A DNA stretch of 50,804 nucleotides, taken from Nitrospirota bacterium. GTDB taxonomy: Bacteria > Nitrospirota > UBA9217. This document shows positions 1-50,804 of this stretch, piece by piece. Under the pieces are notes generated by a model. The model was not told the DNA's origin. It did no database searches and worked only from the letters and a program-made list of their open reading frames with translations. How positions within the stretch are numbered: position 1 is the stretch's first letter; each line of letters starts with the position of its first letter. The stretch is taken from assembly GCA_041476485.1 (NCBI GenBank), contig JBGOTO010000002.1, positions 1 through 50,804 of the forward strand, written 5' to 3'. The position numbers were made by a program, and so were the translations under genes.

Positions 1-1
1 G

Positions 2-1213
2 CTGGACCAGACCGGCGAAGAGATCGGAAAGCTCAAAGACATCATTGTCGGCACGGGAGAACCGTTCCCCGCGATCACGAGCCTCGTCGTCACGGCCGGC
101 AAGAACACCTACCTGCTTCCCTGGGACCTGATCAATCTCTTCAACCGGCGCGTTATGACCGTCAACACGCGCATTAATGAGCTCAAACCCGCCTCTGTTT
201 CAGCGACCGACATTCTCATCGTCCGGGACATTCTCGACAAACAGATTGTGGACATCAACGGCGCCAAACTGGTGCGCGTAAACGACCTTGAATTGGGCGA
301 CGTGAAAGGGAGGCTCTGCCTGGTGGCGGCGGACATCGGTCTCCGCGGGCTCCTGCGCAGGCTCGGTGTGGAAAAAGGCGGGGAAAAAATCTTTTTTCTT
401 CTCAACTATAAGTTGCAGCCCAAACTCCTTTCCTGGCGCTACGTGCAAACCATCGAGCCCAAGGTCACGCGGCTCACCCTGACCGTGTCCCGGCAGAAGG
501 TCTCGAGCCTGCACCCCGCTGACCTTGCCGAGATCATCAGCGAGGTGTCTCATGACGAGCGCGCGGCCATCTTCGGAAGCCTCGACGTGGACACGGCGGC
601 AGAGGCCCTGCACGAACTCGAGCCGCGCGTCCAGGTGGACATCATCGACGATATGTCCAAGGAGCGGGCCTCGGACATCCTCGAACGCATGCCGCCCGAC
701 GAAGCCGCCGACGTGCTCGGCGACCTGCCCGAGGCCAAGGCGAAGGAACTCATCAATCTCATGGAGAAGGAAGAGGCCGAGGACGTGCAGGAGCTTCTGG
801 AGCACGAGGAAGACACGGCGGGCGGCATGATGACCACCGCATATCTCGCTTTCCTGCCCGACATGACCGTCGAAGAAGCGATCAAGGAGCTCCGGCTCGA
901 AGCACCGGACGTAGAGACCATCTACTACCTCTACATCGTGGACCGCGAAGAGCGGATCGAGGGTGTACTGTCGCTCAAGCACCTGATCCTCGCCACGCCG
1001 CAAACGCTCCTGAGCGATATCATGGTAACGCCGGTCAAGACGCTGCCGCTCGACGCCGGGCAGAGGGACGTGTCCGAGTTTATCTCGAAATACAATCTAC
1101 TCGCCGCTCCCGTGGTGGACGAGGGCATGGTCATGCGCGGTATCGTAACCGTGGACGACGTTCTCGACTTCCTGCTTCCGACGGCGTCGAGAAAGAAGCG
1201 CAGAAAACGATAG
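2..1213 (+). CDS. Soluble PRC-barrel + MgtE N-domain + CBS-pair protein (5' end outside window)
   Basis: Frame 2 is open from the window edge (LDQTGEEIGKLKDIIVG...), upstream of the track's ATG at 155. MgtE_N-type helical region (LHPADLAEIISEV, EDTAGGMMTT) is followed by two CBS motifs. There is no hydrophobic TM segment and the protein ends RKKRRKR. Confidence 0.85.
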   Translation: MDQTGEEIGKLKDIIVGTGEPFPAITSLVVTAGKNTYLLPWDLINLFNRRVMTVNTRINELKPASVSATDILIVRDILDKQIVDINGAKLVRVNDLELGDVKGRLCLVAADIGLRGLLRRLGVEKGGEKIFFLLNYKLQPKLLSWRYVQTIEPKVTRLTLTVSRQKVSSLHPADLAEIISEVSHDERAAIFGSLDVDTAAEALHELEPRVQVDIIDDMSKERASDILERMPPDEAADVLGDLPEAKAKELINLMEKEEAEDVQELLEHEEDTAGGMMTTAYLAFLPDMTVEEAIKELRLEAPDVETIYYLYIVDREERIEGVLSLKHLILATPQTLLSDIMVTPVKTLPLDAGQRDVSEFISKYNLLAAPVVDEGMVMRGIVTVDDVLDFLLPTASRKKRRKR

Positions 1214-1280
1214 CCGCGCGAAATCGGCAACTGCTCCTTCAGCCGCTCCGCCCGGCTGGTTCCGAAAGCATCCCCGGAAA

Positions 1281-2522
1281 ATGAAAGGCACAAAAAGCAT
1301 GAGTCGCTGGAAGAGGTTCTTATTCATATTATCCATTATCGGTCCCGGCGTCATTACGGCGAACATCGACAATGATGCGGGCGGTATTGCCACCTACTCC
1401 ATGGCCGGCGCGCATTTCGGGTACTCCCTGCTCTGGACCCTGATCCCGACAACGATCGCCTTGATTGTCGTGCAGGAAATGGCCGCGCGGATGGGTGCCA
1501 TTACGGGAAAGGGGCTGGCCGACCTGATCAGGGAGAACTATGGCGTCAAAACGATTTTCTGGCTCATGCTTGCCCTTCTGATCACCGATCTCGGCAACAC
1601 GGCAGCCGAGTTTGCGGGCTGGGCCGCAAGCGCCGAACTGTTCGGCGTCAACAAGTATATCGCCGTGCCGCTCGGCGCCGTCTTCGTCTGGCTTATCGTC
1701 GTGAAGGGGTCATACCGGGTTTTCGAAAAAATATTCCTTTTCGTGTGCGCGGTATACCTTGTGTACATTCCCGCCGCTTTCATGGCGAAACCGGACTGGT
1801 CTGCGGTGCTGTCCGAGACGATACGGCCGACTTTTCAGTTCAATTCGCCGTATCTTCTCATGGTCATCGGTTTGGTCGGCACGACGATAACGCCGTGGAT
1901 GCAGTTTTACATCCAATCGGCCGTCGTCGAAAAAGGAGTGATGAAGGAGCAGTACTGGGCGTCGCGGATAGACGTCATCTTCGGCTGCTTTATGACCGAT
2001 ATCGTGGCATTGTTTATCGTGGTCGCCTGCGGCGCCACGCTCTTCAAAGCCGGGATAAAGATCGACAGTGCCGAGGCGGCCGCGGCATCACTTGCTCCGA
2101 TTGCGGGAAGGTATGCCTCGATCCTGTTCGCCATCGGTCTTGCGAATGCGTCCCTCTTTGCCGCTTCCATTCTGCCGCTGGCCACCGCCTACTACGTTTG
2201 CGAAGGGTTGGGGTGGGAAGCCGGGGTGAACAAGACCTTCAAAGAGGCCCCGCAGTTCATGTGGCTCTACACCCTGTTGATAGCCATAGGCGCGCTCATC
2301 GTCCTGATCCCAAAGGCACCGCTCATCGCTATTATGTGGGTGTCGCAGGTTGTCAACGGAGTCATGCTGCCGTTTGTGCTTGTTTTTATGCTGCTGCTTA
2401 TTAATAAAAAAGAACTGATGGAAGAGTATACGAATTCGAGGACTTTCAACATCATCGCCTGGATAACGGCCGCTATCATGATCCTGCTGACGCTCGCCCT
2501 GTTGGTTACGTCCTTCCTTTAA
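1281..2522 (+). CDS. Nramp/SLC11-family cation transporter with a non-canonical metal site (possible Mg2+-type)
   Basis: 413 aa with about 11 hydrophobic helices. TM1 (GPGVITANIDNDAGGIATYSMAGAHFGYSLLW) and TM6 (GTTITPWMQFYIQS) align without gaps to MntH signatures, but DPGN reads DAGG and MPH reads TPW. ATG 1299 is an alternative start. Confidence 0.85.
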   Translation: MKGTKSMSRWKRFLFILSIIGPGVITANIDNDAGGIATYSMAGAHFGYSLLWTLIPTTIALIVVQEMAARMGAITGKGLADLIRENYGVKTIFWLMLALLITDLGNTAAEFAGWAASAELFGVNKYIAVPLGAVFVWLIVVKGSYRVFEKIFLFVCAVYLVYIPAAFMAKPDWSAVLSETIRPTFQFNSPYLLMVIGLVGTTITPWMQFYIQSAVVEKGVMKEQYWASRIDVIFGCFMTDIVALFIVVACGATLFKAGIKIDSAEAAAASLAPIAGRYASILFAIGLANASLFAASILPLATAYYVCEGLGWEAGVNKTFKEAPQFMWLYTLLIAIGALIVLIPKAPLIAIMWVSQVVNGVMLPFVLVFMLLLINKKELMEEYTNSRTFNIIAWITAAIMILLTLALLVTSFL

Positions 2523-2533
2523 TTTGCCCAGGC

Positions 2534-3226
2534 CTATTTTTGATAGTGGATAGGGTCCTTGACTCCCGCCTCGTTAAAACCATTCAGCCGTAAAACGCAG
2601 CTATCGCATCTGCCGCAGGCCTTTTCGCTTGCCTGGTAGCAGCTCCAGGTAAGATTGAACGGCGCGCCCAGTTGAACGCCCTTTTTCACAATCTCAGCCT
2701 TCTTCAGGTGAATAAGAGGCGTGACGATTTCTATCCGCGTTTCCGGTTTCGTTCCCATCTCAATGACCTTGTTGAAAGCCTGGTAGAAGGTCTCCCGGCA
2801 GTCGGGATAGCCGGAGCTGTCTTCTTCCACGGCGCCGATGAAGATCTTTGTCGCGCCGATGACTTCCGCCCAGGAGGTGGCGATGGACAATAGATGGGCG
2901 TTGCGGAAGGGAACGTAGGTCGTGGGAATTGCAGATTGCGGATTTCGAATTGCGGATTGAGACGAGGCAGCTTCGGGGACAGGGATATTTGTATCGGTCA
3001 ACGCCGAGCCGCCGATGACCTTCAAATGCTCTATGCTCACCGTCAGCCGCTTCGTGACTTTATAGAAGTCCGCTATCTCGTTGAACGCCCGCAGTTCACG
3101 CTCCTCGGTACGTTGACCGTAGTTCACATGGAGAAACGCCAGCTGGTATTGCTCATTTGCAATCGCCGCAGTGACGCAACTGTCCATGCCGCCGCTGGCA
3201 AGGATTATCGCAAGTTCTTTTTTCAT
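2534..3226 (-). CDS. queC: 7-cyano-7-deazaguanine synthase
   Basis: PP-loop ASGGMDS near the N-terminus, YVPFRN, SGYPDCR, and the C-terminal Zn cluster CGRCDSCVLR. Collinear with E. coli QueC. Confidence 0.93.
   Translation of the reverse strand: MKKELAIILASGGMDSCVTAAIANEQYQLAFLHVNYGQRTEERELRAFNEIADFYKVTKRLTVSIEHLKVIGGSALTDTNIPVPEAASSQSAIRNPQSAIPTTYVPFRNAHLLSIATSWAEVIGATKIFIGAVEEDSSGYPDCRETFYQAFNKVIEMGTKPETRIEIVTPLIHLKKAEIVKKGVQLGAPFNLTWSCYQASEKACGRCDSCVLRLNGFNEAGVKDPIHYQK
2927..2960. repeat. ATTGCGGATT-type short repeat (two units, 14-nt period) inside the queC coding region
   Basis: aattgcagATTGCGGATTtcgaATTGCGGATTga. The same unit occurs intergenically at 38394-38423 and, reverse-complemented, at 50092-50108. 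It is read in frame as SQSAIRNPQSAI. Confidence 0.5.
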
Positions 3227-3308
3227 AAAGGGAGTTTACCAGCATCGGGCGGAAAATTCTACAGCTTTTTCCTGAAACGGAGCAGGGGAAAAAAGGACCC
3301 CCGGAGGA

Positions 3309-3336
3309 AGAACAAAAAGCACCGCCGGGGGCGGGG
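3309..3336 (-). terminator. Weak intrinsic terminator candidate after the Cys4 mini-gene
   Basis: Minus strand reads CCGCC-ccc-GGCGG followed by TGCTTTTTG, just downstream of the stop at 3342. The stem is only 5 bp. Confidence 0.3.
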
Positions 3337-3341
3337 GGATA

Positions 3342-3479
3342 TCAATGCGCGCCGTGGATCAGCATGGGAAGGCAGCGGGTGCAGACGACCTTTTCCTTGC
3401 CTTCGTGGTAGCAAGGGAGATAGACGCGGTCCTTCTCCGCCGCGCCGCAGACAAAACATTTGAGTTCTTTGTCGGCCAT
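3342..3479 (-). CDS. 45-aa Cys4 (zinc-ribbon-like) mini-protein, below the ORF-track cutoff
   Basis: Hand translation gives MADKELKCFVCGAAEKDRVYLPCYHEGKEKVVCTRCLPMLIHGAH* with CxxC...CxxC. A GGAGG lies 6-7 nt upstream of the ATG and overlaps the end of the upstream gene (GGAGGAATAACATG). Confidence 0.55.
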   Translation of the reverse strand: MADKELKCFVCGAAEKDRVYLPCYHEGKEKVVCTRCLPMLIHGAH

Positions 3480-3480
3480 G

Positions 3481-3693
3481 TTATTCCTCCAATGCGTTGA
3501 TTTCGTCAACGATCTTGTTCGGGTCCAGGTTGTGCATCATGGACCCGAACGACAGGGATTCCATGTTGATGCCGGGGCAGGTGAAACAGCCGTTGCCGAA
3601 ATGTTTCTCGATCACTGCCTTTGCTCCCGGGCTCATTTTAATCACATCGCCGATGATCGAATCTTTCGTAACTTTCTTTTTCTCCGCAATCAT
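3481..3693 (-). CDS. DUF1858-like small redox-disulfide protein (CxxC)
   Basis: MIAEKKKVTKDSIIGDVIKMSPGAKAVIEKHFGNGCFTCPG... resembles the hybrid-cluster-protein-associated / ScdA-N type domain. The internal ATG at 3693 has a strong AGGAGG RBS, so it is preferred over the track start at 3732. Confidence 0.7.
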   Translation of the reverse strand: MIAEKKKVTKDSIIGDVIKMSPGAKAVIEKHFGNGCFTCPGINMESLSFGSMMHNLDPNKIVDEINALEE

Positions 3694-3861
3694 GGTGGCC
3701 TCCTTTGGTATTTGATGATCACAGTATAGCAAAAGGGCCGATGACCCGCTATGACCTGCATCATATTCATGATCTATGGTATACTATGAGCCATGTCATA
3801 CCCATCCGGCCGAAATCACTCTATACTATAATCATACTAACTCTTGAGGAGGTTTTTTACC

Positions 3862-4272
3862 ATGGACAGATTCGTAAAGGGGTTTATCGTTATGAGCATC
3901 GTGTATCTCGGGATCTCGGCGGTCTTGGGCGTCTGTATGCTCGCGAACCAGAGCTTGACTATGCTGAAGTTCGTGCATTCCCACCTGAACATGCTCGGCT
4001 GGGTGTCGATGATGATCTACGGCGTCGGGTATCACATTCTGCCGCGGTTTATGGGAAGGCCGGTGTACAGCGCGAAAATAGGGGAGGTGCAGCTCTATCT
4101 CGCGAACATCTCGCTCGTTGCCATGCTCGTGTTCTATACCCTGAATGCTTACAATCCCGCTGGCGGCTACCGGACGCTCACCGTGGCGTTCGGCGCATTG
4201 CAGGTGGCCGCGATATTTCTCTTCTTTTATAACATGCTGAGGACGCTTCTGGCGAAGGTGGAGCAGAAGTAA
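3862..4272 (+). CDS. 4-TM membrane protein resembling the helix-X region of heme-copper oxidase subunit I
   Basis: FVHSHLNMLGWVSMMIYGVGYHILPRFMGRP parallels the oxidase motif VAHFHYVLSMGAVF...YYWFPKMTGR, with the HxH pair retained. ATG 3862 has a GGAGG 8 nt upstream, so it is preferred over the TTG at 3844. Confidence 0.6.
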   Translation: MDRFVKGFIVMSIVYLGISAVLGVCMLANQSLTMLKFVHSHLNMLGWVSMMIYGVGYHILPRFMGRPVYSAKIGEVQLYLANISLVAMLVFYTLNAYNPAGGYRTLTVAFGALQVAAIFLFFYNMLRTLLAKVEQK

Positions 4273-4276
4273 AGCA

Positions 4277-4359
4277 GTTCGTAGCTCATGGTTCGTAGCT
4301 CGTAGTAATGCTTTCGCTATGAGCTGTTTTTATCGTTTCAACTACGAACTACCAGCTAC
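4277..4359. repeat. GTTCGTAGCTC direct repeat plus inverted copy between convergent genes
   Basis: gttcgtagctc occurs at 4277-4287 and 4291-4301. 4341-4359 (actacgaactaccagctac) is an imperfect reverse complement of 4281-4299 (about 15/19). A CCAGCT/AGCTGG hairpin lies at 4352-4373. Confidence 0.55.
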
Positions 4360-4377
4360 CAACTGCGAGCTGGTGCT

Positions 4378-5049
4378 TCACGACGAGAGCGACGCAAGTC
4401 CCTCCTTGTCCTTGATGATGAACTTGCCGTCCGTGTCCGTCACGAGACCTTCTTTCTTGAACTTGCTGAAGGTCCTGATCGAGGTTTCGACCGTGGTGCC
4501 GACCATGTCCGCCACGTCCTGTTTGGTGAGCCGCATGTCGATGAGCGTCCCGTCTTTGGTTTCCACGCCGACCTTGTTCGAGAGCTTCAGGAGCAGCGCG
4601 GCGATCCGCGCCTCGACGCGCTCGAGCGCGATGTTCTTGAGCGAATCATAGGAACTCTTCATGCGGTCGCCGAGCTGGAGCGCGATGAAGTACATGAGGT
4701 TCGGGAAACGGTCCACGAGGCGCATGAGGTTCTTCCGCGATATTTTGATCACCTCGGCGTCTTCCATGGCCACGGCGTTCGCGGGGTAGGGAAAATTCCG
4801 CAGGACCGCCACGCCGCCGAAGATGTCGTGCGGGGAGATGACCTCGAGGATGATCTCCTTGCCCTCGTGGGAGAGCTTGGTGACCTTCACTTTGCCCGCT
4901 GAAGCGACGTAAAACCACTCCGGCGAATCGCCTTCCGAAAAAATGTACTCTTTTTTCTTGTATGTTGTTGTAACGACGTAGGACTGCAGTTCCTTCAGCT
5001 CCTCGTCCGAGAGGTTTTTGAACAGGTCGATCTTCTTGAGGTTTTTCAT
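4378..5049 (-). CDS. Crp/Fnr-family transcriptional regulator (cysteine-free)
   Basis: N-terminal cNMP-binding beta-barrel and C-terminal HTH (TKQDVADMVGTTVETSIRTFSKFKKEG). The protein contains no Cys at all, so it is not an Fe-S FNR. Confidence 0.9.
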   Translation of the reverse strand: MKNLKKIDLFKNLSDEELKELQSYVVTTTYKKKEYIFSEGDSPEWFYVASAGKVKVTKLSHEGKEIILEVISPHDIFGGVAVLRNFPYPANAVAMEDAEVIKISRKNLMRLVDRFPNLMYFIALQLGDRMKSSYDSLKNIALERVEARIAALLLKLSNKVGVETKDGTLIDMRLTKQDVADMVGTTVETSIRTFSKFKKEGLVTDTDGKFIIKDKEGLASLSS

Positions 5050-5074
5050 GGTTGTCCCGCGAGCTCCCGTCAGG

Positions 5075-5539
5075 TTAAGGCAGCGGCCGTAACCGCTTCC
5101 AGTAAATGTATTCCGATACGCCCGGCACGATCAGGCCTGGCAACTCTCCGGTCTTTGCGTACCCCAGTTTTTCATAAAACGCCTGGGCCTCCCGGTTGAA
5201 CGAAGAAACGCAGAGATAAAAATTCGCCGAGAGGCGCGACGTCGTTTTCTCCGCAAAGGTCATAAGCTCTCTGCCGATGCCCCGGCCGCGCATTGCCGGC
5301 GCGACCCCGATGGCGCGCAGGTATCCTCCCCTGGCGAAAACCGGTTCCGGCGTGAATATGACGAAACCCGCGGGTCCTTCGCCGTCGGTGCAGACATAGG
5401 CCTGTTTCAGGCCGATGTAGGGCGCAAAGTCGATCCGCTCGTTCAGGGTTTTCCAGGGATCGGAGACGGCCGTGATTTCGTTACAGGCCCGGATGTCAGC
5501 GCGTTTCATGAGAACAATTTTGAAGGCGTTGTCTGCCAC
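5075..5539 (-). CDS. GNAT-family N-acetyltransferase
   Basis: 154 aa with the acetyl-CoA motif RGRGIGRELM and FYEKLGY. Its start abuts the coaE stop. Confidence 0.85.
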   Translation of the reverse strand: MADNAFKIVLMKRADIRACNEITAVSDPWKTLNERIDFAPYIGLKQAYVCTDGEGPAGFVIFTPEPVFARGGYLRAIGVAPAMRGRGIGRELMTFAEKTTSRLSANFYLCVSSFNREAQAFYEKLGYAKTGELPGLIVPGVSEYIYWKRLRPLP

Positions 5540-6151
5540 CTATGACCTTTCCGTTTCCTGTTTCAGCTTGTGAAAGACTTCTCGTGCCCGCTGTTCAGCC
5601 TCTTCGCGGGAGCCCGTATTCTCAATGACATAGTCCGCGTGCCCGCGCTTCTCCGCGAGCGGTATCTGGCTCCGGATTCTGGCCAGGGCCTGCTCGCGGG
5701 TGAATTTGTCCCGGGACGCGAGGCGTTCGACCTGTTGTTCCAGCTCAGCGTATACCACGACGGTCCTGTCCATGTTCCGGTGGTATCCGGTCTCGATGAG
5801 GAGGGCGGCGTCAAAGACGACAACGGCGTCCGGCGACCGCTCCCGTATATGCTTTGCCTGAGACGAATAGGCGGCAAAGACCTTGGGGTGGAGACACCCG
5901 TTGAGCCACGCCCGTTTCTCCACGTCGTTGAAAACGATCTCTCCGAGTTTCCTGCGGTCAAGGCACTGATCGGGCAGCAGAATGCTCTTCCCGAAGTAAT
6001 CGAGCACTTCCCTCCATGCCTGCTGGTCCGGTTCCAGCAGATCGCGCACAATCCGGTCGGCGTCGATAACGCATGCCCCGAGGTCCCTGAACACGCGCGC
6101 AACGAGGCTTTTTCCGCTTGCGATCCCGCCTGTCAGTCCTACGATGAGCAT
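5540..6151 (-). CDS. coaE: Dephospho-CoA kinase
   Basis: P-loop GLTGGIASGKS at the N-terminus, about 200 aa, typical CoaE layout. Confidence 0.9.
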   Translation of the reverse strand: MLIVGLTGGIASGKSLVARVFRDLGACVIDADRIVRDLLEPDQQAWREVLDYFGKSILLPDQCLDRRKLGEIVFNDVEKRAWLNGCLHPKVFAAYSSQAKHIRERSPDAVVVFDAALLIETGYHRNMDRTVVVYAELEQQVERLASRDKFTREQALARIRSQIPLAEKRGHADYVIENTGSREEAEQRAREVFHKLKQETERS

Positions 6152-6172
6152 AAAGACCTTTCGTATGCACCC

Positions 6173-6853
6173 CTAGGACGCATTCACCAGGGCAATCAGC
6201 TTTTCAGTCAAAAGAGCTATCATGTTGACGGTCTTTAGTATACCACCTGCAAGGAACGTCGGGTAATCCATGTTCTCCGCGAAATACATATGGATGAGGA
6301 ACGCGGCAAAGACGATGTTGAACAGATAGATGAGGGGATAGGAAAAGACCTCGCCCTGCTCCCGGATGTCGTTTTGGTCCGTCTGAAGAAAAACGACCGT
6401 CAGGACCACGTGAAACGCGAATGTGGCGCCGGACAGAAAGATGAGAACGTCGGTCGCCGCGCCGCGGGCGCCGGCGGCATGGGCAAGCCCGTAGAGGACG
6501 AGCGCAATGAATGTGTAGAGGGGAAAGAAGTAAGGCGCGAGCGTAATGAGAAAATTCGACTTGGTCAGGGTGACGCGGCCGCCGCGGTCGCTGGCGTGGA
6601 TCGCTTTTACCGATCCGCCGAAGAGCAGGGCGAAAAGCGCGTGCGTGAGTTCGTGCCCCACGACATAGGTAAGGATCGGTTTATTGAAAAGGAGGTGGGC
6701 GGTCACATAGGCCAGCCCGCCTGCGACAAAGAAGTAGGGCGCGTCCGTTTTGTAGCGGACAGTAACAAGCGTAGCCGCAAGCTGCCAGGTGAATCCCAGG
6801 CACAGCGGGACGAGTCCCAGGCCGATCAGGATTTTTGCGATCTTTTTTCCCAT
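6173..6853 (-). CDS. Polytopic membrane protein with HExxH motif (putative zincin-like peptidase)
   Basis: VGHELTHALFALLFGG lies within a protein of 5-6 TM helices. Confidence 0.6.
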   Translation of the reverse strand: MGKKIAKILIGLGLVPLCLGFTWQLAATLVTVRYKTDAPYFFVAGGLAYVTAHLLFNKPILTYVVGHELTHALFALLFGGSVKAIHASDRGGRVTLTKSNFLITLAPYFFPLYTFIALVLYGLAHAAGARGAATDVLIFLSGATFAFHVVLTVVFLQTDQNDIREQGEVFSYPLIYLFNIVFAAFLIHMYFAENMDYPTFLAGGILKTVNMIALLTEKLIALVNAS

Positions 6854-6857
6854 GGTG

Positions 6858-7217
6858 TTATAACAGGTTCTCGAGCAGGAACCGAGCCAGAAGATCGGTG
6901 TCAGAAAGCGTTTCGATAAGCTCTTTTTTCTCGCCGATGAACCCGGGTTCCGCCACGTAGGCCATGTCCCGGTAGATGATGGAGTCCAGGTAAATTTCCG
7001 CGTTCATCGCCTTGAGGTCTTTCTCGTATTTTATCCGTCCCACCAGTTTATGGGGATCGGAGCCGTTGTCCGCCGTTTTGACGATGCGAAAAGCGGGCTC
7101 CAGTTCAAACGCAGGGTTGCCTTTCGAAAGGATCGTGATGGTGTTTTTTTCGAGTTTGATCTTTTCTTCCCCGATCAGACCGTCGAGAATGCGTTGTGAA
7201 AAAAACAGTTTGTTCAT
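6858..7217 (-). CDS. Hypothetical protein (119 aa)
   Basis: The ORF has plausible composition. The start at MNKLFFSQRI (7217) avoids overlap with the lptG 3' end. No motif recognised. Confidence 0.5.
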   Translation of the reverse strand: MNKLFFSQRILDGLIGEEKIKLEKNTITILSKGNPAFELEPAFRIVKTADNGSDPHKLVGRIKYEKDLKAMNAEIYLDSIIYRDMAYVAEPGFIGEKKELIETLSDTDLLARFLLENLL

Positions 7218-7255
7218 AACGAACGACACCTCTTCACGAAACAAGCGATGGACCC

Positions 7256-8341
7256 TTACGTGGTCTTCTGCATCCGCATCAGTATGACTATCGACGTCGC
7301 CGCAAACAGAATGTTCGCCATCCATGCCGCGACCACCGGCGGGAGGGCGCCCGAGTTTCCGAGAGACGCTCCCACGCTCAAAAGCGTCAGGTACACAAAG
7401 GCGATCAGGACGGCGAATGCAAATCCTTTCGCCGCCCCTCCCGCGCGCACCTTGTGGATCGAGAAGGGGATGGAGATCAGCACCATCAGCAAGCTGGCGA
7501 AGGGAAACGAAAGCTTGCTGTGCAGGTCGACCTCATACTGGGCGGCGTTGTAACCGCTTTTCTTAAGCCGCTTTACGTAATCCCACATTTCGGCGAAGCT
7601 CATTTCCTCGGAGTCCTTCACGATCATGCCGAGGTTTTCGGGGTTCTCGACGATATTGAACGCTTCGCCGTCTGAGGCATGGGAGCGCACGGTATCGCCG
7701 TGCATGACGTACGTGCGGCTCTGTTTAAGCCTCCATGCGCCGTTCTCCCAAATAAGTCTGTCCGCGATGATCCGTTCACGCACGGAATAGTCCGGGTTGA
7801 GTTTGTAGACGTGCAGACCCAACATCTCGGTCCGGTTCGGCGAGACGATTTCGATGTTCGCTATGCTGTTGTCCGGCCCCCGGAGCCACAGCTTTTTTTG
7901 CTGGAACATGGCCTGCTGTTGTTTTTTTTCTATTTCCACCAGGCGGATATAATTTGCGTGGGAGCTGGAAACCGGCATGATGAACTCGTTGTTGATGAAT
8001 CCGAAGAGGGACAGCAGCAAGCCGCCTGTCAGCAAGGGCGTAATGATTTTTCCCAGGCTGACCCCGCTGGCCCTCATGGCGATGATCTCGTTGTGGCGCG
8101 AGAGGTTGCCGAGCGAAAGGAGCGCCGCAATGAGCGTGGCCAGGGGAAGCGACATGGTGACCATGACGGGCATGCTGTAGAGAAAATATTTGGCCACCTG
8201 GGGGATCGTCGCATGGAATTTAATGAGCCTGTCCGCCTTTTGCAGGAATTCGACGCAGAGATACACGATCAGAATGCCGGCAAGGACGCCCCCGACGAGG
8301 GAAATAAATTCCTTGAATATATGTTTGCTGAGCAGTGTCAT
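7256..8341 (-). CDS. lptG: LPS export ABC permease (YjgP/YjgQ family), LptG by gene order
   Basis: 361 aa with three TM helices, a large periplasmic domain, then three more TM helices. It is the second of two paralogous permease genes. Confidence 0.8.
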   Translation of the reverse strand: MTLLSKHIFKEFISLVGGVLAGILIVYLCVEFLQKADRLIKFHATIPQVAKYFLYSMPVMVTMSLPLATLIAALLSLGNLSRHNEIIAMRASGVSLGKIITPLLTGGLLLSLFGFINNEFIMPVSSSHANYIRLVEIEKKQQQAMFQQKKLWLRGPDNSIANIEIVSPNRTEMLGLHVYKLNPDYSVRERIIADRLIWENGAWRLKQSRTYVMHGDTVRSHASDGEAFNIVENPENLGMIVKDSEEMSFAEMWDYVKRLKKSGYNAAQYEVDLHSKLSFPFASLLMVLISIPFSIHKVRAGGAAKGFAFAVLIAFVYLTLLSVGASLGNSGALPPVVAAWMANILFAATSIVILMRMQKTT

Positions 8342-8385
8342 GGCGGTTTCGAGAGCGTGCTTCCTTGTTTTCTTACTTTCTTACT

Positions 8386-8410
8386 TATTTACTCAGGTCA
8401 GCCACTCGCT
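8386..8410. repeat. GACCTGAGTA-type short dispersed repeat (copy 1) in the lptF-lptG spacer
   Basis: tactcaggtcagcca (15-mer) is identical to 32848-32862. A related copy is at 43099-43114. Confidence 0.4.
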
Positions 8411-9618
8411 TACCGCGAGGGCTTCCCAGGCGGCATGACCCGGTTCTTGATGCCGTAGTACGCGGAGCTGATTCTGTGGGCGATCATAAAATCCGTCTCG
8501 CGTCCTTTGATCAACACAAAGAGCCCTGCCGCGAGGACCATGACCAAGTTCGGCGCCCAATAGGCCACGGCGGGGTTGACGGTCCCTGTTTCGGCAAGGT
8601 TGGTGGCGGAACCCAAAACGATGTAGTAGAGCAGAAAGACCATAAGTGCGACGGCCACCCCGGCGGACTTTCCGGAGCGGCTTTGCCGTATGCCCAGCGG
8701 GGCGCCGATAAGCCCCAGGATAAGACAGGCGAAGGGAAGCGAAAGCCGTTTGTGCAGCTCGGTCTCCGCGGAGTAGGACGGCTTGCCTTCCGTTCGCAGC
8801 CGATTGATCTCCCGGACCAGCTCCACGCTCCCAAAGTCCTCGTAGCCTTTCCGGGGAGATCCCCTTTGTACCAGCGCGTTGTTGATGTCGAGATAGAGGC
8901 GGCCTGAGTCGAACCCCATGAGCGAGTAGGCCTGCTCTTCCTTGGGCTGGAAGTGAATGGACCCCTCCTGCATCGCGAGGGTGACATTCAACGACTTGGG
9001 GTCGGCAATGAGCTTGCCCCGCCTGGCCACGATGGCGAACGGCTCCTTCGCCGACCGTTCGTCGGATATGAAAATACCTTCAATCTTGTCAAGCGATTCC
9101 ATTTTGTCCGCATAGATGACCATGCCGTCGAAGGTGCTGCTGAAGACGCCGGGCTCGATGCCGACCATGGCCCGTGATTTTACCATGGTGAACAGGTGCG
9201 ACTTGAGCGCGGCGTCGGCTCCGGGCACCAGCGTGAGCGAGACGACCGCGGTCATACAGAAGGAAACCAGCGCAAAGAAGATGACCGGCCGGATCATGCT
9301 GTAGAGGCTGATGCGGGAAGCTTTCATGGCGGTCACCTCGGAGTCGGCGCTCAAGCGGGCGAAGGCCGTGAGTGAAGCGACGAGGAGCGACATCGGGATC
9401 GTGATGACCAGGAAGCTCGGCATGACATAGGCAAACACCTTGACGACCGACAGCAGCGTGGCGCCTTTGGAAACGACGAGATCGGCGAGCTTGAACAGCT
9501 TCTGGAGGAAAAGCACGAGCATGAGCACCGCCATGCTGAGCAAGAACGGCGGCAGCATCTCGCGGAAGATATAACGGTCCAATATTCTGACGTTGTTCAT
9601 TATTCTGACGGCGCCCAT
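8410..9618 (-). CDS. lptF: LPS export ABC permease (YjgP/YjgQ family), LptF by gene order
   Basis: N-terminal ILDRYIFREMLPPFL and the 3+3 TM architecture. AGGAAA lies 5 nt upstream of ATG 9618. Confidence 0.8.
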   Translation of the reverse strand: MGAVRIMNNVRILDRYIFREMLPPFLLSMAVLMLVLFLQKLFKLADLVVSKGATLLSVVKVFAYVMPSFLVITIPMSLLVASLTAFARLSADSEVTAMKASRISLYSMIRPVIFFALVSFCMTAVVSLTLVPGADAALKSHLFTMVKSRAMVGIEPGVFSSTFDGMVIYADKMESLDKIEGIFISDERSAKEPFAIVARRGKLIADPKSLNVTLAMQEGSIHFQPKEEQAYSLMGFDSGRLYLDINNALVQRGSPRKGYEDFGSVELVREINRLRTEGKPSYSAETELHKRLSLPFACLILGLIGAPLGIRQSRSGKSAGVAVALMVFLLYYIVLGSATNLAETGTVNPAVAYWAPNLVMVLAAGLFVLIKGRETDFMIAHRISSAYYGIKNRVMPPGKPSR

Positions 9619-9620
9619 CG

Positions 9621-11441
9621 CTATTTCCTGATTTCCTCGAGGATGTTCCCTTCGATTTTGTTCATGTCGAAGTAGTCTTTTTCGAGTTCCTCAACGTAAA
9701 ACCGGTCGAGACCGCTGTTCACCAGGAAGTCTTCGCGCACACGGCTGTCGCGGGACACGATGATGTGCGGAAGGAGGTTGTTGAGGTAGAACGATTCTTT
9801 CCGAATGTCCAGGATGATTTCCTCGAATACGCCGTGCGGCACCGGGCCCTGCACGATCCCCCGGGACTGGATCTCCCGGTTGAGGTCCTGAATGAATATC
9901 TCCTGATCGTCCTTCGAGTTCAATTCCGCATAAATGCTCTTGAACCGGTCCTTGATATGACGGTGGATGGCGGTATACAGCTTGTCGTCGTCGTTGATTT
10001 TGGCGAGTGATGCGGCAAGCTCGCGGTAGGTGGTGTCGCCCGCCTTGATTTCCGGGAGTCCCTGAAAAAGGCTGTCGACTTTTTTCCGTCCGTAGCGGGT
10101 CAGGTAGCGGTTGTCCCGCAAAGGGTCGATAAACAGCTCGCGGAACAGCTCTGCGCTGATCTGGTCGAAAACCGTCTTATTGCCGGATAGGCTGCGGATG
10201 TTGTCTTCGCTCAAGGTCGAGTTCTCCATGAAGGCGAGGTTGTTGATACTGGTTGCCGTGCTGTCGTACCGGTCGAAGTAGGTGAGGATGGAACTCATGG
10301 ACTCGAGCACGGACAGGTCGTTGGTGTCCCGCGCGTGCTCGTCGCAGGCGCGGACCGTGTCGAGCAGAAGCCCTTCGAAGGTCTGATCGTGCTGGATGGT
10401 CGATTTTTGCTTGGCCCGCAACAGCTTCACAAGGTCTTCCTGCGAGAGCTGGCCTTTTATTTTGTCCGCCCTGAAGAACAGTCCCTCGAAGATCGCACGG
10501 GTGTCCTTTACGTAGTCGGGTTCCTCCACCTCGATGATTTGCATGTCTTTGAGAAGAAGCTCGTCGAGGGTGTCGAACAGCGTATGCGGTATGTTGAGGC
10601 GCAGGCTCAGGGTCCGGAGCCGCGAGAGCTTTGCCAGTTCCGAGGGGTTTACCTCTTCTTTCTCTGATACGGAAATGAGGATGTCCTTATATTCATCGAC
10701 GATCTTTTTGTTTTCAGGGAGCTTGTACATCCCGTCGATCTTGATGCGTTCCTGCTGGTAGGGGATGATGTTGTACTTTTTTGCCAGGCCGTCCAGGACG
10801 GCAAACGAGCCGGGGGAAAGCATTTTCTGCTCGGTGTAGAGTTTGTTGAACGTATGAAAGTATTCCTCGTTGTGTCTGTTCAGGAGGCGGAAAAGAAAGA
10901 CGAGGGCCTTGGGGTCCCCAAGCGCGTCGAAAATCTCCCGGCAGAGTCTGGTGTCGTCGGCCGCGCCCACGGTCGTGCTCCGTTTGAGCTGTTTGCCGAT
11001 GTTTCTGAGGATGTCGCGCTGCAGGTCCTTCATCTCGGCCTTGAGCGAGGTGTGCACGAAGAAATAATAGTTCGAGACCGCATGACCGGTGAGAAAAACG
11101 TGATCGAACGTTTCCTTGCCCCCCGTATCGTTGGTGAAGGTAATGTTCTCCGTCTTGTCGTAAAACGCGCCGTACATGACCAATCGGTTTGAAACGTCTT
11201 TCCGAAGGAGGTCTTTGAGCGGAAGATCGACGCCGAACATGTATTCGCACAAGCTGCCGCCCGAACCCGTGTAGGCGATGCCGGTCGGAGATATGACGAA
11301 TTCGTTCCCCCCGGAAAAGAAGCGGTCGCCGTTCGGGAGCGATTCGTAGTAGTACCGGTTGCTTAAATCGGCGCCGGTGATGGTGACGAAATAATCGATT
11401 CTTTCGTCGGCCTGACCGTGCAATTTGGTTTCATGGATCAT
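9621..11441 (-). CDS. Hypothetical 606-aa cytoplasmic protein, coupled to lptF
   Basis: Long ORF with normal composition and no TM segment or motif I can name. Its stop lies 2 nt from the lptF ATG. Confidence 0.75.
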   Translation of the reverse strand: MIHETKLHGQADERIDYFVTITGADLSNRYYYESLPNGDRFFSGGNEFVISPTGIAYTGSGGSLCEYMFGVDLPLKDLLRKDVSNRLVMYGAFYDKTENITFTNDTGGKETFDHVFLTGHAVSNYYFFVHTSLKAEMKDLQRDILRNIGKQLKRSTTVGAADDTRLCREIFDALGDPKALVFLFRLLNRHNEEYFHTFNKLYTEQKMLSPGSFAVLDGLAKKYNIIPYQQERIKIDGMYKLPENKKIVDEYKDILISVSEKEEVNPSELAKLSRLRTLSLRLNIPHTLFDTLDELLLKDMQIIEVEEPDYVKDTRAIFEGLFFRADKIKGQLSQEDLVKLLRAKQKSTIQHDQTFEGLLLDTVRACDEHARDTNDLSVLESMSSILTYFDRYDSTATSINNLAFMENSTLSEDNIRSLSGNKTVFDQISAELFRELFIDPLRDNRYLTRYGRKKVDSLFQGLPEIKAGDTTYRELAASLAKINDDDKLYTAIHRHIKDRFKSIYAELNSKDDQEIFIQDLNREIQSRGIVQGPVPHGVFEEIILDIRKESFYLNNLLPHIIVSRDSRVREDFLVNSGLDRFYVEELEKDYFDMNKIEGNILEEIRK

Positions 11442-11641
11442 ACCGACACATTATAACAAACAAGCTTGATTTTTCAAAGGAAAAGTTGAGGGGAGTAGAA
11501 ATAAGAAATGAGCGATCCCTGCCTTGCACGGTGCTGATTACAGGAAGTGGCTACGGTATAAAAGCTTGTCGATAATTTATGGTATTATAATATAGAGCCA
11601 ACGGCCACCGATAGACCATCAGTAATTCTGAGAATATATAA

Positions 11642-12598
11642 ATGAAAAAGACCGGATTTCTTTATGACGAACGTTTTCTGCTCCACCGCACGGGGCCTGA
11701 ACATCCGGAATCGCCGGAGCGGCTGCTCGCGATCTACCGGGGAATTGAAGATGCGGGGCTCCTTCCCCGGTTGACCCTGATGAAAGCCGAACGGGCCAGG
11801 CAGGAATGGATAGAGGCCGTCCACAGCGTGAAGCTCATCACGCGCTTTGAAGACGCGTGCCGTTCGGGGCTGGACATCCTTGACAATCCCGATAATAAGA
11901 TAAGCAGCGAAAGCTTTGAAACCGCTCTGCTGGCCGTGGGCGGCGTCGTCGGCGCGGCGGAGCGGGTGATGAAAGGCGAGCTCCACAATGCCTTCTGCGC
12001 GGTGAGGCCCCCGGGACATCATGCGGAAGTCAACAGGGCCATGGGCTTTTGTTTTTTCAATAACGTGGCCATCGCCGCCCGGTATTTGCAACACACCTGG
12101 GGAATAAAGCGGATCGGCATCGTGGACTTCGATGTCCATCACGGCAACGGCACGCAGGCCATCTTCGACGATGATCCTTCGGTGTTCTATTATTCCATCC
12201 ATGAGCATCCGTCGTTCGCCTATCCCGGCACCGGCAGGGAATTCGAGAAGGGCTCGGGTCCCGGTTTGGGGTCCACTCTGAATTCTCCCGTGCTTCCCGG
12301 CCAGGGAGACTTGGAATATAAAGAGTCGTTTGAAAATTGGCTGCTCCCAGCCTTCGAAACATTTAAGCCTGAGGTGATCCTTGTATCAGCTGGGTTTGAT
12401 GCCCATATCGACGACGACATGTCGGACGTACACCTTTCCACGGCCTGCTTTTCCTGGATGATGAAACAGATCGTAGGAATGGCCGACCGGTATTCGCAGG
12501 GCAGGGTCATTTCCGTGCTTGAAGGGGGCTACTCGATCAACCGTTTGCCTGAACTGGCAAGAAACCATATCGAAATCCTGCTGGGCAGTAAAACCTGA
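11642..12598 (+). CDS. Histone-deacetylase-family deacetylase (AcuC / acetylpolyamine amidohydrolase-like)
   Basis: RPPGHHA, DFDVHHGNGTQ and EGGY motifs. Confidence 0.9.
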   Translation: MKKTGFLYDERFLLHRTGPEHPESPERLLAIYRGIEDAGLLPRLTLMKAERARQEWIEAVHSVKLITRFEDACRSGLDILDNPDNKISSESFETALLAVGGVVGAAERVMKGELHNAFCAVRPPGHHAEVNRAMGFCFFNNVAIAARYLQHTWGIKRIGIVDFDVHHGNGTQAIFDDDPSVFYYSIHEHPSFAYPGTGREFEKGSGPGLGSTLNSPVLPGQGDLEYKESFENWLLPAFETFKPEVILVSAGFDAHIDDDMSDVHLSTACFSWMMKQIVGMADRYSQGRVISVLEGGYSINRLPELARNHIEILLGSKT

Positions 12599-12608
12599 AG
12601 GGGGCGTT

Positions 12609-13286
12609 ATGTTTATCAACAAGTCGATGACGAGAGACGTTATTACGGTCCGCGGGGAGGCCGGCCTTTTTGAGGCGAAGGAGAAGATGGAGCTGCACAA
12701 TATCAGACACCTTCCCGTGGTGACGGCGAATAATACTCTGGCCGGGATCATAACCGACCGCGACATACGAAGCGCCCTGCCGTCCGTGTTCACGCTCCAA
12801 ATGCACGATCCCCAGGAGGTGGAAGGGATCGCCAATCTCAAGGTCAAGGACGTTATGTCGAAAAGCCCCATCACCATTTCTCCGATGAACACCCTGGGGG
12901 ACGCGCTACTGCTGATGCACAGGGCGCGCAAAGGGGCGCTTCCGGTCGTCGACAAGCAGGGAAACCTCGCGGGGATCATCTCTACCAGCGACGTGATCCG
13001 CTCGTTCATCAATGTACTGGGGATCGAACAGCCCGGCACCCTTTTGTGCATACTCGCGGAGGAGAAGGTCGGGGAAATGAAGAGAATTGTCGACGCCATT
13101 ACCGAGGAAGGGATATCCTTCGGGAGCATCCTTGTCGCGAATTATGGGGACGTGGGAAAACGGGCGGTCTATCCGTACTTGCTGACGAACAATGTCGCGA
13201 GAGTAAAAAAGAAACTCGAGAGCATGGGATTTACCTTACTCGACCCGTCCGAATGGTCCCTGGACAAATTCACCGATAGATCATAG
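12609..13286 (+). CDS. CBS-pair protein with C-terminal ACT-like domain (AcuB-like)
   Basis: Two CBS motifs (MTRDVITV...HNIRHLPVV; VMSKSPITI...ALPVVD). ATG 12609 follows a GAAGGGGG RBS. The track ORF start at 12519 overlaps the upstream gene. Confidence 0.8.
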   Translation: MFINKSMTRDVITVRGEAGLFEAKEKMELHNIRHLPVVTANNTLAGIITDRDIRSALPSVFTLQMHDPQEVEGIANLKVKDVMSKSPITISPMNTLGDALLLMHRARKGALPVVDKQGNLAGIISTSDVIRSFINVLGIEQPGTLLCILAEEKVGEMKRIVDAITEEGISFGSILVANYGDVGKRAVYPYLLTNNVARVKKKLESMGFTLLDPSEWSLDKFTDRS

Positions 13287-13311
13287 TCGTAACTTCCTGT
13301 TTTTTTGCTTT

Positions 13312-13336
13312 CTTCGTGACTTCGTGTCTTTGTGGC
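13312..13336. repeat. CTTCGTG-type short dispersed repeat (copy 1)
   Basis: cttcgtgacttcgtgtctttgtggc matches 30478-30502 at 21/25 positions, and its reverse complement matches 30436-30453. Confidence 0.4.
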
Positions 13337-13386
13337 AATATTGGGTTCTTGCCTGGCGTCAAAGACCGACCCCGTCTTTTTTCCTC

Positions 13387-13415
13387 TTGATACAGCCGGA
13401 GATACGTCGTATAAT
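13387..13415 (+). promoter_or_regulatory. Sigma70-type promoter upstream of the TlpA-like gene
   Basis: TTGATA (13387-13392), 17-nt spacer, TATAAT (13410-13415), about 50 nt upstream of ATG 13468. Confidence 0.55.
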
Positions 13416-13467
13416 ACACGTCCTCAATAGTGACTCGGGTCCTGTCTCAAACAGAAAAGGCGGGGAT

Positions 13468-14025
13468 ATGGCAACAAAAGAAACGAAGGGCAGCGCAAAG
13501 CAGACGGTTTTTCTTGTCATACTTATCCTCTTTGCAGTTGTCTTCGCCATAAGTCTTCTCGTCAAGGACCGGCATGCCGCAAAAAAAATCATTGCCAGCG
13601 GCGACCGGGCCCCCGAGTTTCGTTTGCAGACCCTGGACGGCCGTCAGGTAAGCCTGTCGGATTTCCGGGGCAAGGTAGTGCTGGTCCACTTCTGGGCCAC
13701 CTGGTGCCCGCCCTGCGTGGATGAGATCCCGACGCTTGACAGGCTGTACCATGAACTCGGGGGCAGGGATTTAGAGCTGCTCGCAGTAAGCGCGGACGAA
13801 GGCGGCGCGGACGCGGTAACGGCGTTCATGAAAAAAAACAGAATTGATGTTCCCGTGCTGCTGGATCCGGACCGGAAGGTTGCCGGACTCTACGGCACCT
13901 ACAAGTTTCCCGAGACGTACATTGTGGACCGGCAGGGCGTGGTCCGGTACAAAGCGATCGGCCCGAGGGACTGGGGAGAACCGGAGAGTGCAAGGATTGT
14001 GCGGGAGATCATCGGGACAAGATAA
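13468..14025 (+). CDS. TlpA/ResA-family membrane-anchored thiol:disulfide oxidoreductase
   Basis: N-terminal TM anchor and thioredoxin motif WATWCPPC. ATG 13468 is preceded by AAAAGGCGGGG. Confidence 0.85.
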   Translation: MATKETKGSAKQTVFLVILILFAVVFAISLLVKDRHAAKKIIASGDRAPEFRLQTLDGRQVSLSDFRGKVVLVHFWATWCPPCVDEIPTLDRLYHELGGRDLELLAVSADEGGADAVTAFMKKNRIDVPVLLDPDRKVAGLYGTYKFPETYIVDRQGVVRYKAIGPRDWGEPESARIVREIIGTR

Positions 14026-14106
14026 CGAAATGACGGCAGAGAAGAACAATTTGGAGAAGGGATAAACCTCGCCAAGCATCGGGTGAGAAAAAAATAGAAC
14101 AGTATC

Positions 14107-15261
14107 ATGAGAAAGTATCTGCTTTTCGGGTCCGGGGCCATCGCGCTCTCGGCCCTTATCATTATTGCCTGGATCGTTCCGGCTCTCTCCGGCCTGCCTG
14201 ACGTATCATTCCTGAAACAGTACCGGCCCCCCTCTGCCGCCGAAGTCCTTGATAAAGACGGCAACTTCCTGACCGGCTACTACGACCGTAAGTTCCGGAT
14301 ATGGACGCCTTTGTCCGGCCTTCCCGATATCGTCATCCAGGCGGTGGTGATCGCGGAGGACGACACCTTTTTCGAGCACCATGGGGTCAATTACCGGGCG
14401 ACCTGGGACGCTATGGTCCACGACGTCCAGAAGCACCGGTTCGCGCGGGGCGGAAGCACGATCACGCAGCAGATGATCAAGAACGTCCTCCTCTCCCGGG
14501 AAAAGACGATCAGCCGCAAGGTGCGCGAATACGTCCTTGCCAGGAAAGCGGAAGAAATCCTCACGAAGCGGCAGATACTCGAGATTTACCTGAACGAGGT
14601 CGAGTGGGGGGAGAATATTTACGGCATCGAGGCCGCAAGCCGCTTCTACCTGGACAAGCATGCCGCGGAACTTACGCAGTCCGAGGCGTCGCTTCTGGCC
14701 GGGATGCTTCCGAACCCGCGTTATTACAATCCCTACAAGCATGCGGACAAGACGAGGGAACGCCAGGAGCGGGTGTTGTTCAATATGCAGCAGGCAAAAA
14801 TCATCACTCCGGAAGAATATGCCGCGGCCCTTTCGGCCCCTCTTATCCTGAGACCGGAGGAGGGAGGCAAGCTCTCCCTTCCCGGCTTCGGGACAAAAAA
14901 CGGAAGGCCCGGCTATCAGCATGCGCTCGAAAAAATTCTTGTCGCCCTGTTCGGTGAACCAATGCTGTACCGTACCGGCAGGACCGTCAAAACAACGCTC
15001 GATAGAGGGCTGCAGGAGGAACTGCAACACTGGGAAGAATCGCAGCCAGGCGGAGCGTCGGACAATTTCGACAGGGTCACGGTCATACGCCAGGGCGAAC
15101 AGATCCGGGCGATCGTTTGCGTCCTGGGCAGGGAACCGGAGCTGCGGTCAAAACTGGAGTCCCTCGGCCCTCAGTACAGCGGGTATGCGATTGACACGGT
15201 ATCGCCGGAAGCGGTCCTGCGCGATCAGATCATCCTGGCCCCGGGCGCGAAAGTGAAGTGA
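14107..15261 (+). CDS. Monofunctional GT51 peptidoglycan glycosyltransferase with a PBP1-linker-like C-terminal extension
   Basis: EDDTFFEHHGV, RGGSTITQQ and RKxxE motifs with an N-terminal TM helix. The C-terminus has GRTVKTTLD but no SxxK transpeptidase motif. Confidence 0.85.
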   Translation: MRKYLLFGSGAIALSALIIIAWIVPALSGLPDVSFLKQYRPPSAAEVLDKDGNFLTGYYDRKFRIWTPLSGLPDIVIQAVVIAEDDTFFEHHGVNYRATWDAMVHDVQKHRFARGGSTITQQMIKNVLLSREKTISRKVREYVLARKAEEILTKRQILEIYLNEVEWGENIYGIEAASRFYLDKHAAELTQSEASLLAGMLPNPRYYNPYKHADKTRERQERVLFNMQQAKIITPEEYAAALSAPLILRPEEGGKLSLPGFGTKNGRPGYQHALEKILVALFGEPMLYRTGRTVKTTLDRGLQEELQHWEESQPGGASDNFDRVTVIRQGEQIRAIVCVLGREPELRSKLESLGPQYSGYAIDTVSPEAVLRDQIILAPGAKVK

Positions 15262-15265
15262 CCTC

Positions 15266-16261
15266 TCAAAACTCGATGTTCGGACGGATGATGAACTGAA
15301 AATCGTTCTTCTCCCTGCCCTCGGCGAGCGGGCCGCTGTATTTCTTCGCCGACTCCCACACAAAGCCGAGCGCGAGAGAAAAGGCCATCTTTTTATTTTC
15401 AAAGGGCCACTTCTTGTCCACGTAGAAATAATGACGGATGGGGCTGAGCGAGCGCCGGTCCATGTCGTAGGTGTATTCAAACCCGCTGTTGTTGAACAGG
15501 GAAGATCCCTCAGGTTTGTAATCGAGCCGGCTTCTCCGGACAGAGACGTAGAGGATGTCCGTGATGTAGGGGTTCCCGTGCAGCTTTGCGCCCGCCCGAA
15601 AGCTCCAAGAGAGCTTCTTAACCGGCGACTTCAGGTCGCCTTTTATTTTCCATTCGTATTCCCGCCATTCGTCCTGGATCAGCACATTGTCCTTAATATG
15701 ATAGTTACCGACACTGAACAGGTACCCGCTGTATCCGAGCCCCTTGGTATCTTTGCTGCCGGGGATGCTGAAGTTCGCGACATTGCCGGCGAAAACGGAG
15801 AAAGCGTACGGTTCCTCGAACCCAGCGGTGAGGGCCTTGAGCCAGTTGAAGCTTCCGGATATTTGCGCGTTGTCGTAAGCGCTTCCATTGTGCTCCCTGA
15901 TGAAGGTGCCGAGGTAGGGCATGGGGTTGACGCTCGCTTCCAGCACCAGAAACTGGGGCAAGACGGCCGCGCGCGAGAGAAGCGTTCCGTAGATTTCCGA
16001 CTCGGTCTGTTCTCCGAGATGGGGAATGGGGGACCTAGTAAGGGCTATGATGAGATCGAGGTCGGTGTAGTAGGCGTCCGGTTCGAACACGATTTTGAAC
16101 CGTCTGAATTCCTCGGCCGCCGGGGCCGGCGCTTTCTGCGTATCGTCAGGCCTGGACGGCGCCCCGAAGACGGTACGCGCCGCCAGGAGAAGAGAAACCA
16201 GAAGGAGGAGCGAGAACGAGACGTGATGGGGCATCTTCAGCGCATGAAAAAGACGAAGCAT
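15266..16261 (-). CDS. Putative outer-membrane beta-barrel protein
   Basis: Signal-peptide-like SLLLLVSLLLAARTVFGA, alternating beta-strand pattern, and a C-terminal ...IIRPNIEF ending in Phe. The start is ambiguous (16330, 16261 or 16234). Confidence 0.6.
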   Translation of the reverse strand: MLRLFHALKMPHHVSFSLLLLVSLLLAARTVFGAPSRPDDTQKAPAPAAEEFRRFKIVFEPDAYYTDLDLIIALTRSPIPHLGEQTESEIYGTLLSRAAVLPQFLVLEASVNPMPYLGTFIREHNGSAYDNAQISGSFNWLKALTAGFEEPYAFSVFAGNVANFSIPGSKDTKGLGYSGYLFSVGNYHIKDNVLIQDEWREYEWKIKGDLKSPVKKLSWSFRAGAKLHGNPYITDILYVSVRRSRLDYKPEGSSLFNNSGFEYTYDMDRRSLSPIRHYFYVDKKWPFENKKMAFSLALGFVWESAKKYSGPLAEGREKNDFQFIIRPNIEF

Positions 16262-16310
16262 GCCGGAGCATAGCACAGGAAAACGTCGAAGGAAAGCCAA
16301 AAATATGCCG

Positions 16311-19300
16311 TTATGCCATTGCCGGTTCACGGAGCCTGGCCGATATCACCCGCGAGCAGCCCGGCTCTTCCATGGTGATGCCGTAGAGCGCGTCGGCCAT
16401 TTCCATGGTGCGCTTGTTGTGCGTGATGACAATGAACTGAGAACGGCTGCTCATCTCGCGGATGAGGCGGGTGAAGCGCGTCACATTCGCTTCGTCGAGC
16501 GGCGCATCCACTTCGTCGAGCATGCAGAAGGGGCTTGGTTTGACGAGGAACGCCGCGAACAGGAGCGCAATAGCCGTGAGAGCCCGTTCCCCGCCCGACA
16601 GAAGCGAGATCGCCTGGAACTTCTTCCCCCGGGGCTGCGCGATGATCTCGATCCCCGATTCGAGGATATCGTTCTCATCAAGAAGCACGAGCTCGGCCTT
16701 TCCGCCTTCAAATAGAAGAGAGAAAACCTCCTTGAACTTTTCCTGGATGGCGTTGAAGGCCTCGCTGAAGAGCTCCCGGGTCTCTCCGTCGAGCTTGGCG
16801 ATCGTGGCCTTGAGGTTGCTCATGGACTCGTTGATGTCGTTCTGCTGCGCGGAGAGCAGGTCGTAGCGGTCCTTGAGCTCGTTGAATTCCTGGAGCGCGT
16901 CCACGTTGATCGGACCCATCTGGTCGATTTTCTGGCGCAGTTCGTCGAGCCGGAGGCCGGATTCCTCCCTATTGATCTCGAATTGCCCCAGTTCCCGGAC
17001 AACGGCCTCAAGTTCGGTGTGATAGGCGCTCCAAATCCTGTCTTTCAGGTGCTCGATCGTCATCCGGAGTTCGGTGCGCTTGACCTCGCAGGCTGAAAGC
17101 CGTTTCTGGGCCGCCTCGATATCGTGCCTGATCTGCCGGGCCTGGTCTTCCGCCGACTGGAGGGCCTGCGTCTTTGCCGCATGGGCCTCCTGCACGGTCA
17201 CGCGGACCTTGCGCTCCGCCTCGAGCGTTTCAATATATCCTTTGATCTCGGTCTCGGCCCCGCTGATGGACGACTCGAGTTCAACGAGCTTGGTTGCGAT
17301 GCCCGCGAGCTCCGCTTCGCGCTTCGAAAGACGGTCGCTGATATCCGATTCCAAACTCGCGAGCGCTGCGAGGTTTTGGGCCATGGCGGCGTGCTTTTCC
17401 TGGAGAGCCGCGACGGCCATTCTGATTTCGGTAATCTCGGCGCGCGCAGCTTCGAGGCTTGTTTTCTTATGTGCGAGCTCGACCTGGATGTTCTCGACGC
17501 TTGCCTGTGCGTTCGTATGGCCCGCTTCGAGGCCCCGGAGCGCGTCGGCGGCTTTCTCGATCCCTGCGTTCAGCTCCTGCTTCTGCGACGCCCGCTCCGC
17601 GGACGCCCCTTCGAGCGTGTTTGCGCGCTCCTGTGTTCTACTGATATCGTCCCTGACCGAGGCGCAGTCTTTGTCCTTATTTACGCCGTCGATTTCCATG
17701 CTGTGGATCAGCCGGGACAGTTCCGACTCGTATTTTTTGTCGGTATCTAGGGAGGCTTCGACGACGATCAGTTCCGCTTCCAGGCCGGCGGCCAACGTTT
17801 TGAGCTCAGCGACCTCGTGCTCCAGGTCCTTGATCTCGCGCCGCTTGGTAAGCATACCCGTGCCGCCCGCTTCAACCGTGCCGCCGGTCACCGCTCCCCA
17901 GGGGTCAACGATCTCTCCGGCAAGCGTTACGATGGTCTTATGGATGCCGTTCTTGTGCCAGAGGTAGAGGGCAGTGTCCATGGTGTCCACAATCACCACG
18001 TCGCCCAGAAGGTACTGGGCCACGTGACTGTACTTATCGTTAAAGCGCACGATATTCAGTGCCGAGCCGATGACACCGCCATGCCCGTTTTTTATAAAAG
18101 GTTCGGTCTTTATCTCCCGCGGCGTTTTCGGCAGAAAGGTGCTTCGTCCTCCGCCCTCTGTCTTGAGATAATTTATTGCTTTGAGGGAATCGTTTTGCGA
18201 ATCCACCACCACGTACTGGAGGCGGTCGCCGAGCACGGCCTCGATCGCAAGTTCGTATTGCGGCTCGGTCTCGATCATGTCGGCCACGAGCCCGTGGATC
18301 GTACCGAGGCGGTCCCCGGACGCAGCTTCCTTGTGCGCCGACATGACGGTCTGCACGCCTTTCTGGTAGCCCTCGAGTTTTTGCTCCAGTTCAAGCAATG
18401 AGCGGAGGCGCGAGCCTTGGCTCGCGAGCCCATGTCGGGCGGAGCTTAAGTCGGTTTCGAGGGTCTTCTTTCTCGCAAGCGACTGGTCTAAGCGGGCGAT
18501 GAGGACAACGTGTTCTTCCTGCGCCGCTTTTCGACGGGCAACGGTGTCCGCAAGCTCGTGTTCTTTTTCCACAAGGAGCGTTGTGAGCTGTTGTACCTTT
18601 TGCGAGAGGTCCTGTCTTTCCTTGAGTTCCCGGGCGTCCTGATCGTCGATCTGGGCAAGGCGGGATTGGAGGTTGGCAATTTTCGTTTTTTCCGCCGAAG
18701 ATTCATTCATGGCGTTGATGATGCCGGTCCTAGCTTCTTCGAGGGAGACTTCCTTCTCCTTGAGCGCCTGAGCGAGGGCTTCTGCCGAGGCGTTCTTTTC
18801 GGCCAGCAGGGAATTTTTTCCCAGGACCGCGGCTGCAAGCGTACGGGACTCCTCCTCCTGTTTGGTTTTCTGCCTGGCGATGCGCGCTGTTTCCTGTCCG
18901 AGATATTCCCTGTCCGCGAGGTCGCGGCCCCGCTGTTCGTTCAGCGACGCGATCTGGCTTTTTGCCATTTCCACGCGGTGCTCGGCGCTGCTGAGCGCGG
19001 ATTCCGTTTCGTGGATTTTATGCTGGAGCGCTGAGAGCTCGTGCTCGGCGGCAAGAGCATCGGCCTTGGATTCTTCGATGGCTGACTCGATCCTGCCGAG
19101 ACCGGCGTGCAGCTCCGTCACCTCGTCTTCGACCTTCCGGAACTCGTCGGTCACCGCCGCCCACTCGATCCCACGGTCCGAATACTCAACCGACGCGAGC
19201 CGGAAGTCGAGGTCCTTCATTTCCGAGCGGAGCTTCTGGTACCGCTCGGCTTTCCTGGCCTGACGATCGAGGGAGTTGACCTGACGCTTCACTTCGATGA

Positions 19301-19895
19301 TGATGTCGTTCACCCGGAGCTGGTTCTGCTGGGTGGATTCGAGTTTGGAGAGCGCCTCCTGCCTGCGGGCCTTGTATTTCATAACGCCGGCGACTTCCTC
19401 GAACAGGAACCGCCGGTCCTGCGGTTTGGACGAAAGGATCTGGTCCACGCGGTCCTGCTCGATGATGGCGTGTATCTTTGCGCCTACTCCCGCGTCCATC
19501 ATGAGATCACGGATGTCCTTGAGGCGGCAGGGGATCTTATTGATGAGGTACTCGCTCTCGCCCGAACGGAAGAGACGCCGGGTGATCTCGAGCTCGCTGT
19601 AGTGCCCGAATTCGGATGAAAGGTTGCCGCCCGCTACCTTGGTGAGCGTGAGGGCCACCTCGGCCATGCCGAGAGGCTTGCGGCTCTCGCTGCCGTTGAA
19701 GATGACGTCTTCCATCTTGTCGCCTCGAAGGAGCTTGGCGCTCTGCTCTCCCAGCACCCAGCGGATGGCATCGGAAATGTTGCTTTTGCCGCAGCCGTTC
19801 GGGCCTACTACGGCAGTGACGCCGGGTTGAAACGTGACTGTGGTTTTGTCCGAAAAGGACTTAAAACCGATCATTTCGAGGGTTTTGAGCTGCAT
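16311..19895 (-). CDS. smc: Chromosome segregation ATPase SMC
   Basis: 1194 aa with Walker [10 protein letters not shown], long coiled coils, a hinge, signature [16 protein letters not shown] and Walker [21 protein letters not shown] present. Confidence 0.95.
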
Positions 19896-19954
19896 AGGCC
19901 TCCAAATACAAAGTTGAAAATAATGGCGGGTACGTTCAGATGTTTATTGAAGAG

Positions 19955-19983
19955 GTATATATCATAGTTCAGGGGGTTTGTAA
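19955..19983 (-). promoter_or_regulatory. Sigma70-type promoter candidate for smc
   Basis: Minus strand reads TTTACA, 17-nt spacer, TATATA, about 60 nt upstream of the smc ATG. Confidence 0.35.
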
Positions 19984-20049
19984 AGCAAAAAATAACAAGG
20001 TAAGGTATTGATTATGGTGGTATATACTATATATTGTGGTTATCCGTGG

Positions 20050-21738
20050 CTATATTTCACGTTGCAAGAGCCTTTTTACGCCGATTTTCATGGGTAAAAT
20101 CAGGGCCAGGACATTGACGACCAGCACAACAATGAATGACAGCGTAATTGACAGCAATGCGGCGGGCGTGATGGATCCGCCCATGGTTTGGGCGGAAAAA
20201 ATCCTGTACACAGGCCAGGCCTCGAGCGTAATTACCGCGCCGATAAACAGCATCGTGACCAGCATGTACACGATGCCGCCGAAGCCCGTGGGGATCTGTG
20301 CCACGTTTTCGTGCTTGAATTTGGGGAACACGGCGCCCAGGCCCACGCCGAGGGCGGTAATGCCGAAAGTCATCATGAATACCGTGACGATGCCGAGGCC
20401 CATCATAAAGGGCGTGACCTTCAGCAGCGTGTTCGAGAGTACGATCAGCACTTCGGCAAGCACCAGGAGCGGCAGAAGGCTCGACCAGAACTTCGACCAG
20501 AGGAAGTGCCTGAGCGAAAGCGGGGCGGAACGGACAATCCAGAATGCATCTCCTTCGAGACTGACGGCGGGGAAAACGAACCGCACGGCAACGGCGGAGG
20601 TCACGAAGCCGACCATGCCGAGGTTCAGGAAGGCTATCAGGTTCTGAAGAAAGAAGCTCGGCATGGCCGCGCGCTCAAGGGGCAGGAGCTTGAAGCTGTA
20701 GATGTACACGACCATCAGCGCAAGCAGCAGGAAGAGCTGGGACCACTGCGACGTGTCCCTGAAGAAAAGCTTGACGTCCTTCAGCACAATGGACCGCATC
20801 GTGCCCCGGAACGGCGTCGTGAGCATCCTGAAGAACGCGTCCGCCGCGCGCGAACGCGAGATCGCGGCCCGTTTGCCTTCCTGGGAGCGCGACCACCCGC
20901 TGTAGTAGATTTTTCCGCACACCCACTCTCCGATCACGAGGCCCGCGGATGCCGTGCTCCAGAGCATGAGCAGGTTGAAGACGATGTCGCCCGTTGTCCT
21001 TCGAAGAAGGGGGGAAAGCGTGTCGGTGGCCCAGGAACTCGGCAGGAGCGGCGATACCGGCGCGCGCAGGGCCGTCAAATACTGGACCAGCGAGGGAAAA
21101 GTGTCCGGATCAACGAGCTTTTCGGGTCTCATCATGCGGAACAGAACGTACACGACCACGAAAAACAGGAGTCCCATGAGCACGATGATGTCCTTGGCCC
21201 TGCGTGCAGGGAACGCATTGACGAGCAGCATGGTCATGATGATGCCGACGGCGGCCGGGACCATCAAAAAAGGAATGATGGTGAGGAGCAGGCCGAGATA
21301 GTACGTGAGCGGGGCATTGAATGCCGTGCCGTAGGCGATGAAGACCGGCAGACCGTAAATGAGCGTCATCCACGATGAATCGATCACGGTCTCGATGAAC
21401 TTTGCGCGGTAAATGCTCTCGATGCGGACGGGAGCAGAGAGCAGGATGTCGAGTTCTCCCGAGAGATAGTATGTCGAGAGCGAGGTCACCACGTTGCTGA
21501 AAACAAGGATCGAAAAGAAGGTGAGGAGAATCATCGACAGCAGCCGAAGCGCGAGCAGATCGCCGAGCCCCTCGATGGTCCTGAAATAGGAGAGTACCTT
21601 GAAGGAGACGGTGTACAGGAAAGCCCAGAACCCGAGGCCGAGCAGTCCGAGTACCGCTGTCTTCAGGCCGTCACCGGGCGCAAGCCGGGTGAGACGGTTC
21701 CGAAGGGCGTTATAGCGCGGTGTGAGAAGAAGGAACAT
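20050..21738 (-). CDS. Large polytopic ABC-exporter permease (562 aa)
   Basis: At least 10 hydrophobic helices. ATG 21738 lies 4 nt after the ATPase stop. The track's upstream extension (to 21876) overlaps the ATPase gene and is Arg/Ser/Pro-rich. Confidence 0.75.
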   Translation of the reverse strand: MFLLLTPRYNALRNRLTRLAPGDGLKTAVLGLLGLGFWAFLYTVSFKVLSYFRTIEGLGDLLALRLLSMILLTFFSILVFSNVVTSLSTYYLSGELDILLSAPVRIESIYRAKFIETVIDSSWMTLIYGLPVFIAYGTAFNAPLTYYLGLLLTIIPFLMVPAAVGIIMTMLLVNAFPARRAKDIIVLMGLLFFVVVYVLFRMMRPEKLVDPDTFPSLVQYLTALRAPVSPLLPSSWATDTLSPLLRRTTGDIVFNLLMLWSTASAGLVIGEWVCGKIYYSGWSRSQEGKRAAISRSRAADAFFRMLTTPFRGTMRSIVLKDVKLFFRDTSQWSQLFLLLALMVVYIYSFKLLPLERAAMPSFFLQNLIAFLNLGMVGFVTSAVAVRFVFPAVSLEGDAFWIVRSAPLSLRHFLWSKFWSSLLPLLVLAEVLIVLSNTLLKVTPFMMGLGIVTVFMMTFGITALGVGLGAVFPKFKHENVAQIPTGFGGIVYMLVTMLFIGAVITLEAWPVYRIFSAQTMGGSITPAALLSITLSFIVVLVVNVLALILPMKIGVKRLLQREI

Positions 21739-21742
21739 AATT

Positions 21743-22471
21743 TTATGCCGCCTCGTCGCCGCCCGTGAGCCGGAGGAAGATTGGCTCCAGGTGGCTTTCG
21801 GGCATGCTGGCCATGCGGGCGAGGTCCCCGACGCTGCCCTCGGCGATGATCCTGCCCTGGTTGATGATGGCCACACGGGTGCACATCTGCTCCACGATCT
21901 CGAGGGTGTGCGTGGACATGAACACCGTCACGCCTTTGGATGCCAGGTCTTTAAAAATGTCTTTTACGAGACGCGCTCCCCTTGGGTCGAGGCCCACCAT
22001 GGGTTCGTCCACGACGAGCACCCTGGGTCCGTGCAGGAGCGACGATGCCATGACCAGGCGCTGTTTCATGCCGTGGGAGAAGTTCTCTATCAGTTCGTTC
22101 TTCCAGTCCGGGAGGCCGAATTGTTCGAGCAGTTCATTGATACGCCCGGTCGAGTCCTCCATATCGTACAGTGCTGAGACAAAGTGCATGAACTCCACGG
22201 CGGTCAGTTTTTCATACAGGAACGGCCTGTCGGGAATGAACCCGGTGATGAACTTTGCCTTGAGGGGCTCTTTCTGCACGTCGTGGCCGCCGATGAGGAT
22301 GCTGCCCTCCGTCGGCTGGAGCAAACCCGCCATCATCTTGATCGTCGTGGTCTTGCCCGCGCCGTTCGGGCCGAGAAAACCGAAGACCTCTCCCTGCGCC
22401 ACCTCGAGGGTGACGTTGTTCACGGCTTTGAGAGCGCCGTAGTTCTTGGTAAGGTTGATGAGTTTGATCAT
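21743..22471 (-). CDS. ABC transporter ATP-binding protein
   Basis: Walker A GPNGAGKTT, signature-like FSHGMKQRL, Walker B VLVVDEP. Confidence 0.92.
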   Translation of the reverse strand: MIKLINLTKNYGALKAVNNVTLEVAQGEVFGFLGPNGAGKTTTIKMMAGLLQPTEGSILIGGHDVQKEPLKAKFITGFIPDRPFLYEKLTAVEFMHFVSALYDMEDSTGRINELLEQFGLPDWKNELIENFSHGMKQRLVMASSLLHGPRVLVVDEPMVGLDPRGARLVKDIFKDLASKGVTVFMSTHTLEIVEQMCTRVAIINQGRIIAEGSVGDLARMASMPESHLEPIFLRLTGGDEAA

Positions 22472-23919
22472 TTATATTCCAGAACTTCCACTTTCAGCTT
22501 TCCCACCAGCCTCAGAATTTGCGACTGTGTATCGAGATTCCCCGTGGCGAACCGGATATGCGTGGCGTCGGCAGGGAACTGGTTGAACGTGGGATCGATT
22601 GCCATCCATTCTCCGAGCCAGACCTCCGGCCAGGCATGGTAGTAAAACCCGTCTTCCATATACACGATCCCTGCGGCCATGCGCGTGGGGATGCCCGCGG
22701 AGCGGGCCAGGGCCGTATACAGCGCTGTATGTTCGTTACAGTCGCCTTCCCGCTGGTTCAGTACTTCGAGGGCGCTCGGGATGCTTACGACCGCCTTTTT
22801 CGCCAGCGCCGTATAGACCCACTCATTCAGCTTCTTTGCGGCGTCGCGGGCATGGCGTTCACCGGACAGGATCCTTGAAGCCTGGTCGATGATCTTTTTG
22901 TCGTCGCTCTGGATGAGGGCGTTCGGTTGCAGGTATTCATTTTGCTCTTTTCCCGTATAAGGCAGCCGATATGCCGCAGGGTAGTCCTGGGTCCGTACCT
23001 CTAGAGTATCTCCCCGAAGCGATTGTCGATCGCCGTCAAGCTGAAAACCGTTCAGAGAAACGCCTTGCAGCCGGGCCCTCAAGTATTTTACCTGGGAGGG
23101 CTCTTTAATCATCCCGGAAGGGATCCTGGTCAGCGTGATAATGTCGACAACCGGCCCTTCTTTATCGAGTTTTTTTGCTTCCTTCGGACTTTCCTGCAAA
23201 AGCACGTAGCCCAACGGGCTCTCTTCCTTGATCGTCTCTCCATCCTGCGTGATCCATGAGGTTGATTCGAGGCCCTGGAAGGCTTCGTTCAGCTTATAGA
23301 CGGTCTGCTCCTTGTCTCCCACCTTGATGTGTTCGCTCGACACTATCGTGATCGTGGCGTCTTCGGTATTCATGGTGGCGGGGTTGAACAGCGGGAAGCG
23401 ATATTTTTTCCCGGGCTCCAGACCGAGCAGAATAAGCGCGGGCTTGATGTTCGGCGACAGATACGGAGGCTCCTTGAGCGGAATGTGTTCCGCGCGCGTC
23501 TGGCCGCCGGTTTCGATGTCCAGGACCAGTTTTTTTCCGATAACGGCGCCCTTGATCTTCATCGACGTCGGTCCGGACTGCATCGTGAAGTCGAAGTACT
23601 TCAAAAGGAAGTTCTTCGTGGTGTAGCTGTTGATGACCGTTTTTACCCGTTGCACGGAGCCGAGGACCAGGATATCGAGTTCTGATTCTTCGTACAGGTG
23701 GTAGGTCTCCGCCTCGGGCAGGATGCTGGTATGGGCATAGCCGATCTTTCTGCCCTGCTGGTAGATGCCGAACCATTCATCCCCCGCACGGACGCCTTCC
23801 TGGGTGATGACGTCGAGGGCGATGACCGTGGCAGGCCGGAGGTACGTGCGCTCGACGAGGAGGCCGAGCATGACGAACCAGAAAACGAGGATGAGGGTGC
23901 TGATGATTTTGTTGAGCAT
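22468..23919 (-). CDS. Membrane-anchored transglutaminase-like (Cys-His-Asp) protein
   Basis: N-terminal TM helix and core EGDCNEHTALYTALARSAGIPTR...YYHAWPEVWL...WMAIDP. Its stop overlaps the ATPase start (ATGA). Confidence 0.85.
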   Translation of the reverse strand: MLNKIISTLILVFWFVMLGLLVERTYLRPATVIALDVITQEGVRAGDEWFGIYQQGRKIGYAHTSILPEAETYHLYEESELDILVLGSVQRVKTVINSYTTKNFLLKYFDFTMQSGPTSMKIKGAVIGKKLVLDIETGGQTRAEHIPLKEPPYLSPNIKPALILLGLEPGKKYRFPLFNPATMNTEDATITIVSSEHIKVGDKEQTVYKLNEAFQGLESTSWITQDGETIKEESPLGYVLLQESPKEAKKLDKEGPVVDIITLTRIPSGMIKEPSQVKYLRARLQGVSLNGFQLDGDRQSLRGDTLEVRTQDYPAAYRLPYTGKEQNEYLQPNALIQSDDKKIIDQASRILSGERHARDAAKKLNEWVYTALAKKAVVSIPSALEVLNQREGDCNEHTALYTALARSAGIPTRMAAGIVYMEDGFYYHAWPEVWLGEWMAIDPTFNQFPADATHIRFATGNLDTQSQILRLVGKLKVEVLEYK

Positions 23920-24032
23920 GGGGAATTACCGGCTCCGGCTGCGTCCCGCAATTCTTATCATAATACGACCTCGCTTGTATGGTAACGCTAAAGTTCCGCG
24001 TTGTCAAATGGGGCCGAACGGCATTTATTCAT

Positions 24033-24061
24033 TTGACAGGCAACAAATAAACAATTATGAT
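24033..24061 (+). promoter_or_regulatory. Near-consensus sigma70 promoter for the 24082-26071 operon
   Basis: TTGACA (24033-24038), 17-nt spacer, TATGAT (24056-24061). This places the TSS downstream of the track's TTG start at 24061. Confidence 0.6.
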
Positions 24062-24081
24062 TGCTTTACATGAGGAAGAGT

Positions 24082-24378
24082 ATGAAAAATATTCCCGGAC
24101 GCCTGGTTGTTCCGGTGCTCTCGGCCATCCTGCTGCTGCCGGACGCGGCATGGGCCGCGGGCGGTGATGCATCTCCGCTGGTCTTTGTCGCCGACTCCCG
24201 CGGGCTGTCGGGGTGGCAGGCATGGTTCGCGAACCTCTACAATGAAAGCCGGCTCCTTTTTACGCTCCTCTCGGTCGTTTTGATTCCGCTCGTCGGTCTG
24301 TTCTTCGGCCTAATAGCGGAATTCATCATGAACAGAATCGGCCTCGATCTCAAATCAAGGGACCTTTCAGAACATTAA
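24082..24378 (+). CDS. Small exported protein with C-terminal TM helix (98 aa)
   Basis: Signal peptide MKNIPGRLVVPVLSAILLLPDAAWAAGG and later TM helix LLFTLLSVVLIPLVGLFFGLIAEFI. GAGGA lies 5 nt upstream of the ATG. Confidence 0.65.
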   Translation: MKNIPGRLVVPVLSAILLLPDAAWAAGGDASPLVFVADSRGLSGWQAWFANLYNESRLLFTLLSVVLIPLVGLFFGLIAEFIMNRIGLDLKSRDLSEH

Positions 24379-24393
24379 CCGCGAGGAAGCAGC

Positions 24394-25449
24394 ATGGATT
24401 TCTTTTATATCTATTTACCCATATCGGGCGTGACGATATTCTGGCCGGGACTCCTTGTCCTCGGTATCGGCGTCGGGATAATCGGCGGTTTTTTCGGCAT
24501 GGGCGGCGGCTGGATGGTGACACCCGGCCTTAACATTCTGGGCATGCCCATGTCCTTTGCCATCGGGACAGACATCGCCCACATGGCGGGGAAATCGCTC
24601 ATCGCCACGATGCGGCACGGAAGGTTCGGCAACGTCGATTACAAGATGGGATTCATCATGGTCTTCGGGACGGTCATTGGTTTCGAACTCGGGGCCCAGA
24701 TGATCATGTGGCTTGAGAGGATCGGCAAGGTCGATCTCTATGTCCGCTGGACGTATGTCGTGCTGCTCATTGCCATCGCCTGGTTGGTTTTTCATGATGT
24801 TGCGAAGAAAAACAGGAAGACGGCGGCGGCGAAGGCCGCGGGAAAGGAAGTCGACAAGTTCGCAACCGGCATCGAGTGGCACAAGACGCTCCACCGGATC
24901 AAGATCCCTCCGATGGTCCATTTCAAGGAAAGCGGGTTCACCTGCTCCGTGTGGCTTCCCATCCTGGTGAGCTTTATCACCGGATGGCTCGCCGGCCTGC
25001 TTGGCATCGGTGGAGGTCTCTTCCGTATGCCGGCCCTCATCTATCTCGTCGGATGTCCGACCCACATTGCCGTCGGCACGGACCTCTTCGAGGTCATGAT
25101 ATCGGGCCTGTACGGGGCCGGCACGTACACGTATAAGGGAAGGACCGAGCTGCTTGCCGCCATCGTCATGCTGGTCGGGGCCTCGGTCGGCGCGCAGATC
25201 GGCACCGTGGCCACGAAATACGTCAAGGGGTACGGCATCCGGATCGCTTTCGGACTTGCCGTGGTCGGTTGCTGCGTCTCGGTCATCATGAAGCTGGTCC
25301 CCACGTATATCAGCGGAACGAAGATCTTTATGGATGACGCTTCGTTGGTCATGGTCCTCGTCCTGGTGAGCGCCCTGTCCCTGTATATTTTCGTTAAAAT
25401 GCTGCGGGGCGGCAAAAGGGAAATTGATGAAAAAAAAGGGAAGGCATAG
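24394..25449 (+). CDS. TauE/SafE-family (DUF81) anion permease
   Basis: 351 aa with two internal repeats, each carrying GGFFGMGGG / LGIGGG motifs, and about 8-10 TM helices. Confidence 0.8.
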   Translation: MDFFYIYLPISGVTIFWPGLLVLGIGVGIIGGFFGMGGGWMVTPGLNILGMPMSFAIGTDIAHMAGKSLIATMRHGRFGNVDYKMGFIMVFGTVIGFELGAQMIMWLERIGKVDLYVRWTYVVLLIAIAWLVFHDVAKKNRKTAAAKAAGKEVDKFATGIEWHKTLHRIKIPPMVHFKESGFTCSVWLPILVSFITGWLAGLLGIGGGLFRMPALIYLVGCPTHIAVGTDLFEVMISGLYGAGTYTYKGRTELLAAIVMLVGASVGAQIGTVATKYVKGYGIRIAFGLAVVGCCVSVIMKLVPTYISGTKIFMDDASLVMVLVLVSALSLYIFVKMLRGGKREIDEKKGKA

Positions 25450-25456
25450 CGTGAAA

Positions 25457-26071
25457 ATGAAAATGCAACGTGCTCTCCGGGTGCTGTCCATCATCGTTAT
25501 GGCGGTGTCTTTGTTCGGCTGCGGCAAGGGGCTGGGCAAGGTCGACCAGGGGAGGGTGATCGAATTCGACAGGGAAAAGCGGACCGTCACCTTCATACGG
25601 GACGTGGCGGCCGAGCTGGGAAATCCGCACTACACCCATCTGCCTCCGGTGACCTATGAGCTTCCGAAAGACCCGAATGAGACGGGGAAGGAGCCGAAGG
25701 CGGGCTACCGGATGCTGTTAGACACGGGGAAAAAGCAGATCACCTTGTACGTTCCCGCTACCAACAGTTTCCAAACAATAGAGTACAAGCTTGTCGCCCA
25801 GAAGGAAAACGTCTTGAAGGACGACCCGCTCGTATTCGACAGGGACACGAACAAGCCGCGTAATTTCCCCATCATCGACAGGGCACGGAAGACCATCACC
25901 GTCTATTCCGGCAGGCAGAAGACGCTGACGACCTTTACGGTGCCGGACCGGTACTTCGCGCTGCCTGAGAAGACCTGGGACGCCGGCGACGAGGTACGCG
26001 TCTATTATAAAGAAGAGGGCAAGGCGCTCAGGTTCATGAATGTCAGCAGGACCGATATCTTCAAAAAATAA
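25457..26071 (+). CDS. Lipoprotein of unknown function
   Basis: Signal peptide with lipobox SLFGC (MKMQRALRVLSIIVMAVSLFGCGKG). GTG 25451 is an alternative start, and the track start at 25424 overlaps the TauE gene. Confidence 0.7.
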   Translation: MKMQRALRVLSIIVMAVSLFGCGKGLGKVDQGRVIEFDREKRTVTFIRDVAAELGNPHYTHLPPVTYELPKDPNETGKEPKAGYRMLLDTGKKQITLYVPATNSFQTIEYKLVAQKENVLKDDPLVFDRDTNKPRNFPIIDRARKTITVYSGRQKTLTTFTVPDRYFALPEKTWDAGDEVRVYYKEEGKALRFMNVSRTDIFKK

Positions 26072-26132
26072 CATCTCGTTCCTCTGGTGCGAGGTTGACA
26101 GGCGCTGAGACCCGAAGCGACGTGCTTTTCCA

Positions 26133-26161
26133 TTGACAGGAAAACGGCGGGCGGGTATAAT
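26133..26161 (+). promoter_or_regulatory. Consensus sigma70 promoter for tatA
   Basis: TTGACA (26133-26138), 17-nt spacer, TATAAT (26156-26161), 30 nt upstream of the tatA ATG, which has a GGAGG RBS. Confidence 0.7.
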
Positions 26162-26190
26162 TCGACATATCACGTTGGAGGAACAGAAAC

Positions 26191-26379
26191 ATGTTTGAAG
26201 GACTTTTTCAGCCGATGCATTTGCTCCTCATCCTGCTGATCGTATTGATCATCTTCGGACCGGGCAAACTGCCGGAACTCGGGGAAGGACTCGGGAAGAG
26301 CATCAAGGCCTTCAAAAAGGCGCTCAAAGACGGGGAGAATGCTTCGTCCCTGGAGCATAAAGCAGAGAAAAAAGCATAA
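26191..26379 (+). CDS. tatA: Twin-arginine translocase subunit TatA/E
   Basis: 62 aa: one TM helix, FGPGKLPELG hinge and an amphipathic helix. Confidence 0.92.
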   Translation: MFEGLFQPMHLLLILLIVLIIFGPGKLPELGEGLGKSIKAFKKALKDGENASSLEHKAEKKA

Positions 26380-26549
26380 TCCTCCCTGCGGGTTTTTCAG
26401 GGAGCATGCAGAGTGAGAGGCATAGGCCGGCGACGCGCGCGTTTTAAGGCTTTGCCTCTTTTTTGCGTTCTTTTCCTTTTCTCCGGAAAGGCGCTGCCCG
26501 AAAAAAACCAGGCGATCAACGTTGTCGCATGTGTTTGTCTTTCCCTACT

Positions 26550-28391
26550 ATGCCCGACAAGGTCTCCCCCATTAAAGAAATTTTCCAGTCCTTCAAAGGG
26601 ATACTCCATTCGCTCGGTCTGGTGTTCGGCGATATCGGCACGAGCCCCATCTATACGCTGACCGTCATTTTTCTCCTGCCTACCATGGTGCGCACGGAGG
26701 AGAGCGTCATCGGCGTGCTCTCGCTCATCGTCTGGACGCTCGTCATCCTCGTTACCATCCAGTACGCCTGGCTGGCAATGAGTCTCGCCAAGCGCGGCGA
26801 GGGCGGCACGATCGTGCTTCGGGAACTCCTGGTGCCGCTCCTCAAGTCCGGACGGCAGGCCGCGCTCGTAACACTCCTTTCGTTCATAGGCATTTCCCTC
26901 ATCGTCGGCGACGGCGTCATCACCCCGGCCATCAGCATCCTCTCCGCGGTCGAAGGACTGCTTTTGATCAAGGGGTTCGAGGGAATGAACCAGACCTCTC
27001 TCATCGTGATTGCCGGCAGCATCGCCATACTGCTCTTCTCGGTCCAGAAAAAGGGGACCGAACGGATCGCGGACGCCTTCGGCCCCATCATGATCCTGTG
27101 GTTCCTCGCCCTCTCGGTATCCGGCATGGCCTCGGTCACCGAGGTGCCGTCGGTGCTCAAGGCCCTCAATCCCTATTATGCCGTCAGGTTCATGATCGAG
27201 AACGGCGTCGTGGGGTTCTTCGTGCTCTCCGAGGTGATCCTCTGCGCCACGGGCGGAGAGGCGCTCTATGCCGACATGGGGCACCTGGGCCGCGTGCCCA
27301 TCGTCCGGGCGTGGCACTTCGTGTTCATCGCCCTCGTGCTGAACTATCTTGGCCAGGGCGCTTATCTCATCCGGCATCCGGAGGCGAAGAACGTCCTGTT
27401 CGAGATGGTCTATCACCAGGCGCAGTACCTGTACGTCCCGTTCCTCGTCCTGAGCATCCTGGCCACGATCATCGCGTCGCAGGCCATGATCAGCGGCATG
27501 TTCTCCATCGTCTACCAGGGCATCACCACGCGCATTCTGCCCATATTCAAAGTTGATTACACCTCCGAGGAGCGCCACTCCCAGATTTATATCGGCGTCG
27601 TGAACTGGTTCCTGCTCATCGCCGTCTTGTACATCATGATTGAATTTAAAGAGTCGAGCAAGCTCGCTTATGCCTACGGTCTTGCCGTCACCGGCACCAT
27701 GACCCTCACGGGCGTGTTCATGACCTGGATTTTCCATCTCAAGAGACAACTTTTTCGAACCGCGCTTTCGATCTTCGTGACGCTGGTCTCCCTGACGTTT
27801 TTCCTGTCGAACATGACCAAGATCCCCCACGGCGGATACTGGTCGATCATCATCGCATCCATACCGTTTGCCCTCATCATGCTCTACCGCGCCGGACAGC
27901 GCAGGCTCTACACTGCGCTCCAGCCGCTGCCCATAGAAGTTTTTCTGCCGAGCTATGAACAGATCTACAAAAGCATGAACAAGATCAAAGGCACGGCGCT
28001 TTTCTTCTCACGCGACGCCAAAGAGATGCCCCCTTATATCGTCCATACCATGTTCAAGAATAACATCATCTACGAGGACAATATCATCGTTTCGATCGTG
28101 AAGCGCGAGGAGCCCTTCGGCGTCAACGCTTCTTTCCAGGAGGAACTCGCTCCCGGGCTCCGGACCTTCGTGATAGAGACGGGATACATGGAAGTGCCGG
28201 ACGTGGAGGAAATCCTGCGGGGCGCAGGGATCCAGGAAAAGACCATCTTTTACGGCTTGGAAGATATTCTGCCGAGCAACTTCATCTGGGCGCTCTTCTC
28301 GTTCATCAAACGGTTGACCCCGAACATCGTCCAGTTCTACAAGCTCCCTTACAACAAATTGCATGGCGTTGTCACGAGAGTTGAGTTGTAG
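26550..28391 (+). CDS. kup: KUP/HAK/KT-family potassium uptake protein
   Basis: GDIGTSPIY near the N-terminus, 12 TM helices and a C-terminal cytoplasmic domain. ATG 26550 is preferred over the track's upstream start. Confidence 0.92.
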   Translation: MPDKVSPIKEIFQSFKGILHSLGLVFGDIGTSPIYTLTVIFLLPTMVRTEESVIGVLSLIVWTLVILVTIQYAWLAMSLAKRGEGGTIVLRELLVPLLKSGRQAALVTLLSFIGISLIVGDGVITPAISILSAVEGLLLIKGFEGMNQTSLIVIAGSIAILLFSVQKKGTERIADAFGPIMILWFLALSVSGMASVTEVPSVLKALNPYYAVRFMIENGVVGFFVLSEVILCATGGEALYADMGHLGRVPIVRAWHFVFIALVLNYLGQGAYLIRHPEAKNVLFEMVYHQAQYLYVPFLVLSILATIIASQAMISGMFSIVYQGITTRILPIFKVDYTSEERHSQIYIGVVNWFLLIAVLYIMIEFKESSKLAYAYGLAVTGTMTLTGVFMTWIFHLKRQLFRTALSIFVTLVSLTFFLSNMTKIPHGGYWSIIIASIPFALIMLYRAGQRRLYTALQPLPIEVFLPSYEQIYKSMNKIKGTALFFSRDAKEMPPYIVHTMFKNNIIYEDNIIVSIVKREEPFGVNASFQEELAPGLRTFVIETGYMEVPDVEEILRGAGIQEKTIFYGLEDILPSNFIWALFSFIKRLTPNIVQFYKLPYNKLHGVVTRVEL

Positions 28392-28575
28392 ACGAGGTCC
28401 GATTACTCCTGCCGCCTGAAATTAATCGACAAATACAAATCCACCGGCTCGCTTCCCAACTTTTCCTTGCAATTCCCCGGAATTTATAATATGTTTGCTC
28501 ATGAGCGATTGGCGGTTCCTGATTTCCAGCCGCCAGGTGGTACTGAACGATAGGTAGCAGAGGAGAGCGGCGCGC

Positions 28576-29076
28576 TTGTACTACGAAAACGTATTCAGAA
28601 CGCTCCAAAAGAACAACATCCGGTATGCCGTCGCAGGAGGCGTAGCACTGGTGCTTCATGGCGTGGTCAGGTTCACGGCTGACCTTGATCTGATCGTGGA
28701 CCTGGACCCGGAAAACCTCAGGCGTTTTGTCGATGCCATGACAGAACTGGGTTATCGTCCGCGAAATCCCGTGAAAGCTGAGGATTTTCTTGACCCGGAA
28801 ATCCGGAAGGGGTGGAAGCGGGATAAGAACATGGAGGTCTTTTCATTGGCAGACCCGGCACAGCCCATGACCCTGATCGACGTGTTTCTAGAGGAAAAAA
28901 TTCCATTCCAGGAGATCATGAAAGAGCTCGTACCCGTGACGGCAAAAGGCATTATGATACCTGTCGTTTCCCTGCTGCATTTAAAGAGGCTCAAAAAAGC
29001 CGCCGGCAGGCCGCAGGACCTCGCGGACATCGAAGCAATAGAGGCGATGGAAAAATCGGATAGAGAAACGCGATGA
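28576..29076 (+). CDS. Minimal nucleotidyltransferase-fold protein (AbiEii-like motif)
   Basis: AVAGGVALVLHGVVRFTADLDLIV fits the pol-beta NTase G[GS]...DxD pattern. TTG start with GAGGAG upstream. 166 aa. Confidence 0.6.
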   Translation: MYYENVFRTLQKNNIRYAVAGGVALVLHGVVRFTADLDLIVDLDPENLRRFVDAMTELGYRPRNPVKAEDFLDPEIRKGWKRDKNMEVFSLADPAQPMTLIDVFLEEKIPFQEIMKELVPVTAKGIMIPVVSLLHLKRLKKAAGRPQDLADIEAIEAMEKSDRETR

Positions 29077-29252
29077 AGCAGGAGCCGCTGAAAAAACCGT
29101 TTGTCTTTCGCCCCTCACAGGAGGCCTTGAGGCAATTCAAGGACGCATCTCCTGAGGCAAAACTGGATTGGCTCGAAGAGGCAAATCGTTTTGTCAACGA
29201 TTTCGTGCCTCCGCAGAAGCTGGAACGATGGAAAAAGATTTCAGGGCGCTGA
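29073..29252 (+). CDS. 59-aa ORF overlapping the NTase stop (ATGA), below the ORF-track cutoff
   Basis: Hand translation gives MKQEPLKKPFVFRPSQEALRQFKDASPEAKLDWLEEANRFVNDFVPPQKLERWKKISGR*. The 4-nt start/stop overlap suggests translational coupling. Confidence 0.4.
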   Translation: MKQEPLKKPFVFRPSQEALRQFKDASPEAKLDWLEEANRFVNDFVPPQKLERWKKISGR

Positions 29253-29314
29253 AGGGATTGACGACTTCATCATCACGGTGTATTTCCACGGCGCGACGGT
29301 CGGGGTGATCACGG

Positions 29315-30415
29315 TCATAACGGCAGTTTCTTTGTTTCTTCCAGCTCGTGGCCGGCTTCGGTCCCGGTGAGCGACTGCAGTTTGTCGCCGAACTTCAAGA
29401 GCCGCTTGTCCGCTTCGTCATATCGTGCCTTGGTATTCGTCAGGTGTTTCCCGACCAATTCGAACTCTTCTTGAAATTTCCTGAAGTCCCCCGACAGCCG
29501 CGCGAGGTTTTTCAGGATTTCCTGGGCCTGCTCCTCGACATGCATGCCCTTGAGTCCGAGGAGGATGGTCTGGAGGTAGGCGTAGAAGCTGTTCGGCGAG
29601 ACCGGGATCACCCGTTTGGTGAAGGCGTAGCTGAGGAGCGCTTTGTCCGTATCAACAGCCTCATCTTTGATGACGAGCTCGTAGTACACGTTCTCGGCCG
29701 GGATGTACATGAGGGCGAAATCGAAGGTGCCTTCGTCGGGCAGGATGTATTTGCCGGCAATGGCATCGACATGTTTTTTCACGTCCGCGATGAACTTTCG
29801 TTTGACTATTTTGCGTTCTTCTTCCGATGCAGTCTCGACAACGCGCCTGAAATTTTCGAGAGGGAATTTCGCGTCAACCGGCACGAGGTTTTGCCCGAGC
29901 CTGATGACCGCGTCCACGGCCTCGCCGCTCTTGAAACGGTGCTGCAACGTGTAGTGGGCCGGCGGAAAAATCTGCGCCAGGAGGTCTCCAAGGAAGAGTT
30001 CGCCCAATCCGCCGCGAAGTTTCGGCGAGCGAAGGATCTCCTGCAAGCTCGCGATGTCTTTTCCCACGTCGAACACCTTTTTCGTGGCTTCGGAGAGGCT
30101 CCCGAGGCCTTTGCTCACTTCCTGCACCACGCGGGCGGCATTATCGAGCCTTGAATTCAGATCGCCCGTAGACTTCTGGAGCTGTTGGGTCACCTGATTC
30201 AACTGAGAATTTACCTGGAGGGTGATTTGGCCGAGCTGTTGGTTCACGGTGTCCTGATTTTTGAGCATCGCATCGGTGAGCTGGCCCCGGAGTGACTGCA
30301 CCTCCTGCTGCATCAAGTTGATAGACGGATCGGCAATCTTCATCCGTGACTGGAGCACGAGCCACAGGAGGATGAGGACGACGGCCGCAAGAAGTATAAT
30401 GATCGCTGTTTGCAT
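29315..30415 (-). CDS. rmuC: DNA recombination protein RmuC
   Basis: N-terminal TM helix, long coiled coil and a C-terminal nuclease-like domain (FALMYIPAENVYYE). Confidence 0.85.
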   Translation of the reverse strand: MQTAIIILLAAVVLILLWLVLQSRMKIADPSINLMQQEVQSLRGQLTDAMLKNQDTVNQQLGQITLQVNSQLNQVTQQLQKSTGDLNSRLDNAARVVQEVSKGLGSLSEATKKVFDVGKDIASLQEILRSPKLRGGLGELFLGDLLAQIFPPAHYTLQHRFKSGEAVDAVIRLGQNLVPVDAKFPLENFRRVVETASEEERKIVKRKFIADVKKHVDAIAGKYILPDEGTFDFALMYIPAENVYYELVIKDEAVDTDKALLSYAFTKRVIPVSPNSFYAYLQTILLGLKGMHVEEQAQEILKNLARLSGDFRKFQEEFELVGKHLTNTKARYDEADKRLLKFGDKLQSLTGTEAGHELEETKKLPL

Positions 30416-30435
30416 GGTTGGGAACCTTTAGCGTA

Positions 30436-30502
30436 GCCACAAAGGCACGAAGGCGCCAAAAAAATCATTAAATTTTTCTTCGAGTCTTAGTGTCTTCGTG
30501 GC
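30436..30502. repeat. Inverted pair of CTTCGTG-type repeats between nadA and rmuC
   Basis: gccacaaaggcacgaagg (30436-30453) and cttcgagtcttagtgtcttcgtggc (30478-30502) form an imperfect long hairpin. They are related to 13312-13336. Confidence 0.45.
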
Positions 30503-30513
30503 CGAATTCGGTT

Positions 30514-31572
30514 TCACTTGATTTCCAGCATCCGGTCCAGCGCGCGCTTGGCGGGAATGCGGATCTCTTCCGGCACTTTTATCACGTGCTCTCTCTTTTC
30601 AAGGGCACGGAGCACGCTCGTGAGCTTCGTCCGCTTCATGTTCGGGCAGACCATCTCCTGCGAGACGAGATAGAACTTTTTGCCGGGATTTTCCTTTTTC
30701 AGCCGGTGGAGCAGGCCTTCTTCCGTGCCGATGATGAATTCCTTGTGGTTCGATTCCCTGCAATAGCGGAGCATGCCCGACGTGCTGGTGATGTGGTCCG
30801 CCATGTCCTGCACCTCCGGAGGGCATTCGGGGTGCACCACCAGGACCGCATCGGGGTGCGCGGCCCTGGCCGCCTTTACGTCTTCCGCATCGAGGTGCGC
30901 GTGGTGCACGTTGCAGAACCCGTCCCAGGTGATGACCTTCTTCTTCGTCCTTTTCGCGGCGTAGGCCGAGAGGTTCCGGTCCGGAATGCAGATCACCGTG
31001 TCTTCCGCGAGGGACTCGACGACTTTCACGACGTTGGATGACGTGCAGCAGATGTCGCTTTCGGCCTTGACCGCTGCCGATGTGTTCACATAGGCCACGA
31101 CCGGCACGCCGGGATGTTTTTTCTTCATGTCCAGGAGCGTGAACTCGTCCGCGAACTCGAAGGTGATGCCGAGGATGTCGGTGAACAGCTCGCGGCGCGT
31201 CTTGCGCGGCCCTTTGACCGTGACCATGTCCGCCATAGGGCAGCCCGCGCCGAGCTCGGGGAGCAGGACGGTCTTGTCCGGCGAGAGGATCGACGCGCTT
31301 TCGGCCATGAAGTGGACGCCGCAGAACACGATCACGTCGTAGTCCGTCGTTGCCGCGGCGCGCGAGAGTTCGAGCGAATCGCCGGTGATATCGGCGATAT
31401 CCTGCACTTCCGGGCGCTGGTAGTTGTGCGCGAGGATGACGGCGTTCAGGTCTTTTTTGAGCCTCACGATCTTTTCGCGGATGCCGTCGAAGTCGGGTTT
31501 TTCAGCGTTCATATCAGACGATAATACCGATAAGTGCCTCCGGTTGTCAATGGAATTTGTTCCGGCGCTCAT
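30514..31572 (-). CDS. nadA: Quinolinate synthase
   Basis: [18 protein letters not shown] and the three-repeat architecture with conserved Cys residues. The start may instead be ATG 31512. Confidence 0.92.
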
Positions 31573-31704
31573 GAAAAAAGTCCGTTACAGCTAGGGGCCG
31601 AAGAATTGTTGTGCGGGAACAGTATTTTATGATATAGTTGTTTGTGTAACAGCAGCTTTCCGCGAAGATAAAAATCGTAGATCAATTTGGAAGGAGGAAG
31701 CATT

Positions 31705-32010
31705 ATGAAGAGCAGAGAGGAATATATCGATAGTTTAGCAGCGCAGCTGAAGGAGTGGTCCGCCAAGATCGATGATCTGGAATCTAAGGCCCGTGCGGCC
31801 AAGGCCGATGTGAAAGCCGGGTATGAAGATCAGATCAGGCAACTCAAGGGCAAGCGGGATGTCGCGACGCAGAAAATTCAGGAGCTTAAGAGCGCAAGCA
31901 CCGATGCATGGGGCACCCTGAAGGTGGGCGCGGAAGCAGCATGGGCGGATCTCAGGAACGCTGTCACGGCAGCGAAAGAGAAGTTCAAAAAGCCGGGTGG
32001 ACCGAACTGA
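31705..32010 (+). CDS. Small coiled-coil protein (101 aa)
   Basis: AGGAGG RBS 7 nt upstream. Heptad-rich sequence (EYIDSLAAQLKEWSAKIDDLESKARAAKADVK...). Confidence 0.65.
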   Translation: MKSREEYIDSLAAQLKEWSAKIDDLESKARAAKADVKAGYEDQIRQLKGKRDVATQKIQELKSASTDAWGTLKVGAEAAWADLRNAVTAAKEKFKKPGGPN

Positions 32011-32067
32011 CAGGAAACTGACAGCGACCGATTGTTCATAAGATCGCCGCACAGGCGGCGTGGACCG

Positions 32068-32098
32068 AGAGCGGCATATTCCCTACCGCTCTTTTTTT
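32068..32098 (+). terminator. Intrinsic terminator
   Basis: AGAGCGG, 11-nt loop, CCGCTCT, followed by TTTTTT. Confidence 0.65.
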
Positions 32099-32160
32099 CG
32101 ATAGAGTGCCAGGTTAAGTACTCTACTCCGGTTGTCCGGGATAGTCAAAGGAGACAGAAA

Positions 32161-32814
32161 ATGGACCAAACGCCTCAGAATGGCGGCCGCATGGTGGTTT
32201 CCTATCTCACGCTGCGAAAGGCCATCGGATACCTCGGAATCGCACTCCCGTTCGTTCTCTTCTTCGGAGGAATGCTGCTGCATAAACTCGGCATGCAAAG
32301 TTCGATCAGCGGCTACTATTACACGCCGATGCGCGATGTCCTCGTCGGGATCTTGTGCTCGATAGGCGTTTTTATGATGTCCTACAAGGGGTATGAGCGG
32401 AGGGACGACCTTGCCGGGGACCTGGCATGCATCTTCGCCATCGGCACCGCGCTCTTTCCCACGTTACCCGATGACCCTTCTCACCGCGAGAAACTGATCG
32501 GGGTTTTTCATCTGGTGTTTGCCGCCTTGTTTTTCCTGACGCTTTCTTACTTCTGTCTCTTCCTGTTTACGAAAACCGACCCCGCAAAGACGCCATCGAA
32601 ACAAAAGCTCCAAAGAAATGCCGTGTACCGGGTTTGCGGCTGCACGATGCTGGCCGCTCTAATCCTGATCGTAGCTCTTGGACTGATACCGGAAAGCGTC
32701 CTGGCGGAAATAAAGAAGCTCAAACCGAACTTTTGGCTGGAATCAATTGCAATCGAAGCCTTCGGCGTATCGTGGATGACGAAAGGCGAGGCCATCTTGA
32801 AGGATGCGGCCTGA
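32161..32814 (+). CDS. Polytopic membrane protein (6 TM), unknown function
   Basis: AAAGGAG RBS. Six hydrophobic helices. No catalytic motif recognised. Confidence 0.7.
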   Translation: MDQTPQNGGRMVVSYLTLRKAIGYLGIALPFVLFFGGMLLHKLGMQSSISGYYYTPMRDVLVGILCSIGVFMMSYKGYERRDDLAGDLACIFAIGTALFPTLPDDPSHREKLIGVFHLVFAALFFLTLSYFCLFLFTKTDPAKTPSKQKLQRNAVYRVCGCTMLAALILIVALGLIPESVLAEIKKLKPNFWLESIAIEAFGVSWMTKGEAILKDAA

Positions 32815-32844
32815 CTGCTCATTCTGAAGATGCTTGCTTTTTAC

Positions 32845-32883
32845 AACTACTCAGGTCAGCCAGCGAGTAGTTACGTTTTTTTT
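32845..32883 (+). terminator. Hairpin plus T8 terminator, formed by a copy of the GACCTGAGTA-type repeat
   Basis: AACTACTC (32845-32852), 12-nt loop, GAGTAGTT (32865-32872), then acg and TTTTTTTT (32876-32883). It lies only about 13 nt before the RBS of the next gene. Confidence 0.6.
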
Positions 32884-32896
32884 GGAGGGTTTGCTT

Positions 32897-34405
32897 ATGA
32901 TGATCCGGTCGATAAAAACTGCTGTGTTGATCTCGGTCCTCTCTGCTTTTTTACTCACCGGGGGAAGCGGGCTCGCCAGTGAAGATCAGAAGAAAAACGA
33001 TCCGAAAAAGGAAAAAGCGACCGTCGAAGATATTATTCCTTTTACGGTAGGAAATCTTCGCGGGCACAAGATGCTGTACAACGAAGGCTGGTTCGTCGTG
33101 ACCTCGAGCAAAAAGGCCTTCGAATTCGCCAAAGAGAGGTCGATCACTTCCTCGAAAACGGCATTGCAACAGGTTCTCTCCGACGCATCGAAGCATTCAA
33201 GCGATTATAAAGAAGCAATGAAGTCCGACGTCCAGGAGGCGACGGAGACCGGCAAGGAACTCGTCGTATCGGGAACCAAGCAGAGCAAAAAGATATTCGA
33301 GACTACGCACGCCTTGGCAAAGAGCGAGCTTACGTACGCTGATGAAAATTTCAGGAAGGCCATGGACTCCTTTGTCAAAGGAAACCTATCGATCGCCGAG
33401 CGGACGGAAGAGGAGCGGCAGGAACTGGCAAATCTTCCGGGAAATTATTTTAAGACGCTTAAAAACGATTTCACGAATATTTACGAGCTTTCCGGATCGG
33501 TAAGGAAACGTTTTGCGGGCAGGATCGACGCCCACTGGGTAGAAGCTTTCAGAAAGGCAAGCAGGGAATTTCAGTCCGAGTATGAAAAATCCGGCGAAGA
33601 GAAAAACTCGCTCACGGCCCTCGGTCCCATCCTTCACGGCTACCTGAAAGCCTTTTATCACGGTTTCGCGGCGCCGGCCTCGAAGACCATCGTGAAAACA
33701 GGGGTGAACGGCGTCTCGTATGTCGTGTTCCTGCCGGTTGCCGCTACCTCCATTGTCACGGGAAGGACGGTCCAGTCCGTGGGGTTGACGGTCTACTACG
33801 TGGGAAAAACAGGCGTGAAGATCGTATCGCCCACGGTGGAAGGCGGCCTCCTCTCCGGCTTGTCGCTCTTGTCCCTCAGCTCCGTTCCCGTTACGTACAC
33901 TGCCGGCGGGACGGTAGGGGTCATGAACCAGGTGGCCTTTACGACCGTTGGGCCGGCCGCCGGGGTCGTGGAAGGGGCGGTGACGACAACCACTCATTCC
34001 GGGGGATACGTGGCGTTCCTGACCTACGACGCCACGAAAGGCGCGACGCAGGTAGCGATCAATCAGGCCGCGTCGGGCATCGTGCTCGGGTATAACGCCT
34101 TAACGGCGGTCCCGGTCCACGCTCTGATGGGCGCGGCGGATGTTGTGATTCTTGGCTGGGAGGGTCCGAAATTGGTCATCGCCGCAGTTACGGGAAGGAT
34201 AAAAAGCGACAAGGACTCTGGTGCAGGAAAAACGCATTCCCTCGGCGATTTGCCGGTCGGGACGGTAGTCGATTTGAAAAAGCTTGAGCAGCAGGAGGGA
34301 GTGAAGGTCGAGGTCATTTCCACGGACGAAGCCGTTATCAAAGACGTGCTTCAAAAAATTCCTGACGATGTGAGGGAGCACCATGACGATCATAAACCTC
34401 AATAA
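32897..34405 (+). CDS. Exported protein, paralog A (helical N-half, Gly/Ala/Val/Thr-rich C-half), unknown family
   Basis: GGAGGG RBS and signal peptide MMIRSIKTAVLISVLSAFLLTGGSGLASE. The C-terminus (LGWEGPKLVIAAVTG...GDLPVGTVVDLKKLEQ) is homologous to the next gene. Confidence 0.8.
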   Translation: MMIRSIKTAVLISVLSAFLLTGGSGLASEDQKKNDPKKEKATVEDIIPFTVGNLRGHKMLYNEGWFVVTSSKKAFEFAKERSITSSKTALQQVLSDASKHSSDYKEAMKSDVQEATETGKELVVSGTKQSKKIFETTHALAKSELTYADENFRKAMDSFVKGNLSIAERTEEERQELANLPGNYFKTLKNDFTNIYELSGSVRKRFAGRIDAHWVEAFRKASREFQSEYEKSGEEKNSLTALGPILHGYLKAFYHGFAAPASKTIVKTGVNGVSYVVFLPVAATSIVTGRTVQSVGLTVYYVGKTGVKIVSPTVEGGLLSGLSLLSLSSVPVTYTAGGTVGVMNQVAFTTVGPAAGVVEGAVTTTTHSGGYVAFLTYDATKGATQVAINQAASGIVLGYNALTAVPVHALMGAADVVILGWEGPKLVIAAVTGRIKSDKDSGAGKTHSLGDLPVGTVVDLKKLEQQEGVKVEVISTDEAVIKDVLQKIPDDVREHHDDHKPQ

Positions 34406-36263
34406 AAGAAGTTTCCGGATTCTTCTCCTTATCGCGCTTCTCGGGACGACGGTCTTCGGCTGCGCAACGACGAACGGGAAGGACGATCCGCTGCGGAACA
34501 CGAAGAAGCTGGTCGCCGAAGGCCACGTTTCGCTCTACAAGAACGGCGCCTTCCAGGTGCCGAATACGAAAATCAGCCTCATCCCGGCAGGGCCGAGTAC
34601 CAAGGAATTCGTCGTCGAGCTCATGGGTATGCGGGCGCGGCAGTCGTTCGTCAAGTCCCTTGAACGGGCGGCCGACTCGGTGTATATCGTATCGGAAGGC
34701 ACGAAGCTCACCTATAGGCTGTCGAAGGACATTCGCGCCGGAGGCAACACGGCGGCAGATGAAATAAAAAAATACACGCGCGAGAACAGTACGCTCATTA
34801 TTTCCCGCTCTTCCGAGGTGGGAAAAAGCATTATCGGAAAGTCCTGGGACCTGTCCAAGACGGCGTTCAAGGAAAGCGGAAAAATAGGCGATACGATCAT
34901 CCAAAGTGCCCAGACGGCAGGAGACAAGATCAGCGAGCAGGGGACGCAGGCGGGAATGCGAACGGCGTCTCAAGCGACGCAGTTGGCGAAGGAGATCTCC
35001 TCGTCGAGCGCAACGAGAAGCGGCACGGCGCTCACGTACGCGGGAACCACGTTCGTCAAAGGATACGTGGCCGTGCCCTCGAAAATGAAACAACACGCGG
35101 GCGAGATGGGTGAGAGCCTTTCCGAGGCAAAGCTCATCGGCATCGCGAAGGAATCGTACGAAACGCGCAAAGAGTGGTCGCAGAAGACCGTGGACCTCAT
35201 GAGCGATACGATCAAAAATTATCCGGAGGACGTCTCTTCCTCGTTCCGCAAAGCGGGGAAAGAGCTTGACAGCAACTACCGGACGACAGGCCTGAGCCTT
35301 GCCGTCCTGAAATCCCTCCGCTGGGTGCTCCAGGGCGTTCTCTGGGACGCGACCATCAAGCCGGTAACGAAGATGACCGCTGCGTCCGTGGGATATATCG
35401 GCGTTAACTTTGTCGCCTTCCCCTCGATGGTGGTGGTCCGTGAAGGCGTGGCAACGACGACGCTTGCCGTGGAAGTGACCTGGGACACGGGGAAAATGGG
35501 GTATGACCTCGTGGCGCCGACCGGCGTGGCCGCTGTCGCGAGTGTCTACGGTCTTGTCGATTTTATCGGATCGCATGCCGTCGCAGGCACAACGCTCGTC
35601 ACGGGAAATGTGCTTGGATACGGCGAGTCGGCCCTCGGCAAGACCGCCGGAGTGGTCGTGAAAGGCGGCGGTTTCGCGGCTGGCAAAGGCGTGCAGTACA
35701 TCGGTGTTCCCCTTGCCAGCGCGGGCATTGCCATCGGCGGCGGGACCATCGGGACCGCCGTCGGCGGAGTCGGTTATGTTTCCGGCGGCACCATGTACGT
35801 GACCGGCGAGGCCGGCTCGGCGACCACCTGGGCATTCGGGAACGTGATCGCGGGCACGACCCTGGTCGGCGGGACCGCGGTCTCGACAGCAGGCGGAACG
35901 GCGTACGGCGTTTACGAACTGTCCAAGGCCGTTGTCGTTCCCGCGGGATATGAACTTGGCGGCGGCATGGTCCTGAGTTATGACACGCTCACGCAACTTG
36001 GGGCCCATTCGATCCTGGCCGTGTCGGATTGCGCGTACGTAGTGCTCTCGCTCGAAGGTCCCCGGTGGGTCCTGTACGCGGTCAAAGGGAAAACCGGCCC
36101 CGGTGACGACTTGCCGGTCGGCGCGGTCGTCGATCTCAAGAAGATGCAGGAATCGGGCGAAGAAATAAAATACCTTCCCGTGTCTGATGGAGAGATGAAG
36201 AAGGTCGTTGATTCAGTCTATGAAAATTTGCCTGAGATAAAATCCGGGAGTAAAGAGAAATAA
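34383..36263 (+). CDS. Lipoprotein, paralog B of the preceding gene, unknown family
   Basis: Lipobox LGTTVFGC. It overlaps paralog A by 23 nt. The C-terminus LSLEGPRWVLYAVKG...DDLPVGAVVDLKKMQE aligns with paralog A, and it has a very Gly-rich core. Confidence 0.8.
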   Translation: MTIINLNKRSFRILLLIALLGTTVFGCATTNGKDDPLRNTKKLVAEGHVSLYKNGAFQVPNTKISLIPAGPSTKEFVVELMGMRARQSFVKSLERAADSVYIVSEGTKLTYRLSKDIRAGGNTAADEIKKYTRENSTLIISRSSEVGKSIIGKSWDLSKTAFKESGKIGDTIIQSAQTAGDKISEQGTQAGMRTASQATQLAKEISSSSATRSGTALTYAGTTFVKGYVAVPSKMKQHAGEMGESLSEAKLIGIAKESYETRKEWSQKTVDLMSDTIKNYPEDVSSSFRKAGKELDSNYRTTGLSLAVLKSLRWVLQGVLWDATIKPVTKMTAASVGYIGVNFVAFPSMVVVREGVATTTLAVEVTWDTGKMGYDLVAPTGVAAVASVYGLVDFIGSHAVAGTTLVTGNVLGYGESALGKTAGVVVKGGGFAAGKGVQYIGVPLASAGIAIGGGTIGTAVGGVGYVSGGTMYVTGEAGSATTWAFGNVIAGTTLVGGTAVSTAGGTAYGVYELSKAVVVPAGYELGGGMVLSYDTLTQLGAHSILAVSDCAYVVLSLEGPRWVLYAVKGKTGPGDDLPVGAVVDLKKMQESGEEIKYLPVSDGEMKKVVDSVYENLPEIKSGSKEK

Positions 36264-36345
36264 AGCTGGTCATCCCGTATTTTCTCGTACCGATTCAGGC
36301 CGGATTGAATTCGGCAACCATGTCGAAATAACATAGTTTCCTGCA

Positions 36346-36362
36346 TATTCGAAAATCGAATA
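36346..36362. promoter_or_regulatory. Perfect palindrome TATTCGA-N3-TCGAATA (candidate activator site)
   Basis: It lies about 165 bp upstream of the sigma54 -24/-12 element and is flanked by ATAGTTTCC direct repeats at 36333-36341 and 36381-36389. Confidence 0.35.
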
Positions 36363-36513
36363 CCGTGCTTCGGTAATCCTATAGTTTCCCCTCTTGTCCT
36401 TCCCTTTCGTCACCTATTTCTGCCAGTTATCAGAGCCCGTAAATATATCTATCGCATTGATTTTATATGCCTTTTATGTCGTTATACCGTATTGTCATAC
36501 TTTTGCTCTACTT

Positions 36514-36529
36514 TGGCATGGCAGATGCA
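36514..36529 (+). promoter_or_regulatory. Sigma54 (-24/-12) promoter candidate
   Basis: TGGCATggcagaTGCA compared with consensus TGGCAC-N5-TTGCA. The GG and GC have the correct spacing. It lies 46 nt upstream of ATG 36575. Confidence 0.55.
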
Positions 36530-36574
36530 ATCTATAGAGTCAGAAAGACGGAACAACGATAGGGGTTGACGGTT

Positions 36575-37366
36575 ATGAAGCTTGTTACTTTTTATATAGT
36601 TTTGATGTTCACGCCTGTATTTGCTTTTGCCCAGGATGTGGCAGCTGAAAACGTATCCCAAGCGCCGACTGGTCGTTATCAGCAGGCTGCTGTCGAACTG
36701 AACGCCCTTTATACCCGGTCTCAGTTTGCCGATCCGGATCTTTATACGGAGATAAACAAGGCCGATCGTTCCGAACCCGGAATCATCGGCGACTGGAACG
36801 GGCGGGTATTCAAGACGTTCAAGCAGTATTCCAGTCAGCGCCAGTCTGACCTCGCGAATGACAGCAGGCTGCTGAGCAACGATGAGCTCGGTGCTCAGGC
36901 GGGCGAAAACGGAATGGTATCAAGGGTAGTTTTGAAGGAAACCATGAAATTTGCGCGAGAGAGAATCCCCGAGATCGACAAGATGGTCAATGCTTTGAAG
37001 TTCGAAGTATCGAACAGCACCTCCGGGGAGAACAGTGCTGCGGATGCGAAGGACAAAGAAAGCAGTGAATCAGGCGCCGCAAAAAAAACCATTACCCCGG
37101 ACAAGCTCTATGTTAAAACAGGGGTCCGGCTCCGGATAGAAAGCTCGTCGTTGGGTTTCGCATCGGAGACGGAAGCCAAATACAACAGCGTGTCTTATTT
37201 CTATAAAGTGAATCTCGACAATCAGAGCGACAACAGCCTGGGCTTCACCTATGTTCTCGGCAGGGATTTTTATCTTCTGGTAGAGCGGAACTTCACCGGG
37301 ACCATGGACCCTGCTACCCGGGACAAACCGACCCGCAATCTGATCCAAGTGGTCCGCCAATTTTAA
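36575..37366 (+). CDS. Exported OMP-like protein (263 aa)
   Basis: Signal peptide MKLVTFYIVLMFTPVFAFA/QD and a C-terminal ...LIQVVRQF ending in Phe. Confidence 0.65.
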   Translation: MKLVTFYIVLMFTPVFAFAQDVAAENVSQAPTGRYQQAAVELNALYTRSQFADPDLYTEINKADRSEPGIIGDWNGRVFKTFKQYSSQRQSDLANDSRLLSNDELGAQAGENGMVSRVVLKETMKFARERIPEIDKMVNALKFEVSNSTSGENSAADAKDKESSESGAAKKTITPDKLYVKTGVRLRIESSSLGFASETEAKYNSVSYFYKVNLDNQSDNSLGFTYVLGRDFYLLVERNFTGTMDPATRDKPTRNLIQVVRQF

Positions 37367-37413
37367 CAAACCAGATAAAGTTCCCGCCCCATTCAGAGTC
37401 CCCGGTTCATCCG

Positions 37414-37443
37414 GCACTATCACGCCGCGGCAGGCATTGGCCG
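37414..37443 (+). terminator. Strong intrinsic terminator
   Basis: GCCGCGGC, 8-nt loop, GCCGCGGC, followed by TTTTCT. Confidence 0.7.
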
Positions 37444-37490
37444 CGGCTTTTCTATTGCGCAGACGGACGATTTCGGGTATTCTACCCTCC

Positions 37491-38390
37491 ATGGCTGCTG
37501 AACAAAAATTCAAATCCGGCTTCATCTCCCTCATCGGCAGGCCGAACGTCGGCAAATCCACGCTCCTGAACGCGCTCCTTGGCGAGAAGATTGCCATTAT
37601 TTCGGACAAGCCCCAGACCACGCGAAACCGCATCCTCGGCATCCTGAACCAACCGGCCGCCCAGATGGTGTTCCTGGACACGCCGGGAATCCACAAGCCC
37701 ATGCACCGGATGAACGAGGTGATGGTGAAGACGGCGCTCGCCACGTACGGCGAGGTGGACGTTATCCTCGTGCTCGTGGAGGCAACGGAAAAACCGGGCG
37801 CGGGGGACAAATTCATCATCGAGACCCTCTCGAAGGTGAAGACGCCGGTCTTCCTTCTCATCAACAAGGTGGACCTGATCAAGAAAGAAGCGCTGTTGCC
37901 TTTGATGCAGGAATGCAGCACACTCTATCCCTTTGCCGAGATCATCCCCGTGTCCGCACTCAAAAACGACCTCGCGGGGCTCGTGGATTCCATCCTCAAG
38001 CGTTTGCCCCAGGGACCGAAATATTTTCCCGACGACCAGCTTACGGACCAACCCGAGCGGTTTGTCGTTTCCGAGATCATCCGGGAAAAGGTGTTCCAAC
38101 TCACGAAAGAGGAAATTCCCTATTCCACGGCCGTGGTCATCGAAGACATGAAGGAAGAGCCGGACATCACCCGGATCACCGCGATAATCTACGTCGAGCG
38201 CGATTCGCAGAAGGGCATCCTCATCGGCAAGGGCGGGGCCATGCTCAAGCGGATCGGCACCCTCGCGCGGCAGGACGCGGAGAAGCTGCTCGGCGTCAAG
38301 GTTTTTCTCCAGCTCTGGGTCAAGGTGAAAAAGGGCTGGCGCGAGGACGACCGGATGCTCAGGAACATCGGAATCGTGACGGAAGAGTAA
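37491..38390 (+). CDS. era: GTPase Era
   Basis: G1 GRPNVGKST, G3 DTPG, G4 NKVD and a C-terminal KH domain. ATG 37491 is preferred because the track's TTG at 37437 lies inside the terminator. Confidence 0.95.
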   Translation: MAAEQKFKSGFISLIGRPNVGKSTLLNALLGEKIAIISDKPQTTRNRILGILNQPAAQMVFLDTPGIHKPMHRMNEVMVKTALATYGEVDVILVLVEATEKPGAGDKFIIETLSKVKTPVFLLINKVDLIKKEALLPLMQECSTLYPFAEIIPVSALKNDLAGLVDSILKRLPQGPKYFPDDQLTDQPERFVVSEIIREKVFQLTKEEIPYSTAVVIEDMKEEPDITRITAIIYVERDSQKGILIGKGGAMLKRIGTLARQDAEKLLGVKVFLQLWVKVKKGWREDDRMLRNIGIVTEE

Positions 38391-38393
38391 ACT

Positions 38394-38423
38394 GAATGCG
38401 GAATTCGGAATGCGGATTGCGGA
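38394..38423. repeat. ATGCGGA/TTGCGGA-type short repeat (intergenic copy)
   Basis: gaatgcggaattcggaatgcggattgcgga lies immediately after the era stop. The 15-mer aatgcggattgcgga equals the reverse complement of 50094-50108. Confidence 0.5.
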
Positions 38424-38507
38424 GTGTTTGATCAAAACCGTCATTCCCAAACGTCTCTATCGGGAATCCCTGTTTTATTTCGTACTGAAAACAGGAAAGG
38501 GATCTCA

Positions 38508-39110
38508 ATGCAAGAAATTATAACCTGGCTCGTAACGACCATCGGGGCCCTGGGCTATCCCGGTATTTTTCTTCTGATGGCCATGGAGAGCTCGGTCATC
38601 CCTATCCCGAGCGAACTCGTCATGCCGCCGGCAGGTTACCTCGCGCAGCAGGGGCAGATGAATATGGCCGTGGCAATCCTGTGCGGCACCGCGGGGAGCC
38701 TCGTGGGCGCATACGCGAACTACTTTGCCGCGCACTACCTCGGCAGGCCGCTGCTTTTGAAGTATGGGAAATATGTCTGGATCACGGAAGAGAAGTTCTC
38801 GAAGGTCGAGAGATATTTTAAGGACCACGGAGAAATATCCACGTTCATCGGAAGGCTCCTGCCTGTCGTCCGGCACCTCATATCGCTTCCCGCCGGGCTC
38901 GCCGGCATGAACCATCTGAAGTTCTCGCTCTATACTCTGTTCGGCGCGGGGCTGTGGGTCACGGTGCTGACCTTCATCGGCTATTTCATCGGATCGGAGC
39001 GCGAGCTGATCATGCAGTACTCCCGCCAGGCTTTAATCGGAGCTGTGCTCATAAGCACCGCGATCATCGTTATTTATATCTGGAACCACCGGCGAAAGAA
39101 CGCGAGATAA
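38508..39110 (+). CDS. DedA-family membrane protein
   Basis: ESSVIPIPSE motif and 4-5 TM helices. Confidence 0.85.
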   Translation: MQEIITWLVTTIGALGYPGIFLLMAMESSVIPIPSELVMPPAGYLAQQGQMNMAVAILCGTAGSLVGAYANYFAAHYLGRPLLLKYGKYVWITEEKFSKVERYFKDHGEISTFIGRLLPVVRHLISLPAGLAGMNHLKFSLYTLFGAGLWVTVLTFIGYFIGSERELIMQYSRQALIGAVLISTAIIVIYIWNHRRKNAR

Positions 39111-39122
39111 AATTTCGGAGAG

Positions 39123-39875
39123 ATGAAGTCCAAGACCGAAGCAATCATCATCAGCAGCATGAACCTGGGCGAGGCGGACAAGCTCGTCACCTTCTTCTCC
39201 TTCGACCGGGGCATGCACAAGGGCGTGGCCAAGAACGCTCGCAAGTCCTTCAAGCGGTTCGGCGCGGCACTCGAGTCCTTCACCACCTGCAGGCTCCACC
39301 TCTATGAGCGGGAGCACCAGGAACTCGTCCGGATCGAGTCAGCCGATATTCTTTCCCAGCCCGCCGCCCTGTGCTGCGATCTTACCCGCGCCGCGGCGGG
39401 CGCCGTCATGCTGGAGCTGGTGAAGGAACTGGCCCCTCCCGGCGAGCGTAATCCCTCCGCGTTTCTGCTCCTCTCGCGAGTCATCAAATCCTTGAACGCG
39501 GGAGAGGACCCTTCCTTCCTGCTCAGAATATTCGAGATCAAGTTTCTTTCCCTTATGGGATATCAGCCCAAGCTGGACCACTGTCTTTCCTGCGGCATGC
39601 AGCCGAAAGGGGACATGCTGTTTCTCGCTCTGAAGGGCGGAGTCTTTTGTCAGGACTGCGTCGTTTCCTCGGGAGATCCTCAACTGCGGATTTCTCCGGG
39701 CGCCGTCGGGTTCTACTATCAGGCGCTCAGAATGGACATGGACAAGGTCTCCCGGCTCAAGCCTTCACCCGCGATCATGCAGGAACTCGGCCGTGCGTTC
39801 TCCGAGCATACCGTTCACATTCTCGGCAAGAGGCTCAAGTCCGTGCAATTTTTGAACTCGGTCTGCAAGATATAA
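39123..39875 (+). CDS. recO: DNA repair protein RecO
   Basis: N-terminal OB fold (AIIISSMNLGEADKLVTFFS) and zinc motif CLSCG...FCQDC. The era-recO neighbourhood is typical. Confidence 0.9.
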   Translation: MKSKTEAIIISSMNLGEADKLVTFFSFDRGMHKGVAKNARKSFKRFGAALESFTTCRLHLYEREHQELVRIESADILSQPAALCCDLTRAAAGAVMLELVKELAPPGERNPSAFLLLSRVIKSLNAGEDPSFLLRIFEIKFLSLMGYQPKLDHCLSCGMQPKGDMLFLALKGGVFCQDCVVSSGDPQLRISPGAVGFYYQALRMDMDKVSRLKPSPAIMQELGRAFSEHTVHILGKRLKSVQFLNSVCKI

Positions 39876-39907
39876 TTCGATTAAAACTGATTTAGTAGTT
39901 TGCGTGA

Positions 39908-41443
39908 TTACGGGCGGGTCTTTTTGGAGGGCCATGCCAGGGCCAGGATGCTCAGGAAAACGCAGAGGTAGGAAAAAATATCTCCGAAGCGGGTGTACAA
40001 GGTATTTTCCGTTCCCGGAACGATCCGGTGCGTAAGATAAGCCTCGGTGAAAATTTTCGACGTGTCCAGGACATGCCCCTTTGCGTCGATAAAGCCCGAT
40101 ATGCCGGTGTTCGCGGCGCGCGCAACGGGCACGCGGTTCTCGACGGCCCGGAACACGGCCATGGAGAAGTGCTGGTACGGGGCTGCGGTCCTGCCGAACC
40201 AGGCGTCGTTCGTGATTGTCGTGATGACCGTCGCGCCCTGGTCCACGAACCGTCTCACGAGGTCGGGGAAAATGATCTCGTAGCAGATGACGGTGCTGAG
40301 CTTTGTTGCTATTTGCCCGCGCGGATTTCCCGCGGGGACCGTCATCACGGTATACTCGTTCCCTCCCTGAAAATCTCCGATCGCCTGAACCAGCTTTTCC
40401 ACAAAGAACAACATACTCTTGAGCGGCACGTATTCTCCGAACGGAACGAGGTGTATTTTGTGATACGGCGCGTCGGCCCGTCCTTCCGCCGTGAGCAGGA
40501 ACGCAGAGTTCCTGCCGACGATCCTTCTGCCCGGCAGTATTTCGTACGTGGGGCTGCCGAAGAGGAGAGAGAAATTATTTCTCCTGACGAACTCGATAAG
40601 GTCCGCGGTCAGGACGCGGTCGGCCTGCATGCCGCCGGTAAAGTAAAACGGCGTTGCGGTCTCGGGCCAGATGACGAGATCGGGCCGCTCTTTGAGCGCC
40701 GCGAGAGTCAGTTTTTTGTATATGCCGATCGTCTCCGCCTGGTACGCAGGGTCCCACTTTTTGTCCTGCTCGATGTTTCCCTGAACGACCGAGACAATTA
40801 TTCCGTCGCTCCCTTCCGGCATTCCGAGTCTGTCCCAGCCGTATCCCAGCACGACGAAGACCACGAGCAGGGCGGCAAGCAGCCCACGATATCTCTTGCG
40901 GTCCGTGATGAATTCCGCGATTGCGGCGTTTACCAGAACGATCAGGAACGACACGCCGTACACGCCGGTGACGTCCGCTATCTGGATCACGGGGAGAAGG
41001 CCGTACTGCGAATAGCCCAAAAGCGCCCAGGGGAAGCCGCTGAACACGTAGGTCCGCGCCAGTTCGAGCGCGGTCCAGAGCGCGGGTGCCGCGGCGACAA
41101 AGAGCGAGGGACGGTTGTTCCTGAGATAGACGGATGCGGCGGAGAAGATCGCGGGGTACAGCGCCAGATACGCGCAGAGGAGCAGCGTTGCGAGCGACGC
41201 GGGGACAATTGGTATGTGCCCGTAGAAGTGCACCGAGTTGGTGACCCAGTAAACGGCGCCGACGAAGAACGCAATGCCGGTTACCGCGCCGAGCAGGAAA
41301 CCTTCCTTGACGGTGCGCCCTTTGAGGGCGAGGAACAACGGAACGAGGGCGGGCCAGGCGAGAAGGTGGATATCGAACGGGGGGAATGCCGCGACGAGCA
41401 GAAGACCGGAAACTGCCGCGAACGCCGAATCCCGGAGGTTCAT
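39908..41443 (-). CDS. lnt: Apolipoprotein N-acyltransferase
   Basis: N-terminal polytopic domain and a C-terminal CN-hydrolase domain (WPE..., catalytic Cys in VICYEIIFP). Confidence 0.92.
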   Translation of the reverse strand: MNLRDSAFAAVSGLLLVAAFPPFDIHLLAWPALVPLFLALKGRTVKEGFLLGAVTGIAFFVGAVYWVTNSVHFYGHIPIVPASLATLLLCAYLALYPAIFSAASVYLRNNRPSLFVAAAPALWTALELARTYVFSGFPWALLGYSQYGLLPVIQIADVTGVYGVSFLIVLVNAAIAEFITDRKRYRGLLAALLVVFVVLGYGWDRLGMPEGSDGIIVSVVQGNIEQDKKWDPAYQAETIGIYKKLTLAALKERPDLVIWPETATPFYFTGGMQADRVLTADLIEFVRRNNFSLLFGSPTYEILPGRRIVGRNSAFLLTAEGRADAPYHKIHLVPFGEYVPLKSMLFFVEKLVQAIGDFQGGNEYTVMTVPAGNPRGQIATKLSTVICYEIIFPDLVRRFVDQGATVITTITNDAWFGRTAAPYQHFSMAVFRAVENRVPVARAANTGISGFIDAKGHVLDTSKIFTEAYLTHRIVPGTENTLYTRFGDIFSYLCVFLSILALAWPSKKTRP

Positions 41444-41444
41444 G

Positions 41445-41837
41445 CTACTTTGCCGCCTTCTGTCCCTGCATCCACTTGAGAAGGCCGTCCTTCATGCTGC
41501 TGTTGATGCTCTGCTCTTCTTTCGGAGCGGGGGTCGTCTGGGGCTGTGCCGTGCGTATCTGCGCAGCGGGTTTTACGGGTCTGGGAGCGGGTGTTTTTGC
41601 CAAGAGGGGCCTGGCGGCCGGGGGACGGCGTTTCTGGTCCGCGTTGCCGGCCGGGGAGATGCAGGAGACGGCATGCCGGTATACGATCTCCCGCTTCTGC
41701 CCTTCCATGACGATCACGTAGCTGTCGAAGGCCCTGATTCTGCCCGAAACGCGGATCTTGTTCTGAAGGGTCATGGTAACGGGCGTCTGCCCGGTCAGGT
41801 ACGTGTCCAGCATTCTGTCGAGCAAGTTTGTTTCCAT
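41445..41837 (-). CDS. Hfq-like Sm protein with long Pro/Ala-rich C-terminal tail (130 aa)
   Basis: LLDRMLDTYLTGQTPVTMTLQNKIRVSGRIRAFDSYVIVMEGQKREIVYRHAVSCISP aligns to the Hfq Sm1/Sm2 motifs. GAGGAG RBS. The stop lies 1 nt from the lnt ATG. Confidence 0.8.
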   Translation of the reverse strand: METNLLDRMLDTYLTGQTPVTMTLQNKIRVSGRIRAFDSYVIVMEGQKREIVYRHAVSCISPAGNADQKRRPPAARPLLAKTPAPRPVKPAAQIRTAQPQTTPAPKEEQSINSSMKDGLLKWMQGQKAAK

Positions 41838-41874
41838 GCACTACTCCTCGAAATATTCCTTACTAATATTCCTC

Positions 41875-42357
41875 TTAGCGGTTGATCGTGGTGATCGCGT
41901 GTTTGTAGAACAGGTGTTGTTTGCCGCCTTCGCGGAGAAGGATGGTGAAGTTGTCGTAGGCTTCGATGACGGCTTTGACCCGCTGCCCGTTAATCAGGTA
42001 TATGGTTATGAGCTGGCTCTCCCTGATGGCCTTGTCGAGAAACTCTTGCTGAATATTCGGTCTAGGCGTATGCGCGGCGTCCGCCTGTCCCTGTTGGGCG
42101 GGAGCCAACGCCGACTGCGGCGCGGGAATGACGAGAAGGGAATGGGGAGCGGTAAGGTAGGACAACTCCTGCTTCATAAGGGTGACGAGCTTGCCGTTCT
42201 CTTCGAGGTTGATTTCGTACCGGCCGATGTCGCGGAGGGTCCCTTCATGCTCGGTTGTGTTCATCTGGCCGATACGGAGCTTGATACCGCTTGCTTGTGC
42301 CTGCGACAGGAATTGCGGTTCGATGGTTTGCCTCGACTCTTCCTTCTGTTCGTCCAT
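41875..42357 (-). CDS. Tandem-Sm Hfq-like protein (160 aa)
   Basis: The C-terminal half, QQEFLDKAIRESQLITIYLINGQRVKAVIEAYDNFTILLREGGKQHLFYKHAITTI, is close to canonical Hfq. The N-terminal half, QFLSQAQASGIKLRIGQMNTTEHEGTLRDIGRYEINLEENGKLVTLMKQELSYL, has the same strand pattern. Confidence 0.8.
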   Translation of the reverse strand: MDEQKEESRQTIEPQFLSQAQASGIKLRIGQMNTTEHEGTLRDIGRYEINLEENGKLVTLMKQELSYLTAPHSLLVIPAPQSALAPAQQGQADAAHTPRPNIQQEFLDKAIRESQLITIYLINGQRVKAVIEAYDNFTILLREGGKQHLFYKHAITTINR

Positions 42358-42365
42358 TGGGGAAA

Positions 42366-42394
42366 ATCATAACTGAAATGCCGGATTATTGCAA
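42366..42394 (-). promoter_or_regulatory. Sigma70-type promoter giving a leaderless or near-leaderless transcript of the tandem-Sm gene
   Basis: Minus strand reads TTGCAA (42394-42389), 17-nt spacer, TATGAT (42371-42366). Only 8 nt separate the -10 element from ATG 42357, and there is no SD sequence. Confidence 0.4.
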
Positions 42395-42487
42395 GAACAT
42401 TTTCGCGCTGTTTCCCTTTTGCAAACAGAAGGCAATCCGTTCTCTCCGGCATCCGGTCTTCAAGCGCGTGCGCGACGGGCCGTCATT

Positions 42488-42916
42488 TCACGAGGATTGC
42501 TTCGTCTGTATGATGGAGCCCCCTCCGCTTTTCTTGAGAGAATTGAGGATCGTGTCCACAAGGACGGCGGGGTCTTTCACCGGCCCCGCATTTTTGATTT
42601 TCTCCTGGAGGATTTTCGCTTCATCCGGGTCAAGGGGCACGAGCCGGATTCCTCCCCGGTACTTGCCGTCGCTGTCGCGCTGCTTGCTCCACATGAGCAA
42701 TCCGCCCTGATGGCCGTCGACTTTTTCCGAGAACCATACGAACCCGGGGTCTATTTTGCTCCTCGCTTCAATCCCTATCCCCAGGGGGCTCACGTCCACG
42801 ACTTTCGCGATAAGGTCCGTCCAGTCCAGCCGCGTGAAGCTGATCACGCTCATCCAATACGCCTTTGTGCCGCCGGATACGGGCTCCCTCGGCGTATGTC
42901 TCATTTCGATCATCAT
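42488..42916 (-). CDS. PilZ-domain (c-di-GMP-binding) protein
   Basis: RxxxR (RHTPR) and DxSxxG (DVSPLG) motifs. ATG 42916 is preceded by GGAGGTG at 5-nt spacing, so it is preferred over the GTG at 42970. Confidence 0.75.
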   Translation of the reverse strand: MMIEMRHTPREPVSGGTKAYWMSVISFTRLDWTDLIAKVVDVSPLGIGIEARSKIDPGFVWFSEKVDGHQGGLLMWSKQRDSDGKYRGGIRLVPLDPDEAKILQEKIKNAGPVKDPAVLVDTILNSLKKSGGGSIIQTKQSS

Positions 42917-43098
42917 ACGATCACCTCCGCGCCGAGTATCTTTTTCCCCGGTCGAAAGTGTTGATGCCACAACCTTCTAACTTATATTGTATCGTATCGA
43001 TGTAAAAAGTAAAGAGCAGGATCAACGATAAAATAGATTCTTAGGTCTTAAGTATGATGGAGATGCCGCGCGCTTTATTGCGCCTGCGCTCCGCAGCA

Positions 43099-43114
43099 GA
43101 CCTGAGTAGTTACG
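43099..43114. repeat. GACCTGAGTA-type short dispersed repeat (copy 3)
   Basis: gacctgagtagtt equals the reverse complement of 32845-32857, and gagtagttacg equals 32865-32875. Confidence 0.4.
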
Positions 43115-43127
43115 GGAAAGTATGATA

Positions 43128-43156
43128 TTGCCATATTGGTTTATCTTTGCTATATT
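43128..43156 (+). promoter_or_regulatory. Sigma70-type promoter for ribD
   Basis: TTGCCA, 17-nt spacer, TATATT, about 30 nt upstream of ATG 43186. Confidence 0.5.
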
Positions 43157-43185
43157 CACCTATCCGCGAACGGCGCGGGAAACAT

Positions 43186-44304
43186 ATGAATAATCCAGAC
43201 GAAAAATACATGCGCATGGCCCTCCGGCTTGCCGGAAAGGCCAGGGGCCGGACCAGTCCGAACCCCATGGTTGGCGCGCTGGTGGTGAAGGGCGGCAAGG
43301 TCGTCAGCCGCGGCTATCACCTGCGGGCGGGCGGGCAGCATGGGGAGGCCAGCGCGCTTACGAAGGCGGGAGCGGCCGCCAGGGGCGCCACGCTGTACGT
43401 CACCCTGGAACCCTGCTCGCACCGGGACAAACGCACGCCGCCCTGTACGCCGCTCGTGCTGCAAAGCGGGATAAAGAGGGTCGTGGTGGCGATGATCGAT
43501 CCCAACCCCCGCGTTTCGGGTAAGGGGATACGGGCCCTTCGTTCCGCCGGGATCAGCGTGACCGCCGGTCTGCTGGAAGCCGAGGCGAGGAAATTGAACG
43601 AGGTATACATCAAACACATTACGACCGGCATGCCGTTCGTCACGCTCAAGATCGCGCAGACGCTGGATGGGAAAATCGCGACGGCCGCCGGTGAATCGAA
43701 ATGGATAACGGGCGAACGGGCCAGGGAAGAGGGGCGCCGGCTCCGCGACGGCAATGATGCAATTCTTGTCGGGATCAATACGGTCCTCACTGACGATCCG
43801 TCCCTCACCACCAGGATTCCGAACGGACGCGACCCCGTCCGGGTGATCGTGGACAGCACGTTGCGGACCCCGCTGAACGCAAAAGTGATGCAACGGACCG
43901 TGCCGGGGAAAACGATCATCGCCACGCTTGCGGGCGCTCCCGTTGCTAAAATAAAACGATTGCAGGATGCCGGAGCAGAAGTCATCTTTGTCAAACCGGG
44001 CCGGGGCCGGATGGACCTCCGGGACCTCATGCGGAAGCTGGGGAAGAGGGACCTCCTGTCCGTTCTGATCGAAGGCGGGTCGGAGATCAACGCCTCCGCC
44101 CTCAAATCCGGCATTGTCGATAAAGTGGTCCTGTTCGTCGCGCCGCTTCTCTTGACCGGCAGGGACGCGCTCTGTTCGATCGGCGGCGTTTCTCCGATGA
44201 AGCTCAGTCATGCATTTAAGCTTCATGACGTTGCAACGAGGTTCGTGGGTCAGGACCTGATGATTACGGGATATACGCGAGGCAAAGCAGCGAAGGGAGC
44301 ATGA
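43186..44304 (+). CDS. ribD: Bifunctional riboflavin biosynthesis deaminase/reductase
   Basis: Deaminase zinc motifs HGEASAL and EPCSH...PPC, followed by a C-terminal RibD reductase domain (KIAQTLDGKIA...). Confidence 0.93.
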   Translation: MNNPDEKYMRMALRLAGKARGRTSPNPMVGALVVKGGKVVSRGYHLRAGGQHGEASALTKAGAAARGATLYVTLEPCSHRDKRTPPCTPLVLQSGIKRVVVAMIDPNPRVSGKGIRALRSAGISVTAGLLEAEARKLNEVYIKHITTGMPFVTLKIAQTLDGKIATAAGESKWITGERAREEGRRLRDGNDAILVGINTVLTDDPSLTTRIPNGRDPVRVIVDSTLRTPLNAKVMQRTVPGKTIIATLAGAPVAKIKRLQDAGAEVIFVKPGRGRMDLRDLMRKLGKRDLLSVLIEGGSEINASALKSGIVDKVVLFVAPLLLTGRDALCSIGGVSPMKLSHAFKLHDVATRFVGQDLMITGYTRGKAAKGA

Positions 44305-44337
44305 CGGCTTCTCCTCCGGGGACCGGATGGCCGGGGA

Positions 44338-44736
44338 TCATATACCATACATGAGATACACCAGAAGAAGAACGCCGATCGCCAACACCGAGGCAAACAG
44401 GACCACGCTCAAAACGGGTGAGGGGACATAGGTGTCATCGTCGATCTGTTGCTCCACCACCCGGCACCTGACGAACGCAAGCCCCCCGATGACAACGCCG
44501 AGCCCGACAAGGAGAATGCCTATCTTGGAGGAATAGCCGGGCGGCGAAGGGGCCATTTCCTTTCCGACGTAGAGCTCCACCTGTTTTACAAAAAGTGAAA
44601 ATTTCTCGACAACAAAGCCGAAGGCCATAATGGCGATGCTCGTCCGTATCCAGGCAAGATAGGTGCGCTCGTTGGCCATGTGGACCCGGCGATGCTGGGC
44701 GCCGCGGTGTTTGCTGCTTTCGTGCGGTTCCGCCAT
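44338..44736 (-). CDS. DUF202/YidH-family membrane protein
   Basis: ANERTYLAWIRTSIA motif and 3 TM helices. Confidence 0.75.
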   Translation of the reverse strand: MAEPHESSKHRGAQHRRVHMANERTYLAWIRTSIAIMAFGFVVEKFSLFVKQVELYVGKEMAPSPPGYSSKIGILLVGLGVVIGGLAFVRCRVVEQQIDDDTYVPSPVLSVVLFASVLAIGVLLLVYLMYGI

Positions 44737-44749
44737 GGTGTCGTTTCCC

Positions 44750-45337
44750 TCAACCTTTCATAAACGTGAGAATGCCGCTCCGCATCATCTTGACCGCAAA
44801 GGCCGCAAGGATCAACGCAAGGACCTTGGCAAAGGCCCGGGAACCGCTGATGCCGATAAGTTTGATGATCCGGTCCGTTTGCGCCAGGATGATCCAGGCG
44901 ATAAGCAGGTTTGCGATGAGCGAAAGGAATACGGCGACATAGCCGTACGTCCCCACCAGAACGAGCGTGGTCGTGAGCACGGCGGGTCCCGCGATGATCG
45001 GCGTGCCGAGCGGAACCACGCCGAATTCCCTGCTCTGCGGCAGCTTTTTTTCGCCGGCATGCAAAATATCGTTCACGGCAATCATCAGGAGAATGATGCC
45101 GCCCGCGATCATGAAGTCCTCCACCAGGATCCCGAGGGTACGGAAGATCGCCTCTCCCAGGAGGACAAACCCCACGGTCACGACAAATGCCGTGGCGATC
45201 GACTGGCGGACGACCCTGGTCCGGACCTGCTTTTTCATCCCCTCCGTCATGCCCACGAAAAGCGAGAGCGTCCCCGGTGCATCGAGAGCGACCATAATGG
45301 GTATGAAACAGAGTAAAAACGGTTTTATAAAGTCCAT
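44750..45337 (-). CDS. MarC-family (UPF0056) membrane protein
   Basis: 195 aa, 6 TM helices, with N-terminal FIPIMVALDAPGTLSLFVGMT typical of the family. Confidence 0.8.
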   Translation of the reverse strand: MDFIKPFLLCFIPIMVALDAPGTLSLFVGMTEGMKKQVRTRVVRQSIATAFVVTVGFVLLGEAIFRTLGILVEDFMIAGGIILLMIAVNDILHAGEKKLPQSREFGVVPLGTPIIAGPAVLTTTLVLVGTYGYVAVFLSLIANLLIAWIILAQTDRIIKLIGISGSRAFAKVLALILAAFAVKMMRSGILTFMKG

Positions 45338-45585
45338 GCTTTTTCACTCTCTCCGACAAAAGTATAGCCCATATTCGTACGACTGTCCAGCCCGCGCAAT
45401 TATGCGTCACGCACAAAAGATGTTCATACGTGGTATACTTACGACAGATAGGAAAGCGTGGCAGGCGACATATGAAAACGGCAGGGAAAGTTGCGCTGAT
45501 GTGTCTTTTGTGCATAGGAATAATCACCGGGATTGTTTACCTCGTAAAATGGCTCTGGTAATAATACTATAAGGAGGCGAGTTCC

Positions 45586-45798
45586 ATGAACATTGAAAAG
45601 AACATGGGTAAGGTTGACAGGATCATTCGGGCCACTCTGGCGGTCGTTATTGCGATTCTCTATTTTACGGGTTCGATCAGCGGCACGGTTGCATCTGTCC
45701 TCGGCGTCTTTGCCGTGGTCCTGCTGCTGACAAGCTCCACAGGCGTCTGCCCGGGTTATATGCCGTTCGGCATTTCGACTATGGAGAAAAAAAAGTAG
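45586..45798 (+). CDS. DUF2892 (YgaP-like) small membrane protein
   Basis: AAGGAGG RBS. DRIIRATLAVV...two TM helices...GVCPGY motif. Confidence 0.75.
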   Translation: MNIEKNMGKVDRIIRATLAVVIAILYFTGSISGTVASVLGVFAVVLLLTSSTGVCPGYMPFGISTMEKKK

Positions 45799-45818
45799 AA
45801 GGATATACTTCCGCAAGG

Positions 45819-45852
45819 GCCGTCCCTCACCACGGGGACGGCTCTTTCTTTG
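45819..45852 (+). terminator. Intrinsic terminator
   Basis: GCCGTCCC, loop, GGGACGGC, followed by TCTTTCTTTGTT. Confidence 0.55.
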
Positions 45853-46015
45853 TTCATGGCCGGAGAACTCCTGTCCCGGTCTGTTATCTCCGGCATTGGA
45901 ACGGGGAAAGAACTATAGGCTTTATCTATGAATCACCGTTGATTTGATAGACAGAAGCAATTTGACTGATTGTCCGTACGAATGGTATTCTAATCACAGC
46001 TGAGAGGTGATGATC

Positions 46016-47068
46016 ATGGCTGAAGGCAAGAACAGCAAAGAGAAAATCAAACTTACTTCATTGTCCCACGGCGCGGGCTGAGCCTGCAAGCTCGGTCCAA
46101 AGGTATTGGACCAGATACTCAAGTCGTTGCCCGCGGTCGTCGATCCCCGCGTGCTCGCGGGGACCGAGGACGACGCCGGCGTCTACCAGATTGCCGACGA
46201 CCTTGCCCTGGTCCAGACCGTGGACTTCTTCACGCCCATCGTCGACGATCCCTATGACTTCGGCTCCATCGCCGCGGCGAATGCGCTGTCCGATATTTAC
46301 GCCATGGGTGCCAGGCCGCTCACGGCGCTGAACCTTGTGGCCTATCCGAAGGACGGCCCTCTGGAGGTATTGGCAGAGATCATGCGCGGCGGGGCGGAAA
46401 AGGCTCAGGAAGCCGGGGTGAGCATCATCGGCGGCCACTCGATCGACGACAAAGAGCCGAAGTACGGCATGGCCGTGACCGGCACGGTGCATCCCGACAA
46501 GATCGTCCCGAAGGGCGGCGCCAAGGCCGGGGACCGGCTCGTTTTGACCAAGCCGCTCGGCACGGGCATCATTTCTACCGCAATCAAGGTCGGGCGGGCG
46601 TCGGAGGAAATAATCGCGACGGCGACCAGGCACATGAAGACCCTGAACAAGCTTGCGGCAGAAGCCATGCTCGAAGCAGGGGCCAAGGGCGCGACGGACG
46701 TCACCGGGTTCGGCCTGCTCGGCCATTTGCACGAAATGCTTCATCGAAGCTGCGCCGACGCCCGCATACTCCTGTCGAACGTGCCCGTTCTTCCTGGCGT
46801 CCGTGATTTGGTAAAGCTGAGCGTCCCCGGCGGCACTCGCGCGAACCTCGCGTACGTGGGCGAAAAGGTCGAGTGGGCATCGGGCATCACTGAGGATGAA
46901 AAATTGATTCTCGCCGACGCCCAGACCTCGGGAGGGCTCTTGATCGCCGTTTCTCCGGCCAAGCTCGATGTGCTGCTTGCCGGGCTTGCCAAGCGGGGCG
47001 TGGAGACCAGGGCGGTGATCGGAGAAGTCATCGAGGGAGAAGCGGGAATGATCTTCGTCGAGAAATGA
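46016..47068 (+). CDS. selD: Selenide, water dikinase (selenophosphate synthetase), Sec-containing (TGA at 46079-46081 read as Sec)
   Basis: Reading from ATG 46016 (GAGAGG RBS) through the TGA gives MAEGKNSKEKIKLTSLSHGAG-U-ACKLGPKVLDQIL. This aligns with E. coli [23 protein letters not shown], with Sec at the Cys17 position. The remainder is the track ORF 46106-47068. Confidence 0.9.
46094..46112 (+). promoter_or_regulatory. Bacterial SECIS-like hairpin downstream of the selD UGA
   Basis: GGTCCAA-AGGTA-TTGGACC has a 7-bp stem and a GGU-containing apical loop. It starts 12 nt after the UGA codon. Confidence 0.65.
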
Positions 47069-47124
47069 TAATAAAATCCTGACTTCCTGCGAATTCATCA
47101 ATAAAGTGCAAAGGAGAGTTGCGT

Positions 47125-48141
47125 ATGCGTTTCGGAAGGATTGTGTTGCTCGTTGCGTTGTTCTGCTGCCTCGTAGGGGCGGCGCCGTTGTTTGCCAAGG
47201 AACGGAAGGGCCAGATAACGATTAAAGTGGACCTGAAATCTCCTGTTGACGCCAAAGACGTGAAGCTCTGGATTCCCTATCCCGTGTCAGACGGGAACCA
47301 GGACATAACGGATGTCGCGATCAAGGGAAACTACTCGCAGGCAGGCGTGTACCGGGAACCGAAATCCGGCAACTCCGTGCTCTATGCGGAGTGGAAAGGG
47401 CCCACACGGGAGAGGAAGCTTGTTTACACGTTCCAGGTCACGAGGAGGGAGCAGGTAACCACGGAGTTCCCGGAGAAGGAGCTCGCATTTTCGCCGGGAG
47501 AGTTCAAACCCTATCTTGAAGAATCTCCGTCGCTGCCACTCACCCCGAAGATCAGGGAGCGGGCTCTTGCCGTTACCAAAGGGAAAAAGACCGTGCTCGC
47601 GCGGGCGCGCGCGCTGTACGACTGGATCGTGGAAAACATGTATCGCGACCCGAACGTGAAAGGGTGCGGGCTCGGCGAAGTGGAGCGGCTGCTCGAAACC
47701 GGCGGCGGCAAGTGCGCGGACATCCATTCTGTTTTCGTCGCCCTTGCCCGGGCAACGGGAATCCCGGCGCGGGAGGCCTTCGGCATCCGGATGCCGAAAG
47801 GCAGGGAAGGGGACATGACGAAATCGCAGCACTGCTGGGCGGAGTTCTATCTGCCGGGGAAGGGCTGGGTGGTCGTGGACCCCGCGGACGTGCGGAAGTA
47901 CATTCTTGAGCAGCAGTGCGACCTGGCGAAGGCGAAGCCCGTCCGCGAATATTACTTCGGAACGGTGGATGAGAGCCGGATCGCGTTCGGGACTGGGCGG
48001 GACATTATCCTGAACCCGCCTCAGAGCGGAGGGCCCCTGAACTATTTCATGTACCCCTACGCCGAGGCGGACGGCAAACCGATCAATGAAGACCTGTACG
48101 GGTTCAATATCGGGTACAAGATCAGCTTCAAAGAATTGTAA
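47125..48141 (+). CDS. Secreted transglutaminase-like protein
   Basis: Signal peptide MRFGRIVLLVALFCCLVGAAPLFA and core GGGKCADIHSVFVALARATGIPAR...QHCWAEFYLPGKGWVVVDPAD. GGAG lies 8 nt upstream of ATG 47125. Confidence 0.85.
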   Translation: MRFGRIVLLVALFCCLVGAAPLFAKERKGQITIKVDLKSPVDAKDVKLWIPYPVSDGNQDITDVAIKGNYSQAGVYREPKSGNSVLYAEWKGPTRERKLVYTFQVTRREQVTTEFPEKELAFSPGEFKPYLEESPSLPLTPKIRERALAVTKGKKTVLARARALYDWIVENMYRDPNVKGCGLGEVERLLETGGGKCADIHSVFVALARATGIPAREAFGIRMPKGREGDMTKSQHCWAEFYLPGKGWVVVDPADVRKYILEQQCDLAKAKPVREYYFGTVDESRIAFGTGRDIILNPPQSGGPLNYFMYPYAEADGKPINEDLYGFNIGYKISFKEL

Positions 48142-48143
48142 GT

Positions 48144-48240
48144 GAGGGACATGGAGCTGGGCTCCTCCTGGTCTGCAAAACCAGCGACACGTCACGGATT
48201 CTTCCGGTGTGGTGGGTTCGATTCCCACTGCCCCTCTCCA
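48144..48240 (+). tRNA. Non-canonical tRNA, anticodon GCA (Cys), 8-bp acceptor stem, long variable arm, U73, encoded CCA (tRNASec-shaped tRNACys)
   Basis: Manual fold. Acceptor GAGGGACA/TGCCCCTC (one A.C mismatch). D arm GGAGC-tgg-GCTCC. Anticodon arm CTGGT-CTGCAAA-ACCAG. About 27-nt variable arm. T arm GTGGG-TTCGATT-CCCAC directly abuts the 8-nt acceptor 3' strand. Then T and CCA. Confidence 0.7.
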
Positions 48241-48325
48241 GAATAACTTTCTGAAAAGAATTTTTCTCGCTAAGCGCGCAAAGGACGCAAGGGGAACCTT
48301 GAGTCAAAATCCTTTCTGGTTTTAC

Positions 48326-49078
48326 TTACAGGTCTTTGGCGGTTTTCTGCTTGAGTTTTTTGTTTTGATGGTTGGACGGGTTGTCCGTGAGCATGAGCAC
48401 CCCATCCTCGCCGTGGCCGATGTAGATGGTGTAGCGGGGAGTGAACGTGGTGCCCTTCCCGTTATAGATCGAGAGGATTCTCTTCACATACTGCTGCGTT
48501 TCCCTGATCGGCGGCACTGTGCCCCAGCGCTTTACCGTGGTTTCTCCGGAATTGTACGCCGCGAGCGCGAGCGAAAGGTTCCCTTCATACCGGTCCATGA
48601 GGTACCGGAGGTAGCGCACGCCGCCGGCGATGTTTTCGTGCGGGTTGAAGGAGTTCTTGACGTTCATCTCCACGGCCGTCTGCGGCATGAGCTGCATCAG
48701 CCCCATGGCACCCTTCCGGGAGAGGGCATAGGGGTTGAAATCGGATTCCACCTTGATGATCGCGCGCACCAGGGCCGGATCCACGCCGTGCCGGTCGCAG
48801 GCGGCGCTGATGCTGTCCAGGTAGGCGCTCGGCATGTTCGAAGATGCTGTCTGCGTCGCCCCGCGGGGAGTTTGCGAAGAAGACCCGGTTGATTGTTTTT
48901 CCTTCGGTTCCGGCTTGACCTTATATTTTTTGCTGCTGCCGACGCCGACGTTGCTGAAATGGACCACGCCGTTTTCGTCCGTGTACTGATAGATGTCGGC
49001 TGCGACGCGGCTCGGCTGGAGGGATAAGGACAGGAAAGCGGCAATTGTCAGAACTAACGTTTTTTCTCGTTTTGTCAA
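48326..49078 (-). CDS. Lytic transglycosylase (SLT domain) with N-terminal DUF4124-like module
   Basis: VESDFNPYALSRKGAMGLMQLMP and AAYNSGE motifs. A likely TTG start at 49078 follows GAGG. The track ATG at 49135 is the alternative. Confidence 0.85.
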   Translation of the reverse strand: MTKREKTLVLTIAAFLSLSLQPSRVAADIYQYTDENGVVHFSNVGVGSSKKYKVKPEPKEKQSTGSSSQTPRGATQTASSNMPSAYLDSISAACDRHGVDPALVRAIIKVESDFNPYALSRKGAMGLMQLMPQTAVEMNVKNSFNPHENIAGGVRYLRYLMDRYEGNLSLALAAYNSGETTVKRWGTVPPIRETQQYVKRILSIYNGKGTTFTPRYTIYIGHGEDGVLMLTDNPSNHQNKKLKQKTAKDL

Positions 49079-49284
49079 ACAAACCTCGCGCTCAAGAGTG
49101 GAACCAAACAAATTATTGCTTACATTATAAGGCAAAAAAAGCGGTTTTGCAACGAAATAGTGGTTTCGTCCTTTGCCGCGAGCTGCTTCGGCACGGCGTC
49201 AGCGGAGATCAATCAGTACGTTCGTTGACGCGAAATCGGCCGGGATGCTTTTTAAGGAACCGGAACATCCGTCCCATAATTATC

Positions 49285-49313
49285 TTGACATCGGGGCGGT
49301 TGTGATTTACTAT
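49285..49313 (+). promoter_or_regulatory. Sigma70 promoter for the initiator tRNA
   Basis: TTGACA, 17-nt spacer, TACTAT, ending 10 nt before the mature tRNA 5' end. Confidence 0.6.
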
Positions 49314-49323
49314 GCACACTCAT

Positions 49324-49400
<77 letters not shown>

Positions 49401-49410
49401 AACTTATAAA

Positions 49411-49442
49411 GGGGTTACAGCACATGCTGTAACCCCTTTTTC
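49411..49442 (+). terminator. Intrinsic terminator after tRNA-fMet
   Basis: GGGGTTACAGC-acat-GCTGTAACCCC followed by TTTTT. Confidence 0.85.
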
Positions 49443-49496
49443 TTTCGAGCATTTTACCAAGACGCGACCAGTGGCGCATATGCTTTCGCTTCGCCG

Positions 49497-50075
49497 ATGG
49501 CGCCGCGTACTCTATCTCTACCCATGACCCCAATCACGAAAGCCACGAAGGCCCAGCTTCTCGAAGCATACGGGAAACCTGTCCCGGACGTCATTGCTCC
49601 CCGGCTGAGGGTGCTGTTCGTGGGCATCAATCCCGGTCTGTATTCCGGGGCCGTAGGACATCATTTCGCCCGTCCGGGAAACCGGTTCTGGCCCGTGCTG
49701 CAGAAGGCGGGGTTCACCGCGCAACAGCTTTCGCCTTTTGAGGAGCGGCTTTTGCTGAAGCACGGGTATGGCATTACGAACATCGTGAACAGATCCACCG
49801 CGGCGGCAACCGAGCTTGATCAACAGGAACTGGAAGCAGGGGGAAAACGCTTGAAAGCGAAGATCAGGCGCACTCGTCCCCGCGTGGTGGCAATTCTCGG
49901 CATCCAGGCCTTCCGCATCGCCTTTGGAAAGCCGAAAGCCGGCTTCGGCCTTCAAGAGGAGCGCATCGGCTTGTCACGGGTTTGGGTCCTGCCGAACCCC
50001 AGCGGTTTGAACGCACGCTATCAGCTCCCGGCCCTCAGCAGGATGTTTCGAAAGGTCCGCATCGCAGCGGAGTGA
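49497..50075 (+). CDS. mug: G:T/U mismatch-specific DNA glycosylase (Mug/UDG family 2)
   Basis: VGINPGLYS, HFARPGNRFW and LPNPSGLN motifs. The start may be ATG 49524. Confidence 0.85.
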   Translation: MAPRTLSLPMTPITKATKAQLLEAYGKPVPDVIAPRLRVLFVGINPGLYSGAVGHHFARPGNRFWPVLQKAGFTAQQLSPFEERLLLKHGYGITNIVNRSTAAATELDQQELEAGGKRLKAKIRRTRPRVVAILGIQAFRIAFGKPKAGFGLQEERIGLSRVWVLPNPSGLNARYQLPALSRMFRKVRIAAE

Positions 50076-50091
50076 CCCTATCTTCTGAACA

Positions 50092-50108
50092 TTCCGCAAT
50101 CCGCATTT
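50092..50108. repeat. ATGCGGA/TTGCGGA-type short repeat (reverse-oriented copy)
   Basis: attccgcaatccgcatt; its reverse complement aatgcggattgcggaat matches 38409-38423. Confidence 0.45.
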
Positions 50109-50191
50109 GGCTACCGTTTTCCCCTTTCCTTTAGTACACTATTATGGTATATTATTAGTACCAAATTATGTACTGAAAGGAGTGCTTCGCT

Positions 50192-50455
50192 ATGAACGCA
50201 ATCGCGGCACAGGAGATCAAAAGAAAAGGGATTTCGGCGGTGGATGAGGCCCTGAAGGAAGGCCCGGTCCACGTGATCAAGAACAATCAACCCCAGTATG
50301 TCGTGCTTTCCGAGGAACGGTATCGCGATCTGATCGATTCAGAAGGCGAGGCCTACAGCGCCCGTCTGCGCGCGTCGCTGGAAGACGTTAAGGCAGGGAG
50401 AGTCAAGCGCGGAACTGCAAAGGACCTGATCAAGGAATTGGGGCTGGAAGAGTAA
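50192..50455 (+). CDS. Type II antitoxin, Phd/YefM-like
   Basis: 87 aa. GPVHVIKNNQPQYVVLSEERYRDL is typical of the Phd/YefM N-domain. AAGGAG RBS. It lies 3 nt upstream of the toxin gene. Confidence 0.75.
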   Translation: MNAIAAQEIKRKGISAVDEALKEGPVHVIKNNQPQYVVLSEERYRDLIDSEGEAYSARLRASLEDVKAGRVKRGTAKDLIKELGLEE

Positions 50456-50458
50456 GGC

Positions 50459-50734
50459 ATGTACACGCTCAAATGGACAGCCCACTTCACGCGGAGCGCG
50501 AAGAAGTTTACCAAACGCCATCCTGAACTCAAGAAGAAAATCGCCACTATCCTTCGCGATCTGGAAAAAGATCCTTTTCAGCCCCATCTCGAATACCACC
50601 AGCTCGGCGGCAGGCAAACCGGGGTCCAGGCAGTCAGCATTACCGGTAGCTATCGGATTACCATGACCGTCATAATCACGAAAAAAGAAATAATCCTGCT
50701 CGATATCGGAAGCCATGATGAAGTGTACAAGTAA
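50459..50734 (+). CDS. Type II toxin, RelE/ParE superfamily
   Basis: 91 aa. The pattern FTRSAKKFTKRHPELKKKI...DPFQP...H.L.G...G.....I...YRI...I....I.LL.IG.H..VY is typical of RelE/StbE-like toxins. Confidence 0.75.
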   Translation: MYTLKWTAHFTRSAKKFTKRHPELKKKIATILRDLEKDPFQPHLEYHQLGGRQTGVQAVSITGSYRITMTVIITKKEIILLDIGSHDEVYK

Positions 50735-50804
50735 GGCACTGATCCACCTCATTTCCCCGTGAAAAAGAGCCTTACGATTCTCCCCAAAAGGGTTATCCCC
50801 AGGA

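Follow-up and report, generated by a model that had tools for sequence, protein, structure and literature searches.

The tRNA gene described here (48144 to 48240, forward strand) was found in a window, meaning the whole stretch of 50,804 nucleotides of Nitrospirota DNA that was analysed, downstream of selD and a transglutaminase-like gene on the same strand. The selD gene encodes selenophosphate synthetase and spans about 46010 to 47068, as judged from its translation and its AIRS and AIRS_C domains (Pfam). It has an in-frame TGA as its selenocysteine (Sec) codon at 46079 to 46081, which is residue 24 from the ATG at 46010 and falls in the motif SHGAG-U-ACKLG. A SECIS-like hairpin, GGUCCAA-AGGUA-UUGGACC (46094 to 46112, forward strand), starts 15 nt past this UGA, and an equivalent hairpin past the UGA is present in the SelD genes of the related loci L001, L068, L085, L127, L140 and L207. 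The transglutaminase-like gene (47119 to 48141; Pfam: Transglut_core) ends in a TAA that lies 2 nt before the tRNA. An earlier sequence-only reading of this DNA had already noted both the 2-nt gap and a Sec-containing selD 1.1 kb upstream, and the distance from the end of selD to the start of the tRNA is indeed 1.07 kb.

The transglutaminase-like gene and the tRNA are probably co-transcribed. No promoter-like site was found between these two genes, and the candidate promoter for a transcript of selD, the transglutaminase-like gene and the tRNA lies upstream of selD (45962 to 45991, forward strand). About 100 nt past the tRNA there is a weak terminator-like hairpin with a T-run (48338 to 48361, forward strand); both of these signals were picked out by consensus match only. 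Further downstream follows a lytic transglycosylase gene on the opposite strand. Within the 50.8-kb window no selA, selB, selC or cysS was found. There is also no yedF after the tRNA, unlike at L001 and many other loci of the same family, and relative to L001 the downstream yedF has been lost.

The tRNA is 97 nt long. Its acceptor stem consists of the 5' strand GAGGGACA (48144 to 48151) and the 3' strand UGCCCCUC (48229 to 48236), the latter being the 8 nt from the T stem to the discriminator; GAGGGACA against TGCCCCTC gives 8 bp with the single mismatch A6·C67. The D arm GGAGC-UGG-GCUCC (48153 to 48165) has 5 bp and a 3-nt loop. The anticodon arm CUGGU-CUGCAAA-ACCAG (48168 to 48184) holds its loop at 48173 to 48179 and the anticodon GCA at 48175 to 48177. 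The variable arm of 27 nt (48185 to 48211) folds into a bulged hairpin, and the T arm GUGGG-UUCGAUU-CCCAC (48212 to 48228) has 5 bp. The discriminator is U73 (48237), followed by an encoded CCA (48238 to 48240). The stems, loops, U73 and CCA thus lie where the sequence-only reading had put them.

ARAGORN and covariance models, two of the checks which that reading had proposed, both detect the gene. ARAGORN calls a tRNA-Cys(gca) of 97 nt with the boundaries exactly at 48144 and 48240. The best match within the Rfam clan is tRNA-Sec (Rfam: RF01852), over the full length, with an E-value of 2.1e-6 and 47.0 bits, which is exactly the gathering score of that model. The earlier warning that the gene might be mislabelled was fair, because Rfam labels it tRNA-Sec and ARAGORN labels it tRNA-Cys.

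We compared this fold with the other tRNA architectures that could apply. A canonical class I tRNACys has a 7/5 branch, a variable loop of 4-5 nt and about 74-76 nt in total, which does not agree with 97 nt and a 27-nt variable arm. The identity of a canonical tRNASec (selC) is rejected as well, since the tRNA has GCA and U73 and not UCA and G73. A 7/5 or 8/4 fold is rejected by the 8 nt that follow a T stem capable of 5 bp and by the collapse of the slid-partner controls, and in a 7/5 fold U65 would sit unpaired between both stems. Allo-tRNAs have a 12-bp branch (8/4 or 9/3), while the T stem GUGGG/CCCAC pairs over 5 bp and gives an 8/5 branch of 13 bp. The choice of 5 bp over 4 bp in the T stem reflects pairing potential and not covariation, because the T stem is invariant.

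Related tRNAs in Nitrospirota

About 150 homologues were recovered, nearly all of them from Nitrospirota/Thermodesulfovibrionia. A cultured organism among the carriers is Thermodesulfovibrio sp. N1, with a family member at L108. They come from a scan of a genome collection, which gave 120 matches, and from 98 metagenome loci, for which the search pattern left the anticodon unspecified. About 45 of the 120 genome-scan matches lay outside the family, and roughly a dozen were further members that ARAGORN had missed. The matches in Planctomycetota and Methanosarcina look like conserved coding sequence and were not counted as family tRNAs, and a few other matches are unrelated. Cloacimonadota have a separate type of tRNA(GCA) with G73, outside this family.

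The identity elements are strongly conserved. Among the 98 metagenome loci, essentially all complete members have GCA although the pattern was independent of the anticodon. Of the 66 candidates of the genome set with the T stem of the family, 62 have U73 followed by CCA, as do all 60 aligned sequences. The outer G-C pair of the T stem is found in 57 of these 60.

The 13-bp branch proposed by the sequence-only reading is supported by covariation in the 60 aligned homologues. With the 8/5 cloverleaf, 90.6% of the cells are paired, compared with 84.7% in shuffles (0 of 500), and slid controls gave 49-62%. Double-sided changes occur at 19 pairs, and compensatory changes are seen at 7 of the 8 pairs of the acceptor stem. 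The remaining one, the 8th, is A-U in 57 of the 60 members and G-C in L024, a Firmicute. In the window tRNA the third pair of the D stem is A-U instead of the G-C of the family, so this change is compensated. The variable region forms a hairpin of 5-11 bp in every member, although the sequences are unrelated, and it folds with a mean of -7.0 kcal/mol compared with -3.0 kcal/mol for shuffles. With about 150 homologues and these compensatory changes, the window tRNA is far beyond chance.

Rfam tRNA-Sec gives 50-67 bits for each of the 15 Nitrospirota members tested and for the Firmicute L024; with its 47.0 bits the window tRNA scores lowest among the members seen. Both ARAGORN and Rfam miss members whose variable arm is very long, such as L001; these were found with BLAST and pattern matching. 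In some relatives, among them L138, L140, L191 and L001, the variable arm is branched and reaches 50-95 nt, with a conserved small hairpin. Some genomes of the family have two copies of the tRNA.

In the relatives L141 and L179 the tRNA is identical at 96 of 97 positions, compared with 90.8% identity in the adjacent coding DNA and 76% in the spacer (P ~0.001), which indicates purifying selection.

Selenium genes around the family

The family tRNAs vary in location, and they are found with selenium genes instead of in tRNA or rRNA clusters. YedF/TusA is encoded downstream of the tRNA at 20 loci. A full-length SelB gene lies directly downstream on the same strand at six distinct loci; the seventh entry repeats one of these genes, which has a second tRNA copy beside it, and the eighth member of the SelB cluster is a distant GTPase. 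Genes for SelD, a rhodanese and a class-V aminotransferase recur nearby. The UGA is present in five neighbouring SelD genes whose N-terminus is readable, and in three more from a wider scan. The transglutaminase-like gene is near the tRNA at 11 loci, mostly directly upstream. Synteny followed through homologues of the transglutaminase-like gene was useful only for L001 and L002, and at the distant loci L003-L007 (Dissulfurispira and others) no tRNA follows the gene.

The contig L211 carries both a family tRNA and, 4 kb away, a canonical tRNA-Sec (UCA, G73). Because both coexist there, the family tRNA comes in addition to selC. The MAG VGWY01 has two tRNA-SelB loci with 72% identity to each other, which we looked at as a test for a second SelB copy of the SelB* type; the bin is possibly mixed. 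No canonical short 7/5 tRNA-Cys was seen on the Nitrospirota loci fetched, which are small genome slices of 1.5 Mb in total.

Proposed function and alternatives

A rare class of tRNAs, called selC* tRNACys or tRNAReC, was described in 2017-2018. These tRNAs have a tRNASec-like shape, U73 and the anticodon GCA or UCA, occur among others in Thermodesulfovibrio of the Nitrospirae together with a full set of sel genes, and are described as an extra or minor tRNACys of genomes whose Sec machinery is complete (Mukai et al. 2017, Nucleic Acids Res 45:2776; PMC5389517). For the tRNACys(GCA) of Desulfotomaculum nigrificans it is reported that UGA is read as Cys, that the tRNA does not interact with EF-Tu and that it is delivered by SelB (PMC11415595, citing Vargas-Rodriguez et al. 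2018, RNA Biol 15:471), and both anticodon types recode UGA given a SECIS (PMC13582414, citing Vargas-Rodriguez 2018). Reading of UGA by GCA needs a G34·A mismatch, for which the precedent in these sources is the cited E. coli experiments only. The sequence-only reading had called the function of such tRNAs unresolved, which holds for the physiological role but not for CysRS charging, lack of EF-Tu binding, SelB delivery and UGA-to-Cys recoding, all reported in other phyla. It had also placed Sec-mimicking cysteine tRNAs in deltaproteobacteria, to which the class is not confined, since the published members already include the lineage of the window.

The evidence supports assigning the window gene to this class on its sequence features. 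It has the 8-bp acceptor stem, the long variable arm, a length of at least 80 nt, U73 and GCA by which selC* genes are recognised. As for the Sec machinery, the window has a Sec-type selD but no selA, selB or selC; in relatives selB adjoins the tRNA, and selC is present on L211. The window tRNA does not have the features of the selB*/cysS* operon subtype of Desulfobacterales and Syntrophobacterales. The proposal of the sequence-only reading, a Sec-shaped tRNA with Cys identity that works with SelB and the Sec machinery, agrees with the published class and with the linkage to selB, Sec-type selD and yedF.

We consider it likely that the gene encodes an extra cysteine tRNA of the selC* type (tRNAReC) which acts as follows. 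The tRNA would be transcribed together with selD and the transglutaminase-like gene, probably, and then released by RNase P and 3' processing. The ordinary CysRS would charge it with Cys through U73 and GCA, both of which are in the sequence and are the two strongest CysRS determinants (PMC5389517). The 13-bp branch and the long variable arm would prevent its binding by EF-Tu and instead allow recognition by SelB. Bound to a SECIS hairpin, SelB would then bring the Cys-tRNA to the UGA of a selenoprotein gene, where Cys would be inserted in place of Sec. CysRS charging and properties of the SelB route are reported in these sources for members from D. nigrificans and D. biacutus only (PMC11415595; PMC5389517), so that for Nitrospirota members both steps are carried over from work on Clostridia and deltaproteobacteria. 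The most plausible use, in our view, is that selenoprotein genes could still be translated under a shortage of Sec-tRNASec. The selD next to the tRNA would be the obvious case, because selD needs its own product, selenophosphate, to become a selenoprotein.

It is improbable, though the best of the alternatives, that the window copy is decaying or has a role outside translation, for example as an element that directs RNase P processing or stabilises the 3' end of the selD-transglutaminase transcript or as a regulatory RNA. The lowest Rfam score of the family and the A6·C67 mismatch, which is uncompensated, would fit decay, as would the second A·C mismatch of the closest relatives and the loss of yedF relative to L001. 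The start of the tRNA 2 nt past a stop codon with no promoter-like site of its own would suit a transcript-end signal, and some functional drift in the family is suggested by relatives that have C33 or a branched variable arm of 50-95 nt. However, no defect is seen in the T loop, the D-loop GG, the anticodon loop, U73 or CCA, the D-stem change of this lineage is compensated, and single A·C or U·U mismatches also occur in otherwise conserved members. The conservation of 96 of 97 positions, compared with about 91% in the flanking DNA of a relative, also argues against decay.

Very unlikely is a tRNA of the tRNASec type with a Cys anticodon, charged by SerRS and converted by SelA to give Sec (or left with Ser) at selected UGC/UGU codons. 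Such a tRNA would explain the tRNASec shape with its long variable arm, the main SerRS determinant, and the Rfam class. In allo-tRNAs, a long variable arm combined with G73 or U73 can be a sign that the tRNA accepts serine (PMC5389517), and recoding of UGC by a tRNASec(GCA) is known from Aeromonas salmonicida (PMC11415595). Nevertheless, essentially all of the about 150 members have U73, while the canonical tRNASec of L211 has G73; the pair U73 and GCA points to CysRS as stated above, and the characterised GCA/U73 homologue carries Cys (PMC11415595).

Least probable is an ordinary, possibly sole, elongator tRNACys with an unusual class-II-like body that EF-Tu would bring to all UGC/UGU codons: the full CysRS identity (GCA, U73), the encoded CCA, the wide and conserved occurrence in Nitrospirota and the lack of a canonical short tRNA-Cys on the 1.5 Mb of small slices are all compatible with it, but the 13-bp branch is tRNASec architecture, the clostridial homologue reportedly shows no EF-Tu interaction (PMC11415595), Mukai et al. 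call the class additional or minor, the variable location follows selenium genes, some genomes have two copies, and members with C33, with mismatches in the acceptor stem or with up to 95 nt inserted in the variable arm are hard to square with an essential housekeeping tRNA.

Returning to the selC*-type reading, a wider version of it is speculative and rather doubtful. According to this version, the Nitrospirota tRNAs are a fixed part of a conserved neighbourhood for selenium and sulfur trafficking (LysR / TGase-like - tRNA - YedF(TusA) - rhodanese - HGD-D/BcrAD - SelB/SelD), and in several lineages the variable arm has been elaborated into a branched domain of 50-95 nt. If true, the tRNA would be expected to have a further partner or to act in part outside translation, for example in sensing the selenium status or in recruiting a protein that transfers selenium or sulfur. 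As far as checked, no description of this for the class was found in the literature.

The class, its identity elements and the SelB-dependent mechanism are already published. What is added here is the correct call of this gene and a much larger Nitrospirota family with a consistent linkage to selenium genes, which may guide work on the physiological role. The tRNA probably marks this uncultured Nitrospirota genome as able to read Sec UGA codons as Cys. This would be a natural codon ambiguity beside a Sec-dependent SelD gene, whose synthesis poses a bootstrap problem. For annotation it means that UGA genes such as the adjacent selD may give Cys or Sec proteins depending on the selenium supply, and that the gene should not be labelled tRNA-Sec, as Rfam does.

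Comparison with known tRNA classes

Canonical tRNASec (Rfam: RF01852) shares with the window tRNA the 13-bp 8/5 branch, a D loop of 3-4 nt, the long variable arm and the GGUUCGAUUCC T loop. It differs in G73 and UCA and in being charged by SerRS with subsequent conversion by SelA. The canonical selC on L211, GGGAGAGG.../...CCTCTCCC-G-CCA with UCA, is a gene clearly separate from the family tRNA of the same contig.

The tRNASec(GCA) of A. salmonicida also combines GCA with a tRNASec body (Mukai 2016 via PMC11415595). Its recoding is the opposite one, as it has Ser/Sec identity and gives Sec at UGC, while U73 gives the window tRNA Cys identity. Allo-tRNAs are found by the same searches with tRNASec models and share the long variable arm and the lengthened acceptor stem (Mukai et al. 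2017). They have 12-bp branches (8/4 or 9/3), diverse anticodons and mostly Ser identity, in contrast to 8/5, GCA and U73.

Closer still are the described tRNACys of the selC* type. The deltaproteobacterial members have an 8/4 branch with a bulged A51a, often UCA, A1:U72 and a dedicated CysRS* (PMC5389517), whereas the window tRNA has an 8/5 branch with no bulge, G1:C72 and GCA, and no selB*/cysS* nearby. The tRNAReC of D. nigrificans shares GCA, U73 and the tRNASec-like structure (PMC11415595; PMC13582414). It belongs to another phylum, and its biochemistry is demonstrated while that of the window tRNA is inferred. The Firmicute member of the family, L024 from Desulfitispora, aligns with the window tRNA with the same 8/5 plan and T arm. 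The selC* tRNACys of PMC5389517 as a class share the 8-bp acceptor stem, long variable arm, U73 and GCA with the window tRNA, and are described there from anaerobes with Sec machinery, Thermodesulfovibrio of the Nitrospirae included, with selB downstream at some loci.

The window tRNA and its neighbourhood

ARAGORN annotates a 97-nt tRNA-Cys(gca) at 48144-48240 on the forward strand, the exact position at which a sequence-only reading had described a Sec-shaped tRNA with Cys identity, and on inspection all elements of that description are present. The acceptor stem (GAGGGACA/UGCCCCUC) has 8 bp with a single A6·C67 mismatch and is separated by a 1-nt linker from the D arm (GGAGC-UGG-GCUCC). The anticodon arm is CUGGU-CUGCAAA-ACCAG, the variable region has 27 nt, the T arm is GUGGG-UUCGAUU-CCCAC, and the 3' end consists of the discriminator U73 and an encoded CCA. 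The clan-resolved best match in Rfam is tRNA-Sec (RF01852), full length and with 47.0 bits equal to the gathering score (E=2.1e-6). The single-sequence MFE fold gives the identical cloverleaf with a bulged variable-arm hairpin.

Two further observations of that reading, the Sec-containing selD upstream and the 2 nt between the stop codon of the transglutaminase-like gene (TGase, 47119-48141) and the tRNA start, were borne out. The selD gene is 1.07 kb away, with the in-frame TGA Sec codon at 46079-46081 in the catalytic motif SHGAG-U-ACKLG. Beginning 15 nt past the UGA, a predicted 7-bp SECIS-like hairpin (46094-46112) has the position and form expected for a bacterial SECIS, and other SelD genes carry an equivalent hairpin 3' of their UGA. 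Consensus matches gave a promoter-like site upstream of selD and a weak terminator-like hairpin 3' of the tRNA, and no promoter-like site was found between the TGase gene and the tRNA. On these matches alone a single selD-TGase-tRNA transcript is plausible.

Downstream of the tRNA there are a lytic transglycosylase gene (SLT) on the minus strand, a tRNA-Met(CAT) at 49324-49400 (ARAGORN) and a UDG/Mug-family glycosylase gene. The rest of the 50.8-kb window is chromosomal housekeeping (MgtE, Nramp, QueC, LptF/G, SMC, Kup, NadA, RecO, Lnt, RibD and MarC); selA, selB, selC, cysS and yedF were not found within it. Homologues of the TGase-like protein carry the names Thermodesulfovibrionales, Nitrospirae and Dissulfurispira, which assigns the window to Nitrospirota. 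A second, distant Transglut_core paralogue is present in the window at 22468-23919 on the minus strand. In five loci from more distant Thermodesulfovibrionia (L003-L007) the genes after the TGase-like one encode YdjY, TusA, rhodanese, a glycosyltransferase and a methyltransferase/radical-SAM (DUF3641) protein, and this set may be a sulfur/selenium-modification cluster.

Homologues and their common structure

We scanned species-representative genomes with a pattern of T loop, 20-50-nt gap and GCA anticodon loop, which matched at least 120 loci. From the matches listed, 60 non-redundant sequences including the window's own were aligned; all share the T arm seen in the window and have an acceptor stem of 8 bp, with U73 and CCA at the 3' end. 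Among the matches listed, 58 of the 59 homologues come from Nitrospirota/Thermodesulfovibrionia MAGs or isolates, including Thermodesulfovibrio sp. N1, and the single exception is the Firmicute Desulfitispora alkaliphila. Since this pattern forced GCA, metagenomes were scanned with T arm, 3' acceptor strand, U73 and CCA, leaving the anticodon unspecified. This gave 98 loci with GCA in essentially all complete members, none of which has UCA.

RNAalifold on the 60 sequences recovered the acceptor stem including A8-U65, as well as the D, anticodon and T stems. Counting pairs of the 8/5 cloverleaf plus variable-arm stem, 90.6% of cells are paired, compared to 84.7% after shuffling of columns (none of 500 shuffles as high) and 49-62% when the 3' partners are slid by 1-3 columns. 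Double-sided changes occur at 19 pairs. Compensatory change was found at seven of the eight pairs in the acceptor stem; the eighth pair is A-U in 57 of 60 sequences and G-C in the Firmicute member. The T stem is invariant, in part forced by the search pattern, so its length of 5 bp versus 4 bp depends on pairing potential alone. Every variable region folds into a 5-11-bp hairpin although the sequences are unrelated (mean -7.0 kcal/mol, against -3.0 for shuffles). Rfam tRNA-Sec matched all 15 tested Nitrospirota members and the Firmicute (L024) with 50-67 bits. The A6·C67 mismatch and a short D loop give the window copy the lowest score (47.0 bits); the A-U pair in the D stem of this copy is a compensated change relative to the family G-C.

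In about 15 Nitrospirota members the variable arm has 47-95 nt and the whole tRNA 118-166 nt (positions as matched in the metagenome scan): L001 (4847-4989), L138, L140, L191, L129, L146, L218, L150, L157, L170, L181, L173, L185 and L209. The arm retains its base stem, and the inserted sequence forms a branched fold, with a variable first hairpin, which in some members has the motif AGCUCUUUCAG, followed by a small conserved second one, e.g. UUCCCUUAGAAGGAG. The longest-armed members are missed by ARAGORN and Rfam. L001, the closest syntenic relative beyond the window's sub-lineage, combines the long arm with a U55-to-C change in the T loop. Four members (L144, which is L211 1632-1728, L194, L206 and L131) have C33 instead of the near-universal U33, with the anticodon loop CCGCAAA; in L131 a loop reads AAUGCAAAU.

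Cloacimonadota genomes encode another type of GCA-anticodon tRNA with a long variable arm (L012, L016, L027, L028, L031, L034, L065, L077, L095, L097, L111, L116, L119 and L121). Its 3' end is always [A/G]-G-CCA, hence the discriminator is G73 and not U73; there is a mismatch at 1:72, and a T stem of 6 bp is possible. The two tested, L016 and L031, match Rfam tRNA-Sec with 53-59 bits. By its sequence this type is a candidate for Ser/Sec-type identity with a Cys anticodon, that is tRNASec(GCA) or allo-tRNA-like, not selC*. Other pattern matches resemble conserved coding sequence and not tRNA, a caution when hunting tRNAs by pattern. These are L039, L040, L045, L059, L073, L076, L105, L112 and L125, mostly Planctomycetota and near-identical over the stretch in nine of nine loci, and L023, L043, L052, L054, L056 and L092 from Methanosarcina.

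Selection and selenium-gene linkage

Two metagenome contigs of one relative (L141 and L179) have the TGase-tRNA-SLT order of the window. The tRNA agrees with the window copy at 96/97 positions, and identity is 90.8% across the TGase coding sequence, 76% for the spacer and 95% for SLT (binomial P about 0.001), which indicates purifying selection on the tRNA. This conservation and the intact functional motifs speak against the reading that the tRNA-like element of this genome is in decay or serves outside translation, which we consider improbable. On its side, the sole tRNA difference in the relative creates a second acceptor-stem A·C mismatch (GAGAGACA/UGCCCCUC), and a YedF/TusA gene of ~600 bp, located between tRNA and SLT in the next-closest locus L001, has been lost from the window, L141 and L179 (window 48241-48326 compared with L001 4990-5623). 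About 20 other loci also have this gene downstream of the tRNA. Some erosion is thus possible, and the window's sub-lineage may have partially lost the function. Between the window and L141/L179, a segment of ~58 nt (window 48265-48322) has the opposite orientation.

ORFs around the family tRNAs from the homologue searches were clustered and annotated with Pfam. A YedF/TusA-domain protein is found downstream in 20 loci, a LysR regulator upstream in 17, a TGase-like gene nearby in 11, usually directly upstream, and HGD-D/BcrAD pairs nearby in 10. Full-length SelB (GTP_EFTU, SelB beta-barrel and winged-helix domains) is immediately downstream on the same strand in six distinct loci (eight entries less one distant GTPase and one repeat of the same L104 gene). 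SelD, rhodanese and class-V aminotransferase are recurrent neighbours. Of the neighbouring SelD genes, five whose N-terminus could be read have an in-frame UGA, and a wider motif scan added three. The family tRNA therefore resides among selenium-handling genes. It is also distinct from selC: on the metagenome contig L211 (1632-5879) the order is family tRNA, rhodanese, HGD-D, BcrAD, YedF/TusA and, 4 kb downstream of the family tRNA, a canonical tRNA-Sec (UCA anticodon, G73, 8 bp in the acceptor stem), so that both genes coexist. The region resembles a compact selenium-related cluster with a Sec-shaped tRNA at each end.

Two family-tRNA copies are found in MAG VGWY01 (L009, L015), in L104 (1767-1857 and 6769-6859) and in MAG JBAZZX01 (L013, L102). 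In VGWY01 each copy is followed by SelB, the two proteins being 72% identical; these could be SelB paralogues or reflect a mixed bin.

Proposed function and the selC* tRNACys class

Beyond the architecture, identity elements, selection, selenium-gene linkage and, in a relative, coexistence with selC observed here, homologues in other phyla make it probable that the window tRNA inserts Cys at UGA+SECIS sites. It would be charged with Cys by CysRS, excluded from EF-Tu and carried by SelB. A plausible use would be to buffer the synthesis of selenoproteins when selenium is limiting, above all that of the adjacent Sec-type SelD. A tRNASec(GCA) of the SerRS/SelA type is quite unlikely given U73 in essentially all family members, and a housekeeping tRNACys is, on searches that covered the window and the homologous loci, about as unlikely. 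Beside the proposed Cys insertion we see a small chance that the Nitrospirota tRNA is integral to a conserved Se/S-trafficking neighbourhood and that the branched variable-arm domain, gained in several lineages, points to an extra partner or role.

Mukai et al. 2017 (PMC5389517) define selC* tRNACys as tRNASec-like with U73 and a GCA or UCA anticodon. They describe it from Clostridia, Bacilli, Thermodesulfobacteria, Thermodesulfovibrio, deltaproteobacteria and Nitrospirae-like contigs, always alongside Sec machinery and in some with downstream selB* (and cysS*), and report Cys insertion at UGA in an E. coli selD reporter. The tRNACys(GCA) of D. nigrificans is reported to read UGA as Cys, delivered by SelB without EF-Tu interaction, and the class was named tRNAReC (Vargas-Rodriguez et al. 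2018, as cited in PMC11415595 and PMC13582414). The best-characterised deltaproteobacterial selC* subtype is described as 8/4 with a bulge, UCA, A1:U72 and a selB*-cysS* operon, whereas the window tRNA has no adjacent selB and is 8/5 with GCA and G1:C72. A 2026 paper applies a routine annotation rule of at least 80 nt, UCA/GCA anticodon and U73 (PMC13582414), and the window tRNA has every sequence feature of selC*/tRNAReC (shape, at least 80 nt, GCA, U73). The call is rare and useful for annotation and will not surprise a specialist: the class is already known and reported for the Nitrospirota phylum, and the window locus is a further member.
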